In this document: in pieces, positions 1 to 47,149 of the stretch
How the letters are laid out: each line of letters opens with the position of its first letter
How positions within the stretch are numbered: position 1 is the stretch's first letter
From: Escherichia phage JeanPiccard
DNA: 47,149 bases
Direction: 5' to 3' (one strand)
Sequence record: MZ501080
The notes under the pieces: model-generated
Database searches by the model: none
What the model was told of the DNA's origin: nothing
Seen by the model: the letters and a program-made list of their open reading frames with translations, nothing else
Made by a program: the position numbers and the translations under genes

Positions 1-507
1 ATGAGCAAAGCAGCATTAAAGATGGGTGAGGGAAATTTCAAGGCACTCTACAACAAGAAGTATGGCGATATTGCTATGGTGGCAATCAACCGTAAGTATA
101 CGCCTGAGGAGGTTTTCGATTTCGCAGTGAGATACTTCTCCTGGGCTGAGGGTGAGGCAATTAAAGCCATTGAGACGGCGGCATTCCGGGGTGTGGTTAG
201 TGAGAGCTTAGTGCACAAGCCTAGAGTGTTCACATTAACCGGCCTGGCACTATTCATGGGTGTTAACATCAATAGATTCGCTCGTTGGCGTGCTGAGGCT
301 GGATACTCTGACGTGATGGAATTCATTGATAACGTAATCTACGAACAGAAATATCAGCTCTGCGTTGCAGGCATTATCAACTCCACCATTGTTGGTAAAG
401 AGCTTGGCATTGATAAGCCGCAGGAGATCACCATTAGCAACAACTCCACAGCCAACGACGTTGATAGCATGAAGGAAGCGCTTGAGTCTGTTATTGGTAA
501 GTTGTAG
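1..507 (+). CDS. terminase small subunit (may be 5'-truncated by window edge)
   Basis: ORF directly upstream of large terminase; HTH-like segment LTGLALFMGVNINRFARW; position in packaging module. Confidence 0.6.
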   Translation: MSKAALKMGEGNFKALYNKKYGDIAMVAINRKYTPEEVFDFAVRYFSWAEGEAIKAIETAAFRGVVSESLVHKPRVFTLTGLALFMGVNINRFARWRAEAGYSDVMEFIDNVIYEQKYQLCVAGIINSTIVGKELGIDKPQEITISNNSTANDVDSMKEALESVIGKL

Positions 508-522
508 CACTTATTGTTAAAA
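505..522 (+). promoter_or_regulatory. dyad motif TAGCACttatTGTTAAAA (family copy a); TAG is the terS stop codon
   Basis: member of repeated TAGCAC-N5-TTG(C/T)TAAA family; followed about 22 nt later by TGaGATAAT -10-like element. Confidence 0.4.
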
Positions 523-575
523 GAAGAGCCCCAATCAGTGAGATAATGGTCCCAATAAACTAACGAGGTGATGAT

Positions 576-1052
576 ATGGATTGGGGTGATTTTTTCTATT
601 TAAGCAGCGAATCTCCTAGTGGTCTAAAATGGAAAGTTGACAAAGGGAGGGTAAGGGCTGGCGATAACGCTATAACGGCAATTGGTAATGGCTATTACAA
701 GGGCAGGTTAAACCAGGTGACTGTTTATGCCCACAGGGTAGTTTATTTTCTTGCGTACGGAGTAAAGCCAGAGGTAATAGATCACATTGATGGTGATGGC
801 CTTAATAACTCAATAGACAATCTTCGAGACGGAACAACAAGGCAGAATATGCAAAACAGAGCGTGTAAGGGCTACAGCTACAACAAAAGGGATGACGTTT
901 ATTACGCGCAGATAACAAAGAATGGGGTGACTAGACATATTGGGTCTTTCTCCACAAAGGAATCAGCCATAGCTGCATACCTAAGAGAGAAGTCTTTAGT
1001 TCATGAGTTTTATAATGAGGAAAGAGATATATGCTCATCTGGGAAGAAATGA
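576..1052 (+). CDS. HNH homing endonuclease with AP2-like DNA-binding domain
   Basis: HIDGDGLNNSIDNLR HNH motif; C-terminal AP2-like segment; inserted between terS and terL; paralog at 13303..13779. Confidence 0.8.
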   Translation: MDWGDFFYLSSESPSGLKWKVDKGRVRAGDNAITAIGNGYYKGRLNQVTVYAHRVVYFLAYGVKPEVIDHIDGDGLNNSIDNLRDGTTRQNMQNRACKGYSYNKRDDVYYAQITKNGVTRHIGSFSTKESAIAAYLREKSLVHEFYNEERDICSSGKK

Positions 1053-2593
1053 CAAGTCAGGAGAAGCTAGCCGTTAAGGCCATCTCAGAGCATAGTTTTG
1101 AGGGCTTTTTAAGGTGTTGGTTTTCAATAACGCAAGGAGAGCGATACATCCCCAATTGGCATCACAAGTACTTGTGCAGAATTATCGACGAGATTATTGC
1201 CGGAGAGCGGAAAGACACCATCATTAACATAGCTCCGGGTAGCGGAAAGACAGAAATTACATCAATCCACTTCCCGGTTTACTCGATGCTAAAGCTAAAG
1301 AAGGTTCGCAACCTGAACATCTCGTTCGCCGACTCAAACGTGAAGCGAAACTCAAAGCGCGTCCGTGACTTGATATCATCAAAGGAGTTCCAGGAGCTAT
1401 GGCCTTGCAAGTTCGGGACAAATAAAGATGACGAGATTCAGATCGTTGATGACAATGGAAAGGTTAGATTCGAGTCCATATCAGCATCAAAAGGAGGTAG
1501 GATTACTGGCACGCGTGGTGGGTATATTACCGACACATACAGTGGCGCGGTAATGCTGGATGACTTCGATAAACCCGACGAGATGTTTTCATCTGTATAC
1601 AGAGCCAAGAGTCACACGCTGCTTGGTAATACCATTCGTTCGCGTCGAGCAAGCTCGGTAAAGGGGAAGGCAACTCCAATTATCCAGATTCAGCAGAGAC
1701 TTCACGTCAATGACTCAACATGGTTCATGCTTAGCGGCGGCATGGGGATTGATTTTGATTTGGTTAAGATACCAGCACTGGTTACTGAAGATTACGCCGA
1801 TACATTACCTGACTGGATTAAGCAGCAATTTATTGATGATGTATTATCAAGCGAATATGTTGAGCGTGATGGGGTGAGGTATTATAGCTACTTTCCAGGA
1901 AAGGAGTCTGTGCATGACCTGGTTGCGATGTGGGATAGTGACCCGTACACGTTCCTTAGCCAGTATCAACAGGAACCCGTAGCGCTCGGCGGCAATCTGA
2001 TTAACGTGGACTGGTTCCAGCGAATCAGTGATACATTCAGACCTCCAGCTAAGTACGATTACCGATTCATCACATGCGATACTGCAATGACTACAAAGAG
2101 TTATAGTGACTTCTCTGTACTTCAGCTGTGGGGCTATAAGGATGCTAAGATTTACCTGATAGACCAGCGTAGAGGTAAGTGGGAGGCACCAGAGTTGGAG
2201 GCTGAGCTTCTGGATTTTGAGAAGAAATCAAGGGCAACCAGTCAGACGGATGGCATCCTTCGAAAGATTATCATCGAGAAGAAAGCCTCTGGCATAGGCT
2301 TGATTCAATCGGCGGGTAGAGTTATGCGAACACCGATAGAGCCATACGTACCGGATAACGACAAGCTTACTCGCGTAATGAGCGCATTACCACAGATTAA
2401 GACTGGTAACGTCGTTCTTCCAGAGTCAGCGACATGGCTAAATGGATTGCTTACTGAGGTTGCGGCTTTTACCGCAGACGACTCACATAAGCACGATGAC
2501 CAAATTGACTGTCTAACAATGGCAGTAAACCTTGTTCTCAATATCGCAGATGATCCTAAGTCCAGATTAATGCGCATAGCGGGAATTAAATAG
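1049..2593 (+). CDS. terminase large subunit
   Basis: about 515 aa; Walker A-like PGSGKTE; C-terminal nuclease-like region; ATGA overlap with upstream stop, GGGAAG RBS (alternative ATG at 1031). Confidence 0.9.
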   Translation: MTSQEKLAVKAISEHSFEGFLRCWFSITQGERYIPNWHHKYLCRIIDEIIAGERKDTIINIAPGSGKTEITSIHFPVYSMLKLKKVRNLNISFADSNVKRNSKRVRDLISSKEFQELWPCKFGTNKDDEIQIVDDNGKVRFESISASKGGRITGTRGGYITDTYSGAVMLDDFDKPDEMFSSVYRAKSHTLLGNTIRSRRASSVKGKATPIIQIQQRLHVNDSTWFMLSGGMGIDFDLVKIPALVTEDYADTLPDWIKQQFIDDVLSSEYVERDGVRYYSYFPGKESVHDLVAMWDSDPYTFLSQYQQEPVALGGNLINVDWFQRISDTFRPPAKYDYRFITCDTAMTTKSYSDFSVLQLWGYKDAKIYLIDQRRGKWEAPELEAELLDFEKKSRATSQTDGILRKIIIEKKASGIGLIQSAGRVMRTPIEPYVPDNDKLTRVMSALPQIKTGNVVLPESATWLNGLLTEVAAFTADDSHKHDDQIDCLTMAVNLVLNIADDPKSRLMRIAGIK

Positions 2594-2605
2594 CCGTGAT
2601 AAACT

Positions 2606-2628
2606 AGCCCCTACATGGGGCTTTTTTA
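2606..2628 (+). terminator. rho-independent terminator
   Basis: hairpin AGCCCCtacaTGGGGCT followed by T6. Confidence 0.6.
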
Positions 2629-2640
2629 TTGGAGAAAAAC

Positions 2641-3906
2641 ATGGTCAAGACAGACAGCTACGCCAATATCTTTCTAGGCGGCAGTGATGGCAGTGAGATT
2701 TACGGAAGTTTACAGAATCAGGCGCCTACAATTCTGGCTTCGCTTTATGCGGATAATGCACTGGTGCGTCGAATTATAGACACAATCCCTGAAACGGCAT
2801 TGGCGGCAGGATTCCACATTGATGGTATTGATGACGAACCTGCATTCTGGTCACGCTGGGATGACCTGGAAATGACACAGAATATTAACGATGCCTGGTC
2901 ATGGGCGAGATTATTCGGTGGAGCGGCAATTGTCGCTATCGTTAAGGACAATAGAGCGCTAACAAGTCCGGTAAGGGAAGGTGCCGAGCTTGAAACTGTT
3001 CGCGTTTACGACCGTACTCAAGTAAAAGTGCAGACACGCGAGGAGAATCCCCGCAACGCACGTTTTGGCAAGCCTCTGACCTATCGGATCACTACTAATG
3101 AGAGCGATATGTTCTACGATGTGCACTACAGCCGAATTCACATCATTGACGGAGAGCGAGTACCTAACGTAATGCGTCGACAGAATGATGGCTGGGGCCG
3201 TAGCGTTCTTTCCATTGACATCCTTGACTCAATTAAGGATTACACCAAATGCGAACAACTGGCAACTCAGTTGCTGAAGCGTAAGCAGCAAGCGGTCTGG
3301 AAAGTAAAAGATTTAGCCTTGTTGTGTGATGATAGCGAAGGGGTTGGTGCTGCCAGATTGCGACTTGCCCAGGTAGATAACAATAGCGGCGTTGGTCAGG
3401 CGATTGGCATTGACGCTGAATCTGAAGATTACAGCATTCTAAACTCTGATATTGGCGGGATTGATGCGTTCCTGGATAAGAAGTTTGATAGAATCGTTGC
3501 TCTGAGCGGCATTCATGAAATCATCTTGAAGAACAAGAACGTTGGCGGCGTATCATCAAGCCAGAACACAGCACTTGAGACATTCCACAAGCTGGTTGAC
3601 CGCAAGCGCAACTCTGAACTTCTTCCGATTCTTGAGTTCTTAATCCCGTTCATCGTTAACGTTGACGAATGGTCAGTTGAGTTTAATCCTTTAGCTCAGG
3701 AATCAAGCAAGGACAAAGCAGAGATTCTGGAGAAGAACGTAAACAGCATTGCGGCGCTAATTGCAGCTGGCGCTATGGATACTAACGAGGCACGTGATAC
3801 ACTACGAACTATCGCGCCAGAGATTAAGATTTCAGATGGCGATATTGACGCTCAACAACAAGAACCACCAGAGGAGGATGTAATTAATGAGCAAAATCCG
3901 CTATGA
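2641..3906 (+). CDS. portal protein
   Basis: about 420 aa ORF immediately after terL; GGAG RBS before ATG 2641 (track start 2629 is TTG); acidic C-terminus. Confidence 0.8.
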   Translation: MVKTDSYANIFLGGSDGSEIYGSLQNQAPTILASLYADNALVRRIIDTIPETALAAGFHIDGIDDEPAFWSRWDDLEMTQNINDAWSWARLFGGAAIVAIVKDNRALTSPVREGAELETVRVYDRTQVKVQTREENPRNARFGKPLTYRITTNESDMFYDVHYSRIHIIDGERVPNVMRRQNDGWGRSVLSIDILDSIKDYTKCEQLATQLLKRKQQAVWKVKDLALLCDDSEGVGAARLRLAQVDNNSGVGQAIGIDAESEDYSILNSDIGGIDAFLDKKFDRIVALSGIHEIILKNKNVGGVSSSQNTALETFHKLVDRKRNSELLPILEFLIPFIVNVDEWSVEFNPLAQESSKDKAEILEKNVNSIAALIAAGAMDTNEARDTLRTIAPEIKISDGDIDAQQQEPPEEDVINEQNPL

Positions 3907-4978
3907 CAGCGCAAAGGTGAAAGCCAGATTTGATGAAAACGGCTTTCTGGTTGATACCCCGATTGTTGCTCGCGTCGGGGTGCAAACATACTACCTTCCG
4001 GACGGCACAGAACGCAGAGAATTTAGACCAGCCTCAGAGGTCTTTAAACCTGATTCTCTGGCTAGTTATCAGGGAAAGCCAATTACCTTAGGTCATGTGT
4101 TTGTTAACGCAGATAATGCTAAAGAGGTCGTTGTAGGTTCGGTATCTGGCTCGGCAATGCGTGAAGATTCAAATGTGATTGTTCCGCTAACTGTTTACGA
4201 CAAGGAATCAATCGAGAAGGCCAAGAATGGCATCGCTGGTGAGTTGTCAGTAGGCTACCATACTGTTGATATTGAGTCTAAGGGCTGGGGTAGCAACGAA
4301 ACCGGTGAGTATAAGCTGGATGGAGAGTATCAATCACAAGATGAGATTCCTACTGACTGGGTTAGATTTGATGCCCTGCAAACTGAAATTAAGGTAAACC
4401 ACGTCGCCCTGGTATATAAAGGTCGCGCTGGTGTGGCCAAACTTAACTTTGACGCTCAACAGGAAAACCCGTATACTACTGACGTTGATATCAATAAAGA
4501 GGATAAACAGGAAATGACAGTTAAAATTAAACTCGACGGCGCGCAGGAATTCGAAGTTGCCACGGAAATCGCTTCTCACATCGAAGCACTGAACGCAAAG
4601 GCTGACACCGCAATCGCAGAGCGTGATGCGCTGAAAGCTAAAGTAGATGCAATTCCCTCTGAAATCGAGGCAGCCGTAGCTAAAGCTAAAGCTGATGCTG
4701 ACGCCCTGGCGGCACTAGTTGCTGTTGCTGCTGAAGCTGGCGTTAAGGCTGATGGTATGGATGCTAAAGGCATTAAAGTTGCTTACGTTAAAGAAGTCTC
4801 CGGCCTTGATGTTTCTGAGAAATCCGACGCATACATCGACGCAGCGTTCGACATTGCCAAAGAATCTGATAAAATGGCTGAAGTACGTAAAGCGACTACC
4901 GCTTCCGACAAATCTGACAGCGCCAATGAGCCTAAGAAATTAGACCCGCGTGCTCGTTTAGCTAAAATCAAGAAATAA
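3887..4978 (+). CDS. head morphogenesis / scaffold-like protein (possible prohead protease-scaffold fusion)
   Basis: position between portal and capsid genes; Ala/Lys-rich coiled-coil C-terminal half typical of scaffolds; GAGGAGG RBS. Confidence 0.55.
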   Translation: MSKIRYDSAKVKARFDENGFLVDTPIVARVGVQTYYLPDGTERREFRPASEVFKPDSLASYQGKPITLGHVFVNADNAKEVVVGSVSGSAMREDSNVIVPLTVYDKESIEKAKNGIAGELSVGYHTVDIESKGWGSNETGEYKLDGEYQSQDEIPTDWVRFDALQTEIKVNHVALVYKGRAGVAKLNFDAQQENPYTTDVDINKEDKQEMTVKIKLDGAQEFEVATEIASHIEALNAKADTAIAERDALKAKVDAIPSEIEAAVAKAKADADALAALVAVAAEAGVKADGMDAKGIKVAYVKEVSGLDVSEKSDAYIDAAFDIAKESDKMAEVRKATTASDKSDSANEPKKLDPRARLAKIKK

Positions 4979-4990
4979 GGAGTTATAAAC

Positions 4991-5485
4991 ATGGCAATTC
5001 GTTCTGTAGCACTCGCTGGTATGATTTCTGATACCTCTCTGTATAACATCGACGGCGCTTGTGTGGTTGGCGGCGCGACTGCAATTCCAGCTGGGACCGC
5101 GGTTTCTGTTACCTCAGCCCAGCCGGTTGATGGTCACAAGATTGTTACTGCTGCTAACGTAGCGGCGGACCCGGCAACCGGCGCAGGCGCTCTCGGCGTT
5201 GTAGTTCGCTCTCATTATGATACTCCTGACGGCACCGCGCGAGTAAATGAGGCAGTGAACGTTCTCACTGCTGGCAGAATCTGGATGCGAACCACGCTTT
5301 CTTCAGCACCCACCTTTGGAGCTTCAGTGTTGATTAACGAAGCTGGTGTCGTGGCAGCTGGTGGCGTAGCAACTGGCTGGACATTCGCAGGTGGATTTGT
5401 GACTGGTTACACTGGTACTGACCCAATTCAACCTGGCCAATCAGTTGATGGCGCGCTTGTTGAAGTCCAGGTTAAGCAGAAGTAA
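4991..5485 (+). CDS. putative capsid decoration / head structural protein
   Basis: Gly/Ala/Thr/Val-rich beta-type composition; strong RBS AAGGAG; strong terminator downstream; lambda-like order (decoration before major capsid). Confidence 0.45.
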   Translation: MAIRSVALAGMISDTSLYNIDGACVVGGATAIPAGTAVSVTSAQPVDGHKIVTAANVAADPATGAGALGVVVRSHYDTPDGTARVNEAVNVLTAGRIWMRTTLSSAPTFGASVLINEAGVVAAGGVATGWTFAGGFVTGYTGTDPIQPGQSVDGALVEVQVKQK

Positions 5486-5504
5486 TTGAGTAAAATATAA
5501 ACCA

Positions 5505-5529
5505 ACCTCCTTCGGGAGGTTTTTTTTTA
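5505..5529 (+). terminator. rho-independent terminator
   Basis: hairpin ACCTCCttcgGGAGGT followed by T9. Confidence 0.7.
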
Positions 5530-5534
5530 CACCA

Positions 5535-5562
5535 TTGCGTGGGCTAAAAACTCGTGTATAAT
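5535..5562 (+). promoter_or_regulatory. sigma70-like promoter for major capsid gene
   Basis: TTGCGT, 16-nt spacer, TATAAT with upstream TG. Confidence 0.5.
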
Positions 5563-5600
5563 GAATCCGTAGACACCTAACTGAAAAGGAACAATAAAGA

Positions 5601-6545
5601 ATGGCCATTAAATTTGATGCAGAACAAGCAAAAATCACCGCTCACCTCGAGCAAATGGGCGTAGAGAAGGCCGATGCCGCCGGTATCTGGACCGTCAATC
5701 AGCTGACCGCCGCTCTGAATCGTGCTTACGAAAAAGAATATGCAGACAATTCTGTTGTTAATATCTTCCCGGTAACCAATGAAATTCCTGGTCACGCTAA
5801 GTATTTCGAATATCCAGAATTTGATGGCGTTGGTATTGCTCAGATTATCGCTGATTACTCTGACGACCTGCCGCTGGTTGATGCTTTCATGACCGAGAAA
5901 CAAGGTAAAGTGTTCCGTTTCGGTAACGCATTCCTGATTTCTACTGATGAAATTAAGGCTGGGGCTGCAACTGGTCAGTCGCTATCAACTCGCAAACAAG
6001 CACTGGCTTTCGAGGCGCACGACAACCTGCTGGATAAACTGGTTTGGTCTGGCTCCACTCCGCACGGTATCGTGAGCGTGTTCGACCAGCCGAACATCAA
6101 CAACGTTGTTGCGACGCCAGACTGGAGTGAACCTCTGAACGCAATCAATGACGTCACTGCGATGATTGATGCAGTTGAGACTTCAACTCATGGTGTCCAT
6201 CATGTGACTGACATTCTGCTTCCGGCATCAGCTCGCCGAGTAATGCAGCGCCTGGTTCCGAACACCACCCTGAGCTACGGTGAGTTGTTCACTCGTAACA
6301 ACCCAGGTCTGACAATTCGTTTCTTGCAGTTCCTGGATAACTACGATGGTGCTGGTGGTAAAGCTGCCCTGGCGTTTGAAAAGAACCCGTTGAACATGTC
6401 TATCGAGATTCCAGAAGCTACCAACGTACTTCCTGGTCAACCGAAAGATTTGCACTTTAAGTACCCAGTAACTTCTAAAGCGACCGGTCTGATTGTTTAT
6501 CGCCCTCTGACGATGGCAGTAATCAAAGGCATTACCTTCGCGTAA
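5601..6545 (+). CDS. major capsid protein
   Basis: 314 aa; position and size; own promoter and strong flanking terminators consistent with very high expression. Confidence 0.8.
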   Translation: MAIKFDAEQAKITAHLEQMGVEKADAAGIWTVNQLTAALNRAYEKEYADNSVVNIFPVTNEIPGHAKYFEYPEFDGVGIAQIIADYSDDLPLVDAFMTEKQGKVFRFGNAFLISTDEIKAGAATGQSLSTRKQALAFEAHDNLLDKLVWSGSTPHGIVSVFDQPNINNVVATPDWSEPLNAINDVTAMIDAVETSTHGVHHVTDILLPASARRVMQRLVPNTTLSYGELFTRNNPGLTIRFLQFLDNYDGAGGKAALAFEKNPLNMSIEIPEATNVLPGQPKDLHFKYPVTSKATGLIVYRPLTMAVIKGITFA

Positions 6546-6551
6546 TAAATC

Positions 6552-6573
6552 GCCCTCTTCGGAGGGCTTTTTT
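6552..6573 (+). terminator. rho-independent terminator
   Basis: hairpin GCCCTCttcgGAGGGC followed by T6, then conserved ACGTCTG. Confidence 0.7.
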
Positions 6574-6637
6574 ACGTCTGTACCAAATGGATTTGTTGGG
6601 TTATAATCACCAAATCAGATAAACAAAGGAGACAAAA

Positions 6638-6883
6638 ATGATTCGCTTAGAACACACTGGCGCCTGCCTAATCGTTTACAAGGGTGAGAAATATTTGCCT
6701 GGTGACACTTTCGAGGTTGATGCCATTTGCGACGGTCTTAAGCGTTTAATCGCAGAGGGTAAGCTCACGATTGAGGGTGACGCCAAAACAACCAAGCAGA
6801 TCGCGCAAGAAATTGTTAGCAAGAAAAAGCGCAAAGAACCGAAAACCATCTCCGAGGCTGAGGCTGGCAACGAGTACAAATAA
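6638..6883 (+). CDS. hypothetical small protein (Lys-rich C-terminus)
   Basis: 81 aa ORF with AAAGGAG RBS, bracketed by two terminators and preceded by TATAAT. Confidence 0.5.
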   Translation: MIRLEHTGACLIVYKGEKYLPGDTFEVDAICDGLKRLIAEGKLTIEGDAKTTKQIAQEIVSKKKRKEPKTISEAEAGNEYK

Positions 6884-6888
6884 CAAAC

Positions 6889-6910
6889 AGGGCGCTTCGG
6901 CGTCCTTTAT
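6889..6910 (+). terminator. weak rho-independent terminator
   Basis: imperfect hairpin GGGCGCttcgGCGTCC followed by TTTATT. Confidence 0.35.
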
Positions 6911-6924
6911 TGTATGGAGCTAAT

Positions 6925-7323
6925 ATGAATGATGCAATTTTGGCATTTATGCGATCGCTTGTACCTGCGCTCAAGGCAGTGGATGACGAATCAATTAATG
7001 TGTGGATCGATTTGGCACGTCTCTACGTATGTGAGGGTAAGTTTGGTAATGATGCAGATCGCGCTGTGGGCCTTTATGCACTACACCTGATGCTTGCTGA
7101 TGGCGCATTTAAGGGTGAGAGTGAAGGGCTGGAAACATACAGTCGCAGAATGGCAAGTTACGCACTGAGCGGTGAATTCTCTATCACTTATGATAACCAG
7201 TCGGCAATCCAGGGTGACTTATCATCTTCATCGTGGGGCCGTATGTATAAGGCACTCCTCCGCAAGAAAGGTGGAGGCTTTGGGTTGATTACTTCCGCTC
7301 GTGGCGGTGGGTGCGGTTGCTGA
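6925..7323 (+). CDS. putative head-tail connector / head completion protein
   Basis: position after capsid gene; GGAG RBS before ATG 6925; ATGA-coupled to next gene. Confidence 0.5.
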   Translation: MNDAILAFMRSLVPALKAVDDESINVWIDLARLYVCEGKFGNDADRAVGLYALHLMLADGAFKGESEGLETYSRRMASYALSGEFSITYDNQSAIQGDLSSSSWGRMYKALLRKKGGGFGLITSARGGGCGC

Positions 7324-7694
7324 TGAACTACAACGAAATCGAATCAATCACTCGCGCTGGCATTAACTTCTTTAGTGATTCTAATGGCGTTTACGAGATG
7401 AGTACAGGCGCTGGATATGTTGAAGTCGTTAACGGTGTTGAGGTTAATATTCCAGCAAGAATATTCCAGCTAAAGGGCTTGGTGAGAGAAATCAAGACGC
7501 GCGATATCGATGGCGATTTTATCCAGTTTGGCGATAAGCGTGGAATATTCACAGCTCAGGTGGAAATCAAGCAGGGTTATCAGATCAAAGTTGATGGCGA
7601 GACTTTTGTTGTTGTTGACCCGCGCCCCGTTAAACCAACAGGTACAGTGGTTGGTTATAGACCAATCCTTCGTAGGGTGGCTACTTATGGCTAG
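7323..7694 (+). CDS. putative head-tail joining protein
   Basis: 124 aa; translationally coupled in neck gene block. Confidence 0.45.
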   Translation: MNYNEIESITRAGINFFSDSNGVYEMSTGAGYVEVVNGVEVNIPARIFQLKGLVREIKTRDIDGDFIQFGDKRGIFTAQVEIKQGYQIKVDGETFVVVDPRPVKPTGTVVGYRPILRRVATYG

Positions 7695-8124
7695 AAATAT
7701 TGGAAGCGTGGCTACCTTTGAGAAATCTATTGCTGACTGGATTGACAGGGCTGATAAAGGTTTCGATATTGTAGTGGCTAATACTGTCATTAAGACAGCT
7801 AACGCAATTGTAGACCTTTCCCCTGTCGACACAGGTAGGTTCAAAGCTAACTGGCAAATCACCGCAAATTCACCAGCCCAGCAATCATTGAATGAGTACG
7901 ATCAGACTGGTGGGCAGACGAAAACATATCTCGCCAGACAGGCTAGGGCAGTCGCCAACTCAAAAGCCACTAGTGTTATTTATATCACCAACCGACTTGA
8001 TTACGCAGCAGACCTTGAGTACGGGGCTTCAAATCAGGCTCCGGCTGGCGTTCTTGGTGTGGTGCAAGCAAGGTTGGGCAGGTATTTCCAGGAAGCGGTA
8101 GAGGAGGCTCGTCGTGCAATATGA
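7687..8124 (+). CDS. putative neck / tail completion protein (HK97 gp10-like)
   Basis: 145 aa from ATG 7687 with AGGGTGG RBS; segment DTGRFKANW reminiscent of HK97 gp10-type neck proteins. Confidence 0.5.
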   Translation: MARNIGSVATFEKSIADWIDRADKGFDIVVANTVIKTANAIVDLSPVDTGRFKANWQITANSPAQQSLNEYDQTGGQTKTYLARQARAVANSKATSVIYITNRLDYAADLEYGASNQAPAGVLGVVQARLGRYFQEAVEEARRAI

Positions 8125-8515
8125 ATTATCATTAGCAGCAAGGAAATTCGTCAACGATTTGTTGGTAAATGAATTTCCGGTCAGGTATCCAGTTGCGTGG
8201 GAGAATGCTGCATTCACTCCTCCGGCTGATGGCTCAATCTGGCTTAAGTACGACTACACAGAAGCTGACACGGTAACCTATGGCCTGAGCAGGAAGTGCA
8301 AATACTACTTAGGCATGGTCCAGATTTCTGTTTTCTTCAGCCCGGGCACTGGAGTTGATAAGCCTAGGCAAATCGCTAATCAATTGGCAGAATCTATCGT
8401 TGATGGTACAATGCTTGACAGCGGGACCATTTATGAGTCTGGAGTTGTTAACCCGGTTATCAAATCCAAATCTGGGTGGTTTATCCCGGTTCGTTTTTAT
8501 GTTCGTCTAGACTAA
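8114..8515 (+). CDS. putative tail terminator protein
   Basis: GTG start with GAGGAGG RBS 7 nt upstream; immediately precedes major tail protein gene. Confidence 0.5.
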   Translation: MQYELSLAARKFVNDLLVNEFPVRYPVAWENAAFTPPADGSIWLKYDYTEADTVTYGLSRKCKYYLGMVQISVFFSPGTGVDKPRQIANQLAESIVDGTMLDSGTIYESGVVNPVIKSKSGWFIPVRFYVRLD

Positions 8516-8530
8516 CAAAAGGAAAAATAC

Positions 8531-9187
8531 ATGGCTCATTTATCAAACGGCACTCAGGTGTTCGTAGAAGGCTCTCGCGGAGCTGCAATTGACGTAACTG
8601 CAATCTCTAACGCAGTTACCCCTGTTTTAACTGTATCTGACGCATCCGGATTGGTTGTTGGTGATTATCTGCTTTTCACCTCCTCAGCCTCCACGCTTCT
8701 GGCTGATAAGCAAGTTCGCGTAACTGCAATCACTGGCACGTCAGTAACTGTTGAGGGTATTGATACCTCCAGCACCACCAAGTTCCCGGCTGGCTTAACT
8801 GGTGAAGTTGTTAAGATTACTTCCTGGTTCGAAGTTCCGTGCGTTCAGGACGTATCTACTGATGGCGGCGAACAGCAGTTCGTTAACTTCCAGTGTCTTT
8901 CTGATGACCGTGAACAGCAGATTCCGACTTACAAGTCTGCCGTAACAAACACCTTTACCTTTGCTCACGAGTACACTAACCCGGTTTACCCGGTTCTGCG
9001 TAACTATGATGAGTCTGGTCAGGTTGTTGCAATTCGTCTGTTCGTACCTCGCGCTCAGGAAATGCGCTTGCAGTCCGGAACCATCGCTTTCAACGACACC
9101 CCTACCATTGGTGTTAACGAAATCGAGACGGTATCCATCGCAGTATCCATTCGTGGTCGCCTGTCATCTGTGGCAGCTGAAGTTTAA
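8531..9187 (+). CDS. major tail (tube) protein
   Basis: 218 aa; position before chaperone/tape-measure genes; strong terminator downstream. Confidence 0.75.
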   Translation: MAHLSNGTQVFVEGSRGAAIDVTAISNAVTPVLTVSDASGLVVGDYLLFTSSASTLLADKQVRVTAITGTSVTVEGIDTSSTTKFPAGLTGEVVKITSWFEVPCVQDVSTDGGEQQFVNFQCLSDDREQQIPTYKSAVTNTFTFAHEYTNPVYPVLRNYDESGQVVAIRLFVPRAQEMRLQSGTIAFNDTPTIGVNEIETVSIAVSIRGRLSSVAAEV

Positions 9188-9194
9188 AACACAA

Positions 9195-9216
9195 ACCCTC
9201 TTCGGAGGGTTTTTTA
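9195..9216 (+). terminator. rho-independent terminator
   Basis: hairpin AACCCTCttcgGAGGGTT followed by T5. Confidence 0.7.
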
Positions 9217-9221
9217 TTGCA

Positions 9222-9239
9222 TAGCACTTTTTGATAAAG
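9222..9239 (+). promoter_or_regulatory. dyad motif TAGCACttttTGATAAAG (family copy b)
   Basis: motif family member; followed by TATAGTTAACTCATCTAAACGAA leader. Confidence 0.4.
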
Positions 9240-9297
9240 CGTTAATTCAATCTTCCTGTATAGTTAACTCATCTAAACGAAATGAGAGATTAAAGAA

Positions 9298-9546
9298 ATG
9301 AATAACGTTAAAAACATCATCAAACTTACTGCGGTTCTTGTTGCTTTTTATGCAGTGGTTCAGATTGTTAACCCAACTAGCGAGGCTGATGCCAGCAGCA
9401 AGGTAAATAAATATACTGTTGAATTTGCTAAGGCTGAGAGAGCATGTCAGGAGCTTGTAGGAGGAAAAGTTGACCAAATCATGAAATATGGCAAAGAGGT
9501 TTGTAAGGACTCGGCTGCTAAGATTGCAAAAGAAAACACTAAGTAA
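9298..9546 (+). CDS. small secreted/membrane protein (moron-like)
   Basis: 82 aa; N-terminal hydrophobic signal-like segment IIKLTAVLVAFYAVVQIV; own motif-promoter inside tail module. Confidence 0.5.
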   Translation: MNNVKNIIKLTAVLVAFYAVVQIVNPTSEADASSKVNKYTVEFAKAERACQELVGGKVDQIMKYGKEVCKDSAAKIAKENTK

Positions 9547-9585
9547 TAGAATACATACTCACAAACAATAAGAGGATTAACTAAG

Positions 9586-9900
9586 ATGGCAAAGTTCAAA
9601 CTTTCACTGGCGGCACTGCCAGACTTCAAGCTACCAGTAAAATTCAAACTGGCTAACGACCAGGATGTAGAGGTTATTTTTACAGTTAAGCACAAGAAGA
9701 CCTCTGAGCTTCAGGAGTTACTACAGAAAGAAGACCTGAGTACTAAAGAATTGATTATGGCAATCGCCTCTGATTGGGACTTGGAAGAGGAATACAACGA
9801 AGATAACGTCAATGAGTTCTCCGACCTGTTCCCTGCTTCAACTGTAGCGCTAACTACCGCTTACATGCAGGCGCTTGCTGGTCAGCGAGTAAAAAACTAA
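9586..9900 (+). CDS. tail assembly chaperone (lambda G-like)
   Basis: 104 aa acidic protein before tape measure; ends at slippery A AAA AAC. Confidence 0.7.
   Translation: MAKFKLSLAALPDFKLPVKFKLANDQDVEVIFTVKHKKTSELQELLQKEDLSTKELIMAIASDWDLEEEYNEDNVNEFSDLFPASTVALTTAYMQALAGQRVKN
9891..9897 (+). other. programmed -1 ribosomal frameshift slippery heptamer A_AAA_AAC
   Basis: last two sense codons of G-like ORF; the -1 frame is open from here through 10208. Confidence 0.6.
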
Positions 9901-9908
9901 AACGAGCG

Positions 9909-10208
9909 GTGTATCTTCAGTACCAGTCAGAGCCAACAGATGCCGAACTGGAAGCTATTGGGATGCGCCGCTCTGATTACGAAGGTGAAGAGCCTGAAGT
10001 TTTACACTTCGATGACAACATGATGAAGGCGTGGGACATTTATTGTTCAATGGCTACACAGTGGCGAGTCGGAGTTAACGGAGCTACAGGACTTGATTAC
10101 AACGTGCTAAATTTCCTCTTTAGAGTGTATAATGTTTCTGAAGAAGAATTGGTGCTCAGCGATTTACGCATCCTTGAAGCTAAGGCTCTTGAGATGATGA
10201 AAACCTGA
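9909..10208 (+). CDS. tail assembly chaperone frameshift extension (lambda GT-like); expressed as a 9586..10208 fusion
   Basis: ORF in -1 frame relative to G-like gene with no independent ATG or RBS (first codon GTG); classic G/GT arrangement. Confidence 0.65.
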   Translation: MYLQYQSEPTDAELEAIGMRRSDYEGEEPEVLHFDDNMMKAWDIYCSMATQWRVGVNGATGLDYNVLNFLFRVYNVSEEELVLSDLRILEAKALEMMKT

Positions 10209-10218
10209 GAAAAAAAAT

Positions 10219-10241
10219 AACCCGCTTCGGCGGGTTTTCTA
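10219..10241 (+). terminator. rho-independent terminator
   Basis: hairpin AACCCGCttcgGCGGGTT followed by TTTCT; A-run upstream. Confidence 0.6.
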
Positions 10242-10255
10242 TTATGGAGGCTTAG

Positions 10256-13231
10256 ATGGCAACAAATGAATTAGCCGGAATCACGCTAGCCGTAGACGTA
10301 TCGCAGGTAGATAGGGGAACGCAATCCCTACAGAAGTTCAGGCAGGCTAACCAACAGGCCGCTTCCGGGATTAGTGAATTCATAAACGCTGAGCAGGTTG
10401 CTAAAAACCAGGCGAGAGATACAGCTCGCGCACTTGCTGAGCAACAGGCATCACTGGCTAAGCTGCAAACTGCGATTGATCCAACTGCGGCAAAGTTCCG
10501 TAAGCTGCAAGAGGCGGCCGTAGGTCTTGATAAGGCGTTCGCTGCTGGCGTAGTTCCTGATGAGGAATTTTTCCGATTAGGTGAGGCTCTTGAAACGCAG
10601 AATGCAAAACTTGCGCGTTCACGCGCAGCTTTAACCGAGGAGGGGAGGGCGGCGGCTCAAGCGGCAAAGGAGAAAGCGGCAGCAAAAGCAGCAGCGGATA
10701 GATTTATCGCATCACTTGAGCGACAAGCTCAAGCTGCGACGCTGACTCGTGAGGAGTACTTAAAGCTACAGGCTGCACAGCTTGGTGTTAGTTCTCAGGC
10801 TGCGCCTATTATTGACAGAATCGCTGAGGCTTCAGAGCGAGCAAATGTTCAATTAGCAAACCAAAGCAAGGCTTTTCAGAAGTCCGGGCTAAGTGCCGGG
10901 CAATACAAGAACGCCATTAGCCAACTGCCAGCACAGATTACAGATATTGGAACATCACTTGCTGGTGGCATTCCGATTTGGCTTATTGCAATTCAGCAGG
11001 GCGGACAAATTAAGGATGCATTCGGAGGTATTGGTAACACATTTAGATTCGCGCTGGCTGCACTAAACCATTTTAATGTTGCTGTTGGCGTTTTGGGAGG
11101 CGCACTCGTCGCTCTCGGTATTGGCGCGGCTCAGGCTGAAAGTGAATTCAGGGCATTGAACTCTGCCATTGCATTCTCAAACAACTCGACAATCACTTCA
11201 ATCTCGCAAATTAGACAGTTGGTTAGCTCTGTTTCTGACGCTACCGGCGCCACCAGAGGACTGGTAACCAGCATCGCAACAAGCCTTGTTGAGCAAGGAA
11301 ACCTTACGCTAACGCAGATTGATAAGATTACTAAATCAACAGCAAGATGGGCGCAGTTGACAGGTAAGGATGCAAAGGAGATTACTGGTTACTACAACCA
11401 GATTGCAAGCGACCCAATCCAGGGTTTAGTTGACTTGGATAAGCGCTTTAACTTCCTCACACAGGGGCAGCTGACGACAATCGAAAACCTGAGAAAGACA
11501 AAGGGGGAGGTCGAGGCCGTTACCGCCGCGATTGATATTTTCAGCAAGTCGCAGGAAGCCAACCTTAACGACATTGCAGCTCAATTAACTCCACTTGAGT
11601 TAGCATGGAATGACTTCAAGAAGTACATCTCTGATGTCTGGGATGCAATTAGCCGTAGAACACTAGGTGCTTTAAACCTGTTTGTTGACGTAATAGCAGG
11701 AACAATTGAGCAAATCAGGGTCTTCCTTAACCAGGGTGACGTTCTGATTGGTGAATTCGTAATCAGCGCAACTCAGGCATTGCAGAACATACCTGGCCTT
11801 GATGGTGTTGGTGATGATGTTATCAAGGGGCAGCAGAAGATTATCGATGCCGCCAAGAAGCAAAACCTTGAGCTAGAGAAGTCCATCAGGGAGCGAGATG
11901 CCAGAATCAGAGAGGGAGAGCTTGGTTACGTTAATCGCAGAGAGAATCAGAATACCAATGAGCAATCAGGGACCGATGAGGAATTCGCAAAAAGGAAGAA
12001 GGCACTTCAGGATGAGCTTGACGCGATCAAGAAAAACAGGAAAGAGGAAAATGGGAGGGTTAATGAGCAAAGGGATTTAACAATAGGTTATGAATCTGGC
12101 GTTCTGGCACTTCAGGCTCAACTCAAGGTTCTTCAGGAAAATCGGGATATTGGCGCAGTAATAAGCAATGAGCGCAAGCAGTATCTTCAGGAGGAGGCTA
12201 AATTCAGGATCCTTGAGCAGAGGCAGCTTGATGGCTCGATTACCAAAGAGCAAGCGAGACTTATCGTTGAAAAGGACAAAGTTCTTGAGTTGGCCAAGCA
12301 GAAGGCTGAACTAGGTGATCAGATTGTTTTGCAGGAGCGCGCCAATAAGTTAGCTGAAGATAACCGCAAGAAGATTCTTCAGATTAACAATGAGGCAAAT
12401 AACATTGATTTAGGCGCTGGATTGTCATCTCGAGAGCAGCAGAGAGCCAAAGAGATTCAGGCCCTCCAGTCCAATCAGGTTAATGCTGGTGGCGCACTTG
12501 ATGACGTGGATTTTCAGCAACTCCTCGAAGCAAGACGCAACTTTTACGCTCAGGAGGATGCGCTACGTGAAAACTGGCTCGCTGGCGTGAATCAATCCTT
12601 TGCCAATTGGGCTGAGAGCGCTAAGGATGCATTCTCAATTGCTGGAAGTTTAACCACAACAGTCTTTGAGGGCATTACCGACCAGATTACAAACCTTGTA
12701 ACAACTGGCGAGACAAACTTCAGGGAGTTTACTGTAAGCATCCTTAAGCAGATTGCTAAGATTGCGGCTCAGCTTCTTGTTGTCAAGGCAATTGAGTCTA
12801 GCTTAAGTAGCTTCGGTGGCACTGGTGGCGCTATTGGTTCAATTGCCTCAGCTATAGGTTTTGCTGGTGGCGGCTACACTGGTGATGGCGGGAAGTATCA
12901 GCCAGCAGGAACCGTACACCGCGGTGAGTTTGTATTCACAAAAGAAGCAACAAGCCGAATTGGTGTTAAGAACCTTTACGCGCTAATGAAGGGATACGCA
13001 AACGGTGGCGCTGTAGGTGGTCCATCTGGTTATGCTAATGGCGGTTTGGTTTCTGGTGGGTCAGATGTTAATGTTAGTGGCATCACCGTTAACGTTAATG
13101 GTGGCGTTGGTAGCGACCCAGAACAGGCCAAGGCATTGCAGAGTGGCGTTAAGGCTATCGTTGCGGAAGAAATTGCTCAGTCTTTCCAGCAGGGTGGAAA
13201 AGCGTATGCCTACCTGAGGGGCTTTAACTAA
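10256..13231 (+). CDS. tail tape measure protein
   Basis: 991 aa, Ala/Gln/Glu-rich coiled-coil composition, Gly-rich C-terminus; located after G/GT chaperones. Confidence 0.9.
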
Positions 13232-13249
13232 TAGCACTAAATGGTAAAG
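13232..13249 (+). promoter_or_regulatory. degenerate dyad motif TAGCACtaaaTGGTAAAG (family copy c)
   Basis: motif family member with one half-site altered; followed by TATAAT. Confidence 0.3.
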
Positions 13250-13302
13250 CCAAAAGGATTTGGCTTGCTATAATCAACTCATTAAAACTGTGAGGTGATA
13301 AA

Positions 13303-13779
13303 ATGAACTGGAATGATATTTTCGATTATAGGGATGGTGTTCTTTATTGGAAGATAAGTCCGAGGTCAAGAACCCCAATCGGATCAGTTGCCGGACATTT
13401 ATCAAAGGCTGGCTATATAACAACGTCATACATGAAGAGGGCTCTTCTTGCCCATAGGGTTGTGTGGGAAATGCATAACGGACCAATACCAGAAGGAATG
13501 CAGATAGACCACATAAATCACAACAGAAGTGATAACAGGATTTGCAATTTAAGACTTGCTACTGTTTTTGATAACAATCAAAACATGAGCAGAGGTAAGG
13601 GAAATAGAAGTGGCGTTGTTGGTGTTAGCTGGCATAAGAGCGCAAAAAAGTGGTGCGCTGAGATTCATGCGAATGGCAAAAAGAAATACCTCGGCGTGTT
13701 TGATAGTTTTGATGATGCGGTTCTCGCTAGAAAGAGCGCAGAGTTACATTTTGGTTTTCATGAAAATCACGGAGCATAA
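13303..13779 (+). CDS. HNH homing endonuclease with AP2-like domain (second copy)
   Basis: IDHINHNRSDNRICNLR HNH motif; AP2-like C-terminal part; inserted between tape measure and tail tip genes. Confidence 0.8.
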   Translation: MNWNDIFDYRDGVLYWKISPRSRTPIGSVAGHLSKAGYITTSYMKRALLAHRVVWEMHNGPIPEGMQIDHINHNRSDNRICNLRLATVFDNNQNMSRGKGNRSGVVGVSWHKSAKKWCAEIHANGKKKYLGVFDSFDDAVLARKSAELHFGFHENHGA

Positions 13780-13781
13780 AA

Positions 13782-14132
13782 ATGGCAATAGACAGTTTTA
13801 ACTGGTGCACTCAGATACAAAATGGAGGAGCCGCATTTTCCAACACGAACAATGTGCGAATCGTTAGCTTTGGTAATGGCTACGAGGCTAGAGGAACGGG
13901 AGGCTACCGCAGCAACAAGCGCAGTTACCAGATGACCTACACCAACAAGGACTGGCGGGATGTGATGGATTTCTGCTTCAACCACATCATTACACCGTTC
14001 TTCTGGACTACTCCGCAGGGAGATACATCAATGTTCGTTATCCAGCAAGATAGCATTAGCGTTACACCACTCAGTAAGGAAGTTCAGACTGTGAATATGC
14101 AATTCGTGGAAGTCTTTAGCTCAATGCGTTAA
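13782..14132 (+). CDS. minor tail protein (lambda M-like)
   Basis: 116 aa; first gene of M-L-K-I-J-like block. Confidence 0.7.
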   Translation: MAIDSFNWCTQIQNGGAAFSNTNNVRIVSFGNGYEARGTGGYRSNKRSYQMTYTNKDWRDVMDFCFNHIITPFFWTTPQGDTSMFVIQQDSISVTPLSKEVQTVNMQFVEVFSSMR

Positions 14133-14136
14133 ACTA

Positions 14137-14159
14137 AGCCCCATTAGGGGCTTTTTTTA
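14137..14159 (+). terminator. rho-independent terminator (internal, probably partial)
   Basis: hairpin AGCCCCattaGGGGCT followed by T7. Confidence 0.55.
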
Positions 14160-14171
14160 TTGGAGAAATGT

Positions 14172-14927
14172 ATGTTAAGTCCAAAGTTTGAAAATCAGTT
14201 ACAAAGCCTTTTTCCTGGCGAGATTGTTACTCTAATCCAGGTGGACGGGACCTCGTTTGGTTCTAACGTTTATTCGTTCCACAATGAGAACATTTCATAC
14301 ACGCCAGAAGAAATCATGCTAGCCCAAATGAACGGCGAGCCACTGCCAGAAAAGACAATTACATTTCGTGGTGAAGAGTACGGCCCAAGACCATTTGGAA
14401 TCTCGGGTATCAATATGACCTCTGACGGCAAGGCCAACAAGGTTACGCTAACGGTATCAAACGTAGACCAGAGAATTAGCGCGCTTATCCGCACCTACAA
14501 TGGATTGGTTAAGGCAAAGGTTACTATCTGGATTACTACGCGCGATAACATCAATGAGGATGGAAGCATTGCTGACGGGGACTATCGCAGATTCGTTTAC
14601 TTTATTGAGCGACCGAAGCAGGTTGATTACAAGACGGCATCATTTGAGCTTAGCTCACCTATGGATATGGATGGAATTTACATCCCTGCGAGACTTGTTC
14701 AGTCGGTTTGCTATTGGGCGTCAAGGGGTTGGTATCGTAGCGGTAATGGTTGCGACTATTCAGGCAATAGATACTTCGATAAAGACGACAACCCGGTCAG
14801 CGATCCTTCCTTAGACTTCTGTGCTGGTACTGTTAACAGTTGCAAGATTAGATTCGGCGAGAATAACCAGCTTTCATTTGGTGGATGCGCGGCTGCAAGC
14901 CTGCAAGCCAAAGCGAATCAGAGCTAA
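14172..14927 (+). CDS. minor tail protein (lambda L-like)
   Basis: C-terminal Cys cluster (CYW..C..C..C) as in gpL Fe-S proteins; GGAG RBS before ATG 14172. Confidence 0.75.
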   Translation: MLSPKFENQLQSLFPGEIVTLIQVDGTSFGSNVYSFHNENISYTPEEIMLAQMNGEPLPEKTITFRGEEYGPRPFGISGINMTSDGKANKVTLTVSNVDQRISALIRTYNGLVKAKVTIWITTRDNINEDGSIADGDYRRFVYFIERPKQVDYKTASFELSSPMDMDGIYIPARLVQSVCYWASRGWYRSGNGCDYSGNRYFDKDDNPVSDPSLDFCAGTVNSCKIRFGENNQLSFGGCAAASLQAKANQS

Positions 14928-14937
14928 GGGGAAATAA

Positions 14938-15696
14938 ATGTTAACACCGAAAGTTAAACTGGAAATATTCCAGCACGCAAAAGAAGTTTACCCGCACGAA
15001 TGCTGCGGGGTTGTCACACAGAAGGGGCGGGCGCAGAAATATCACAGAATCACTAACGCCAGCAAAGACCCTGAAAATGAGTTTATCCTTGATTCAAATG
15101 AGTATGGTGAAATTGTTTTCAGTCTGGCTTATAACGAATCAATTGTTTATGTAGTTCACTCTCACACTGGTGACGGAGCGACAACAAGACCGAGCCCCGC
15201 GGATATCTGTAGCTGCAACGAGTGCGAGATTCCTTACGTTATCGTAAGCATCCCAGAGGGAGATATGCGAATTCTTGAGCCATCAACCATGCCGCTGATT
15301 GGTCGCCCCTGGGGTCTTGGTGGCTTCGATTGCTGGGAGCTGGTGATGGCATTTCACAAGAAATACGGCGTCAAACTGAATGACTACCGTGTTAATTACC
15401 CGTGGTGGGAGAAGCGGTACAATGAAAATATCTATGACGACAACTGGGTTAAGGAAGGCTTTGAGCTGTTAAAAACTTCAGATATTCCGATTGGTTCCAT
15501 GATTATGATGCAAGTGCAAAGTGAGGTGACAAACCACGCCGGAATCTACATTGGCAATAACAGATTCATCCACCATCTCTATGGTAAAATGAGCTCTGTT
15601 GATATCTACTCCGATTACTGGCGAGAGCGCACAGTGCGAATCGTTCGCCATAAGGATTTACCAGAGGACGTGATTTATGACCCAGAAACTGATTGA
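14938..15696 (+). CDS. tail tip protein (lambda K-like: JAB/MPN plus NlpC/P60 domains)
   Basis: ECCG..HSHTGDGATTRPSPADI JAB-type motif; C-terminal DCWELV..H..Y NlpC/P60-like segment. Confidence 0.8.
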   Translation: MLTPKVKLEIFQHAKEVYPHECCGVVTQKGRAQKYHRITNASKDPENEFILDSNEYGEIVFSLAYNESIVYVVHSHTGDGATTRPSPADICSCNECEIPYVIVSIPEGDMRILEPSTMPLIGRPWGLGGFDCWELVMAFHKKYGVKLNDYRVNYPWWEKRYNENIYDDNWVKEGFELLKTSDIPIGSMIMMQVQSEVTNHAGIYIGNNRFIHHLYGKMSSVDIYSDYWRERTVRIVRHKDLPEDVIYDPETD

Positions 15697-16249
15697 TATT
15701 AAGTTAGGCCTATCTCTAGGCCGAAAGTTTGGCAAGATTCACCAAATGGCTGTGAGTAGCGTGCCAGAGGCAATGAGAGCACTTTGTTCTCAGATCCCAG
15801 CCTTCAAGGAGTTCATGAATAGCCATGTAGGTCAAAACACAAGGTACGCCGTGTTCGTTGATGGTAAAAATGTGAACGAGCATCGAATCTCTGATTTTAG
15901 CGCCGTTCAGGAGATACGCATCTTACCAATTCCCCAGGGTCGTAAGTCTGGCGGTTTGTTTCAGACAATTTTAGGTGCCGCTCTTATCACGGTTGGCATC
16001 TTTACTGGTCAGATTTATCTTGTTGGCGCTGGTGTGTCTTTAGCTGCTGGTGGTATTGCGCAATTACTTTCACCACAAGCAACAGGATTAAAGACTCAGG
16101 ACAACAAAACAAGCAACAGAGCATCTTACGCATTTGGTTCAGCTGTGAACACGGTGGCTGCTGGTTATCCAATCTGTCTCCCGTATGGCTATAGAACGGT
16201 TGGCGGTTCTGTGTTTAGTGCCGGCAGTTATTCCGAAGACATTGCTTAA
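15677..16249 (+). CDS. tail assembly protein (lambda I-like)
   Basis: 190 aa; Gly/Ala-rich hydrophobic C-terminal half; overlaps K-like gene. Confidence 0.75.
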   Translation: MTQKLIDIKLGLSLGRKFGKIHQMAVSSVPEAMRALCSQIPAFKEFMNSHVGQNTRYAVFVDGKNVNEHRISDFSAVQEIRILPIPQGRKSGGLFQTILGAALITVGIFTGQIYLVGAGVSLAAGGIAQLLSPQATGLKTQDNKTSNRASYAFGSAVNTVAAGYPICLPYGYRTVGGSVFSAGSYSEDIA

Positions 16250-16256
16250 ATATCAT

Positions 16257-16280
16257 ACCCGCCTAGTGCGGGTTTTTTAT
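16257..16280 (+). terminator. rho-independent terminator
   Basis: hairpin CCCGCctagtGCGGG followed by T7. Confidence 0.6.
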
Positions 16281-16329
16281 TTAGTGTAGAATGGCACAAA
16301 TGATCAAAACAAACGTGAGGCTTTGTGAT

Positions 16330-19300
16330 ATGGCTGAAGAGATTAAGATTTATGGTGCTAAAGGCGGTAGCCAGAAGCAGCATCAACCAGTGGAGCAGGA
16401 AGATAACCTTATTTCACTTAACAAGGTTAAGGTATTGCTTGCGGTTGCTGACGGAGAGGTGGATCCAAACTTCTCAATGAAGGATTTATACCTTGCTGAC
16501 GTTCCGGTGCAAAACCAGGATGGTAGCTACAACTACGAAGGTGTTCGCGCTGAGTTCCGTGCTGGCACGCAGTATCAGGACTATATCGCTGGCCTTGATG
16601 GTGCAAACTCAGAGATTCAGGCATCCAGAGAAATCACGAACGATACCCCGTATATCATCGCGGTTAACAATACTCAGCTATCAGCAATTCGAGTTAAGCT
16701 ATTTTGGCCTCGACTAGTTAAGCAAGAAAGTAACGGCGACCTGAACGGTACGACATGTGAGTATGCAATTGACCTATCTGTTAATGGTGGAGTATATCAG
16801 GAATACACTCGCGGAGTTGCTAACGGTAAGACAACTACAGGTTACGACCGCAGCATTCGTGTCAACCTTCCGGCAGAGTTTGATAGCGCACTGGTTCGAA
16901 TCCGTAAGATTACGCCAGACTCAACTAGTAGCACGCTGGTCAACGGAATGCAGATTACAACCTATCAGGAAGTAATCGACGCTAAATTCCGCTATCCGCT
17001 TACCGCCCTGGTTTATGTTGAGTTTGGCTCTGACTTGTTCCCTAACGGAATCCCAACAATTTCTATAAAGAAGCGCTGGAAGTTGATTCAGGTACCGACA
17101 AACTACGACCCGGAGACGAGAACTTACAGCGGGACATGGAATGGACTGTTCAAAATGGCATGGTCAAACAACCCAGCTTGGGTTCTTTATGACTTAGTGA
17201 CAAACCGCCGATATGGTCTTGACCAGCGAGAACTAGGTGTAGAGATTGATAAGTGGGGTCTTTACGAGGCTGCGCAATTCTGCGACCAGATGGTGCCGGA
17301 TGGTAAGGGTGGTTTAGAGCCTCGTTATCTTTGCGATATGGTTGTACAGAACAAGGTTGAGGCCTACACGCTAATTCGTGATATCTGTTCAATCTTCCGT
17401 GGTCTGACTTTCTATGATGGAGAAAAGATTGGCATCGTAGTTGATAAGCCTCGTAATCCATCATACATCTTCACGAATGATAACGTTGTAAACGGATTGT
17501 TCAGCCGCACCTTTGCCAGTGATAAGAGTCTTTACACCACTGCAAACGTTCAGTTTGATGATGTTGAGAACAACTATCAGCAGGATGTTGAGCCAGTTTT
17601 TGAACTCGAGGCTACTCGAAGATTTGGCTTTAACCCTGTTGACCTCACGGCTATTGGCTGTACTCGCAGAAGTGAGGCAAACAGGCGCGGCAGGTGGCTC
17701 CTAAAAACCAACCTGAGAAGCGAAACTATCAGCTTCACTACCGGGTTGGAAGGTATGATTCCGATGGTTGGCGAGGTAATTGCGGTCAATGACGCTGCAT
17801 GGTCGAGCAACTATCAGTTAAACCTTTCTGGTCGCATTGAATCAGTTCAGGGATTGCAGGTTTTCACCCCTTTTAAAGTTGACGCAGCGCCTGGTGACAG
17901 AATTCTTCTGAACAAGCCAGACGGAAGTCCAGAGGCAAGAACTATTGCCAGCGTTTCGGAGGATGGAAGAACAATCAACCTTAACACTGCTTTTAGTTTT
18001 GTAGCTCAACCTGACACTGTTTTCGCAATCGATAAGGATAATATCGCGCTTCAACAGTATGTTGTGACCGGGATTCAAAAAGCAGACTCTGATGGTTCGG
18101 ATTCATTTCAGTATACGATTACAGCAGTAGAGTATGACCCGAACAAGTATGACGAGATTGACTACGGGGTTAACATTGTTGACCGTCCAACTTCAATTGT
18201 GGAACCTGACAGATTGTCGCCGCCCGAGAACTTAACAGTATCAAGCTACAGTAAGGTTGTTCAGGGTTTGTCGGTTGAGACGATGGTTATCGGATGGGAT
18301 AAAGCGCCATACGCTAAAACATACAATGTTCAGTGGAGAAAAGAAAATGGCAACTGGATTAACGTACCCAGAACAGCAAGTACAGAGGTTGATATTGAGG
18401 GCATTTACGCAGGAATCTATGACGTTAGGGTTCGCAGCGTATCAGATACTGAAAACGTATCTGCCTGGTCTGACATTGTAACGGTATCGCTAACTGGCAA
18501 GATTGGTCGCCCATCTGCGCCTACGGTTATCACGGCTTCAACTGATGAGGTATTTGGAATTCGTGTTAAGTGGGGTTTCCCTGAAGGATCCGGTGACACT
18601 GCTTACACTGAACTTCAGCAGGTCGCTGATAATGGTGACGGCACTTACAATCCTGATAACGCAAGTTTGCTTACGTTACTGCCGTACCCAGCATATGAAT
18701 ACTGGCACACGCCAATTCAGCCAGGAAAGGTTATCTGGTATCGCGCTAGATTGATCGACAGAATAGGTAATACCTCTGATTGGTCTGACTTTGCTAGAGG
18801 TATGAGCACTGACGATGCCAACATCATCAACGATTACATCAAAGTTGATATTGAAGGCTCAGAAGGATTCAAATATCTCGAGCAGAATGCGATTCAAAAG
18901 AATCAGGACATTCAGAATCAAGCTGAGGCAATTATCGAGAACGCATTAGCTAATGACACTGATGTTCGTCGCATGACTAAGGAGAACGGAAAACGTAAGG
19001 CTGAATATGTTCAGGCAGTGAATCTCATAGCTGATGAAACTCAGGCGCGTGTGGAGGCTCTCACGGCCCTTAAAGCACAGATAGATGATGAGATTGTTGG
19101 TCAGATTACGACTATTGAAACGGCGCTGGCTACAGAGACTGAAGCTAGAGCTACGGCTGACACTCAGCTATCAGCAAGGATTGGTGATAACGAGGCGGCG
19201 CTAAACCAGAAGCTAGACGCTTTTGCTAACGCTGAGTCAACTGGAGTTCAGTATGGGATTAGTTTGGGCCTTAACTATAATGGTCAGACTTATTCATCCG

Positions 19301-19701
19301 GCATGAGCATGGAGCTAGTTGGTACTGGTGGTAATGTTCGTAGTCAGTTCATCTTTGACGCAAACAGATTCGCTATCAGTAACGGTATTGGTTCTGGTTC
19401 CGGTCAGTGGCAGCTGCCCTTTGTTGTCGAGAACGGAAACGTAATCATCCAGAGCGCAGTAATCGGTGACGGTTCAATCAGTAACGCTAAGATTGGTAAC
19501 TTTATTCAGTCTAACAACTACGTAGCAGGAACTACAGGTTGGAGGATTGATAAGTCTGGAAACGCCGAGATTCACGGAAGGCTGTACGCCAACAGTGGGG
19601 AGTTCGCTTTTAATGGAACAAACAACACAGTACAGATTAACGGTAACGGAATCACAGTAAACTTACCTGGAGGTGGAAGAGTTGTGGTAGGTACGTTCTA
19701 A
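16330..19701 (+). CDS. central tail fiber / host specificity protein (lambda J-like)
   Basis: clear similarity to lambda J by eye (PTNYDPETRTYSGTWNGLFKMAWSNNPAWVLYDLVTNRRYG versus lambda PSNYNPQTRQYSGIWDGTFKPAYSNNMAWCLWDMLTHPRYG); alternative ATG at 16291. Confidence 0.9.
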   Translation: MAEEIKIYGAKGGSQKQHQPVEQEDNLISLNKVKVLLAVADGEVDPNFSMKDLYLADVPVQNQDGSYNYEGVRAEFRAGTQYQDYIAGLDGANSEIQASREITNDTPYIIAVNNTQLSAIRVKLFWPRLVKQESNGDLNGTTCEYAIDLSVNGGVYQEYTRGVANGKTTTGYDRSIRVNLPAEFDSALVRIRKITPDSTSSTLVNGMQITTYQEVIDAKFRYPLTALVYVEFGSDLFPNGIPTISIKKRWKLIQVPTNYDPETRTYSGTWNGLFKMAWSNNPAWVLYDLVTNRRYGLDQRELGVEIDKWGLYEAAQFCDQMVPDGKGGLEPRYLCDMVVQNKVEAYTLIRDICSIFRGLTFYDGEKIGIVVDKPRNPSYIFTNDNVVNGLFSRTFASDKSLYTTANVQFDDVENNYQQDVEPVFELEATRRFGFNPVDLTAIGCTRRSEANRRGRWLLKTNLRSETISFTTGLEGMIPMVGEVIAVNDAAWSSNYQLNLSGRIESVQGLQVFTPFKVDAAPGDRILLNKPDGSPEARTIASVSEDGRTINLNTAFSFVAQPDTVFAIDKDNIALQQYVVTGIQKADSDGSDSFQYTITAVEYDPNKYDEIDYGVNIVDRPTSIVEPDRLSPPENLTVSSYSKVVQGLSVETMVIGWDKAPYAKTYNVQWRKENGNWINVPRTASTEVDIEGIYAGIYDVRVRSVSDTENVSAWSDIVTVSLTGKIGRPSAPTVITASTDEVFGIRVKWGFPEGSGDTAYTELQQVADNGDGTYNPDNASLLTLLPYPAYEYWHTPIQPGKVIWYRARLIDRIGNTSDWSDFARGMSTDDANIINDYIKVDIEGSEGFKYLEQNAIQKNQDIQNQAEAIIENALANDTDVRRMTKENGKRKAEYVQAVNLIADETQARVEALTALKAQIDDEIVGQITTIETALATETEARATADTQLSARIGDNEAALNQKLDAFANAESTGVQYGISLGLNYNGQTYSSGMSMELVGTGGNVRSQFIFDANRFAISNGIGSGSGQWQLPFVVENGNVIIQSAVIGDGSISNAKIGNFIQSNNYVAGTTGWRIDKSGNAEIHGRLYANSGEFAFNGTNNTVQINGNGITVNLPGGGRVVVGTF

Positions 19702-19706
19702 AATAA

Positions 19707-19725
19707 AAGCCCCGAAAGGGGCTTT
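19707..19725. terminator. bidirectional terminator between convergent J and minus-strand operon
   Basis: hairpin AAAGCCCCgaaaGGGGCTTT flanked by A-run and T-run. Confidence 0.6.
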
Positions 19726-19729
19726 GTCT

Positions 19730-20662
19730 TTAATACATGTCTGGAAGGTAAGGCAATGGAGTGGATATTGTTACGTCAGGTCTGTTTCCAATCTCATATC
19801 TTACAATCCTTGATCCAGTTCCCGATCGAACATAACCATTACTCATTACGATTCCTTTGTTTCTTAACTCCTTGTAAGCTGGAATTGCCCTGGTGTTAAA
19901 TCCGCATCTTAATATTGGGAAGTAGGATTCGCCAATATACTGATTGCTACCTGATAGGTTTATGAATCCAGAAACAACCAACGGCCTTGTAACGGTTGAT
20001 AAAGTGCAAACACCATTAGAGTTAAATATGTTCAATCCGGGTCCTGGTATTGGCGCAACCATCTGAAAAATAATCAAGTCCATAGTGACACTTCCAGGAG
20101 TGTCTCCAGTATCTTCAGTGTTTATGTTTGTGCATATCAGTTGATTGCTCCCGTTGTATTCAACCGAGACGCCGGAGTTATTCCACTTTCCAAATGGTAT
20201 CCCATAAATTGGCAGCGTGTATGTGTTGGTGAAAGATATCCTCTGAGCAAACTTGCACACCAACAACCTGTCAGTGGTGGTTATCGAAGTAAAATCTGTG
20301 CTATTGGCAACATAAATACCCTGACCAGTAGATGCTCTTAGTACCTCAACAACAGTACCAGAAAATTGAGTTATACGGTCAGAATATCCATTCTCATAGC
20401 CAATCGATATTGTTCCGCTTGATGCTGTTGATGAGAATCCATTTATGTAGTAAACCTCAACGCCCCTATCAAGTTCGAATGAGTAGGCACCATTATTAGG
20501 GATTAGGAACCTTGACGCTCCTTCATTACCCTGGATTGAAAAAGTTTTGCTAAATCCACCACTAGAAACGTTGAAGTTGCCAGCAAAGTTCAAGGCACGC
20601 ATCCCTGCGGTTATTGTCATTGGCTTTCTTCCGTCATTGAGGTCTATATAAATACCTTGAGC
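19730..20662 (-). CDS. hypothetical beta-rich protein co-transcribed with lipoprotein (possible receptor-binding or exclusion partner)
   Basis: 310 aa from ATG 20662 (AAGGAG RBS, TAATG overlap with upstream gene); Gly/Ser/Thr/Asn-rich. Confidence 0.45.
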   Translation of the reverse strand, partial: AQGIYIDLNDGRKPMTITAGMRALNFAGNFNVSSGGFSKTFSIQGNEGASRFLIPNNGAYSFELDRGVEVYYINGFSSTASSGTISIGYENGYSDRITQFSGTVVEVLRASTGQGIYVANSTDFTSITTTDRLLVCKFAQRISFTNTYTLPIYGIPFGKWNNSGVSVEYNGSNQLICTNINTEDTGDTPGSVTMDLIIFQMVAPIPGPGLNIFNSNGVCTLSTVTRPLVVSGFINLSGSNQYIGESYFPILRCGFNTRAIPAYKELRNKGIVMSNGYVRSGTGSRIVRYEIGNRPDVTISTPLPYLPDMY

Positions 20663-20664
20663 CA

Positions 20665-20895
20665 TTAATTCCACTCCTTAGAACCATAATCACGAACGGA
20701 CCCACTGGAGCCTTTAATTCCATCGTAGCGAATATCAATTTCACCAGCCGGAACAATTACGCCGCTTTTCCATTTAGCTACGCACACTCCGTTTGAGGAT
20801 GTAGCGCACCAACCATCTGGGCGAGGACCAGATGAGCAGCCTACCATCATGATTGCTGCTGCGGAGATGATTACTGATTTGATGAAGTTATTCAT
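20665..20895 (-). CDS. lipoprotein, Cor-like superinfection exclusion candidate
   Basis: signal peptide [19 protein letters not shown] followed by Cys (lipobox MVGC); about 76 aa; adjacent to tail genes. Confidence 0.55.
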
Positions 20896-20960
20896 TTTTA
20901 AGTCCTTATTAAGTTTTCTCGTTTCGATGTGGTAATGATAACTCATCCCTGCGGATTGTC

Positions 20961-20978
20961 TTTAGCAATTCGTGCTAT
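20961..20978 (-). promoter_or_regulatory. dyad motif (minus orientation, copy d) overlapping methyltransferase stop codon
   Basis: TTTAGCAATTCGTGCTAT is the reverse complement of ATAGCACGAATTGCTAAA. Confidence 0.4.
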
Positions 20979-21651
20979 TTGCAATGAAAACCGCCCTTGC
21001 GAATCCTCTCGGTGTAAGACTGCGGACTACCTTCGTTTTCTTACTCTTACCGCCTAGCTTCTTGTATTGGTCTGAGAATCCGTCATTAACAGGCACGGGA
21101 ATAGCATCAGGCCATTTAAACCCATTGCCAGACCAAATACATGTCTTCTTAGGATATGCGTCGCGAGGCTTTATTAGGTCGCTAAAAAACGGGTGTAAAT
21201 CATCTTCCGGCAAATAGCCTCCGTATTCGTAAGGGTGGAAAGTGTTATCAGGCTTTCGCCAAAGTGATGAAAGTACGCTTATCGGGTTCTCAATCATGTA
21301 TGGCACTTGGTACTTATTAGCCAGGTTAAAGGCAACTTTACACGCTTCAGCAGCTTCAATTTGGAAATTGGGGTTAGCAAGGCGCTTGCGCTCAAAGTGT
21401 CTTGACCCGCTCACCGCTAAATCCGTACAGGGCGGGAATGCCAAAATGAAATCAGGCTTCACATTAAAATCGAAGTCAGCATCTATCCATGCGTTAACAT
21501 AGGTGATGTTGTGATGCTCAACCTTTGCATTTAAGTCACCGTAGCTCCCATGGTCAGAATCATCAAAGTTGAAACAGTAGCAAGTGTGACCAGCTTCAGC
21601 CCAATCTTTCACCGCAAGACCAGAGCCATCAAATAAAGACCAGATAACCAT
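20962..21651 (-). CDS. DNA C5-cytosine methyltransferase (short Dcm-like)
   Basis: motif I-like LFDGSG, PC motif FPPCTDLAVSG, ENV-like MIENPIS. Confidence 0.65.
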   Translation of the reverse strand: MVIWSLFDGSGLAVKDWAEAGHTCYCFNFDDSDHGSYGDLNAKVEHHNITYVNAWIDADFDFNVKPDFILAFPPCTDLAVSGSRHFERKRLANPNFQIEAAEACKVAFNLANKYQVPYMIENPISVLSSLWRKPDNTFHPYEYGGYLPEDDLHPFFSDLIKPRDAYPKKTCIWSGNGFKWPDAIPVPVNDGFSDQYKKLGGKSKKTKVVRSLTPRGFARAVFIANSTNC

Positions 21652-22034
21652 TTTACAATCCTCTCTCGTTGTTTGTGCGACTAACTATACCAGGTTTTGC
21701 GTCTGAGTTTTAGCTATTCGTGCTATTGCATACACGTAACAGATGTAACTTGATGTATACAATCTAATCCGCGGAAAATGATATACGCCAAGTTACGCAT
21801 GGTTACGCTATATTTACATTAAAATATCTATATATATCAACCATTTACTCTTATTATTATTATTATATATATTACTGTGTATATCATGTAACTACCTCTA
21901 TAGAGTGTTCCGGTTGCAATTTTAATATCATGTGGATTTATACAGTGTTGCACGGTGCTATACCAATGCACCCTCAGCAATAAATGATATACACGATATA
22001 CACACTAGTTACATTGAGCTATAGCTGATCTGAG
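21652..22034. promoter_or_regulatory. AT-rich divergent control region 1 (iteron-like repeats; candidate early promoters or origin)
   Basis: no ORFs; (ATT)n tract, GATATACAC tandem repeat, GTAAC/GTTAC and GTATAC repeats, TACACGTAAC; about 75 bp homologous to 40887..40960. Confidence 0.45.
21708..21726 (-). promoter_or_regulatory. dyad motif (minus orientation, copy e) upstream of methyltransferase gene
   Basis: TTTAGCTATTCGTGCTAT; followed on minus strand by TATAGT and leader before ATG 21651. Confidence 0.4.
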
Positions 22035-22379
22035 GTGCCAGAAAACGTAACTAGTGGCAATGCATACATGGAATTACAAGAATTCACACGTAAACTTAAT
22101 AAATTGATAGGCACAAACGATTGGATTCCAGCAAGCCACGCGGATATAGTTAACCCATCGAAAGCAAGCAACCAAATAGATACGAAAATGGGAAAGAAAA
22201 TAGATAGATACTCAGCTCACACCGTAATACTACCCAGCTATGCTCCGGTTTTTATTGGTGTAACTTACGAAGTGGCTCTTAGATTATGCGAGTCATCATA
22301 TGGTAAAGACTGGAAAAACAAATCAATTAGAATAGAGAAGACAACTAGAGAACATATCAAAATCATCGCGGGGGTATAA
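22035..22379 (+). CDS. hypothetical protein (start uncertain)
   Basis: 114-aa ORF with GTG start and no clear RBS; in-frame ATG at 22068. Confidence 0.35.
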   Translation: MPENVTSGNAYMELQEFTRKLNKLIGTNDWIPASHADIVNPSKASNQIDTKMGKKIDRYSAHTVILPSYAPVFIGVTYEVALRLCESSYGKDWKNKSIRIEKTTREHIKIIAGV

Positions 22380-22380
22380 A

Positions 22381-22575
22381 ATGACTTACTACATTATCAA
22401 AGAGAAAAACAACGCGTTGTTCGGAGACTGCTACTTTGGCGGCCCAGCTGGATACACCACAGATAAGAACGAGGCCGACAGATTCGAGACTAAAGAAGAG
22501 GCTAGAGATGTACTGACCGGGTACTTCACTGAAGAAGATTTGAAGTCTGTTAAAGTTGTTAAAGTGAAGGAATAG
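22381..22575 (+). CDS. hypothetical protein
   Basis: 64 aa ORF tightly packed before nuclease gene. Confidence 0.45.
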   Translation: MTYYIIKEKNNALFGDCYFGGPAGYTTDKNEADRFETKEEARDVLTGYFTEEDLKSVKVVKVKE

Positions 22576-22578
22576 AAT

Positions 22579-23544
22579 ATGAGCTTTAAAGTTTTTACGA
22601 GAGAGGAACTAAGCAACGAGGCTTACCACGCTGAAACTGACCACATCTCAGGCTCCTCACTTGTTGAGATTATCCAGGGTTCACCAGCCAAGTGGAAGTT
22701 CAAGCAGCGCAATGGCGATAGCAAGGCTCTTAAATTCGGCACGCTGAGTCACACTTACATCCTGGAAGGTGACATGTTTGATAAAGAATACCTTCGCGCA
22801 ACCGACCTTGACGCGATTGAAGGCTTAATTACAAGCCAGACCGGATTAGCAGCAGCACTTAAAAAAGTCGGTGTGGCTGGTACGTCAGGGAAGGGCTATA
22901 GCGAGCTAGTAGAGATGATGTATCGTTCAGGTGAGGATTGGCCTGTTAAATGGCTAATTGAGCAGCAGGAGAGCGCTCAGGCGCTTTTGGAGGGTAAGCA
23001 GCTAGTTAGCGCAGCAGACTATGACAAAGTGGTGGCAATGCGTGAAGTTCTTTGCAATATCCCGGCATACAATGCAATCGTGAATAGCGACACCGCACAG
23101 AAAGAGCTATCAATCTTCGGTGAGATTCTCGGTGTCGGAGTAAAGATTCGAATCGACCATGTTGACGTTGTTGATGGAGTGGTCCGCATTACAGATTATA
23201 AAACCACAGCGGACGCAAGCCCTGAAGGATTCGGTAAGTCTGCATTCTCTCACGGATACCTTGCAAAAATGGCTCTTCAGCGCGATCTGCTTGTGAAGGC
23301 GTTCAACGAGAAGCGAAAGGTTGTTGTGGGTTTGCTGGCGCAGGAGAAGGTGGAGCCATACTTACCAATGCTGTATACCCTAACTGACGAGCAGCTACGA
23401 ATTGGCCGACTCCAGTATCTTGAGGCGCTAGCAAATTACAAGAAGTGCAGGGAGCTAGATATCTGGCCTGGCTACTCGAATGGCATTACAGAGCAAGAAT
23501 TGATGATTCCTGAGTGGGCAATTAAACAATATAGAGAGATATAA
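22579..23544 (+). CDS. PD-(D/E)XK exonuclease (RecE/RecB-family-like)
   Basis: IDHVDVVDG ... ITDYK motif pattern (D..D/E.K); co-located with annealing protein and SSB genes. Confidence 0.65.
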   Translation: MSFKVFTREELSNEAYHAETDHISGSSLVEIIQGSPAKWKFKQRNGDSKALKFGTLSHTYILEGDMFDKEYLRATDLDAIEGLITSQTGLAAALKKVGVAGTSGKGYSELVEMMYRSGEDWPVKWLIEQQESAQALLEGKQLVSAADYDKVVAMREVLCNIPAYNAIVNSDTAQKELSIFGEILGVGVKIRIDHVDVVDGVVRITDYKTTADASPEGFGKSAFSHGYLAKMALQRDLLVKAFNEKRKVVVGLLAQEKVEPYLPMLYTLTDEQLRIGRLQYLEALANYKKCRELDIWPGYSNGITEQELMIPEWAIKQYREI

Positions 23545-23545
23545 A

Positions 23546-24010
23546 ATGAACAAAGATTGCTGGCAGACTCCTTTAGAGTTATTTAAACCAATAGATGAAA
23601 AATACAACTTCGAGGTTGACGTATGTGCCAGTCCAGAGAACGCGCTTTGTGAATACTTCTGGACCGTAGATGATGACTGCTTGCAACAGGATTGGGGTGA
23701 TGATGGCGGTTTCGTTTGGTGTAATCCACCATATAGCAATCCATTACCATTTGTTGAAAAGTGCCAGCAATACGGATATGCAGTCATGCTATTGAATCAG
23801 GATACGTCAACAAAATGGGCTAAGATAGTCTTTGAAAAAGCATCAAAGGTTATACTTTTATCAGACAGGGTTAGATTTATAAATCCAGTAACACTTGAGG
23901 TTGGCAAGTCAAACCCAAAATGCCAGATGATTGTTGTTTTCGACAAGAGCAGTAATACTGGTGTTGATATACGCTGGTGCTCAATAAAAGAAATTCATAA
24001 GCACATATAA
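23546..24010 (+). CDS. dam: phage-type DNA N6-adenine methyltransferase (Dam-like)
   Basis: WQTP N-terminus and catalytic NPPY motif (WCNPPYS); about 154 aa, typical of the small phage Dam family. Confidence 0.8.
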   Translation: MNKDCWQTPLELFKPIDEKYNFEVDVCASPENALCEYFWTVDDDCLQQDWGDDGGFVWCNPPYSNPLPFVEKCQQYGYAVMLLNQDTSTKWAKIVFEKASKVILLSDRVRFINPVTLEVGKSNPKCQMIVVFDKSSNTGVDIRWCSIKEIHKHI

Positions 24011-24011
24011 A

Positions 24012-24029
24012 TAGCACTTTTTGTTAAAA
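24012..24029 (+). promoter_or_regulatory. dyad motif TAGCACttttTGTTAAAA (family copy f)
   Basis: directly after dam stop; followed by TATAGTTAAAG. Confidence 0.4.
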
Positions 24030-24086
24030 CGAAATTAATGTTTTTCGTTATAGTTAAAGAACACAAGAAAACAATGGGGGTTAGTC

Positions 24087-24302
24087 ATGTTAAAATTAGA
24101 ATGCATCAATTTTCCAATCACGTTTAACAGCAATGGGAATGGTGAAATCACTTTCAACACAAAAGATAATGGGGTGTGGGAAGACGATGAAGTTTCCACT
24201 ATTGGCCTGGATCATTTCATTGAACAACACAACATAAAGAACCCTAAGAACTCAAGCAAAAAAGATTACTATTACTACAGTATGGGTAACGAACGAGGTT
24301 AA
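24087..24302 (+). CDS. hypothetical protein
   Basis: 71 aa ORF downstream of motif-promoter. Confidence 0.45.
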   Translation: MLKLECINFPITFNSNGNGEITFNTKDNGVWEDDEVSTIGLDHFIEQHNIKNPKNSSKKDYYYYSMGNERG

Positions 24303-24306
24303 AAAC

Positions 24307-24381
24307 ATGAATCTTCACCCGCTTACATATATACACATTATCGCCTGGATCGGTTTATTCATTTACTTATTCAATCTATAA
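24307..24381 (+). CDS. possible small hydrophobic peptide (24 aa)
   Basis: ATG after GAGGT; sequence MNLHPLTYIHIIAWIGLFIYLFNL has one hydrophobic helix. Confidence 0.25.
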   Translation: MNLHPLTYIHIIAWIGLFIYLFNL

Positions 24382-24392
24382 GGATTCATATA

Positions 24393-25043
24393 ATGCAAAT
24401 TTCAGAATCATTCAAGTCCATTTTAAGTGCGCTTCACAGAGCTAAATCGATGTTTGCTAAAGCTGAGAGATCGCAGCAAAACTCACATCTTAAGAACAGA
24501 TACGCTAAATTAGAAGATGTTTTAGCGGCAGTTGAGCCCGGGCTTGATGAGTGCGGATTAGTGATGTTCCAAAGCGTAATTGACGATGAATCAACTAACC
24601 GATTAAAGGTTGAGACAAAAATCTTCCACGCGGAATCTGGAGAGTGGGTTAGCTTCTTAATGATTGTTCCAATCAGCAAGCAAGACGCTCAAGGTTACGG
24701 ATCCGCACTTACATATGCTCGACGATATGGCATTACATCGGCTTTAGGGCTTAGCCAGGCTGATGATGATGGCAATCTCGCAGCTAAAGGCGTCAAGGAC
24801 TTTAAACGAGAGCTTGAGAAGTGCAATACTCTTGATGAGCTTCGTAATGTATGGAAGGAGGCTAAGCAGTCACTTGATGCAGCAGGATGGAAGGTTTTCG
24901 AACCTCACATTATAGAGCGAAAAGCTGAAATCGAAGCAAACGCAGCAACTGGATTCAACCCAGCCACACCCAAGAAAGTTGCAGAAAAAAGTAGTGATAA
25001 AGAAAAGATTGAAGTAGAATCTCAACAAATCGACACATTCTAA
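24393..25043 (+). CDS. single-strand annealing protein (Erf-like)
   Basis: GSALTYARRYG segment as I recall from ERF-family recombinases; located between nuclease and SSB genes. Confidence 0.6.
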   Translation: MQISESFKSILSALHRAKSMFAKAERSQQNSHLKNRYAKLEDVLAAVEPGLDECGLVMFQSVIDDESTNRLKVETKIFHAESGEWVSFLMIVPISKQDAQGYGSALTYARRYGITSALGLSQADDDGNLAAKGVKDFKRELEKCNTLDELRNVWKEAKQSLDAAGWKVFEPHIIERKAEIEANAATGFNPATPKKVAEKSSDKEKIEVESQQIDTF

Positions 25044-25083
25044 ATTTAACGGGGCTACGTCCCCAACAATAGAGAGATAAAAA

Positions 25084-25512
25084 ATGCACGTAATTACTGG
25101 TCAGATTCGCCGCGCTCCGTTCACTAAAGAAGGTCAAAACGCCAATGGTACATGGAAAATGTTTGCTGTTGATTTGAGTGAGAGATACAAGGATAAAGAT
25201 GGGCAGACTCAGTATAGTAACTATCGCGCAGTCTTCTTCGCGAAAGAGTCTATGCTGGATTGGTATAACGAGGCATTTCAAGAAGGTAAAGTTGTTAGCG
25301 TTAGCGCAGATACTCTTTCTGTTGATGTTCGTGATAAAGATGGTAAGACTTACGTAACAATCAACATGAACAACCCTAGACTTGAGTTTAGTCAGCGAGG
25401 TGAAAGTGGTGTTCAGCAGCAACAGCCAAGACAACAGCAGCAACAACCGCAAGCACAACAGCAGAAGCTTCAGCCGCAGCAGCAGCAATTTGATGACTCC
25501 ATTCCATTCTAA
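25084..25512 (+). CDS. single-stranded DNA-binding protein
   Basis: Gln/Pro-rich linker and acidic C-terminal tail DDSIPF (E. coli SSB ends DDDIPF). Confidence 0.75.
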   Translation: MHVITGQIRRAPFTKEGQNANGTWKMFAVDLSERYKDKDGQTQYSNYRAVFFAKESMLDWYNEAFQEGKVVSVSADTLSVDVRDKDGKTYVTINMNNPRLEFSQRGESGVQQQQPRQQQQQPQAQQQKLQPQQQQFDDSIPF

Positions 25513-25520
25513 TAAAAGAT

Positions 25521-25544
25521 AAAGCCCCTTTCGGGGCTTTTTTA
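25521..25544. terminator. bidirectional terminator (convergent SSB operon and tail fiber gene)
   Basis: hairpin AAAGCCCCtttcGGGGCTTT flanked by A-run and T-run. Confidence 0.65.
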
Positions 25545-28073
25545 TTAACCTATCTTAGTATAAGTCCATTGGTATGTTGCAGCGCCCTGTGCAGTTATCC
25601 CGACAGTTCTTCCGCTTACATCCATTGAAGTGAAAACGCCAGTTTTTGTAATTGTTATTGATGATGTTGTACCATCAAAAAGTACATCAGCAATTACACT
25701 ATAGTTAGCCCCGGCCCCAGTAACCCAGGTCGAAACCTTGTATAAACCTGCGTTGTTTGGCAACTCAAAAAGACCAGTTGAAACATTAGCCTGAACAGCC
25801 ATAGCGCCCTTTCCGGTGTATACACCGTCAGTTTTAAGTCCTAATGATGAATACGTTTGCTTATAACCGCCAACGATCATGCCACCCATTGGTTCAGTAA
25901 ACCAGTTCACATTACCCTGACTAACAACCGATATAGCAGGAGAGCCACCTTTAGCTGACTGGAACCTACCGCTCAAAACGTCAATTCTAGATGTTGAATC
26001 CTGGGCGTAGATAGTTACAGGATACCCACCAGAACCAGTGTAAACCAAGCCGTTATCATTAATATCATCTTCAGATGAGTCAATGATTACATGGGAAGTT
26101 CCAGACGCCTTGATGTACGAAACAACACCACCGGAACCAGCGCCTGTTGTTCTAACTTCATTCTTCCATGATGTTAGGCCTGAAATCCTGCCATTTGAGT
26201 TATTAAACCTAATCAGGCAACAATCCTGAGAACCGTTCGTGTCAATAATGTTACCTTCGACGTCCATTCCCAGTATGTTTACGCTATGACTGTTAATAAA
26301 GTTAATTCCAGCACCACCGTAAGAACCAGATGTTGATGATATATTGCTGGCATCCATTGCGCAGTTAATCATCGTCACGCTCATCACTGAACCAAATTCA
26401 TAAGGTGAAATGCAATCTGATGCGTAACAAGTCTCAAGCAATATTGTCGTCCCAGTCGCCTTGATGAATCCCGTCCTGCAATTCCTGGCCCAAACATTCT
26501 GTAACTTAGTTTGGTATGTTCCAGTGGTATCCGTGTAACAGCCCCACGCTCCATGTACCGTGCAATCTTTGATGCATGAATTTTCCAGACCAGTTGCAGA
26601 ACCAACATTAGAAACGAAGTTAAATGCTATCTTTTGATCATTCCCTGGTGCTGAGGTAGGCGTAGTGCCTGGGTTATAAAAAATGTAAAGTCCCTCAATA
26701 AACACTTGATACATTCTTATGTTTTGCGCATCACCCTGAACCAGGGCAAACAGGTTAATGTTCCCATCAACTGAGATAAATGCTTGCGCCCTGTTAATTT
26801 GGTCTGTCCCCTCCCCAATAATTCTTGTGCTGTTCCCAATCCTTACCGTCCTGTTAATAAACATAAAACCTTTTGGTATGTATACAGTTTTACCGGTATT
26901 AACTGCCGCCTGAAGCGCAACTGAGTCAAGTGACTCATTAAGGTTTGATGCAAATGGATAAACAGCCCGTGCAGCCTCAATTGTAGAGAATTTAGATGAC
27001 AGCGGAACTAAAGTGCCATTGTTTGTAGCACCAAAATCCATGACGTTAACAAAGTCACCAAGTTTACTTTCCTTGCTCCTTTCTACAGATGAGGTCAATG
27101 TCGATTTGTAATTCATCGAACTGAATCGTGATTGAGCCTCAGTCGTTGAATAAACATCAAGCAGACCCCTTACCCTTAAGGCGCTGGATCCACCAGTAGC
27201 TCCATCTCCACCAGGAACGCTTAGAAGTTCCCTTACATAAAAATTCCTAGAACCAGTAGCTCCAGTAATGGTAATTTCCGCAACCCTAAAAACGGCGTTT
27301 GAGGTTGTAGAAGGAGAAATTCTTACTACGTTACTTCCATTAACACCACGCGTCGCAAGAACATCAATACAAATAGTAGTGTTTGTCGCCGGGAACATTG
27401 AACTTAAGGCTGACGGAATGTTAACCATGTTTGCAATTTTGCACTGGTAGCTACCACCTGAATAAAATTGCATTGTCTGCCAGTCAAGGGATGTAAGCAG
27501 TGGTGTTGTAGTACTTCCTATGCCGTGTTCTGCAAAGTAAGCCACTGCGGCCGTATTCCCAGCTGCATTTATTGCGTTAACGGTTCTGTTGTATGAGTTC
27601 AGTGCATTATTGCTAGCACCAACGGCAGTTGATGCACTTTCTGCGGCAGAAATTTGACTAGCAAGTGCCTCTGCAGCTCCGGTAGTTGACTGAGTTGCTA
27701 ACTGTTCAAATCGAGGCCAATCGAAGGTGTCTTGACCAATAAATTGCAGCAATCCTTCGATGGATGTCTCCTTTGACTGATAGTAACGCAGAGTCTCAGC
27801 AACATTCTGAGCTAAACCCGGAGCGGTAATCCCATCGTGCGCAAGAATCGCGTAACCAGTTCCGGCAGGAACAGTTTCAGAGTTAGGGTTATAAACATTA
27901 ATCTTAGTGTCGCTGACAATTTCCGAGATGGCGTAGATCTTTATCGGGTTAGTTTTGAAAATGATAGTAGCACCTACGCGAATCAGTGTAAGCGGTGCTT
28001 TCCATGTTGTACCAACACCAGTTACCTCTCCATTCGCGGCTAGTGACGCTGTTCCTAAGTCATAAATTGCCAT
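25545..28073 (-). CDS. tail fiber / tailspike with beta-helix (pectate-lyase-like) domain
   Basis: 842 aa from ATG 28073; conserved fiber N-terminus MAIYDLGTASLAANGEVTG; central VMDFGATNNG plus repetitive Gly/Asn/Ser/Thr beta-helix-like region. Confidence 0.75.
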   Translation of the reverse strand: MAIYDLGTASLAANGEVTGVGTTWKAPLTLIRVGATIIFKTNPIKIYAISEIVSDTKINVYNPNSETVPAGTGYAILAHDGITAPGLAQNVAETLRYYQSKETSIEGLLQFIGQDTFDWPRFEQLATQSTTGAAEALASQISAAESASTAVGASNNALNSYNRTVNAINAAGNTAAVAYFAEHGIGSTTTPLLTSLDWQTMQFYSGGSYQCKIANMVNIPSALSSMFPATNTTICIDVLATRGVNGSNVVRISPSTTSNAVFRVAEITITGATGSRNFYVRELLSVPGGDGATGGSSALRVRGLLDVYSTTEAQSRFSSMNYKSTLTSSVERSKESKLGDFVNVMDFGATNNGTLVPLSSKFSTIEAARAVYPFASNLNESLDSVALQAAVNTGKTVYIPKGFMFINRTVRIGNSTRIIGEGTDQINRAQAFISVDGNINLFALVQGDAQNIRMYQVFIEGLYIFYNPGTTPTSAPGNDQKIAFNFVSNVGSATGLENSCIKDCTVHGAWGCYTDTTGTYQTKLQNVWARNCRTGFIKATGTTILLETCYASDCISPYEFGSVMSVTMINCAMDASNISSTSGSYGGAGINFINSHSVNILGMDVEGNIIDTNGSQDCCLIRFNNSNGRISGLTSWKNEVRTTGAGSGGVVSYIKASGTSHVIIDSSEDDINDNGLVYTGSGGYPVTIYAQDSTSRIDVLSGRFQSAKGGSPAISVVSQGNVNWFTEPMGGMIVGGYKQTYSSLGLKTDGVYTGKGAMAVQANVSTGLFELPNNAGLYKVSTWVTGAGANYSVIADVLFDGTTSSITITKTGVFTSMDVSGRTVGITAQGAATYQWTYTKIG

Positions 28074-28097
28074 TGTGTAAAGTCTCCATTTGTAAAA

Positions 28098-28115
28098 TAG
28101 CACGATTTGCTAAAG
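28098..28115 (+). promoter_or_regulatory. dyad motif TAGCACgattTGCTAAAG (family copy g)
   Basis: located between tail fiber start and primase terminator, plus orientation. Confidence 0.3.
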
Positions 28116-28138
28116 TTGATTGTAGCATCTTTAGGGCA

Positions 28139-28162
28139 TAAAAAAACCTCCCGAAGGAGGTT
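28139..28162 (-). terminator. rho-independent terminator for primase operon
   Basis: on minus strand: hairpin AACCTCCttcgGGAGGTT followed by T7. Confidence 0.6.
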
Positions 28163-29084
28163 AGTCTAGTAATTCGCTTGCTTTATATATTCTCTTCCTT
28201 ATGCCTGACTTGAAAAAATTATCATCATTTGGGATTACAACATCAAGATTGCGATCATCAGCAACAGCGAGTAAATCAAAAGCGTGGCGAGTACAAGCGA
28301 TGCGTAACTTGTAGTTTCTAAGCGCGTAAGCAACCATTTCCATGTTGTAACTGGAGTGGCAAACAAGCACGCAGCGGTTGCCAGTAGCAATATTGACGCG
28401 AACACCATCAATCCAATTATCGACCAGATAAGCGTACTCATCATCCTTAAAGGAACCAATAACAGAAACAGATTGGCGAGTATAATCTTTTGCAGCATAA
28501 CTAACATTTCCCTCTTCATTGATAAACATTACATTGCACATTTCTTCTGATATACCTTCACTATAAGCCATAAAGCACGGTACTGCGTGGATTAGTTCGC
28601 CTGACTTTGCCCTGCCAACATCAAAACCGAACTCACTATAAATACCCTCGTATGTACTTAGCGGCGTTGATTCTACTCTTTCCGTCCTTTCCATTATCTC
28701 TAGGCATCTTTCGTGGTCAATCTGAGCGCCCATCTTGTAGAGCTGGGTTCTTGATGCTTGCTTATTTGCCTTATTAACAACTTCTACAGGGATAAGGTTT
28801 AGCCACTCACCGAGAACGTCGATACATTCACTGAATGACTGCCCTCTCATTTTTTGAACCCAGACAATTCCATCTCCCGAGCCGCACTGGTTGCAGATAA
28901 TTCCACCGTCACCATCTACACTAACCTTGTTTGTCCACCTTGCCCTATCGTGACCTCCACAATAAATACATGGCTGGTGCTTCTTGGTCTGGAAGAACTT
29001 TGGGTCAGCGCCGCAGATATTGATAAGCGCCTTATCCCACAGGCCGCGCATTCTGGGTAAAACCTCTTTCTTATCGTGGTGCAT
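28161..29084 (-). CDS. putative DNA primase (zinc-ribbon type)
   Basis: CxxC..CxxC zinc ribbon CIYCGGHDRARW...CNQCGSGDG resembling primase-helicase Zn-binding domains; adjacent to helicase. Confidence 0.6.
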   Translation of the reverse strand: MHHDKKEVLPRMRGLWDKALINICGADPKFFQTKKHQPCIYCGGHDRARWTNKVSVDGDGGIICNQCGSGDGIVWVQKMRGQSFSECIDVLGEWLNLIPVEVVNKANKQASRTQLYKMGAQIDHERCLEIMERTERVESTPLSTYEGIYSEFGFDVGRAKSGELIHAVPCFMAYSEGISEEMCNVMFINEEGNVSYAAKDYTRQSVSVIGSFKDDEYAYLVDNWIDGVRVNIATGNRCVLVCHSSYNMEMVAYALRNYKLRIACTRHAFDLLAVADDRNLDVVIPNDDNFFKSGIRKRIYKASELLD

Positions 29085-29142
29085 ATCAGTCTATCTCTTA
29101 ACAAATAAAAAAGGATGTACCGATTATGGCACATCCAATTCT

Positions 29143-29616
29143 TTACTCTTTAGCTTTTCGTGCTGCTTCGTTGGCGGCCTTGATCTTGCGCCATGATCGA
29201 CACTCTGGCTTGGTGGCTAATTCAGCCTCAGTAACAACGCGCAGCATGTGACGTTTTTTGCATCGTAGTGTAAGCGGTTTTCCGTTACCGTCGAATTGCA
29301 GGTCCGGTCGACAGAATGTAGCGCGAAAACCTTCCCCAGTTCGTTTGTAGTAGTTATGCGACAGTTGAGCGCCACGTGCAGAAATCATACCACGCTTAAA
29401 CCATTCTTCCACGGCCTGAGGAGTTACCTTTAGCTGCTTTGCGATATTCGCCTTTGTGCCGAAGAAATCAAGTAGCATCTCAAGCCGCGCACGTAGCCCT
29501 GCCCTTACTTCATCTTTTAAAACGTAGTAGCCTGAAGGTCGTTTGCGCTTCTTTTTGTCTTCAGTGCGGACGGTTCCGTTATTCCCGTTAATGGTTCGCT
29601 TGTCTACTGCATTCAT
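29143..29616 (-). CDS. HTH DNA-binding protein (putative transcriptional regulator)
   Basis: helix-turn-helix-like segment ANIAKQLKVTPQAVEEWFKRG; basic termini. Confidence 0.55.
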   Translation of the reverse strand: MNAVDKRTINGNNGTVRTEDKKKRKRPSGYYVLKDEVRAGLRARLEMLLDFFGTKANIAKQLKVTPQAVEEWFKRGMISARGAQLSHNYYKRTGEGFRATFCRPDLQFDGNGKPLTLRCKKRHMLRVVTEAELATKPECRSWRKIKAANEAARKAKE

Positions 29617-29629
29617 TTCATCACCTCAA

Positions 29630-29648
29630 TAGCATTTTTTGTTAAAAG
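29630..29648 (+). promoter_or_regulatory. dyad motif TAGCATttttTGTTAAAAG (family copy h) in divergent intergenic region
   Basis: one mismatch from family consensus; upstream of helicase gene. Confidence 0.35.
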
Positions 29649-29717
29649 TCATTCTGGTTTAATGGTATTATTGTAATCAATTAAACGCTACAAGACAATT
29701 TTTATAGGAATTTAGAT

Positions 29718-31712
29718 ATGTTACCTATCGAGAAGCTGGTTGCAAACTTTGATAAAGAAAGAATTAAACAGATTCAGAAAGATTACCAGTTTGGCGAGAT
29801 AACCCCTTACGAGTTCCAGTGCGTTACATTTGATGCAATTGGGAAGGCTATTGGCAAGTATGAGGCCCCATTTATCGCAGATCTTTCTGTGTCTGCTGGT
29901 AAGACAATCATTCTTGCCATGATTGGTAAGCGCATGGAGCAATTGGGATTGCCTTACATGGTTCTATCTCGCCAGTCAGAGATAATCAGCCAGAACTCAG
30001 AGGAACTTCGTAACTTCGGCATCCGTAACAGCGTATATTGCGCCGGCCTTAACGTTAAATCAGTTTATTACCCAACCATAGTTGCTAGTGAGGGCACGGC
30101 AGCCAACGGCTTGTTTAAGGGGCTTGGTGACTACGTCCCTGCAGTTATCGCAATAGACGAATGTCACATGGTCGATCACATGGATATTGTAGAAGCTGAG
30201 GAGAACGAAGAAACATTTGAGCAAATGAGCACAAAGAAAGGAGAAATGGTATTTAAAGATGGCGTTAATACCGGATTGCTTGGCACTGGTCGTGCGCAGT
30301 ACACGCTAATCATCACCGAAATGAAAAGGCGATGCCGCGAGAAGTACGGTCGCGAGCTTAGAATTTTTGGCCTAACTGGCAGCCCGTATCGAAATAACGA
30401 TCACATAGTGGTTAGCAATCCAAATGTTCGTGGATTCTGGCGCAAGACAGTGATTCAGGTGCCAACTAATTACCTTGTTGATTTGGGATTTGTTGTGCCT
30501 ACTGTTTATGGCGAGGTTGGCGATTTGGGTTACGATCTTAGTGAGTTTGTGCCCGATGGGAACGATGGCGTGAAGGACTTTGGCAAGAAAGAAATGGATG
30601 CAATGGAAGAGAAAATCCACCAAAGCCAATCCATGACGCAAAAGATTATGCAATTTGCTGCAAAGTTCATGGAGACTCGTAACTCGGCTCTTGTGACATG
30701 TTCTGGTAAGCGTCACTGCGAGGAAGCGGCAGCGTCGCTTCCTGATGGTGTGACATGGGCTATAGTAACTGACTCTACAGGTGAGAAAAAGCGCCGTGAG
30801 ATTCTGGCTGATGCATATGAAGGTAAGTATAAATTCATATTTCAGATAGGTTGCCTCACAACCGGCGTTAACGTTCCACCATGGGATACATCAATCATTC
30901 TGCGCAAAGTTGGTAGTATCACGCTTCTTATTCAGCTTTTGGGTAGAGGAATGCGAATTCTTAAGAAGAAGCATAAGGAAATGGGAATGGTTAAGGATGA
31001 TCACGTGGTGCTTGACTTTGCTGGTACTCTTGATGACATGGCAGAATTGTACTTTGACCCAATCATAGAAGAAGTTCAGGACCAGAAGTTCAAATCGTCA
31101 CGAAAAAGTGGCGACAATCCAAGGGTATGTCCTGCCTGCGGCTATGAGAACTCTCCTTTTGCTCGTCGCTGCAATAACGTAATTGATGGGAAACGTTGTG
31201 AGCATTTTTTTAAATTTCGCTTGTGCGAAGACATAGAGGACCAGCAGACAAAAGTTACTATTAAGAAAGGTTGTGGTGAGAAGAATGATATTGCCGCTAA
31301 AAACTGCAGGTGCTGTGGCGAGATGCTTATTGACCCTAACGCAAAGTTGTCTGGAAAGATGTATCGACAAGGGGATTGGTTGAGAGTTTACGGATTCAGT
31401 ATTGGGTTAACTAAAAACCAAACCGGAATCGTTGCTCGATATGAAATCATGGCTCACAGCGGGGATAGGTTTGTTGCTTACGAAACTTTCTTTCCAGAGA
31501 GTGATCATCGCGTCTGCTCTGTAAAGTGGAAGGCGTTTTGCCAAACCCACATCGCCAACAAAACAGAAGCATTTCGCATCGGAAGACTTCGAAACACTAA
31601 AATGATTATGACCAATGCAAGTCAATTCCGTGAACCTATGAGAGTGACGCACAGAAAAAACCAGAAAGGTCAGGATATTATCGCAAATAAATCTTTTACT
31701 ATGGAGGATTGA
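29718..31712 (+). CDS. ATP-dependent DNA helicase (SF2-like) with C-terminal zinc-ribbon region
   Basis: Walker A SAGKT, Walker B/DExH-like IDECH; C-terminal CPACG..C..CRCCG cysteine clusters. Confidence 0.75.
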   Translation: MLPIEKLVANFDKERIKQIQKDYQFGEITPYEFQCVTFDAIGKAIGKYEAPFIADLSVSAGKTIILAMIGKRMEQLGLPYMVLSRQSEIISQNSEELRNFGIRNSVYCAGLNVKSVYYPTIVASEGTAANGLFKGLGDYVPAVIAIDECHMVDHMDIVEAEENEETFEQMSTKKGEMVFKDGVNTGLLGTGRAQYTLIITEMKRRCREKYGRELRIFGLTGSPYRNNDHIVVSNPNVRGFWRKTVIQVPTNYLVDLGFVVPTVYGEVGDLGYDLSEFVPDGNDGVKDFGKKEMDAMEEKIHQSQSMTQKIMQFAAKFMETRNSALVTCSGKRHCEEAAASLPDGVTWAIVTDSTGEKKRREILADAYEGKYKFIFQIGCLTTGVNVPPWDTSIILRKVGSITLLIQLLGRGMRILKKKHKEMGMVKDDHVVLDFAGTLDDMAELYFDPIIEEVQDQKFKSSRKSGDNPRVCPACGYENSPFARRCNNVIDGKRCEHFFKFRLCEDIEDQQTKVTIKKGCGEKNDIAAKNCRCCGEMLIDPNAKLSGKMYRQGDWLRVYGFSIGLTKNQTGIVARYEIMAHSGDRFVAYETFFPESDHRVCSVKWKAFCQTHIANKTEAFRIGRLRNTKMIMTNASQFREPMRVTHRKNQKGQDIIANKSFTMED

Positions 31713-31713
31713 T

Positions 31714-32133
31714 ATGAAAATTACAGATAAGGTTGATTACATTGAGTTTTACCCAGGCCCTGTTAATTCATGCCCTAAAGAGGATGACGAACAAATCTTT
31801 TGCTCTGATTGGGTTAAGTATAACTATCCAGACATGGTGTTTTTCCACTGCGTGAATGAGGGTAAGAAAACAATTGGACAAGCAAGAAAAGACCAGGCTA
31901 AGGGTTTATTGAAGGGCGTATCTGACTGCATGTTTCTGATACCTGAATCTATCCGAGGCAAATACCCTTTCGGAGCCATAGAGCTAAAGAGGGCAGGAAA
32001 AACACAGGCAAGCCCAGTCAGTGACGAACAGAAGTCCTTCCTGAAAAGCGTAAGAGAATCAGGCGGCTTCGCGGCTGTAGCCTATGGTCGCGAGGGTTTT
32101 CTGGCAGCATTCAAAGAAATGATTTCAAAATAG
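31714..32133 (+). CDS. VRR-NUC domain nuclease
   Basis: 139 aa; segment GAIELKRAGKTQASPVSDEQKSFLKSV typical of VRR-NUC proteins; coupled to helicase. Confidence 0.6.
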   Translation: MKITDKVDYIEFYPGPVNSCPKEDDEQIFCSDWVKYNYPDMVFFHCVNEGKKTIGQARKDQAKGLLKGVSDCMFLIPESIRGKYPFGAIELKRAGKTQASPVSDEQKSFLKSVRESGGFAAVAYGREGFLAAFKEMISK

Positions 32134-32148
32134 CACGAATTGCTAAAG
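32131..32148 (+). promoter_or_regulatory. dyad motif TAGCACGAATTGCTAAAG (family copy i); TAG is the VRR-NUC stop
   Basis: exact 17-mer TAGCACGAATTGCTAAA shared with copies j, p, q. Confidence 0.45.
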
Positions 32149-32211
32149 GTATTTCGCAGGGATGCGATATAGTTACCCCATCGAAACGAAACACTAAAAG
32201 AGAGAAACAAA

Positions 32212-32415
32212 ATGGCCACTATCTACACCACTAAGAAATACATTTCACGTAAAACTGGTTACGAGTATAACCTGGTTCTTGATGACTCGCTCGGCATGCT
32301 TCTCGCTGACGCTGAAGATGCTGAATACTGCTTTGAAGTTAGCTCGACTTACAAAGATGATTTAGAAACTGTTAAAAACGTATTCGGCGAAAAATTTGAT
32401 GAGGTGTCAGAATGA
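32212..32415 (+). CDS. hypothetical small acidic protein (paralog A)
   Basis: 67 aa; C-terminal 23 aa identical to paralog B (YKDDLETVKNVFGEKFDEVSE). Confidence 0.55.
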   Translation: MATIYTTKKYISRKTGYEYNLVLDDSLGMLLADAEDAEYCFEVSSTYKDDLETVKNVFGEKFDEVSE

Positions 32416-32453
32416 GAGTGGTAGTTGTAAACTGGAAAACTGGAGAGGATTCA
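32347..32453 (+). repeat. 107-bp direct repeat, copy 1
   Basis: differs at 3 positions from 32658..32764. Confidence 0.85.
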
Positions 32454-32459
32454 AAATAG
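32412..32459 (+). pseudogene. truncated 5' remnant (15 codons) of small ORF duplicated at 32723..32881
   Basis: MRVVVVNWKTGEDS then premature TAG supplied by the dyad motif. Confidence 0.5.
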
Positions 32460-32474
32460 CACGAATTGCTAAAC
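32457..32474 (+). promoter_or_regulatory. dyad motif TAGCACGAATTGCTAAAC (family copy j)
   Basis: sits exactly at the junction where the duplicated segment ends. Confidence 0.45.
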
Positions 32475-32531
32475 TATGACGCATGGAAGCGTGTATTATC
32501 AACTCATCGAAAAGAAACTAGGAGAGAAAAA

Positions 32532-32726
32532 ATGAATACTATCTATACTGCTAAATTCTACGAATCACGCAAAACCGGTTACCAGTATGAATTAGTAATT
32601 ACAGATGACGGTTATTTTCTTGATGATGGTGAGGGGTACTCATTCGAAGTTAGCCCAACCTACAAGGATGATTTAGAGACTGTTAAAAACGTATTCGGCG
32701 AAAAATTTGATGAGGTGTCAGAATGA
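32532..32726 (+). CDS. hypothetical small acidic protein (paralog B)
   Basis: 64 aa from ATG 32532 (GGAGAG RBS); paralog of 32212..32415. Confidence 0.55.
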   Translation: MNTIYTAKFYESRKTGYQYELVITDDGYFLDDGEGYSFEVSPTYKDDLETVKNVFGEKFDEVSE

Positions 32727-32764
32727 GAGTGGTAGTTGTAAACTGGAAAACTGGAGAGGATTCA
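32658..32764 (+). repeat. 107-bp direct repeat, copy 2
   Basis: near-identical to 32347..32453. Confidence 0.85.
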
Positions 32765-32881
32765 GAATTCTTCTTCAATACATTCTCGCAATACATTGAT
32801 AAGTATGTTTTCGTTATTGATGGTGAGTGTGAGGTTGTTGTTCCTATTAAGCTAATTGATGGATTGGGAGTATCAGGATAA
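32723..32881 (+). CDS. hypothetical small protein (full-length copy of truncated ORF)
   Basis: 52 aa; ATGA overlap upstream and TAATG overlap downstream. Confidence 0.45.
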   Translation: MRVVVVNWKTGEDSEFFFNTFSQYIDKYVFVIDGECEVVVPIKLIDGLGVSG

Positions 32882-33102
32882 TGGCAATTTTTACATTTGA
32901 GAATCAATGGGAAGCATTTAAGGTAATGGCAGCGGAGGAATTATACAAGGCATATTATAAGCGTGATTTATGGGGATTGGTGCATTGCCTGGATATGAGC
33001 TTTGAAGAAGACTACCTGAACACCGATATCGAAACATGGCGAGACAGGATGGTTGCTGATATCGAAGAGATGAAAAAAGATTGCCCGGAGGATTTTTTAT
33101 GA
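32881..33102 (+). CDS. hypothetical protein
   Basis: 73 aa ORF, translationally coupled. Confidence 0.45.
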   Translation: MAIFTFENQWEAFKVMAAEELYKAYYKRDLWGLVHCLDMSFEEDYLNTDIETWRDRMVADIEEMKKDCPEDFL

Positions 33103-33284
33103 TTGGCATCTGCGTAAAAACGAATGGGCAATTTACACTACTCGAGGATTACGAAATCAACTCTCATTCAGATGAGGTAACAGTGTTTAGCGATGATGGA
33201 TGCTATTGGTTCCTTAGTTATCAAGGTGATGGCTACTACGGATGCATTGATTCAAACGGAAAAGAAGTTAGTTTCTTAGTCTAA
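33099..33284 (+). CDS. hypothetical protein
   Basis: 61 aa from ATG 33099 (GGAGG RBS). Confidence 0.45.
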   Translation: MIGICVKTNGQFTLLEDYEINSHSDEVTVFSDDGCYWFLSYQGDGYYGCIDSNGKEVSFLV

Positions 33285-33303
33285 TAGCACTTTTTGTTAA
33301 AAC
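33285..33303 (+). promoter_or_regulatory. dyad motif TAGCACttttTGTTAAAAC (family copy k)
   Basis: immediately after stop codon of upstream gene. Confidence 0.4.
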
Positions 33304-33359
33304 TAAAATCCACGGATGGATTATATTAAGCACATAAACAACGCAGAGGATTTTGAATA

Positions 33360-33488
33360 ATGAAAATCGTAGACAAAGAAATGTTTGAAATTGCACAGAC
33401 TTATGCAAATGAAGCAGTTAAAACCGGCTCATATTTCTACTGGATGTGCGCTAAAGAATACCTGAAAATGGCTTACGGGTTATGATAA
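33360..33488 (+). CDS. hypothetical small protein (42 aa)
   Basis: ATG after AGAGGA RBS; ATGA-coupled to next ORF. Confidence 0.35.
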
Positions 33489-33730
33489 TTGAAACTGGGC
33501 GCGAAGCTGTATGGGCGCATTGCGGGGAGGCTGGATTGCAAGATGACATTAAGCAGATATCCCGCTTCTTTGAAATAAAAGATATCAGCGTTGTCTTTAA
33601 TGGTAAATTCTCATACATGGATGAGCGACCAAGAAAATACGTAAGAGTTAAGCCAGGTGTCAGGATTGATGTTAATGAATTCCTTAAATCTGAGGGATTC
33701 AAGTTTAAGATAACGAAGTCTAAGGATTAA
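33482..33730 (+). CDS. hypothetical protein
   Basis: 82 aa ORF. Confidence 0.45.
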   Translation: MIIETGREAVWAHCGEAGLQDDIKQISRFFEIKDISVVFNGKFSYMDERPRKYVRVKPGVRIDVNEFLKSEGFKFKITKSKD

Positions 33731-33732
33731 GT

Positions 33733-33984
33733 ATGTTGGGTTTAGATTTTCAGCCAGAGCATTATGATTTAGTGTATGGGCAAAGTGGATCGAAGTTTAG
33801 AGCGATACCTATTGCTGACTGGTTCCCTCCTGACTATGTTGATGTGAACGCAAAAACTAAAGAAGGAAAGTGGGTACAGATTTACTACTCCCCAGCATGC
33901 GGAAACCTTTGCATGACTGACCTTGATCAGAAATTAGCAATTAGTGCGGAAGTGATAGACTACTGGTTGAAAGAAGTTGAATGA
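33733..33984 (+). CDS. hypothetical protein
   Basis: 83 aa ORF with AAGGA RBS. Confidence 0.45.
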   Translation: MLGLDFQPEHYDLVYGQSGSKFRAIPIADWFPPDYVDVNAKTKEGKWVQIYYSPACGNLCMTDLDQKLAISAEVIDYWLKEVE

Positions 33985-34067
33985 CGAGCCTAATACTAGT
34001 AGCATCGTTACCACTGTTTAGCTTTACTATCTTATACTTTATCGTAATGAATTAAGGAACTTTTATA

Positions 34068-35198
34068 ATGGCAACCGCAAAAATCACCAACGAACAATTG
34101 CGCGAAGAGTTAGCAAATGGCATGACCAACAAGGCAATCGCAGAGAAGTACGGAATGAACATTCGCAACGTTGAATTGCGTCGCAGTAAATTAGCTAAAC
34201 AAGGCGAAGGGCATGGTCGCGATGTAAGCAACTTAATCCCTCAGGGCTATGCAGTTAAAGGCGTCTCCAGCTTAATTGGTGCTGATGGCGAGATTAAGCA
34301 ACAGTGGGTTAAATCAGATATCGACAAGGAGAAGCAAGAAGAGATGATGCTTCAGGCAATTCAGGCCCTAACTGATGAGTTGCCGCGTGAGAAAGCTAAA
34401 GCTTTAAGGGTTGGTTTATGGGAAGATACTTTAAGCCTTTACCCCGTGTTCGACCTCCACATTGGAGCAATGGCTCATCATGCTGAGTGTGGTGAGAACT
34501 ATAGTACTGAAATCGCTGAGAGAGTTCTTAATGATTACTTTGATTACGCGGTTGCAAAGGCCCCCAACTCCAAGAAAGCTGTATTGCTGATTGGGGGTGA
34601 CTTCCTTCACTCTGACGGAATGGAAGCGGTAACACCAACCAGTCGTCATGTTCTTGATCAAGATAGCCGTTATCACAAACTTGTTTACGTAGCAGTGCGA
34701 GCGACACGTCGAGCAATTAGCCGTATGCTTGATAAGCACGCCGAGGTTGAGGTTCAGATTATTCCAGGTAACCACGATCTCTCAGGTATGATTTGGCTTC
34801 GTGCTGCAATGGCAGCTTTCTATATGGATGAGCCTCGAGTTAATGTTGATGCGTCCCCCGCTGCGCTTCACGTAACGCAATTTGGGAAGACGCTGCTTGG
34901 TTACTGCCATGGGCACGAACTCAAAAAGCCTGATACCCGACTATCAGCACTGGCTCGTGACCATCGCAAAGCATTTGGTGAATCAGAGTATGTTTACACC
35001 CATTCAGGCCACTATCACCATCAAACTATTACGGAAGGAAATCTGGGTATTGATGAATCACACGGCCAGCTTGGAGCGAAAGATGCGTACAGTGCTAACG
35101 GAGGTTATCGCTCTTACCGACAGGCTTCGGTGATAATTTATAGTCCTGAGTTTGGTGAGATTGGACGATTTACTTGCCGCCCGGAAATGTTTAGTTAA
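34068..35198 (+). CDS. calcineurin-like metallophosphoesterase with N-terminal HTH-like domain
   Basis: phosphoesterase motifs GDFLHSD and GNHD plus His-rich C-terminal HSGHYHH; N-terminal GMTNKAIAEKYGMNIRNV resembles an HTH. Confidence 0.65.
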   Translation: MATAKITNEQLREELANGMTNKAIAEKYGMNIRNVELRRSKLAKQGEGHGRDVSNLIPQGYAVKGVSSLIGADGEIKQQWVKSDIDKEKQEEMMLQAIQALTDELPREKAKALRVGLWEDTLSLYPVFDLHIGAMAHHAECGENYSTEIAERVLNDYFDYAVAKAPNSKKAVLLIGGDFLHSDGMEAVTPTSRHVLDQDSRYHKLVYVAVRATRRAISRMLDKHAEVEVQIIPGNHDLSGMIWLRAAMAAFYMDEPRVNVDASPAALHVTQFGKTLLGYCHGHELKKPDTRLSALARDHRKAFGESEYVYTHSGHYHHQTITEGNLGIDESHGQLGAKDAYSANGGYRSYRQASVIIYSPEFGEIGRFTCRPEMFS

Positions 35199-35216
35199 TA
35201 GCACTTTTTGCCTAAC
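35199..35216 (+). promoter_or_regulatory. degenerate dyad motif TAGCACttttTGCCTAAC (family copy l)
   Basis: directly after stop of phosphoesterase gene; followed by ATAATTACCACATCGAAACGAA leader. Confidence 0.3.
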
Positions 35217-35282
35217 GCATGCCGTAGAAATGCGGCATAATTACCACATCGAAACGAAATGAACTAAACGAGGAAACACAAA

Positions 35283-35459
35283 ATGACTAAAATGATTTAT
35301 TGCACCAAAAACAACTCCAAGACGCTACCATTTACAGTTAACCAGCCGTACAATGCAGAGTACCAGGGTGATGGATATTACAAGATTTACGGCGACGATA
35401 TGACGTGGATTTTAGCGCCGATTGAAGGTTCACTGGTTGAATTCATTATCGCTGACTAG
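35283..35459 (+). CDS. hypothetical small protein (58 aa)
   Basis: ATG with ACGAGGAAA RBS downstream of motif and leader. Confidence 0.4.
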   Translation: MTKMIYCTKNNSKTLPFTVNQPYNAEYQGDGYYKIYGDDMTWILAPIEGSLVEFIIAD

Positions 35460-35485
35460 CACAGAAAAAACATAGCGTTACGAAC

Positions 35486-35511
35486 GGGGAGCCTTTTGGC
35501 TCCCTTTTTTT
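35486..35511 (+). terminator. rho-independent terminator
   Basis: hairpin GGGGAGCCttttGGCTCCC followed by T8. Confidence 0.65.
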
Positions 35512-35589
35512 GTGCTTCTTTTACGAGCAGGGCTAATGTATCATTCTTTTACTAACTTAAACATTGACAAATACATAAAGGTGGATCAC

Positions 35590-35805
35590 ATGAGGGAAGT
35601 AATTAACGCCGCTACGGCATCAACTGGCGGTGCCGCGGTAACTGGCGCAGCAACTGGTCAAATGACCATAGCAATAATCAGTCTTATCGCTCTTATCATT
35701 TTTGGTGCGTGGGGGGCTTACTGGAAGTATAAGGACAGCCAGGCGATTCGCAGAGCACTTGAGTCGGGAGATTTAAAGACAGCAATCAAGATAAGGAGCA
35801 AATAA
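35590..35805 (+). CDS. holin (single-TM, pinholin-like)
   Basis: 71 aa from ATG 35590 (AAAGGTGG RBS); one TM segment MTIAIISLIALIIFGAWGAYW; charged C-terminus; precedes endolysin. Confidence 0.6.
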   Translation: MREVINAATASTGGAAVTGAATGQMTIAIISLIALIIFGAWGAYWKYKDSQAIRRALESGDLKTAIKIRSK

Positions 35806-36291
35806 ATGAAGCAGAAGCTGCTAATTAGCGCGGCTACGGCTGCGGCAATATACATCGCAGCACCGCTTATTGAGCTCGTTGAGGGTGTGGAGAACGAGAC
35901 TTACATAGACATTGCCGGGGTGAAAACCGTATGCGCAGGTGTCACTGGCCCTGACGTGGTTTGGGGTAAAACATACAGCAACAGTGAATGCCGGAAGCTG
36001 CTGGAGAAACACATTCAAATTCACGCAAAGCATGTTCAGAATGCAGTTACCCACCCAATTGCACCGCAGACAATGGCGGCTTTAATCAGTTTTAGCTACA
36101 ACGTTGGCGGTCATGCCATGAAGAATTCAACGGCAATCCGACTAATCAATCAGGGTAAAGTGGAGCAGGGTTGCAAGGCTCTCGGGATGTGGACAAAGGC
36201 TACCGTTAATGGCAAGAAGGTTGTCGTTAAGGGGTTAGTGAATCGCAGGAATGAGGAGATTAAGTTATGCTTAAGTGGGTTGCAGCGTTAG
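35806..36291 (+). CDS. endolysin, lysozyme-like with N-terminal SAR (signal-anchor-release) domain
   Basis: weakly hydrophobic Ala/Gly-rich N-terminus LLISAATAAAIYIAAPLI followed by lysozyme catalytic region ENETYID...T. Confidence 0.8.
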   Translation: MKQKLLISAATAAAIYIAAPLIELVEGVENETYIDIAGVKTVCAGVTGPDVVWGKTYSNSECRKLLEKHIQIHAKHVQNAVTHPIAPQTMAALISFSYNVGGHAMKNSTAIRLINQGKVEQGCKALGMWTKATVNGKKVVVKGLVNRRNEEIKLCLSGLQR

Positions 36292-36656
36292 TAATGTGCG
36301 TATCTTTATCTGGATGTTCAGCGACTGATGCACTGACCGGATTGATTGGCAGTAAGCCGGAAATTAGTGCGCAGGCTGGTGCAGAGAATAACAAGGTTGG
36401 AGTTGGGTTAACGAATAAGGTTGACTCAAGTAACTCCAGCGAAGCCACTGTGAAAGACTCTAAAGTTGGCTCGCTAGATAGCTCAAGCGGGAAAAAGACT
36501 GCTGACAACTCTATTAAGGCATCTACAATCACCGCGGAAAAGATTGAGATTACCAACAACGAATCATCCGCACTTCCGTGGATTGGAACTGGAGCAATGG
36601 GGTTGCTGGTTCTGATTCTCATGGCATTAATCTTAAGACGTAAAAAAGCCTCCTAA
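36267..36656 (+). CDS. unimolecular spanin (u-spanin, T1 gp11-like)
   Basis: N-terminal lipoprotein signal with lipobox LSGC, Ser/Thr-rich periplasmic region, C-terminal TM GAMGLLVLILMALIL then RRKKAS. Confidence 0.7.
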   Translation: MLKWVAALVMCVSLSGCSATDALTGLIGSKPEISAQAGAENNKVGVGLTNKVDSSNSSEATVKDSKVGSLDSSSGKKTADNSIKASTITAEKIEITNNESSALPWIGTGAMGLLVLILMALILRRKKAS

Positions 36657-36668
36657 TGGAGGCTATAT
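36645..36668. terminator. bidirectional terminator
   Basis: hairpin GCCTCCtaatGGAGGC with flanking A-run and T-rich tail. Confidence 0.5.
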
Positions 36669-36670
36669 TT

Positions 36671-37006
36671 TTAGCTAAATAACTCGTCGTCAGTCATTGT
36701 TCCTATATTCATCATCTCTTTTATGTACTTGCTTTGATACCCGTTAAGCGCCTCGAAGTTAAACTCAAATGGCCTCTTCAAGCTACCCTTGCTAGCAAAC
36801 TCACCGCACTTACCATCAATGTATCCCATGCTAAGCATCTTCGCGCAGAACTCCTTTGAAGCGGCGCTGCAAAATTCTCTGTGAGATAATCCTGCTGCTT
36901 TGCTAAATCTCTCAGAGTCCTTGTGTTGGTAGATGAATCGCGCCAAATGCTGGCGCGTAAAGTATGAATACGACTCACAGAAGCGGTATAAATCCAAAAT
37001 GAACAT
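36671..37006 (-). CDS. hypothetical Cys-rich protein co-transcribed with ATPase
   Basis: 111 aa; four Cys (possible metal site); ATG 4 nt after ATPase stop. Confidence 0.45.
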   Translation of the reverse strand: MFILDLYRFCESYSYFTRQHLARFIYQHKDSERFSKAAGLSHREFCSAASKEFCAKMLSMGYIDGKCGEFASKGSLKRPFEFNFEALNGYQSKYIKEMMNIGTMTDDELFS

Positions 37007-37009
37007 TCA

Positions 37010-38593
37010 TCACCCCAGCAATCTCGGATTAATATAAACTTTATCACCAATCAGGCACGTATAGTTTTTCTCATCAAGCATTGGCAGTAAGTGATCTTTA
37101 ATCTTCGTCATCACCCCAGCCTGAGCCTCGAACGGCTTAACCTTGCGCGCTGCCTCATACAATGAACGAACACCAACAACTCCCTTACCGTTTTTGCCTT
37201 GCTTGATCAGGATATCAATAAGCTTATTCATCTCGGCATTGTCTCCAGCGTGACCCGCAGCGTTGGCAGATGATAGATACGTCTTGCTCAGCTCCTGGAA
37301 CATAATTACTGCCTCTTGCATGGTGTCTAGCTCAATCTCTCTTGACTTCTGTGGACTTCCACCGTTAGGGTTGAACCAGTTACGCACAGTGTGAAGAACC
37401 GCTGCAATCCTGATGGCCTGTTTATCGAACTTCCCCAACGCGCCGCGCAACATTGTGTGGGAATACTTACCGCCGTCAGCAAGGTGAGGTTCCATTTCCT
37501 GACGAGCGCGGTTTAGGTATTTCATTGCTGAATTACTCACTGTCAACTTTACTTCTTGCTCGTTCATTATTTCGTGAACCAATCGGAAGTAGTCAGCCTT
37601 CAACCCGCCATCAATTGGTTCATAAGTCGATTCGCCATTTTCATCAACGAATACACGCTCACCCAGGAATGACTTTTCACGAACCAAAAGGAAACGTTCA
37701 GATACACCGATACCGCGCGCACCAGCATTCATGATTGCGTTAATTGTTTCGTCTTGCGCAATTACAGAGATGCAGCCCATAGCAACGAAGCTCATGTTGT
37801 TCTCTGCGTTCGCACGGGCGATAGATACGTTACCAGCATCCCATGCTTTAAGCACAAGCTCGCTGTTCGTTTTCTTTGAGCCATCGCCATACGTCATGCC
37901 AAGAAGTGAATTCACGCTCGTTGCTTCATCCGAGATTACTGCGAAGTTTCCCTGGCGGTTGTTTATTCGGGCCAAGCCTTCAGGCGTAGTGTCTGATACG
38001 GGGAAAACGATATCGCAAAGTTTCTCGAGCTTCTCCTCTAAATCTTCTTTTTCCTCAAATAGTGAAGCCATCTCTGACGGAGATTTTTCCTGCTTCATCT
38101 CTTTGGATAATGCAGATAGTTTGGCCATGATCTTTTTACGCTCACGCTTTCGCACTTCATTCAGTCGCTCAGTCTCGGCAATCATTGGAGCAATTGAAAG
38201 TGAGTTAATAGCTGATTTACCAGTAGATGGTGGCTGGCTTGTTACGACGTAAAGCGACGTGGGCTGCTGAGTTCCGTGATACTCTACAGTGAATCGACCA
38301 AGCATAGCAGCGGAAATACACCCCAGGAAGTGCATGTAAGCTGAAGATTCAGGGAACTGAACCGAACGAGCAATGTTGGCTGACAGTTTACCAACAACAT
38401 CAATATCATTTCCTAGTGAGATTACAGGATACTTGTCATTGGCAGCGTCAATCTCTACTGGCGCCTTCCAGAATGATTGGGACTGTCGATAGCCATTAGC
38501 ATTGATGGCGACACGCAAAGGCGGGAGGTTGTCTGCGGCAGCGATTGCCATAACCTGTTCAACAGATAGTTTATCTTCGTTGAAATCAAACAT
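37010..38593 (-). CDS. P-loop NTPase (possible SF3-like helicase/ATPase)
   Basis: Walker A TSQPPSTGKS, Walker B FAVISDE; N- and C-terminal regions paralogous to 41779..42306. Confidence 0.65.
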   Translation of the reverse strand: MFDFNEDKLSVEQVMAIAAADNLPPLRVAINANGYRQSQSFWKAPVEIDAANDKYPVISLGNDIDVVGKLSANIARSVQFPESSAYMHFLGCISAAMLGRFTVEYHGTQQPTSLYVVTSQPPSTGKSAINSLSIAPMIAETERLNEVRKRERKKIMAKLSALSKEMKQEKSPSEMASLFEEKEDLEEKLEKLCDIVFPVSDTTPEGLARINNRQGNFAVISDEATSVNSLLGMTYGDGSKKTNSELVLKAWDAGNVSIARANAENNMSFVAMGCISVIAQDETINAIMNAGARGIGVSERFLLVREKSFLGERVFVDENGESTYEPIDGGLKADYFRLVHEIMNEQEVKLTVSNSAMKYLNRARQEMEPHLADGGKYSHTMLRGALGKFDKQAIRIAAVLHTVRNWFNPNGGSPQKSREIELDTMQEAVIMFQELSKTYLSSANAAGHAGDNAEMNKLIDILIKQGKNGKGVVGVRSLYEAARKVKPFEAQAGVMTKIKDHLLPMLDEKNYTCLIGDKVYINPRLLG

Positions 38594-38667
38594 TACTTCT
38601 CTCCGTATTGTTTTTGAGAGGCCATTATATCAACGACCTCTTATAAAGCATTATCAATTTGTGCTAT

Positions 38668-39021
38668 TTACAGGTATTGAGCTTCAAATAAGTAAGTCTG
38701 GCAAAGAGTGTAAAAACCAACGTCCTCGCTGCGGTAAAGCTGCCAGGCATTACCATCTTCATCGTAAATGTAACCGGCAGACTGACCAAGGCCAGCATGA
38801 AGTGCCACCTGATAGCGCTTCCCTTCTTTAAAGTCTTTTTTAACACCTGATTTGTGGTTAACCCTTGTGCAGTAAAGCGTCTTAGTCTTGATGTACTTAC
38901 CGCGTTCTTCAAGGTTAATCCATTTTCCACCTTTCTTGATCTGCTCTACACCATCTTTAACGCGAGCTTTGTAGAGTACGTTTTCTTTGCTGATGAAGTT
39001 TTTAGTCAGTGTAGTAGTCAT
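38668..39021 (-). CDS. hypothetical protein
   Basis: 117 aa basic ORF on minus strand. Confidence 0.45.
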   Translation of the reverse strand: MTTTLTKNFISKENVLYKARVKDGVEQIKKGGKWINLEERGKYIKTKTLYCTRVNHKSGVKKDFKEGKRYQVALHAGLGQSAGYIYDEDGNAWQLYRSEDVGFYTLCQTYLFEAQYL

Positions 39022-39184
39022 TTTTTACTCTCTTCGTTGTCCACATGAATTTGTTAGGTACTGACTTGCGCACGATACGCACAACAATCTTGTCAACCTT
39101 CTGAACTAAGCCGTAAATCTTTCCATCAAGTGATGCTCTATAGGTGGCCTCTTCCATTGCGTCATTGAAGTTGTCGAACATTTT

Positions 39185-39376
39185 CTATCTCTTTGTTGCG
39201 TAAGTAATGTTGCTTGCTGGAGTTGAGCATATGATATCAAGTGGTTTGCTATTGTGCTTAATTGTCTTGCTTTGTTCTCTAGCTGCCAAAATTGAATCAA
39301 TAATCCTTTGAATGATAACCTTATCTCGCTTGCTTGACAGCTTGTGGCGTCTCATTAAAGTTTTGATGTCTTGCAT
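39185..39376 (-). CDS. hypothetical small basic protein
   Basis: 63 aa; strong RBS GGGAGGGG; preceded on minus strand by dyad motif and CATCGAAACG leader. Confidence 0.5.
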   Translation of the reverse strand: MQDIKTLMRRHKLSSKRDKVIIQRIIDSILAAREQSKTIKHNSKPLDIICSTPASNITYATKR

Positions 39377-39416
39377 TTTTCGTACCCCTCCCGTTTCGAT
39401 GAGATTAATATACAGG

Positions 39417-39435
39417 AAAAGCCCCTAAGGGCTTT
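39417..39435 (-). terminator. terminator hairpin (minus-strand operon)
   Basis: hairpin AAAGCCCttaGGGGCTTT with flanking T/A runs. Confidence 0.45.
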
Positions 39436-39450
39436 AGCAATTCGTGCTAT
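39433..39450 (-). promoter_or_regulatory. dyad motif (minus orientation, copy n)
   Basis: TTTAGCAATTCGTGCTAT is the reverse complement of ATAGCACGAATTGCTAAA. Confidence 0.4.
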
Positions 39451-39594
39451 TTTGTGCCTTTTCTATCGCCTTGAGCATAATTTCATGACTCTCAAGCAAG
39501 TCTTCTCGGAACCAGTCTCCGCAAGGCCAACCCTTTCCGCTGTAGGCACTTATGACCTCAAGATCAAAATAATTTATCTCAGATGGTAATAGCA

Positions 39595-39834
39595 TCATTT
39601 CACCTCGTCAAAAGTTGCAATACCAGGGATAAACATTCCAACCTTCCAGCGCGCAATGGCAATCCACCCAGAATCGTGCTTGTGAGGTCGCTCAGCGCCA
39701 TTAATCAACCACTCGTTCGGGATTGTCTTGCCGTTAATGATTAGCGGCTCAGCGTCGTATACACAGCCTTTAACGAATGGCGTTAAGACTTTTTTGTCGG
39801 TGCTGGTAATAACATTGGTGCAGCGAATTTTCAT
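39595..39834 (-). CDS. hypothetical protein
   Basis: 79 aa; GAGGTGG RBS. Confidence 0.45.
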   Translation of the reverse strand: MKIRCTNVITSTDKKVLTPFVKGCVYDAEPLIINGKTIPNEWLINGAERPHKHDSGWIAIARWKVGMFIPGIATFDEVK

Positions 39835-40004
39835 TGCACCACCTCAAACTCATCAGGGTGAATAACAAGTGGCTTACCACTCCCATCAATAATTACCACT
39901 CTACCATCGCCACACTCATTTAATACCGCGTAGACTCCACCAATCTCAATCCCGTAATAACATGGCGTGTAAATCGTATCAAACTTAACTAACTTAATTT
40001 TCAT
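39831..40004 (-). CDS. hypothetical small protein (57 aa)
   Basis: manual translation MKIKLVKFDTIYTPCYYG...EFEVVQ; ATGA overlap with downstream gene. Confidence 0.4.
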   Translation of the reverse strand: MKIKLVKFDTIYTPCYYGIEIGGVYAVLNECGDGRVVIIDGSGKPLVIHPDEFEVVQ

Positions 40005-40014
40005 ATCTCAATCC

Positions 40015-40188
40015 TCAAAATGGTAAGCATTCAGTGCAGCCGAGGCCGTCACAACAGAAAAACTCATCCTCTGACTGGAATTGCTTGGCTAAATCTATAT
40101 CCAGTTTTCCACGAACCACAAGGTCGGTGTAATCTTCATTAAGCCCAATCAGTGCACATTCGTGGCGTAGCACGTCTTTTCTGTTCAT
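40015..40188 (-). CDS. hypothetical small Cys-containing protein (57 aa)
   Basis: manual translation MNRKDVLRHECALIG...FFCCDGLGCTECLPF; GGAG RBS; ATGA overlap with upstream gene. Confidence 0.4.
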   Translation of the reverse strand: MNRKDVLRHECALIGLNEDYTDLVVRGKLDIDLAKQFQSEDEFFCCDGLGCTECLPF

Positions 40189-40523
40189 CATTTTTTCAAC
40201 TCCGCTTTCTGAACACTTGAAATCTCACCTTTGCTTAACAACCGCCCTTTACTGAACCGATGACAAATGAACTTAACGGAAAAGTAGTCACTCGGATCGA
40301 GCGCCACACGCTTTTCCATGAAGACCTTGCGGCTTGAGGCCAGAAATACTTTGCTGCCTTTCTTACCCACTCTTGATCGCAACAGCTCATAGGTTGAATC
40401 GACAAACTGATACTTAAAGCGCCAGGCTCCGTAAGCCCACAAATACATCCGGCCAGACGGAGTCATGAACCTGGTCTTTCCGTCAGTTGCGTCCTTCCAG
40501 ACAACTCCGTAAACAATGCTCAT
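40188..40523 (-). CDS. hypothetical protein
   Basis: 111 aa; AAGGAG RBS; first gene of minus-strand operon. Confidence 0.5.
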   Translation of the reverse strand: MSIVYGVVWKDATDGKTRFMTPSGRMYLWAYGAWRFKYQFVDSTYELLRSRVGKKGSKVFLASSRKVFMEKRVALDPSDYFSVKFICHRFSKGRLLSKGEISSVQKAELKK

Positions 40524-41230
40524 TTATTTCTCCTTTCCTCTCGTTTCTAGGACTGAATCATAGCAACCAACCACTGATAGGTCATTAGCAAAAAGTGCTA
40601 TTCGTTAGATTTATGGATTGTTGCAGATATTGAAATTATTATCATGATTATTGCACATATAGCAATATTGCTTCAGATGCAATGATGTTTTTGATTGTTG
40701 CGGATTGAGCAATGAAGTGGTGGGGGAGTGAATGAAAGATGGATGGACTAACATACAAGTTGATTTTGACTCCCGATAACCTATCCTGTGGTATACACGT
40801 AACCGCCGTATACTCAGTGTCGTCACAAAAGTTAGTGGACACTAACCTACGTTTTTTACGCCAATATACACTCGATATACAATATAATATCTATATATAT
40901 CAACCTTTTACTTTATTATTATTATTATTATTATATATATGTATACCGTGTATACCGGTCATGGATGGAATAGTTGATATGTTCCGCGCAGATATTCTGA
41001 CACTTGTCAGAAAGGGATGACATTGTAGGAATAAAAAGGCACATATATAGGAAATATCCTCAAAAATCTGTACACAGTGGATACGGCAGGTTTACAACCA
41101 GTGCCGGAGCGGGCTTGAGAGGCAAAATGCGTATCCATGATAAAATATACTAAAATATACATTGACCGACACGTAAATAGGTGGCAATATAGCAATCACT
41201 GAAACGAAGTAAACCAAACGAGGTATTAAC
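40524..41230. promoter_or_regulatory. AT-rich divergent control region 2 (homologous to region 1)
   Basis: no credible ORFs; shares ATATCTATATATATCAACC(A/T)TTTACT(C/T)TTATTATTATT core, TACACGTAAC and GTATAC repeats with 21652..22034. Confidence 0.45.
40585..40601 (-). promoter_or_regulatory. dyad motif (minus orientation, copy o)
   Basis: TTAGCAAAAAGTGCTAT is the reverse complement of ATAGCACTTTTTGCTAA. Confidence 0.35.
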
Positions 41231-41779
41231 ATGCAGAAAGTAACACTAGGTGAAGTTATCCGCGAGATGGTTCGTAACGCGATGGCGTCTGATGGTGGTG
41301 AATTCAAAGTTCCGGTTAGCCAGATATTCAAGCTGGTTCGCGGGAAAGAATACCCTGAGATGCGGTATGATGAGGATACCAGTGAGATCCTAAACCTTGC
41401 AGATAGGGCGATGCCGGAACTAAAGAACTCATACATTTATAATACGGTTTCGAGAATGACCGAGCTTCGAGATGCAAACAAGCGAGCGCGCTATAAGTTC
41501 ATCTGGATTGATGAGGATGGCGAGCAGGTAAGCCCTGGTAGCTTCGATGGTGATGGCGCCGATAAATACCTGGTAATATACATTGAGGACGGCGCGCACT
41601 GGACTGGAAGTCGCGAGAAGAAAAAGCAGGAATCGGAGAGGGAGGCAGCAACCATTGAAAGGTTTAAATCTCGATTGCTCAAGCTGTCACCTAGCGTCGC
41701 TGGGCTGGAAGGTGATGAACTTAAGGGTGCTGTTGCAATGATTAATGCTTATCAGGAAATGATTAAGGAAACCAAATAA
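41231..41779 (+). CDS. hypothetical protein
   Basis: 182 aa; ACGAGG RBS; first gene of plus-strand operon leaving control region 2. Confidence 0.5.
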   Translation: MQKVTLGEVIREMVRNAMASDGGEFKVPVSQIFKLVRGKEYPEMRYDEDTSEILNLADRAMPELKNSYIYNTVSRMTELRDANKRARYKFIWIDEDGEQVSPGSFDGDGADKYLVIYIEDGAHWTGSREKKKQESEREAATIERFKSRLLKLSPSVAGLEGDELKGAVAMINAYQEMIKETK

Positions 41780-42306
41780 TGTTTGATTTCAACGAAGAAA
41801 AGCTGACAGATGAGCAGGTCATGAGTATTGCGAAGCAGGATGGGATTCCCCCGCTACGGGTTGCAATCAATGCAAACGGGTATCGTCATGTTCAACACCT
41901 CTGGAGTCATCCTGATGCGTCATCAATCCACAAGGGTGAGGCTGTTGAGGTTCTGCTGACAGCGATAAGGACTGAATCTATAGCTCGCAGGGGAGTTGTT
42001 GGCTTACAGAAGTCTTATGACCTAATTAGGAAGCTAAAGAGGTTTAAAGGTGACAATGACGGGCTAATGGAGAGGATTAAGGACGAAATGATTCCAGAGC
42101 TAGAGAAAGCGAATCTCGTTTGCCTCATTGGAGATAAGATTTATGTCCACCCGGCTATCATTGAGGAGTCCTGGCAACCCAACTTCAAAACTTACGAAGG
42201 TGATCACACTAGTAGACTACCATACCACTTGCGGTACAGTGAGGCGGAGGTGGAAGAGGCTATTGAGTTCTACCGGAAGACTAAATCACTCCTGAATGGC
42301 GAATAG
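41779..42306 (+). CDS. domain-deleted paralog of the P-loop ATPase (N- and C-terminal modules only)
   Basis: MFDFNEEKLTDEQVMSIA..PPLRVAINANGYR and CLIGDKIYVHP match the ends of 37010..38593; no Walker motifs. Confidence 0.55.
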   Translation: MFDFNEEKLTDEQVMSIAKQDGIPPLRVAINANGYRHVQHLWSHPDASSIHKGEAVEVLLTAIRTESIARRGVVGLQKSYDLIRKLKRFKGDNDGLMERIKDEMIPELEKANLVCLIGDKIYVHPAIIEESWQPNFKTYEGDHTSRLPYHLRYSEAEVEEAIEFYRKTKSLLNGE

Positions 42307-42321
42307 CACGAATTGCTAAAC
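42304..42321 (+). promoter_or_regulatory. dyad motif TAGCACGAATTGCTAAAC (family copy p); TAG is the stop codon
   Basis: exact consensus copy. Confidence 0.45.
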
Positions 42322-42376
42322 AATGGATCGGGTAGTCAGCTATGATTACCCTATCAACAACGAAGAGGAAATGAAG

Positions 42377-42586
42377 ATGGAAGCTGTAATTATCGAAGAT
42401 TTCGCAGGTGACAGCACGGAGGTGTCGACTTCAGTATATTACGACGGCATCGTGAGCATTGACATTGACCTGGATAACTTAGGCGATAGATACACGCTCG
42501 CCCACTATACACCAGAGGCGGCCCGCAAATTGGCGGCGGCATTAATCCTGGCGGCGGACGAGGCGGACGAGGTGGAGAAAAAATGA
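42377..42586 (+). CDS. hypothetical acidic protein (start uncertain)
   Basis: GAGGAA RBS before ATG 42377; track ORF starts at 42323. Confidence 0.4.
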   Translation: MEAVIIEDFAGDSTEVSTSVYYDGIVSIDIDLDNLGDRYTLAHYTPEAARKLAAALILAADEADEVEKK

Positions 42587-42846
42587 AACGTTTAATGACA
42601 TGCATGACCATTATTGCGGCAATTATTGCTCTTACTGGTTGCGAGAAAGCACCGGAGGTTCAGATTCAGTCAGGTGAATTCAATGTGGAGCGTCTATTCA
42701 CAGTGGATGGATGTACCGCCTACCGATTCCGAGATAGCGGTAAAGCCGTCTACTACACAAATTGCCATGGCAGTACGCAGAGTGAGTACAAGTCCGGCAA
42801 GGTCACGAAACAAGAAATAGTTCAGACAAATCGCACGAATTGGTAA
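42583..42846 (+). CDS. lipoprotein
   Basis: signal peptide MKRLMTCMTIIAAIIALTG followed by Cys (lipobox LTGC); 87 aa. Confidence 0.55.
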   Translation: MKRLMTCMTIIAAIIALTGCEKAPEVQIQSGEFNVERLFTVDGCTAYRFRDSGKAVYYTNCHGSTQSEYKSGKVTKQEIVQTNRTNW

Positions 42847-43028
42847 AAGGGGATTCATCCTGACTGGTATAATCCAACGCATCAACCAAATGAATGGAAG
42901 TTAAGTGACGATATACGAACATAAATTCAGTAGCAGGGGTATTGATATGCTCCTGCACTATGTAGACGAAAAATACGCAAAGCTAATGCTTAAGACGCAT
43001 GGCGGCACAATAACGAGGATTAACATAA

Positions 43029-43646
43029 ATGGCTAAAATAATCATTCTTAATGGACCTGCTTCTATTGGTAAGGACACTATCGGTAACGCGCTTGTGAAA
43101 GATTACAATTGCATCCCGACAAGCTTTAAGCTTCCTATTTTTGAGATCGCAGCTTCAGTCCTTGGCACTCGGGCGTTCAGTAAGTTCATCACGGCTTATA
43201 ATGACCGAGATCAGAAAGAGATGCCTCATGATTTTCTCGGTGGGAAAACGTGTCGAGAGTTCATGATCTGGATTAGCGAGTCGGTGGTCAAGCCGCTATT
43301 TGGCAATCAGCACTTCGGTAAGCTGACGAGCGAGCGTATCCAGCTTTGTGACGAGGGATTTAGCTTTGTTTGCACTGATGGCGGTTTTCCTGATGAGGTT
43401 ATACGCCTGGTGGAAGATGGTCACTATGTTACCGTTGTGCGCCTGTTCATGGATGGCAAGACCTTCGCGGGAGATAGCCGTGATTATATCCGCATCAAGG
43501 AATCGCACTTCCCTGATTATAGGCAATATAACGAGCATGATGTACATCTGGTGAATGGTGATATTGACGGCGGCGTCATGGCAGTGGTTCGCGCCTGCGG
43601 TATCCGTCCTGCAATCGACGAGTGGGCCGACGATATTCCCTGGTAA
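43029..43646 (+). CDS. P-loop kinase (deoxynucleoside monophosphate kinase-like)
   Basis: Walker A GPASIGKDT at N-terminus (the GKDT form recalled from phage dNMP kinases). Confidence 0.55.
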   Translation: MAKIIILNGPASIGKDTIGNALVKDYNCIPTSFKLPIFEIAASVLGTRAFSKFITAYNDRDQKEMPHDFLGGKTCREFMIWISESVVKPLFGNQHFGKLTSERIQLCDEGFSFVCTDGGFPDEVIRLVEDGHYVTVVRLFMDGKTFAGDSRDYIRIKESHFPDYRQYNEHDVHLVNGDIDGGVMAVVRACGIRPAIDEWADDIPW

Positions 43647-43647
43647 A

Positions 43648-43665
43648 TAGCACGAATTGCTAAAC
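43648..43665 (+). promoter_or_regulatory. dyad motif TAGCACGAATTGCTAAAC (family copy q)
   Basis: exact consensus copy directly after kinase stop. Confidence 0.45.
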
Positions 43666-43719
43666 CAGCTCCGGCGGGTTCTGTTATAGTTAGTTCACAC
43701 CAAACGAGAGGAAAGATAA

Positions 43720-43911
43720 ATGATTACGATTAACCTATCAGAAGAAATGGCCGCTGACCTTATTGATTCACTAAGCCTGGTTAAAATTCGATATGGAACT
43801 TACCACATGAGCGAATCAGTAAAGGAAGTGGTAAAGCAAGTTAAGCAGCAGGTCGGAGCTACCAAAATCGAATTGCAGAACACCCCATACGATTTTAATA
43901 AAGGTGAATAA
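43720..43911 (+). CDS. hypothetical protein (MITINLS paralog 1)
   Basis: 63 aa; N-terminus MITINLSEEMAADL. Confidence 0.45.
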   Translation: MITINLSEEMAADLIDSLSLVKIRYGTYHMSESVKEVVKQVKQQVGATKIELQNTPYDFNKGE

Positions 43912-43912
43912 G

Positions 43913-44140
43913 ATGATTACAATCAACCTGTCAGACAAGCAGGCGGCAGAACTCAAGTCCATGATGAACTCTTTCATGCCAACGCGCTGCGACGGTCAGC
44001 GTAATGTGGTAGATGAGGTTAGAGACCAAATCAACAATCAGCAATTCGACGTCAGTGACTTCGAGTCATCACGTCAGTACGAGGCGCTTAGCGTTAATGC
44101 TGCATACCTGGCTAACTGGGATAAGGCAACGAAGAAATGA
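43913..44140 (+). CDS. hypothetical protein (MITINLS paralog 2)
   Basis: 75 aa from ATG 43913 (AAAGGTG RBS); N-terminus MITINLSDKQAAEL. Confidence 0.45.
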   Translation: MITINLSDKQAAELKSMMNSFMPTRCDGQRNVVDEVRDQINNQQFDVSDFESSRQYEALSVNAAYLANWDKATKK

Positions 44141-44283
44141 TTTACATCCACACTTACTACACTGGCAAGTTCAATAGCGTTAAGCACGTTCGGGTTTATG
44201 AGGATTTTAAAGAAGCATTCAAGCAGCAGGAGGTTCTTGGTGGAGTTGTCCAGGAATGTGAAATTCTAGAAGAATACAAATAG
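44137..44283 (+). CDS. hypothetical small protein (48 aa)
   Basis: ATGA overlap with upstream stop; stop TAG supplied by dyad motif. Confidence 0.35.
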   Translation: MIYIHTYYTGKFNSVKHVRVYEDFKEAFKQQEVLGGVVQECEILEEYK

Positions 44284-44299
44284 CACTAATTGTTAAAAC
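44281..44299 (+). promoter_or_regulatory. dyad motif TAGCACtaatTGTTAAAAC (family copy r)
   Basis: followed by hairpin TGGGGTAA..TTACCCCA enclosing TGATATAGT and CATCGAAACGAA leader. Confidence 0.4.
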
Positions 44300-44353
44300 A
44301 ACATTGGGGTAATTTGATATAGTTACCCCATCGAAACGAATGAGGACAAACAG

Positions 44354-44599
44354 ATGGATAAAGACCCAATATTTGACATGATGATGAGTCAGTGTGAGGC
44401 AGTGGGTAAAGAAATGGCAATGCGGTTCCACCAATCAGAGCCCAAGCTACAGGCCAACCACTTCGACGGCTACGCAACATTCATCATTGCCCAGGCGTGC
44501 GGTATGCGTGAAGAGCCACAGGTTCACAGCATTCACTTGACCGAAGAACAGGCTAGAGAACTGGCTTACGAAATTCTAGAGCAACTTAATAAAATTTGA
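44354..44599 (+). CDS. hypothetical protein
   Basis: 81 aa ORF downstream of motif and leader. Confidence 0.45.
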   Translation: MDKDPIFDMMMSQCEAVGKEMAMRFHQSEPKLQANHFDGYATFIIAQACGMREEPQVHSIHLTEEQARELAYEILEQLNKI

Positions 44600-44608
44600 G
44601 GTTACAAA

Positions 44609-44764
44609 ATGGCTACTTGGGTTCTTGTTATAATGATTTACAATGCTGGAGTTGAGAGCATTGAGATGGATAGTAAGCAAACCTGCATAGAGGCAGTGGA
44701 AATTATAATGGATAATAAGGTGTCATCTCAAACAAAGGCTGTTTGCATCAGGAAAAAAGAATAA
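44609..44764 (+). CDS. hypothetical small membrane protein (51 aa)
   Basis: TGAGG RBS; hydrophobic N-terminus MATWVLVIMIYNAGV. Confidence 0.35.
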   Translation: MATWVLVIMIYNAGVESIEMDSKQTCIEAVEIIMDNKVSSQTKAVCIRKKE

Positions 44765-44809
44765 CAACACGCATTCTAACTAACAATAATTTAAGCAAGG
44801 TGATTCATC

Positions 44810-44941
44810 ATGAAAGTGCAAGAAAGCCCAGTGGAGTGGTGTAAGCGAATGCAGGACAAAGCCGAGACTGGTGAAGAGGCGATGGCTTATTACGAGCTGG
44901 CGCAAATGTGGATGGAACGGGAGAAGAAGAGCGATGATTAA
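44810..44941 (+). CDS. hypothetical small protein (43 aa)
   Basis: AAGGTG RBS; ATGA overlap with next ORF. Confidence 0.3.
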   Translation: MKVQESPVEWCKRMQDKAETGEEAMAYYELAQMWMEREKKSDD

Positions 44942-45086
44942 CACTTGTATATTTTTCTATGGCCATGAATTTATTGATGACCTAATCTACTTTCATGAAA
45001 AGTATGGTGACACATTCGAGTGTGACGGCGACAAAATTGAGGTGCTAGCGGTGTTTTATAGAGGTGGCAAAAATGAGCTTCACTGA
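44934..45086 (+). CDS. hypothetical small protein (50 aa)
   Basis: translationally coupled chain of small ORFs. Confidence 0.3.
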   Translation: MINTCIFFYGHEFIDDLIYFHEKYGDTFECDGDKIEVLAVFYRGGKNELH

Positions 45087-45225
45087 ATACGTTATCGCAT
45101 GTGAACGACTGGTCTTTGATATGAAGACTTTTCACTGGTTCATCATTAAGGATTTGATTAAGCCTTATAAGCAGGGTGTGACACCTGAGGCATTTATCAA
45201 GAACTTCTATAGCACTAAAAGCTAA
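45073..45225 (+). CDS. hypothetical small protein (50 aa)
   Basis: ATGA overlap with upstream ORF. Confidence 0.3.
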   Translation: MSFTEYVIACERLVFDMKTFHWFIIKDLIKPYKQGVTPEAFIKNFYSTKS

Positions 45226-45282
45226 ACGCAGTCGCCAGGGATGGCATATAATTACCCCATCAACACAACGAGAGACTGAGAA

Positions 45283-45522
45283 ATGTTCGGACTAAATGAA
45301 GCGATGTTCAATGCGGTAAAGCGCCAGGCTAAAAAGCTCAACGATAAGTATGAGTCACTAAGCAAGCTGGACCGCAAGAATGATAAGTTGGTTGCTGGTA
45401 TCATAACTGAGATTTGGCAGCCTGTTTCCACAGTTATCAGTAGGGATCGATTTGTGTGGGTATCTGGTTATCTTAAGGGTCGCGTTGGTCATGACGAGAA
45501 TGGGAATAGTCTTTATGAGTGA
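45283..45522 (+). CDS. hypothetical protein
   Basis: 79 aa; ACGAGAG RBS region; preceded by TATAATTACCCCATCAACACAACGAGAG leader. Confidence 0.45.
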   Translation: MFGLNEAMFNAVKRQAKKLNDKYESLSKLDRKNDKLVAGIITEIWQPVSTVISRDRFVWVSGYLKGRVGHDENGNSLYE

Positions 45523-45579
45523 GTTGACAATCTGGTTTATTGCTGGGCTTATTACTTGGGCTTACTTTGGGGTATTGGC

Positions 45580-45807
45580 ATGAGAACATTGAGACAGATT
45601 TTACACGGTTGTAAGAAGCATCATTATGTTTACTTTCGTGATATTAAGTGGTTCGAGGATGCTCACTTTTTAGATGGCTACAAGACAAAGTTAGTATGCA
45701 AGAAATGCATGCACGTGGAGAACAGCATGGTGGATATGATGATTTGCCGCAGCACACTAGACTACATTGCGTATGGAAAGCTCAAACATCCACCAGTTAA
45801 ACCGTAA
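45580..45807 (+). CDS. hypothetical Cys/His-rich protein (possible zinc finger)
   Basis: ORF with CKKHH...CKKCMH...C pattern; start uncertain (track start 45556). Confidence 0.35.
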   Translation: MRTLRQILHGCKKHHYVYFRDIKWFEDAHFLDGYKTKLVCKKCMHVENSMVDMMICRSTLDYIAYGKLKHPPVKP

Positions 45808-46077
45808 TTTTTAGAAAGAGCTTGCATCACTGACTGGAACCATCTAAAATTAACCACGTAGACAAACGAGGCCACCAATTGGCAACGGCGCACGGAGCGC
45901 GCTACAAGGTAAGTCCGTTGCTCATTAAGTAGCGTATGCGGCACATAAGGCCAGTGAGGATAAGGCGAAAACCTCGATAAGTCGGCCCCAAGTCGAATAG
46001 TACGAGTCGATGTAAGGTTGCAGAATACAACCGGTCGTTTCAGCCGACCCCGGAGCCGTAACCGGGACTCATTCAAA

Positions 46078-46155
46078 GCTCTGCTAGCTCAACAGGACAG
46101 CAGCAACGACCTTCTAAGTCGTAGGTTACTGGTTCGAATCCAGTGCGGAGCGCCA
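46078..46155 (+). tRNA. tRNA-Arg(TCT): tRNA-Arg (anticodon UCU), CCA encoded
   Basis: manual cloverleaf: acceptor GCTCTGC/GCGGAGC (one G-U pair), anticodon stem ACGAC/GTCGT with loop CTTCTAA, T-arm ACTGG-TTCGAAT-CCAGT, discriminator G, then CCA. Confidence 0.7.
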
Positions 46156-46186
46156 GATTTAACCAATAACTCTAGGGAGTTTAATT

Positions 46187-46408
46187 ATGAAAACTGTAAC
46201 AATCATCGTAAAAGATTCAGAAACCGGAACCATTCAGAAGTTTAACGCAAAACTCGACTTTGAGCATCAGTGCTTAAAGGGCGTAATCGGTGGCGTATCA
46301 GTAAATGCAAATATTTACGGCTGGCTAATGAATTCAAATAACAAAGATGAAGTCTCTTTGGCTGGTAAAAAATTCGAATTTAAAGAAGCGGCCAATGACG
46401 ACGAGTAG
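46187..46408 (+). CDS. hypothetical protein
   Basis: 73 aa; GGGAG RBS. Confidence 0.45.
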   Translation: MKTVTIIVKDSETGTIQKFNAKLDFEHQCLKGVIGGVSVNANIYGWLMNSNNKDEVSLAGKKFEFKEAANDDE

Positions 46409-46592
46409 ACTGTGGAACGTCAAACTTTCAATCAGATTGATGGGCCGCTCGTGCAAAAATTGCACTCAAGATTATATCGCGTCAGTTGCCGCAACCAGCG
46501 CTGAGGATGCGGTAGCGAAAGTAAAAGAGATGTCGGGTGCTGACCCTGACACTCACAAATTCCTGGTAGCTTACGTTCGTGAGCGAAAGTAA
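46395..46592 (+). CDS. hypothetical protein (start uncertain)
   Basis: ATGA overlap with upstream stop; track start 46347. Confidence 0.4.
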   Translation: MTTSRLWNVKLSIRLMGRSCKNCTQDYIASVAATSAEDAVAKVKEMSGADPDTHKFLVAYVRERK

Positions 46593-46635
46593 AAAGTGTT
46601 ATACCCTCGTTAAGTTTCGTTTCTCTCGTTGTTTT

Positions 46636-46660
46636 AGCCCTCGCTTGAGGGCTTTTTTTC
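46636..46660 (+). terminator. rho-independent terminator
   Basis: hairpin AGCCCTCgcttGAGGGCT followed by T7 and conserved CGTCTGTA. Confidence 0.65.
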
Positions 46661-46739
46661 GTCTGTATGTTGACAATAATATATAGGTGCATTAGTATTA
46701 ACTCATCGGGGCGACCCACTAACCAGAAGGAGATTCAAA

Positions 46740-46979
46740 ATGATTACATTAAAAGCAATTCACAAAGATGGTAGCGAGCAGGTTTTTGAAGTTAAGAACT
46801 TCGGCCACAGAGCAATGCAGAACCGGATTGATGCTGTTGATTGTGATCGCGAGCCATTCAGTATTTACCTTAATGATGACTCGGTTGTCGTTGTGTACGC
46901 AATGAATTCGGCGGGTTCAACTGTTGGCAAGTACTTTTATTTTGATTCAGCAGGAGCCCGAGAAGATTACATATCTTAA
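46740..46979 (+). CDS. hypothetical protein
   Basis: 79 aa; strong RBS AAGGAG; preceded by TTGACA-like and TATAGG elements. Confidence 0.5.
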   Translation: MITLKAIHKDGSEQVFEVKNFGHRAMQNRIDAVDCDREPFSIYLNDDSVVVVYAMNSAGSTVGKYFYFDSAGAREDYIS

Positions 46980-46984
46980 AGCAT

Positions 46985-47008
46985 AGCCCCTTAATTGGGG
47001 CTTTTTTA
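46985..47008 (+). terminator. rho-independent terminator
   Basis: hairpin AGCCCCttaattGGGGCT followed by T6 and conserved ACGTCTG. Confidence 0.65.
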
Positions 47009-47052
47009 CGTCTGCAGTATGGTATAATCTGACCTCAAGAAAGGAGGATTTA

Positions 47053-47145
47053 ATGCATAATATTATTGCTACAATTATCTTTGGTGCCACTTGCCTATCA
47101 TTTATCCTTGGCGTGGTATGGTTACTAACTTTATTGGGGTTTTAA
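47053..47145 (+). CDS. possible small hydrophobic peptide (30 aa)
   Basis: strong RBS AAGGAGG; TATAAT upstream; single TM-like sequence. Confidence 0.3.
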   Translation: MHNIIATIIFGATCLSFILGVVWLLTLLGF

Positions 47146-47149
47146 TGAC

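What the first reader, a model, noticed from the sequence alone, without database searches (positions are those of the whole stretch)
45808..46155. tRNA-Arg(UCU) preceded by a 270-bp GC-rich, ORF-poor structured region
A well-formed tRNA with anticodon UCU (reads the rare AGA codon) and encoded CCA lies at 46078-46155. The 270 bp upstream (45808-46077) has no convincing ORF; the minus-strand ORF 45762..46076 is Arg/Leu-rich, typical of an artefact. It contains several stem-loops (GCGCACGGAGCGCGC, GGTCGtttcagcCGACC, CCGGagccgtaaCCGG), so it may encode a degraded tRNA or a small structured RNA.
Basis: partly seen in the sequence, partly recalled or inferred. Interest (0 to 1): 0.5.

Follow-up and report, generated by a model that had tools for sequence, protein, structure and literature searches.

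The report
Conserved structured leader RNA before tRNA-Arg
The tRNA is real and ordinary, but the 270 bases before it hold a promoter and a folded RNA leader of unknown role that is shared by T1-like phages, even those without a tRNA, and matches no RNA family in Rfam.

Summary
The window is a complete Rtp-like (Drexlerviridae, Braunvirinae) coliphage genome. The tRNA-Arg(UCU) at 46078-46155 is genuine (ARAGORN; Rfam tRNA model 55.5 bits; CCA encoded) and is annotated in relatives.

The upstream 270 nt is neither a dead tRNA nor an ORF. It holds a sigma-70-type promoter (45822-45850) and a leader RNA of about 220 nt (about 45856-46077). The window sequence alone does not fold better than shuffles (z -0.7). 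Comparison with about 30 distinct relatives does show conserved hairpins: 98.8-99% of cells paired against 14-49% when the pairing is slid, with compensatory changes in P1, P3, P5 and P6. Frequent U:G pairs put the RNA on the + strand.

The same leader design sits at the same place, upstream of the small terminase gene, in other Drexlerviridae subfamilies that have no tRNA. In Braunvirinae and Rogunavirinae several unrelated tRNA-Arg cassettes (UCU or CCU) are inserted between its last hairpin and the next gene's ribosome-binding site.

The leader matches no Rfam family, and I found no paper describing it. Its function is inferred only. RNase P cleavage must free it as a discrete RNA; I favour a protein-binding ncRNA or regulatory leader. 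It is a moderately interesting candidate for a new phage RNA motif.

The parts
45822..45850 (+). Sigma-70-type promoter. The -35 is TTGCAT (45822-27). The 17-nt spacer holds CTGACTGG (45830-37). The -10 is TAAAAT (45845-50). The predicted start is about 45856.
   Evidence: Read from the sequence. The hexamers and spacing are conserved in Braunvirinae (alignment A1). Phage ES has TTGACA-N17-TACATT in register, and other subfamilies have TTGACx-N17-TAnnnT at the syntenic site. The consensus scan did not flag it because the -35 matches only 3 of 6. The transcription start is inferred, not shown.
45856..46077 (+). Leader RNA of about 222 nt, from the predicted start to the RNase P site at the tRNA 5' end.
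   Evidence: Non-coding. Conserved with covariation. No Rfam match. No E. coli genome match.
45857..45870 (+). Conserved single-stranded 5' stretch CGUAGACAAACGAG(G), with an SD-like GAGG.
   Evidence: Conserved across Drexlerviridae as CGTAGACAnAnGAGGC. It resembles the promoter-proximal UTR of the phage's repeated promoter units, CATCGAAACGAnnGAGG. No conserved start codon follows it.
45871..45883 (+). Hairpin P1: GCCA/UGGC with loop CCAAU. It has 5 bp in most relatives.
   Evidence: In alignment A2, 4 of 5 pairs show compensatory changes (GC/CG/AU types). In the family-wide alignment A4, all 4 pairs show compensatory changes and 98.6% of cells are paired, against 19-46% when slid.
45888..45900 (+). 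Hairpin P2: GCGC-ACGGA-GCGC.
   Evidence: Nearly invariant within Braunvirinae, so uninformative there. Other subfamilies have a hairpin of different sequence at the same position, for example GUGAGA/UCUCAC, GCCCC/GGGGC and GUGGC/GCCAC.
45915..45941 (+). Hairpin P3: outer helix CCGU/GCGG, inner helix UGCU/AGCG, loop CAUUAAGU.
   Evidence: In A2 one outer pair switches G:C to A:U on both sides. U:G pairs occur in 18 of 29 and 23 of 29 sequences and alternate with C:G and U:A. These would be A-C mismatches on the minus strand.
45956..45975 (+). Optional hairpin Px: GAGG-AUAAGGCGAAAA-CCUC.
   Evidence: Present in AugustePiccard, JulesPiccard, OzMSK, TR2, A110b (L161), L107 and L143, and absent from the short 167-nt leaders. 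The stem never varies, so there is no covariation evidence.
45976..46032 (+). Variable middle of the leader. In this phage it carries three AGUCG repeats and the hairpin GGUUG-CAGAAUA-CAACC (46016-46032). Most relatives have CCUAGCGCAAAUAGG here instead.
   Evidence: Large indels and module swaps between relatives. This version was seen only in the window.
46034..46048 (+). Hairpin P5: GUCG-UUUCAGC-CGAC.
   Evidence: In A3, two of four pairs switch on both sides (UA to CG, and CG to UA) in about half of 22 sequences.
46049..46066 (+). Hairpin P6: CCCGG-AGCCGUAA-CCGGG.
   Evidence: In A3, the closing pair is CG, GC, UA or GU and a second pair is CG or UA. Across the family I read at least 10 different stems around the conserved loop A-N(1-3)-C-S-G-U-A-A.
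46067..46077 (+). Linker ACUCAUUCAAA.
   Evidence: In phages without a tRNA the same ..AUUCA.. linker runs straight into the SD of the next gene. Here the tRNA follows it.
46078..46155 (+). tRNA-Arg(UCU) with encoded CCA.
   Evidence: ARAGORN. Rfam RF00005 at 55.5 bits. It is 78-81% identical to E. coli tRNA-Arg genes and annotated as tRNA-Arg in relatives.
46187..46592 (+). Downstream small ORFs with no intervening terminator: 46187-46408 (phrog_16862) and about 46410-46592 (phrog_2919, the rtp17 / T1 gp56 family).
   Evidence: ORF list. PHROG hits. No terminator-like site lies between the tRNA and 46636. Co-transcription is inferred.
46636..46653 (+). First intrinsic terminator-like site after the unit.
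   Evidence: Terminator scan: 7-bp stem with 5 GC pairs, followed by a T-run.

Best explanation
The 270 nt upstream of the tRNA is a transcription unit for a structured RNA. Host sigma-70 RNA polymerase starts at the promoter 45822-45850. The nascent RNA, from about 45856, has a single-stranded 5' stretch followed by hairpins P1, P2 and P3. A variable set of hairpin modules comes next, then the adjacent hairpins P5 and P6. P6 carries a conserved CCGUAA-containing loop. The tRNA-Arg follows 11 nt later, and transcription continues into two small ORFs. RNase P cleavage at 46077/46078 matures the tRNA and so releases the leader as a discrete RNA of about 220 nt. Its 3' end would be shielded by P5-P6. 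The leader is the ancestral 5' leader of the operon just upstream of the small terminase gene in all T1-like phages, and tRNA cassettes were inserted behind it. I think it most likely works as a protein-binding RNA through its conserved loops, acting as a stable leader-derived ncRNA rather than by masking the next gene's ribosome-binding site. Shown here: the tRNA, the non-coding status, the conserved helices, the strand, the synteny and the absence from Rfam. Inferred: the transcription start, the RNase P release, the stability of the RNA and its function.
For: The tRNA is real. No conserved ORF lies on either strand. Helices P1, P3, P5 and P6 keep pairing through compensatory changes: 98.8% and 99.0% of cells paired against 14-49% when slid, and 0 of 500 shuffles reach the observed covariation score. 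U:G pairs in P3 fix the + strand. A covariance model of the 5' domain finds one site in the window (101 bits). It also finds the syntenic intergenic site in CJ19 (36 bits, E 7e-7), Shfl1 (E 0.024) and Klebsiella Roth42 (E 0.03), none of which has a tRNA. Family-wide, all 4 pairs of P1 covary, and P6 has at least 10 different stems around one conserved loop. P6 stays under selection in tRNA-bearing phages although the tRNA separates it from the SD, which argues against a simple SD-masking operator. The leader 5' domain is 87-88% identical between phages whose tRNAs are only 70-71% identical. Anticodons are UCU or CCU on different backbones. Lineages appear to differ in how the leader ends. A tRNA follows it here. 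A terminator-like hairpin plus a U4-U7 run follows it in the vojen-like and L311-like lineages. It runs directly into the SD in T1, TLS and CJ19.
Against: No expression data exist for any T1-like phage that I could find. The start site, the processing and the stability are therefore unproven. The window's -35 matches the consensus at only 3 of 6, and the scan did not list the promoter. The window sequence alone does not fold better than shuffles. P2 and Px never vary within Braunvirinae. The sequences are closely related, so cell counts overstate the number of independent events. In Weberviruses the leader is only the 5' stretch plus P1 and P2, directly before the SD. That looks like an ordinary short 5' UTR and fits a cis role better than a trans role. 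No binding protein is identified.
Confidence: 0.5

Rival explanations
1. The leader is a nut- or put-like signal that acts during transcription. The nascent leader RNA, alone or with a phage protein, modifies the RNA polymerase that made it. That polymerase then reads through the terminators between this promoter and the packaging and structural genes.
For: The element lies just downstream of a promoter and just upstream of the terminase and morphogenesis genes in every subfamily examined. Intrinsic terminators follow at 46636 and 46985. According to PMC11447400, the T1 late region is built of terminator-flanked modules. In two lineages the last leader hairpin itself looks like a terminator placed before the first gene. 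P6 remains conserved even though it is not next to an SD.
Against: I saw no boxA-like sequence in the leader. No N- or Q-type antiterminator family appears among 47 non-structural ORFs. Promoter-like sites follow each terminator, so read-through may not be needed. To my knowledge, RNase P cleavage would cut the tether that put-type elements need. No model of nut or put was available to test against.
Confidence: 0.2
2. The leader is an ordinary cis-acting 5' UTR. Its hairpins only stabilise or process the transcript, or tune translation of the gp56-like gene, and it has no life as a separate RNA.
For: The element always heads the same operon. In phages without a tRNA, P6 lies 10-15 nt before the SD with a conserved AUUCA linker. 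Weberviruses have only a 65-nt version. The 5' stretch resembles the phage's standard promoter-proximal UTR.
Against: In this phage the tRNA and an extra ORF lie between the leader and the gp56-like gene. Even so, P5 and P6 still covary. Some relatives carry duplicated P5-P6 modules and extra hairpins, which a simple UTR does not need.
Confidence: 0.2
3. The element works as DNA: a packaging (pac) site, a replication origin or an operator array, rather than as RNA.
For: It lies within about 1.1 kb upstream of the small terminase gene. The CGTAGAC-like and CTGAnnGG motifs at the promoter are conserved.
Against: Helices are kept by compensatory changes. G:U pairs are tolerated only on the + strand and would be A-C on the other strand. 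A properly spaced promoter always precedes the element. CGTAGAC is not enriched in the genome: 6 copies against 3.2 expected.
Confidence: 0.05
4. The region is a degraded tRNA or a decayed ORF with no present function.
For: It lies next to a tRNA, and the site accepts tRNA cassettes. phiEB49 has two tRNAs there, and PCEc3 has a second tRNA annotated.
Against: No tRNA-model or ARAGORN signal appears, even at E<=10. Homologous leaders occur in phages without any tRNA. The compensatory changes show selection on structure. No ORF is conserved.
Confidence: 0.03

Closest known systems
Small stable RNAs co-transcribed with the tRNA cluster of phage T4 (species 1 and 2 RNAs)
   Same: These are phage-encoded structured RNAs of unknown function, made from the same precursor as tRNAs and freed by tRNA-processing enzymes. 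This comes from my own knowledge and was not tested here.
   Different: I had no sequences or models to compare. The T4 RNAs sit inside a tRNA cluster. This leader predates its tRNA and also exists in relatives without a tRNA.
Leader- and spacer-derived sRNAs of bacterial tRNA precursors (for example 3'ETS-leuZ of E. coli)
   Same: A functional RNA is released as a by-product of tRNA maturation (my own knowledge).
   Different: Here the fragment is a 5' leader with its own conserved multi-hairpin fold. No base-pairing target or sponge role has been identified.
Promoter-proximal late-operon leader RNAs of lambdoid phages (the PR' short transcript; StxS sRNA, PMC7547250)
   Same: Both are short structured RNAs made from a promoter upstream of late genes. 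In the vojen-like lineage the leader ends at a terminator-like hairpin.
   Different: No Q-type protein was found. The window's leader has no terminator. There is no sequence relation.
Lambda nut and HK022 put antitermination RNAs
   Same: Hairpins lie just downstream of a promoter and ahead of terminators. P5-P6 are two adjacent hairpins.
   Different: I saw no boxA and no N-type family among the ORFs. Membership could not be tested, because no model was available.
GOLLD and ROOL large RNAs, often next to tRNAs in phages (Rfam)
   Same: Both are structured non-coding RNAs next to tRNA genes in phage genomes.
   Different: The Rfam models give no hit. This element is about 65-370 nt rather than several hundred nt, and it belongs to one family of enterobacterial phages.

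Membership tests
tRNA (Rfam RF00005), for 46078-46155 | The cloverleaf covariance-model score reaches the gathering threshold over the full model. | tested here: met
   55.5 bits against a gathering score of 29, model positions 1-71. One mismatch in the D-stem.
tRNA (Rfam RF00005), for 46078-46155 | An anticodon is assigned by an independent tRNA finder, and the 3' CCA is present. | tested here: met
   ARAGORN calls tRNA-Arg with anticodon tct. CCA is at 46153-46155.
Degraded tRNA or tRNA-like element, for 45808-46077 | A residual match to the tRNA model or to ARAGORN. | tested here: not met
   No second tRNA or tmRNA was found. No tRNA-clan hit appears in 45500-46400 at E<=10 other than the real tRNA.
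Degraded tRNA or tRNA-like element, for 45808-46077 | Homologues occur only next to, or derive from, tRNA genes. | tested here: not met
   The leader model hits syntenic sites in CJ19, Shfl1 and Roth42, which have no tRNA.
Any curated Rfam family (4227 models), for the leader | A covariance-model match at the gathering score. | tested here: not met
   None in the window. None at E<=10 beyond chance-level hits. None in the leaders of 9 relatives.
Protein-coding gene, either strand of 45808-46077 | An ORF conserved in relatives. | tested here: not met
   The longest ORFs in the leaders are 0-38 aa on the + strand and 11-49 aa on the - strand, and indels are not multiples of three. GTG or ATG in the P1 3' arm falls in different frames and is absent in TR2.
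Conserved structured RNA (general test) | Helices are kept by compensatory base changes, above slid and shuffled controls. | tested here: met
   A2: 98.8% of cells paired, 5 pairs with a change on both sides. A3: 99.0% paired, 4 such pairs. A4: 98.6% paired, 4 of 4 pairs. Slid controls give 14-49%. No shuffle out of 500 reaches the observed covariation score.
Intrinsic terminator or attenuator inside the leader | A GC-rich hairpin followed by a U-run. | tested here: not met
   No + strand terminator-like site lies in 45808-46155. One is present in the vojen-like and L311-like relatives.
Lambda-type nut site | A boxA consensus together with a boxB hairpin. | tested here: not met
   I saw no CGCUCUUA-like boxA in the leader, although hairpins are present.
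Lambda-type N or Q antitermination system | A phage-encoded N- or Q-family protein. | tested here: inconclusive
   No such Pfam family appears among 47 non-structural ORFs. N-like proteins are short and diverse, so they could be missed.
HK022 put RNA; T4 species 1 and 2 RNAs | Sequence or structure match to the described RNAs. | not testable with these tools

The most novel reading that the evidence does not exclude
The leader is a family-wide RNA signal that marks the entry into late transcription in T1-like phages. It would be a new class of polymerase-modifying (antitermination or attenuation) RNA, or a protein-titrating RNA built from repeated CCGUAA-loop hairpins. tRNA cassettes would have been recruited as its 3'-end-forming device.
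Probability: 0.15. Interest if true: 0.75.

Novelty: new member of a known kind. Interest (0 to 1): 0.5.

Why it matters
T1-like phages are among the commonest coliphages. They contaminate laboratories and fermenters and are candidates for therapy, yet their gene regulation is almost unstudied. PMC11447400 lists open questions about them. A covarying RNA element at a fixed place just before the packaging genes, in every Drexlerviridae subfamily I sampled, gives a concrete handle on that regulation and a candidate new RNA family. It also shows that the slot behind the element is a hot spot where different tRNA-Arg cassettes (AGA- or AGG-reading) have been swapped in. This fits the phage's heavy use of these codons, which are rare in the host.

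Tried and rejected
- **Rfam:** searches at the gathering score and at E<=10 found nothing but the tRNA.
- **Single-sequence folding:** not significant on either strand.
- **Host origin of the leader:** no match in 5,426 E. coli genomes.
- **Minus-strand 104-aa ORF and tiny + strand ORFs starting in P1:** not conserved, or in different frames.
- **Outer helix GUAG/CUAC closing P1-P2:** broken in TR2, ES, L009, L107 and L143 when the sequences are read, so I dropped it.
- **Pairing of the P2 loop ACGGA with the P3 5' strand, and of ACGG with the CCGU of the P6 loop:** not maintained in TR2 or in T1-type sequences.
- **CsrA-type GGA loops:** the P2 loop ACGGA fits, but P2 loops in other subfamilies lack GGA.
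- **The 5' stretch as a special motif:** it resembles the standard UTR of the phage's repeated promoter units, and CGTAGAC is not enriched.
- **Functions of neighbouring small proteins:** Pfam, PHROGs, NCBIfam and PDB sequence searches were uninformative.
- **Antiterminator proteins:** none found.
- **Literature:** no paper on this leader and no T1-like transcriptome.
- **Metagenome and first IMG/VR pattern scans:** mostly chance hits, with about 14 true metagenome members after filtering.

Full report
**Context.** The window starts with a small terminase gene (1-507), followed by an HNH-like ORF, the large terminase and the portal gene. The region around the finding matches Rtp-like coliphages of Drexlerviridae/Braunvirinae at 82-93% identity. 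Escherichia phage AugustePiccard is the closest. The window is thus a whole phage genome of about 47 kb. The finding lies about 1 kb before the point where the circularly permuted map returns to the terminase genes.

**The tRNA.**
- ARAGORN finds exactly one tRNA in the window: tRNA-Arg, anticodon tct, 46078-46155 +.
- The Rfam tRNA model scores 55.5 bits against a gathering score of 29 over the full model, with one D-stem mismatch.
- CCA is encoded.
- Relatives annotate the same gene as tRNA-Arg. The literature notes one arginyl-tRNA in T1-like phages of this group (abstract of PMC4070988).
- The tRNA is 78-81% identical to E. coli tRNA-Arg genes.
- In a crude set of 72 ORFs, AGA makes up 23% of Arg codons (11.3 per 1000) and AGG 16% (8.0 per 1000). 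To my knowledge this is several-fold above E. coli usage.
- The ORFs 5601-6545 and 8531-9187 use neither codon. I took these to be the capsid and major tail genes but did not check them.
- The tRNA is therefore real, already known, and plausibly compensates for rare codons.

**The upstream 270 nt taken alone.**
- There is no + strand ORF of 25 aa or more.
- The 104-aa minus-strand ORF is not conserved. In 17 of 28 relatives no stop-free run on the minus strand of the leader exceeds 30 codons.
- GC content is 0.485-0.52 against 0.38-0.46 in the flanks.
- Folding energy is no better than shuffled sequence, z -0.70 on + and -0.85 on -.
- No Rfam family matches, even at E<=10.
- On this evidence alone the 'structured region' would be unproven.

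**Comparative evidence within Braunvirinae.** I collected relatives from GenBank phage records, from IMG/VR and from metagenomes (filtered). This gave 29 distinct 5'-domain sequences (alignment A2) and 22 distinct 3'-module sequences (A3).

- Many blast matches begin at query position 308-316. That is exactly after the stop codon of the upstream ORF, so the intergenic element is retained where the flanking gene is not.
- RNAalifold predicts P1, P2 and P3.
- Counting pairs on the stated structure gives 98.8% paired cells in A2 and 99.0% in A3. Sliding the 3' partners gives 14-49%. No shuffle out of 500 reaches the observed covariation score.
- P1 has compensatory changes at 4 of 5 pairs: GCCAC/GUGGC, CCAUC/GAUGG, CUAGC/GCUAG and ACCAC/GUGGU.
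- One outer pair of P3 switches G:C to A:U.
- Two pairs of P5 switch (GGUCG/CGACC against GGCUG/CAGCC).
- The closing pair of P6 is C:G, G:C, U:A or G:U.
- P2 and the optional hairpin Px do not vary, so they are uninformative here.
- U:G pairs in P3 occur in 18 of 29 and 23 of 29 sequences. They would be A-C mismatches on the other strand, so the element is read as + strand RNA.
- The sequences are related, so cell counts exceed the number of independent events.

**Anatomy in the window.**

| Feature | Coordinates | Notes |
|---|---|---|
| Promoter -35 | 45822-27 | TTGCAT |
| Promoter spacer | 45828-44 | 17 nt |
| Promoter -10 | 45845-50 | TAAAAT |
| Predicted start | about 45856 | inferred |
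| 5' single strand | 45857-70 | CGUAGACAAACGAG |
| P1 | 45871-83 | |
| P3 | 45915-41 | |
| Px | 45956-75 | optional module |
| Variable stretch | 45976-46032 | includes hairpin 46016-32 |
| Linker | 46067-77 | ACUCAUUCAAA |
| tRNA-Arg | 46078-46155 | |

The consensus scan did not list the promoter, because its -35 matches only 3 of 6. Its hexamers and spacing are nevertheless conserved. Phage ES has TTGACA-N17-TACATT in the same register.

No terminator lies between the tRNA and the ORFs 46187-46408 and about 46410-46592. The first terminator-like site is at 46636-46653.

The middle of the leader is modular. Short relatives have a 167-nt leader with a CCUAGCGCAAAUAGG hairpin. Others add Px or CCCAnnnGGG hairpins. 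JulesPiccard, A110b (L161) and L143 duplicate the P5-P6 module.

**The tRNA is an exchangeable cassette behind a retained leader.** The same leader precedes at least four tRNA-Arg backbones.
- An argU-like UCU type, as in the window.
- A second UCU type in T145P1 and BEK3.
- A third UCU type, with an extra hairpin, in ACG-M12, IME542 and MM01.
- A CCU type in TR2 and ES.

The leader 5' domain is 87-88% identical between the window and T145P1 or ACG-M12, while their tRNAs are only 70-71% identical.

**The leader is family-wide and older than the tRNA.** I built a covariance model of the 5' domain (R1) and ran it without filters.
- It finds one site in the window, 45851-45945, at 101 bits.
- It also finds the syntenic intergenic site upstream of the small terminase gene in CJ19 (Nouzillyvirus; 36 bits, E 7e-7), Shfl1 (Tunavirus; E 0.024) and Klebsiella phage Roth42 (E 0.03).
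- Matches at the syntenic site in GJL01 and vojen are no better than chance (E 1.9 and 2.4).
- None of these phages has a tRNA there.

Reading these sites, and others recovered from IMG/VR, shows a common design.
- A TTGACx-N17-TAnnnT promoter.
- A transcript that begins CGUAGACAnAnGAGGC.
- Hairpin P1.
- The sequence CAAC.
- Hairpin P2.
- In all lineages but the Weberviruses, a last hairpin whose loop reads A-N(1-3)-C-S-G-U-A-A, followed by ..AUUCA.. and the SD of a small gene of the rtp17 / T1 gp56 family (phrog_2919).

Supporting detail:
- On a family-wide alignment (A4, 18 sequences) all four P1 pairs show compensatory changes, with 98.6% paired against 19-46% when slid.
- P2 has at least seven different stems at the same position.
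- I read at least ten different P6 stems across lineages.
- In Braunvirinae and Rogunavirinae the tRNA sits between AUUCAAA and the SD. UDF157lw has tRNA-Arg(CCU). phiEB49 has tRNA-Arg(CCU) plus a tRNA-Val.
- In the vojen-like and L311-like lineages the last hairpin has an 18-20-nt loop that holds ACCGUAAGA, and it is followed by U4-U7, like a terminator.

**What it is not.**
- It is not a degraded tRNA.
- It is not coding.
- It is not host-derived.
- It is not a member of any Rfam family, including GOLLD, ROOL and the self-cleaving ribozymes.
- A DNA-level role (pac, ori or operator) is unlikely. The reasons are the strand-specific G:U pairs, the helix covariation and the promoter that always precedes it. 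CGTAGAC is also not enriched in the genome.

**How it most likely works.**
- Shown: a non-coding, + strand, covarying multi-hairpin element, at a fixed syntenic position, next to a genuine tRNA.
- Inferred from established knowledge of tRNA maturation: RNase P cuts at 46077/46078, so the leader must separate from the tRNA and from the downstream mRNA. The released molecule of about 220 nt would end in the P5-P6 hairpins, which could protect it from 3' exonucleases.
- P5 and P6 still covary in phages where a tRNA (and here an extra ORF) separates them from the gp56-like gene. A simple SD-masking operator is therefore disfavoured.
- What is common to all lineages is the RNA itself. What differs is how it ends: a tRNA, a terminator-like hairpin, or direct continuation into the SD.
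- The conserved CCGUAA-type loop recurs as GGCGUAAA in Px of relatives, and the P5-P6 module is duplicated in some. This suggests a protein-binding site.

My rough weights for the function are as follows.

| Reading | Weight |
|---|---|
| Leader-derived, protein-binding ncRNA | about 0.35-0.5 |
| Nut/put-like action on RNA polymerase during transcription | about 0.2 |
| Plain stabilising or processing 5' UTR | about 0.2 |
| DNA element | about 0.05 |
| Relic without function | about 0.03 |

No N- or Q-type protein was found among 47 ORFs, though a P22_Cro-like regulator is present. The neighbouring small proteins gave no functional clue.

**Comparison with known systems and novelty.** By my own knowledge, the closest analogues are:
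- the T4 small stable RNAs co-transcribed with tRNAs;
- leader- or spacer-derived sRNAs of bacterial tRNA precursors;
- promoter-proximal late leader RNAs of lambdoid phages, such as StxS (PMC7547250).

I could test membership in none of them. The tests I could run (tRNA clan, all Rfam families, boxA, terminator) were negative.

I found no paper that describes this leader and no transcriptome of a T1-like phage. I therefore class it as a new member of a known kind: a candidate structured leader or ncRNA motif specific to Drexlerviridae. The tRNA itself is already known.

**Verdict.** The conservation and covariation are solid and the element appears undescribed, but its function rests on inference only.

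Noticed in passing
window, genome-wide (e.g. 1809, 4353, 7733, 25955, 33815, 40071, 42860, 45830 on +; 2238, 9923, 29972, 32014 on -): The 8-mers CTGACTGG (12 copies, 1.6-2.4 expected) and CTGATTGG (13 copies, about 3 expected) are among the most frequent in the genome. CTGAYYGG occurs 30 times, on both strands and mostly inside ORFs. One copy sits in the spacer of the leader promoter, and CTGAnnGG precedes the -10 in the syntenic promoters of other subfamilies. I have no explanation for this.
   Followed up: partly
window 13230, 24010, 28096, 32129, 32455, 33283, 35197, 42302, 43646, 44279 (+); 20979, 21727, 38668, 39451, 40602 (-): AATAGCAC is the most frequent 8-mer (16 copies). It heads a repeated promoter-like unit: AATAGCAC-N3-TTGnTAAA-N~17-TATAnT-..CATCGAAACGAnnGAGGA-ATG. 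This matches the unexplained 21-nt intergenic repeat reported for phage TLS (PMC11447400). Its transcribed part resembles the 5' end of the leader.
   Followed up: partly
window 46636-46698 and 46985-47040: The small genes after the tRNA are packaged as terminator-promoter-gene units: terminator 46636-46653, then TTGACA-N17-TAGTAT at 46670-46698, then terminator 46985-47002. PMC11447400 describes T1 'transcriptons' of this kind.
   Followed up: no
L002:1269-1370 (PCEc3) and L166:1785-1861 (phiEB49): Extra tRNA-like genes follow tRNA-Arg in some relatives. The 102-nt 'tRNA-Ile' annotated in PCEc3 is not called by ARAGORN. ARAGORN calls the phiEB49 tRNA-Val(AAC), but it does not reach the Rfam gathering score. 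The slot behind the leader looks like a hot spot for tRNA cassettes.
   Followed up: partly
L006:893-1010 (JulesPiccard), L161, L143: The P5-P6 two-hairpin module is duplicated in tandem, about 70 nt apart, in some relatives. The second copy has the loop AAUCAUAA instead of AGCCGUAA.
   Followed up: partly
L171:1769 (GJL01): The annotated CDS start of GJL01_30 falls inside the leader, in the P6 region. TLS-like relatives place the SD and ATG about 30 nt further downstream, so this is probably a mis-annotated start.
   Followed up: no
window 5601-6545 and 8531-9187: These two ORFs contain no AGA or AGG codons, although the two codons make up about 39% of Arg codons genome-wide in a crude ORF set. 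I took the ORFs to be the capsid and major tail genes without checking them.
   Followed up: partly
window 46187-46408: The 73-aa ORF right after the tRNA gives a sub-threshold Pfam hit to RNase P/MRP subunit p29 (E 0.073, 13.5 bits against a cut-off of 27). This is most likely noise, but it is curious next to an RNase P substrate.
   Followed up: no
phage records MG065688.1 (L161) and PP134917.1: Records named 'Campylobacter phage A110b' and 'Pseudomonas phage PsgS01F' are Rtp-like coliphage genomes and carry the same leader. The host assignments look doubtful.
   Followed up: no
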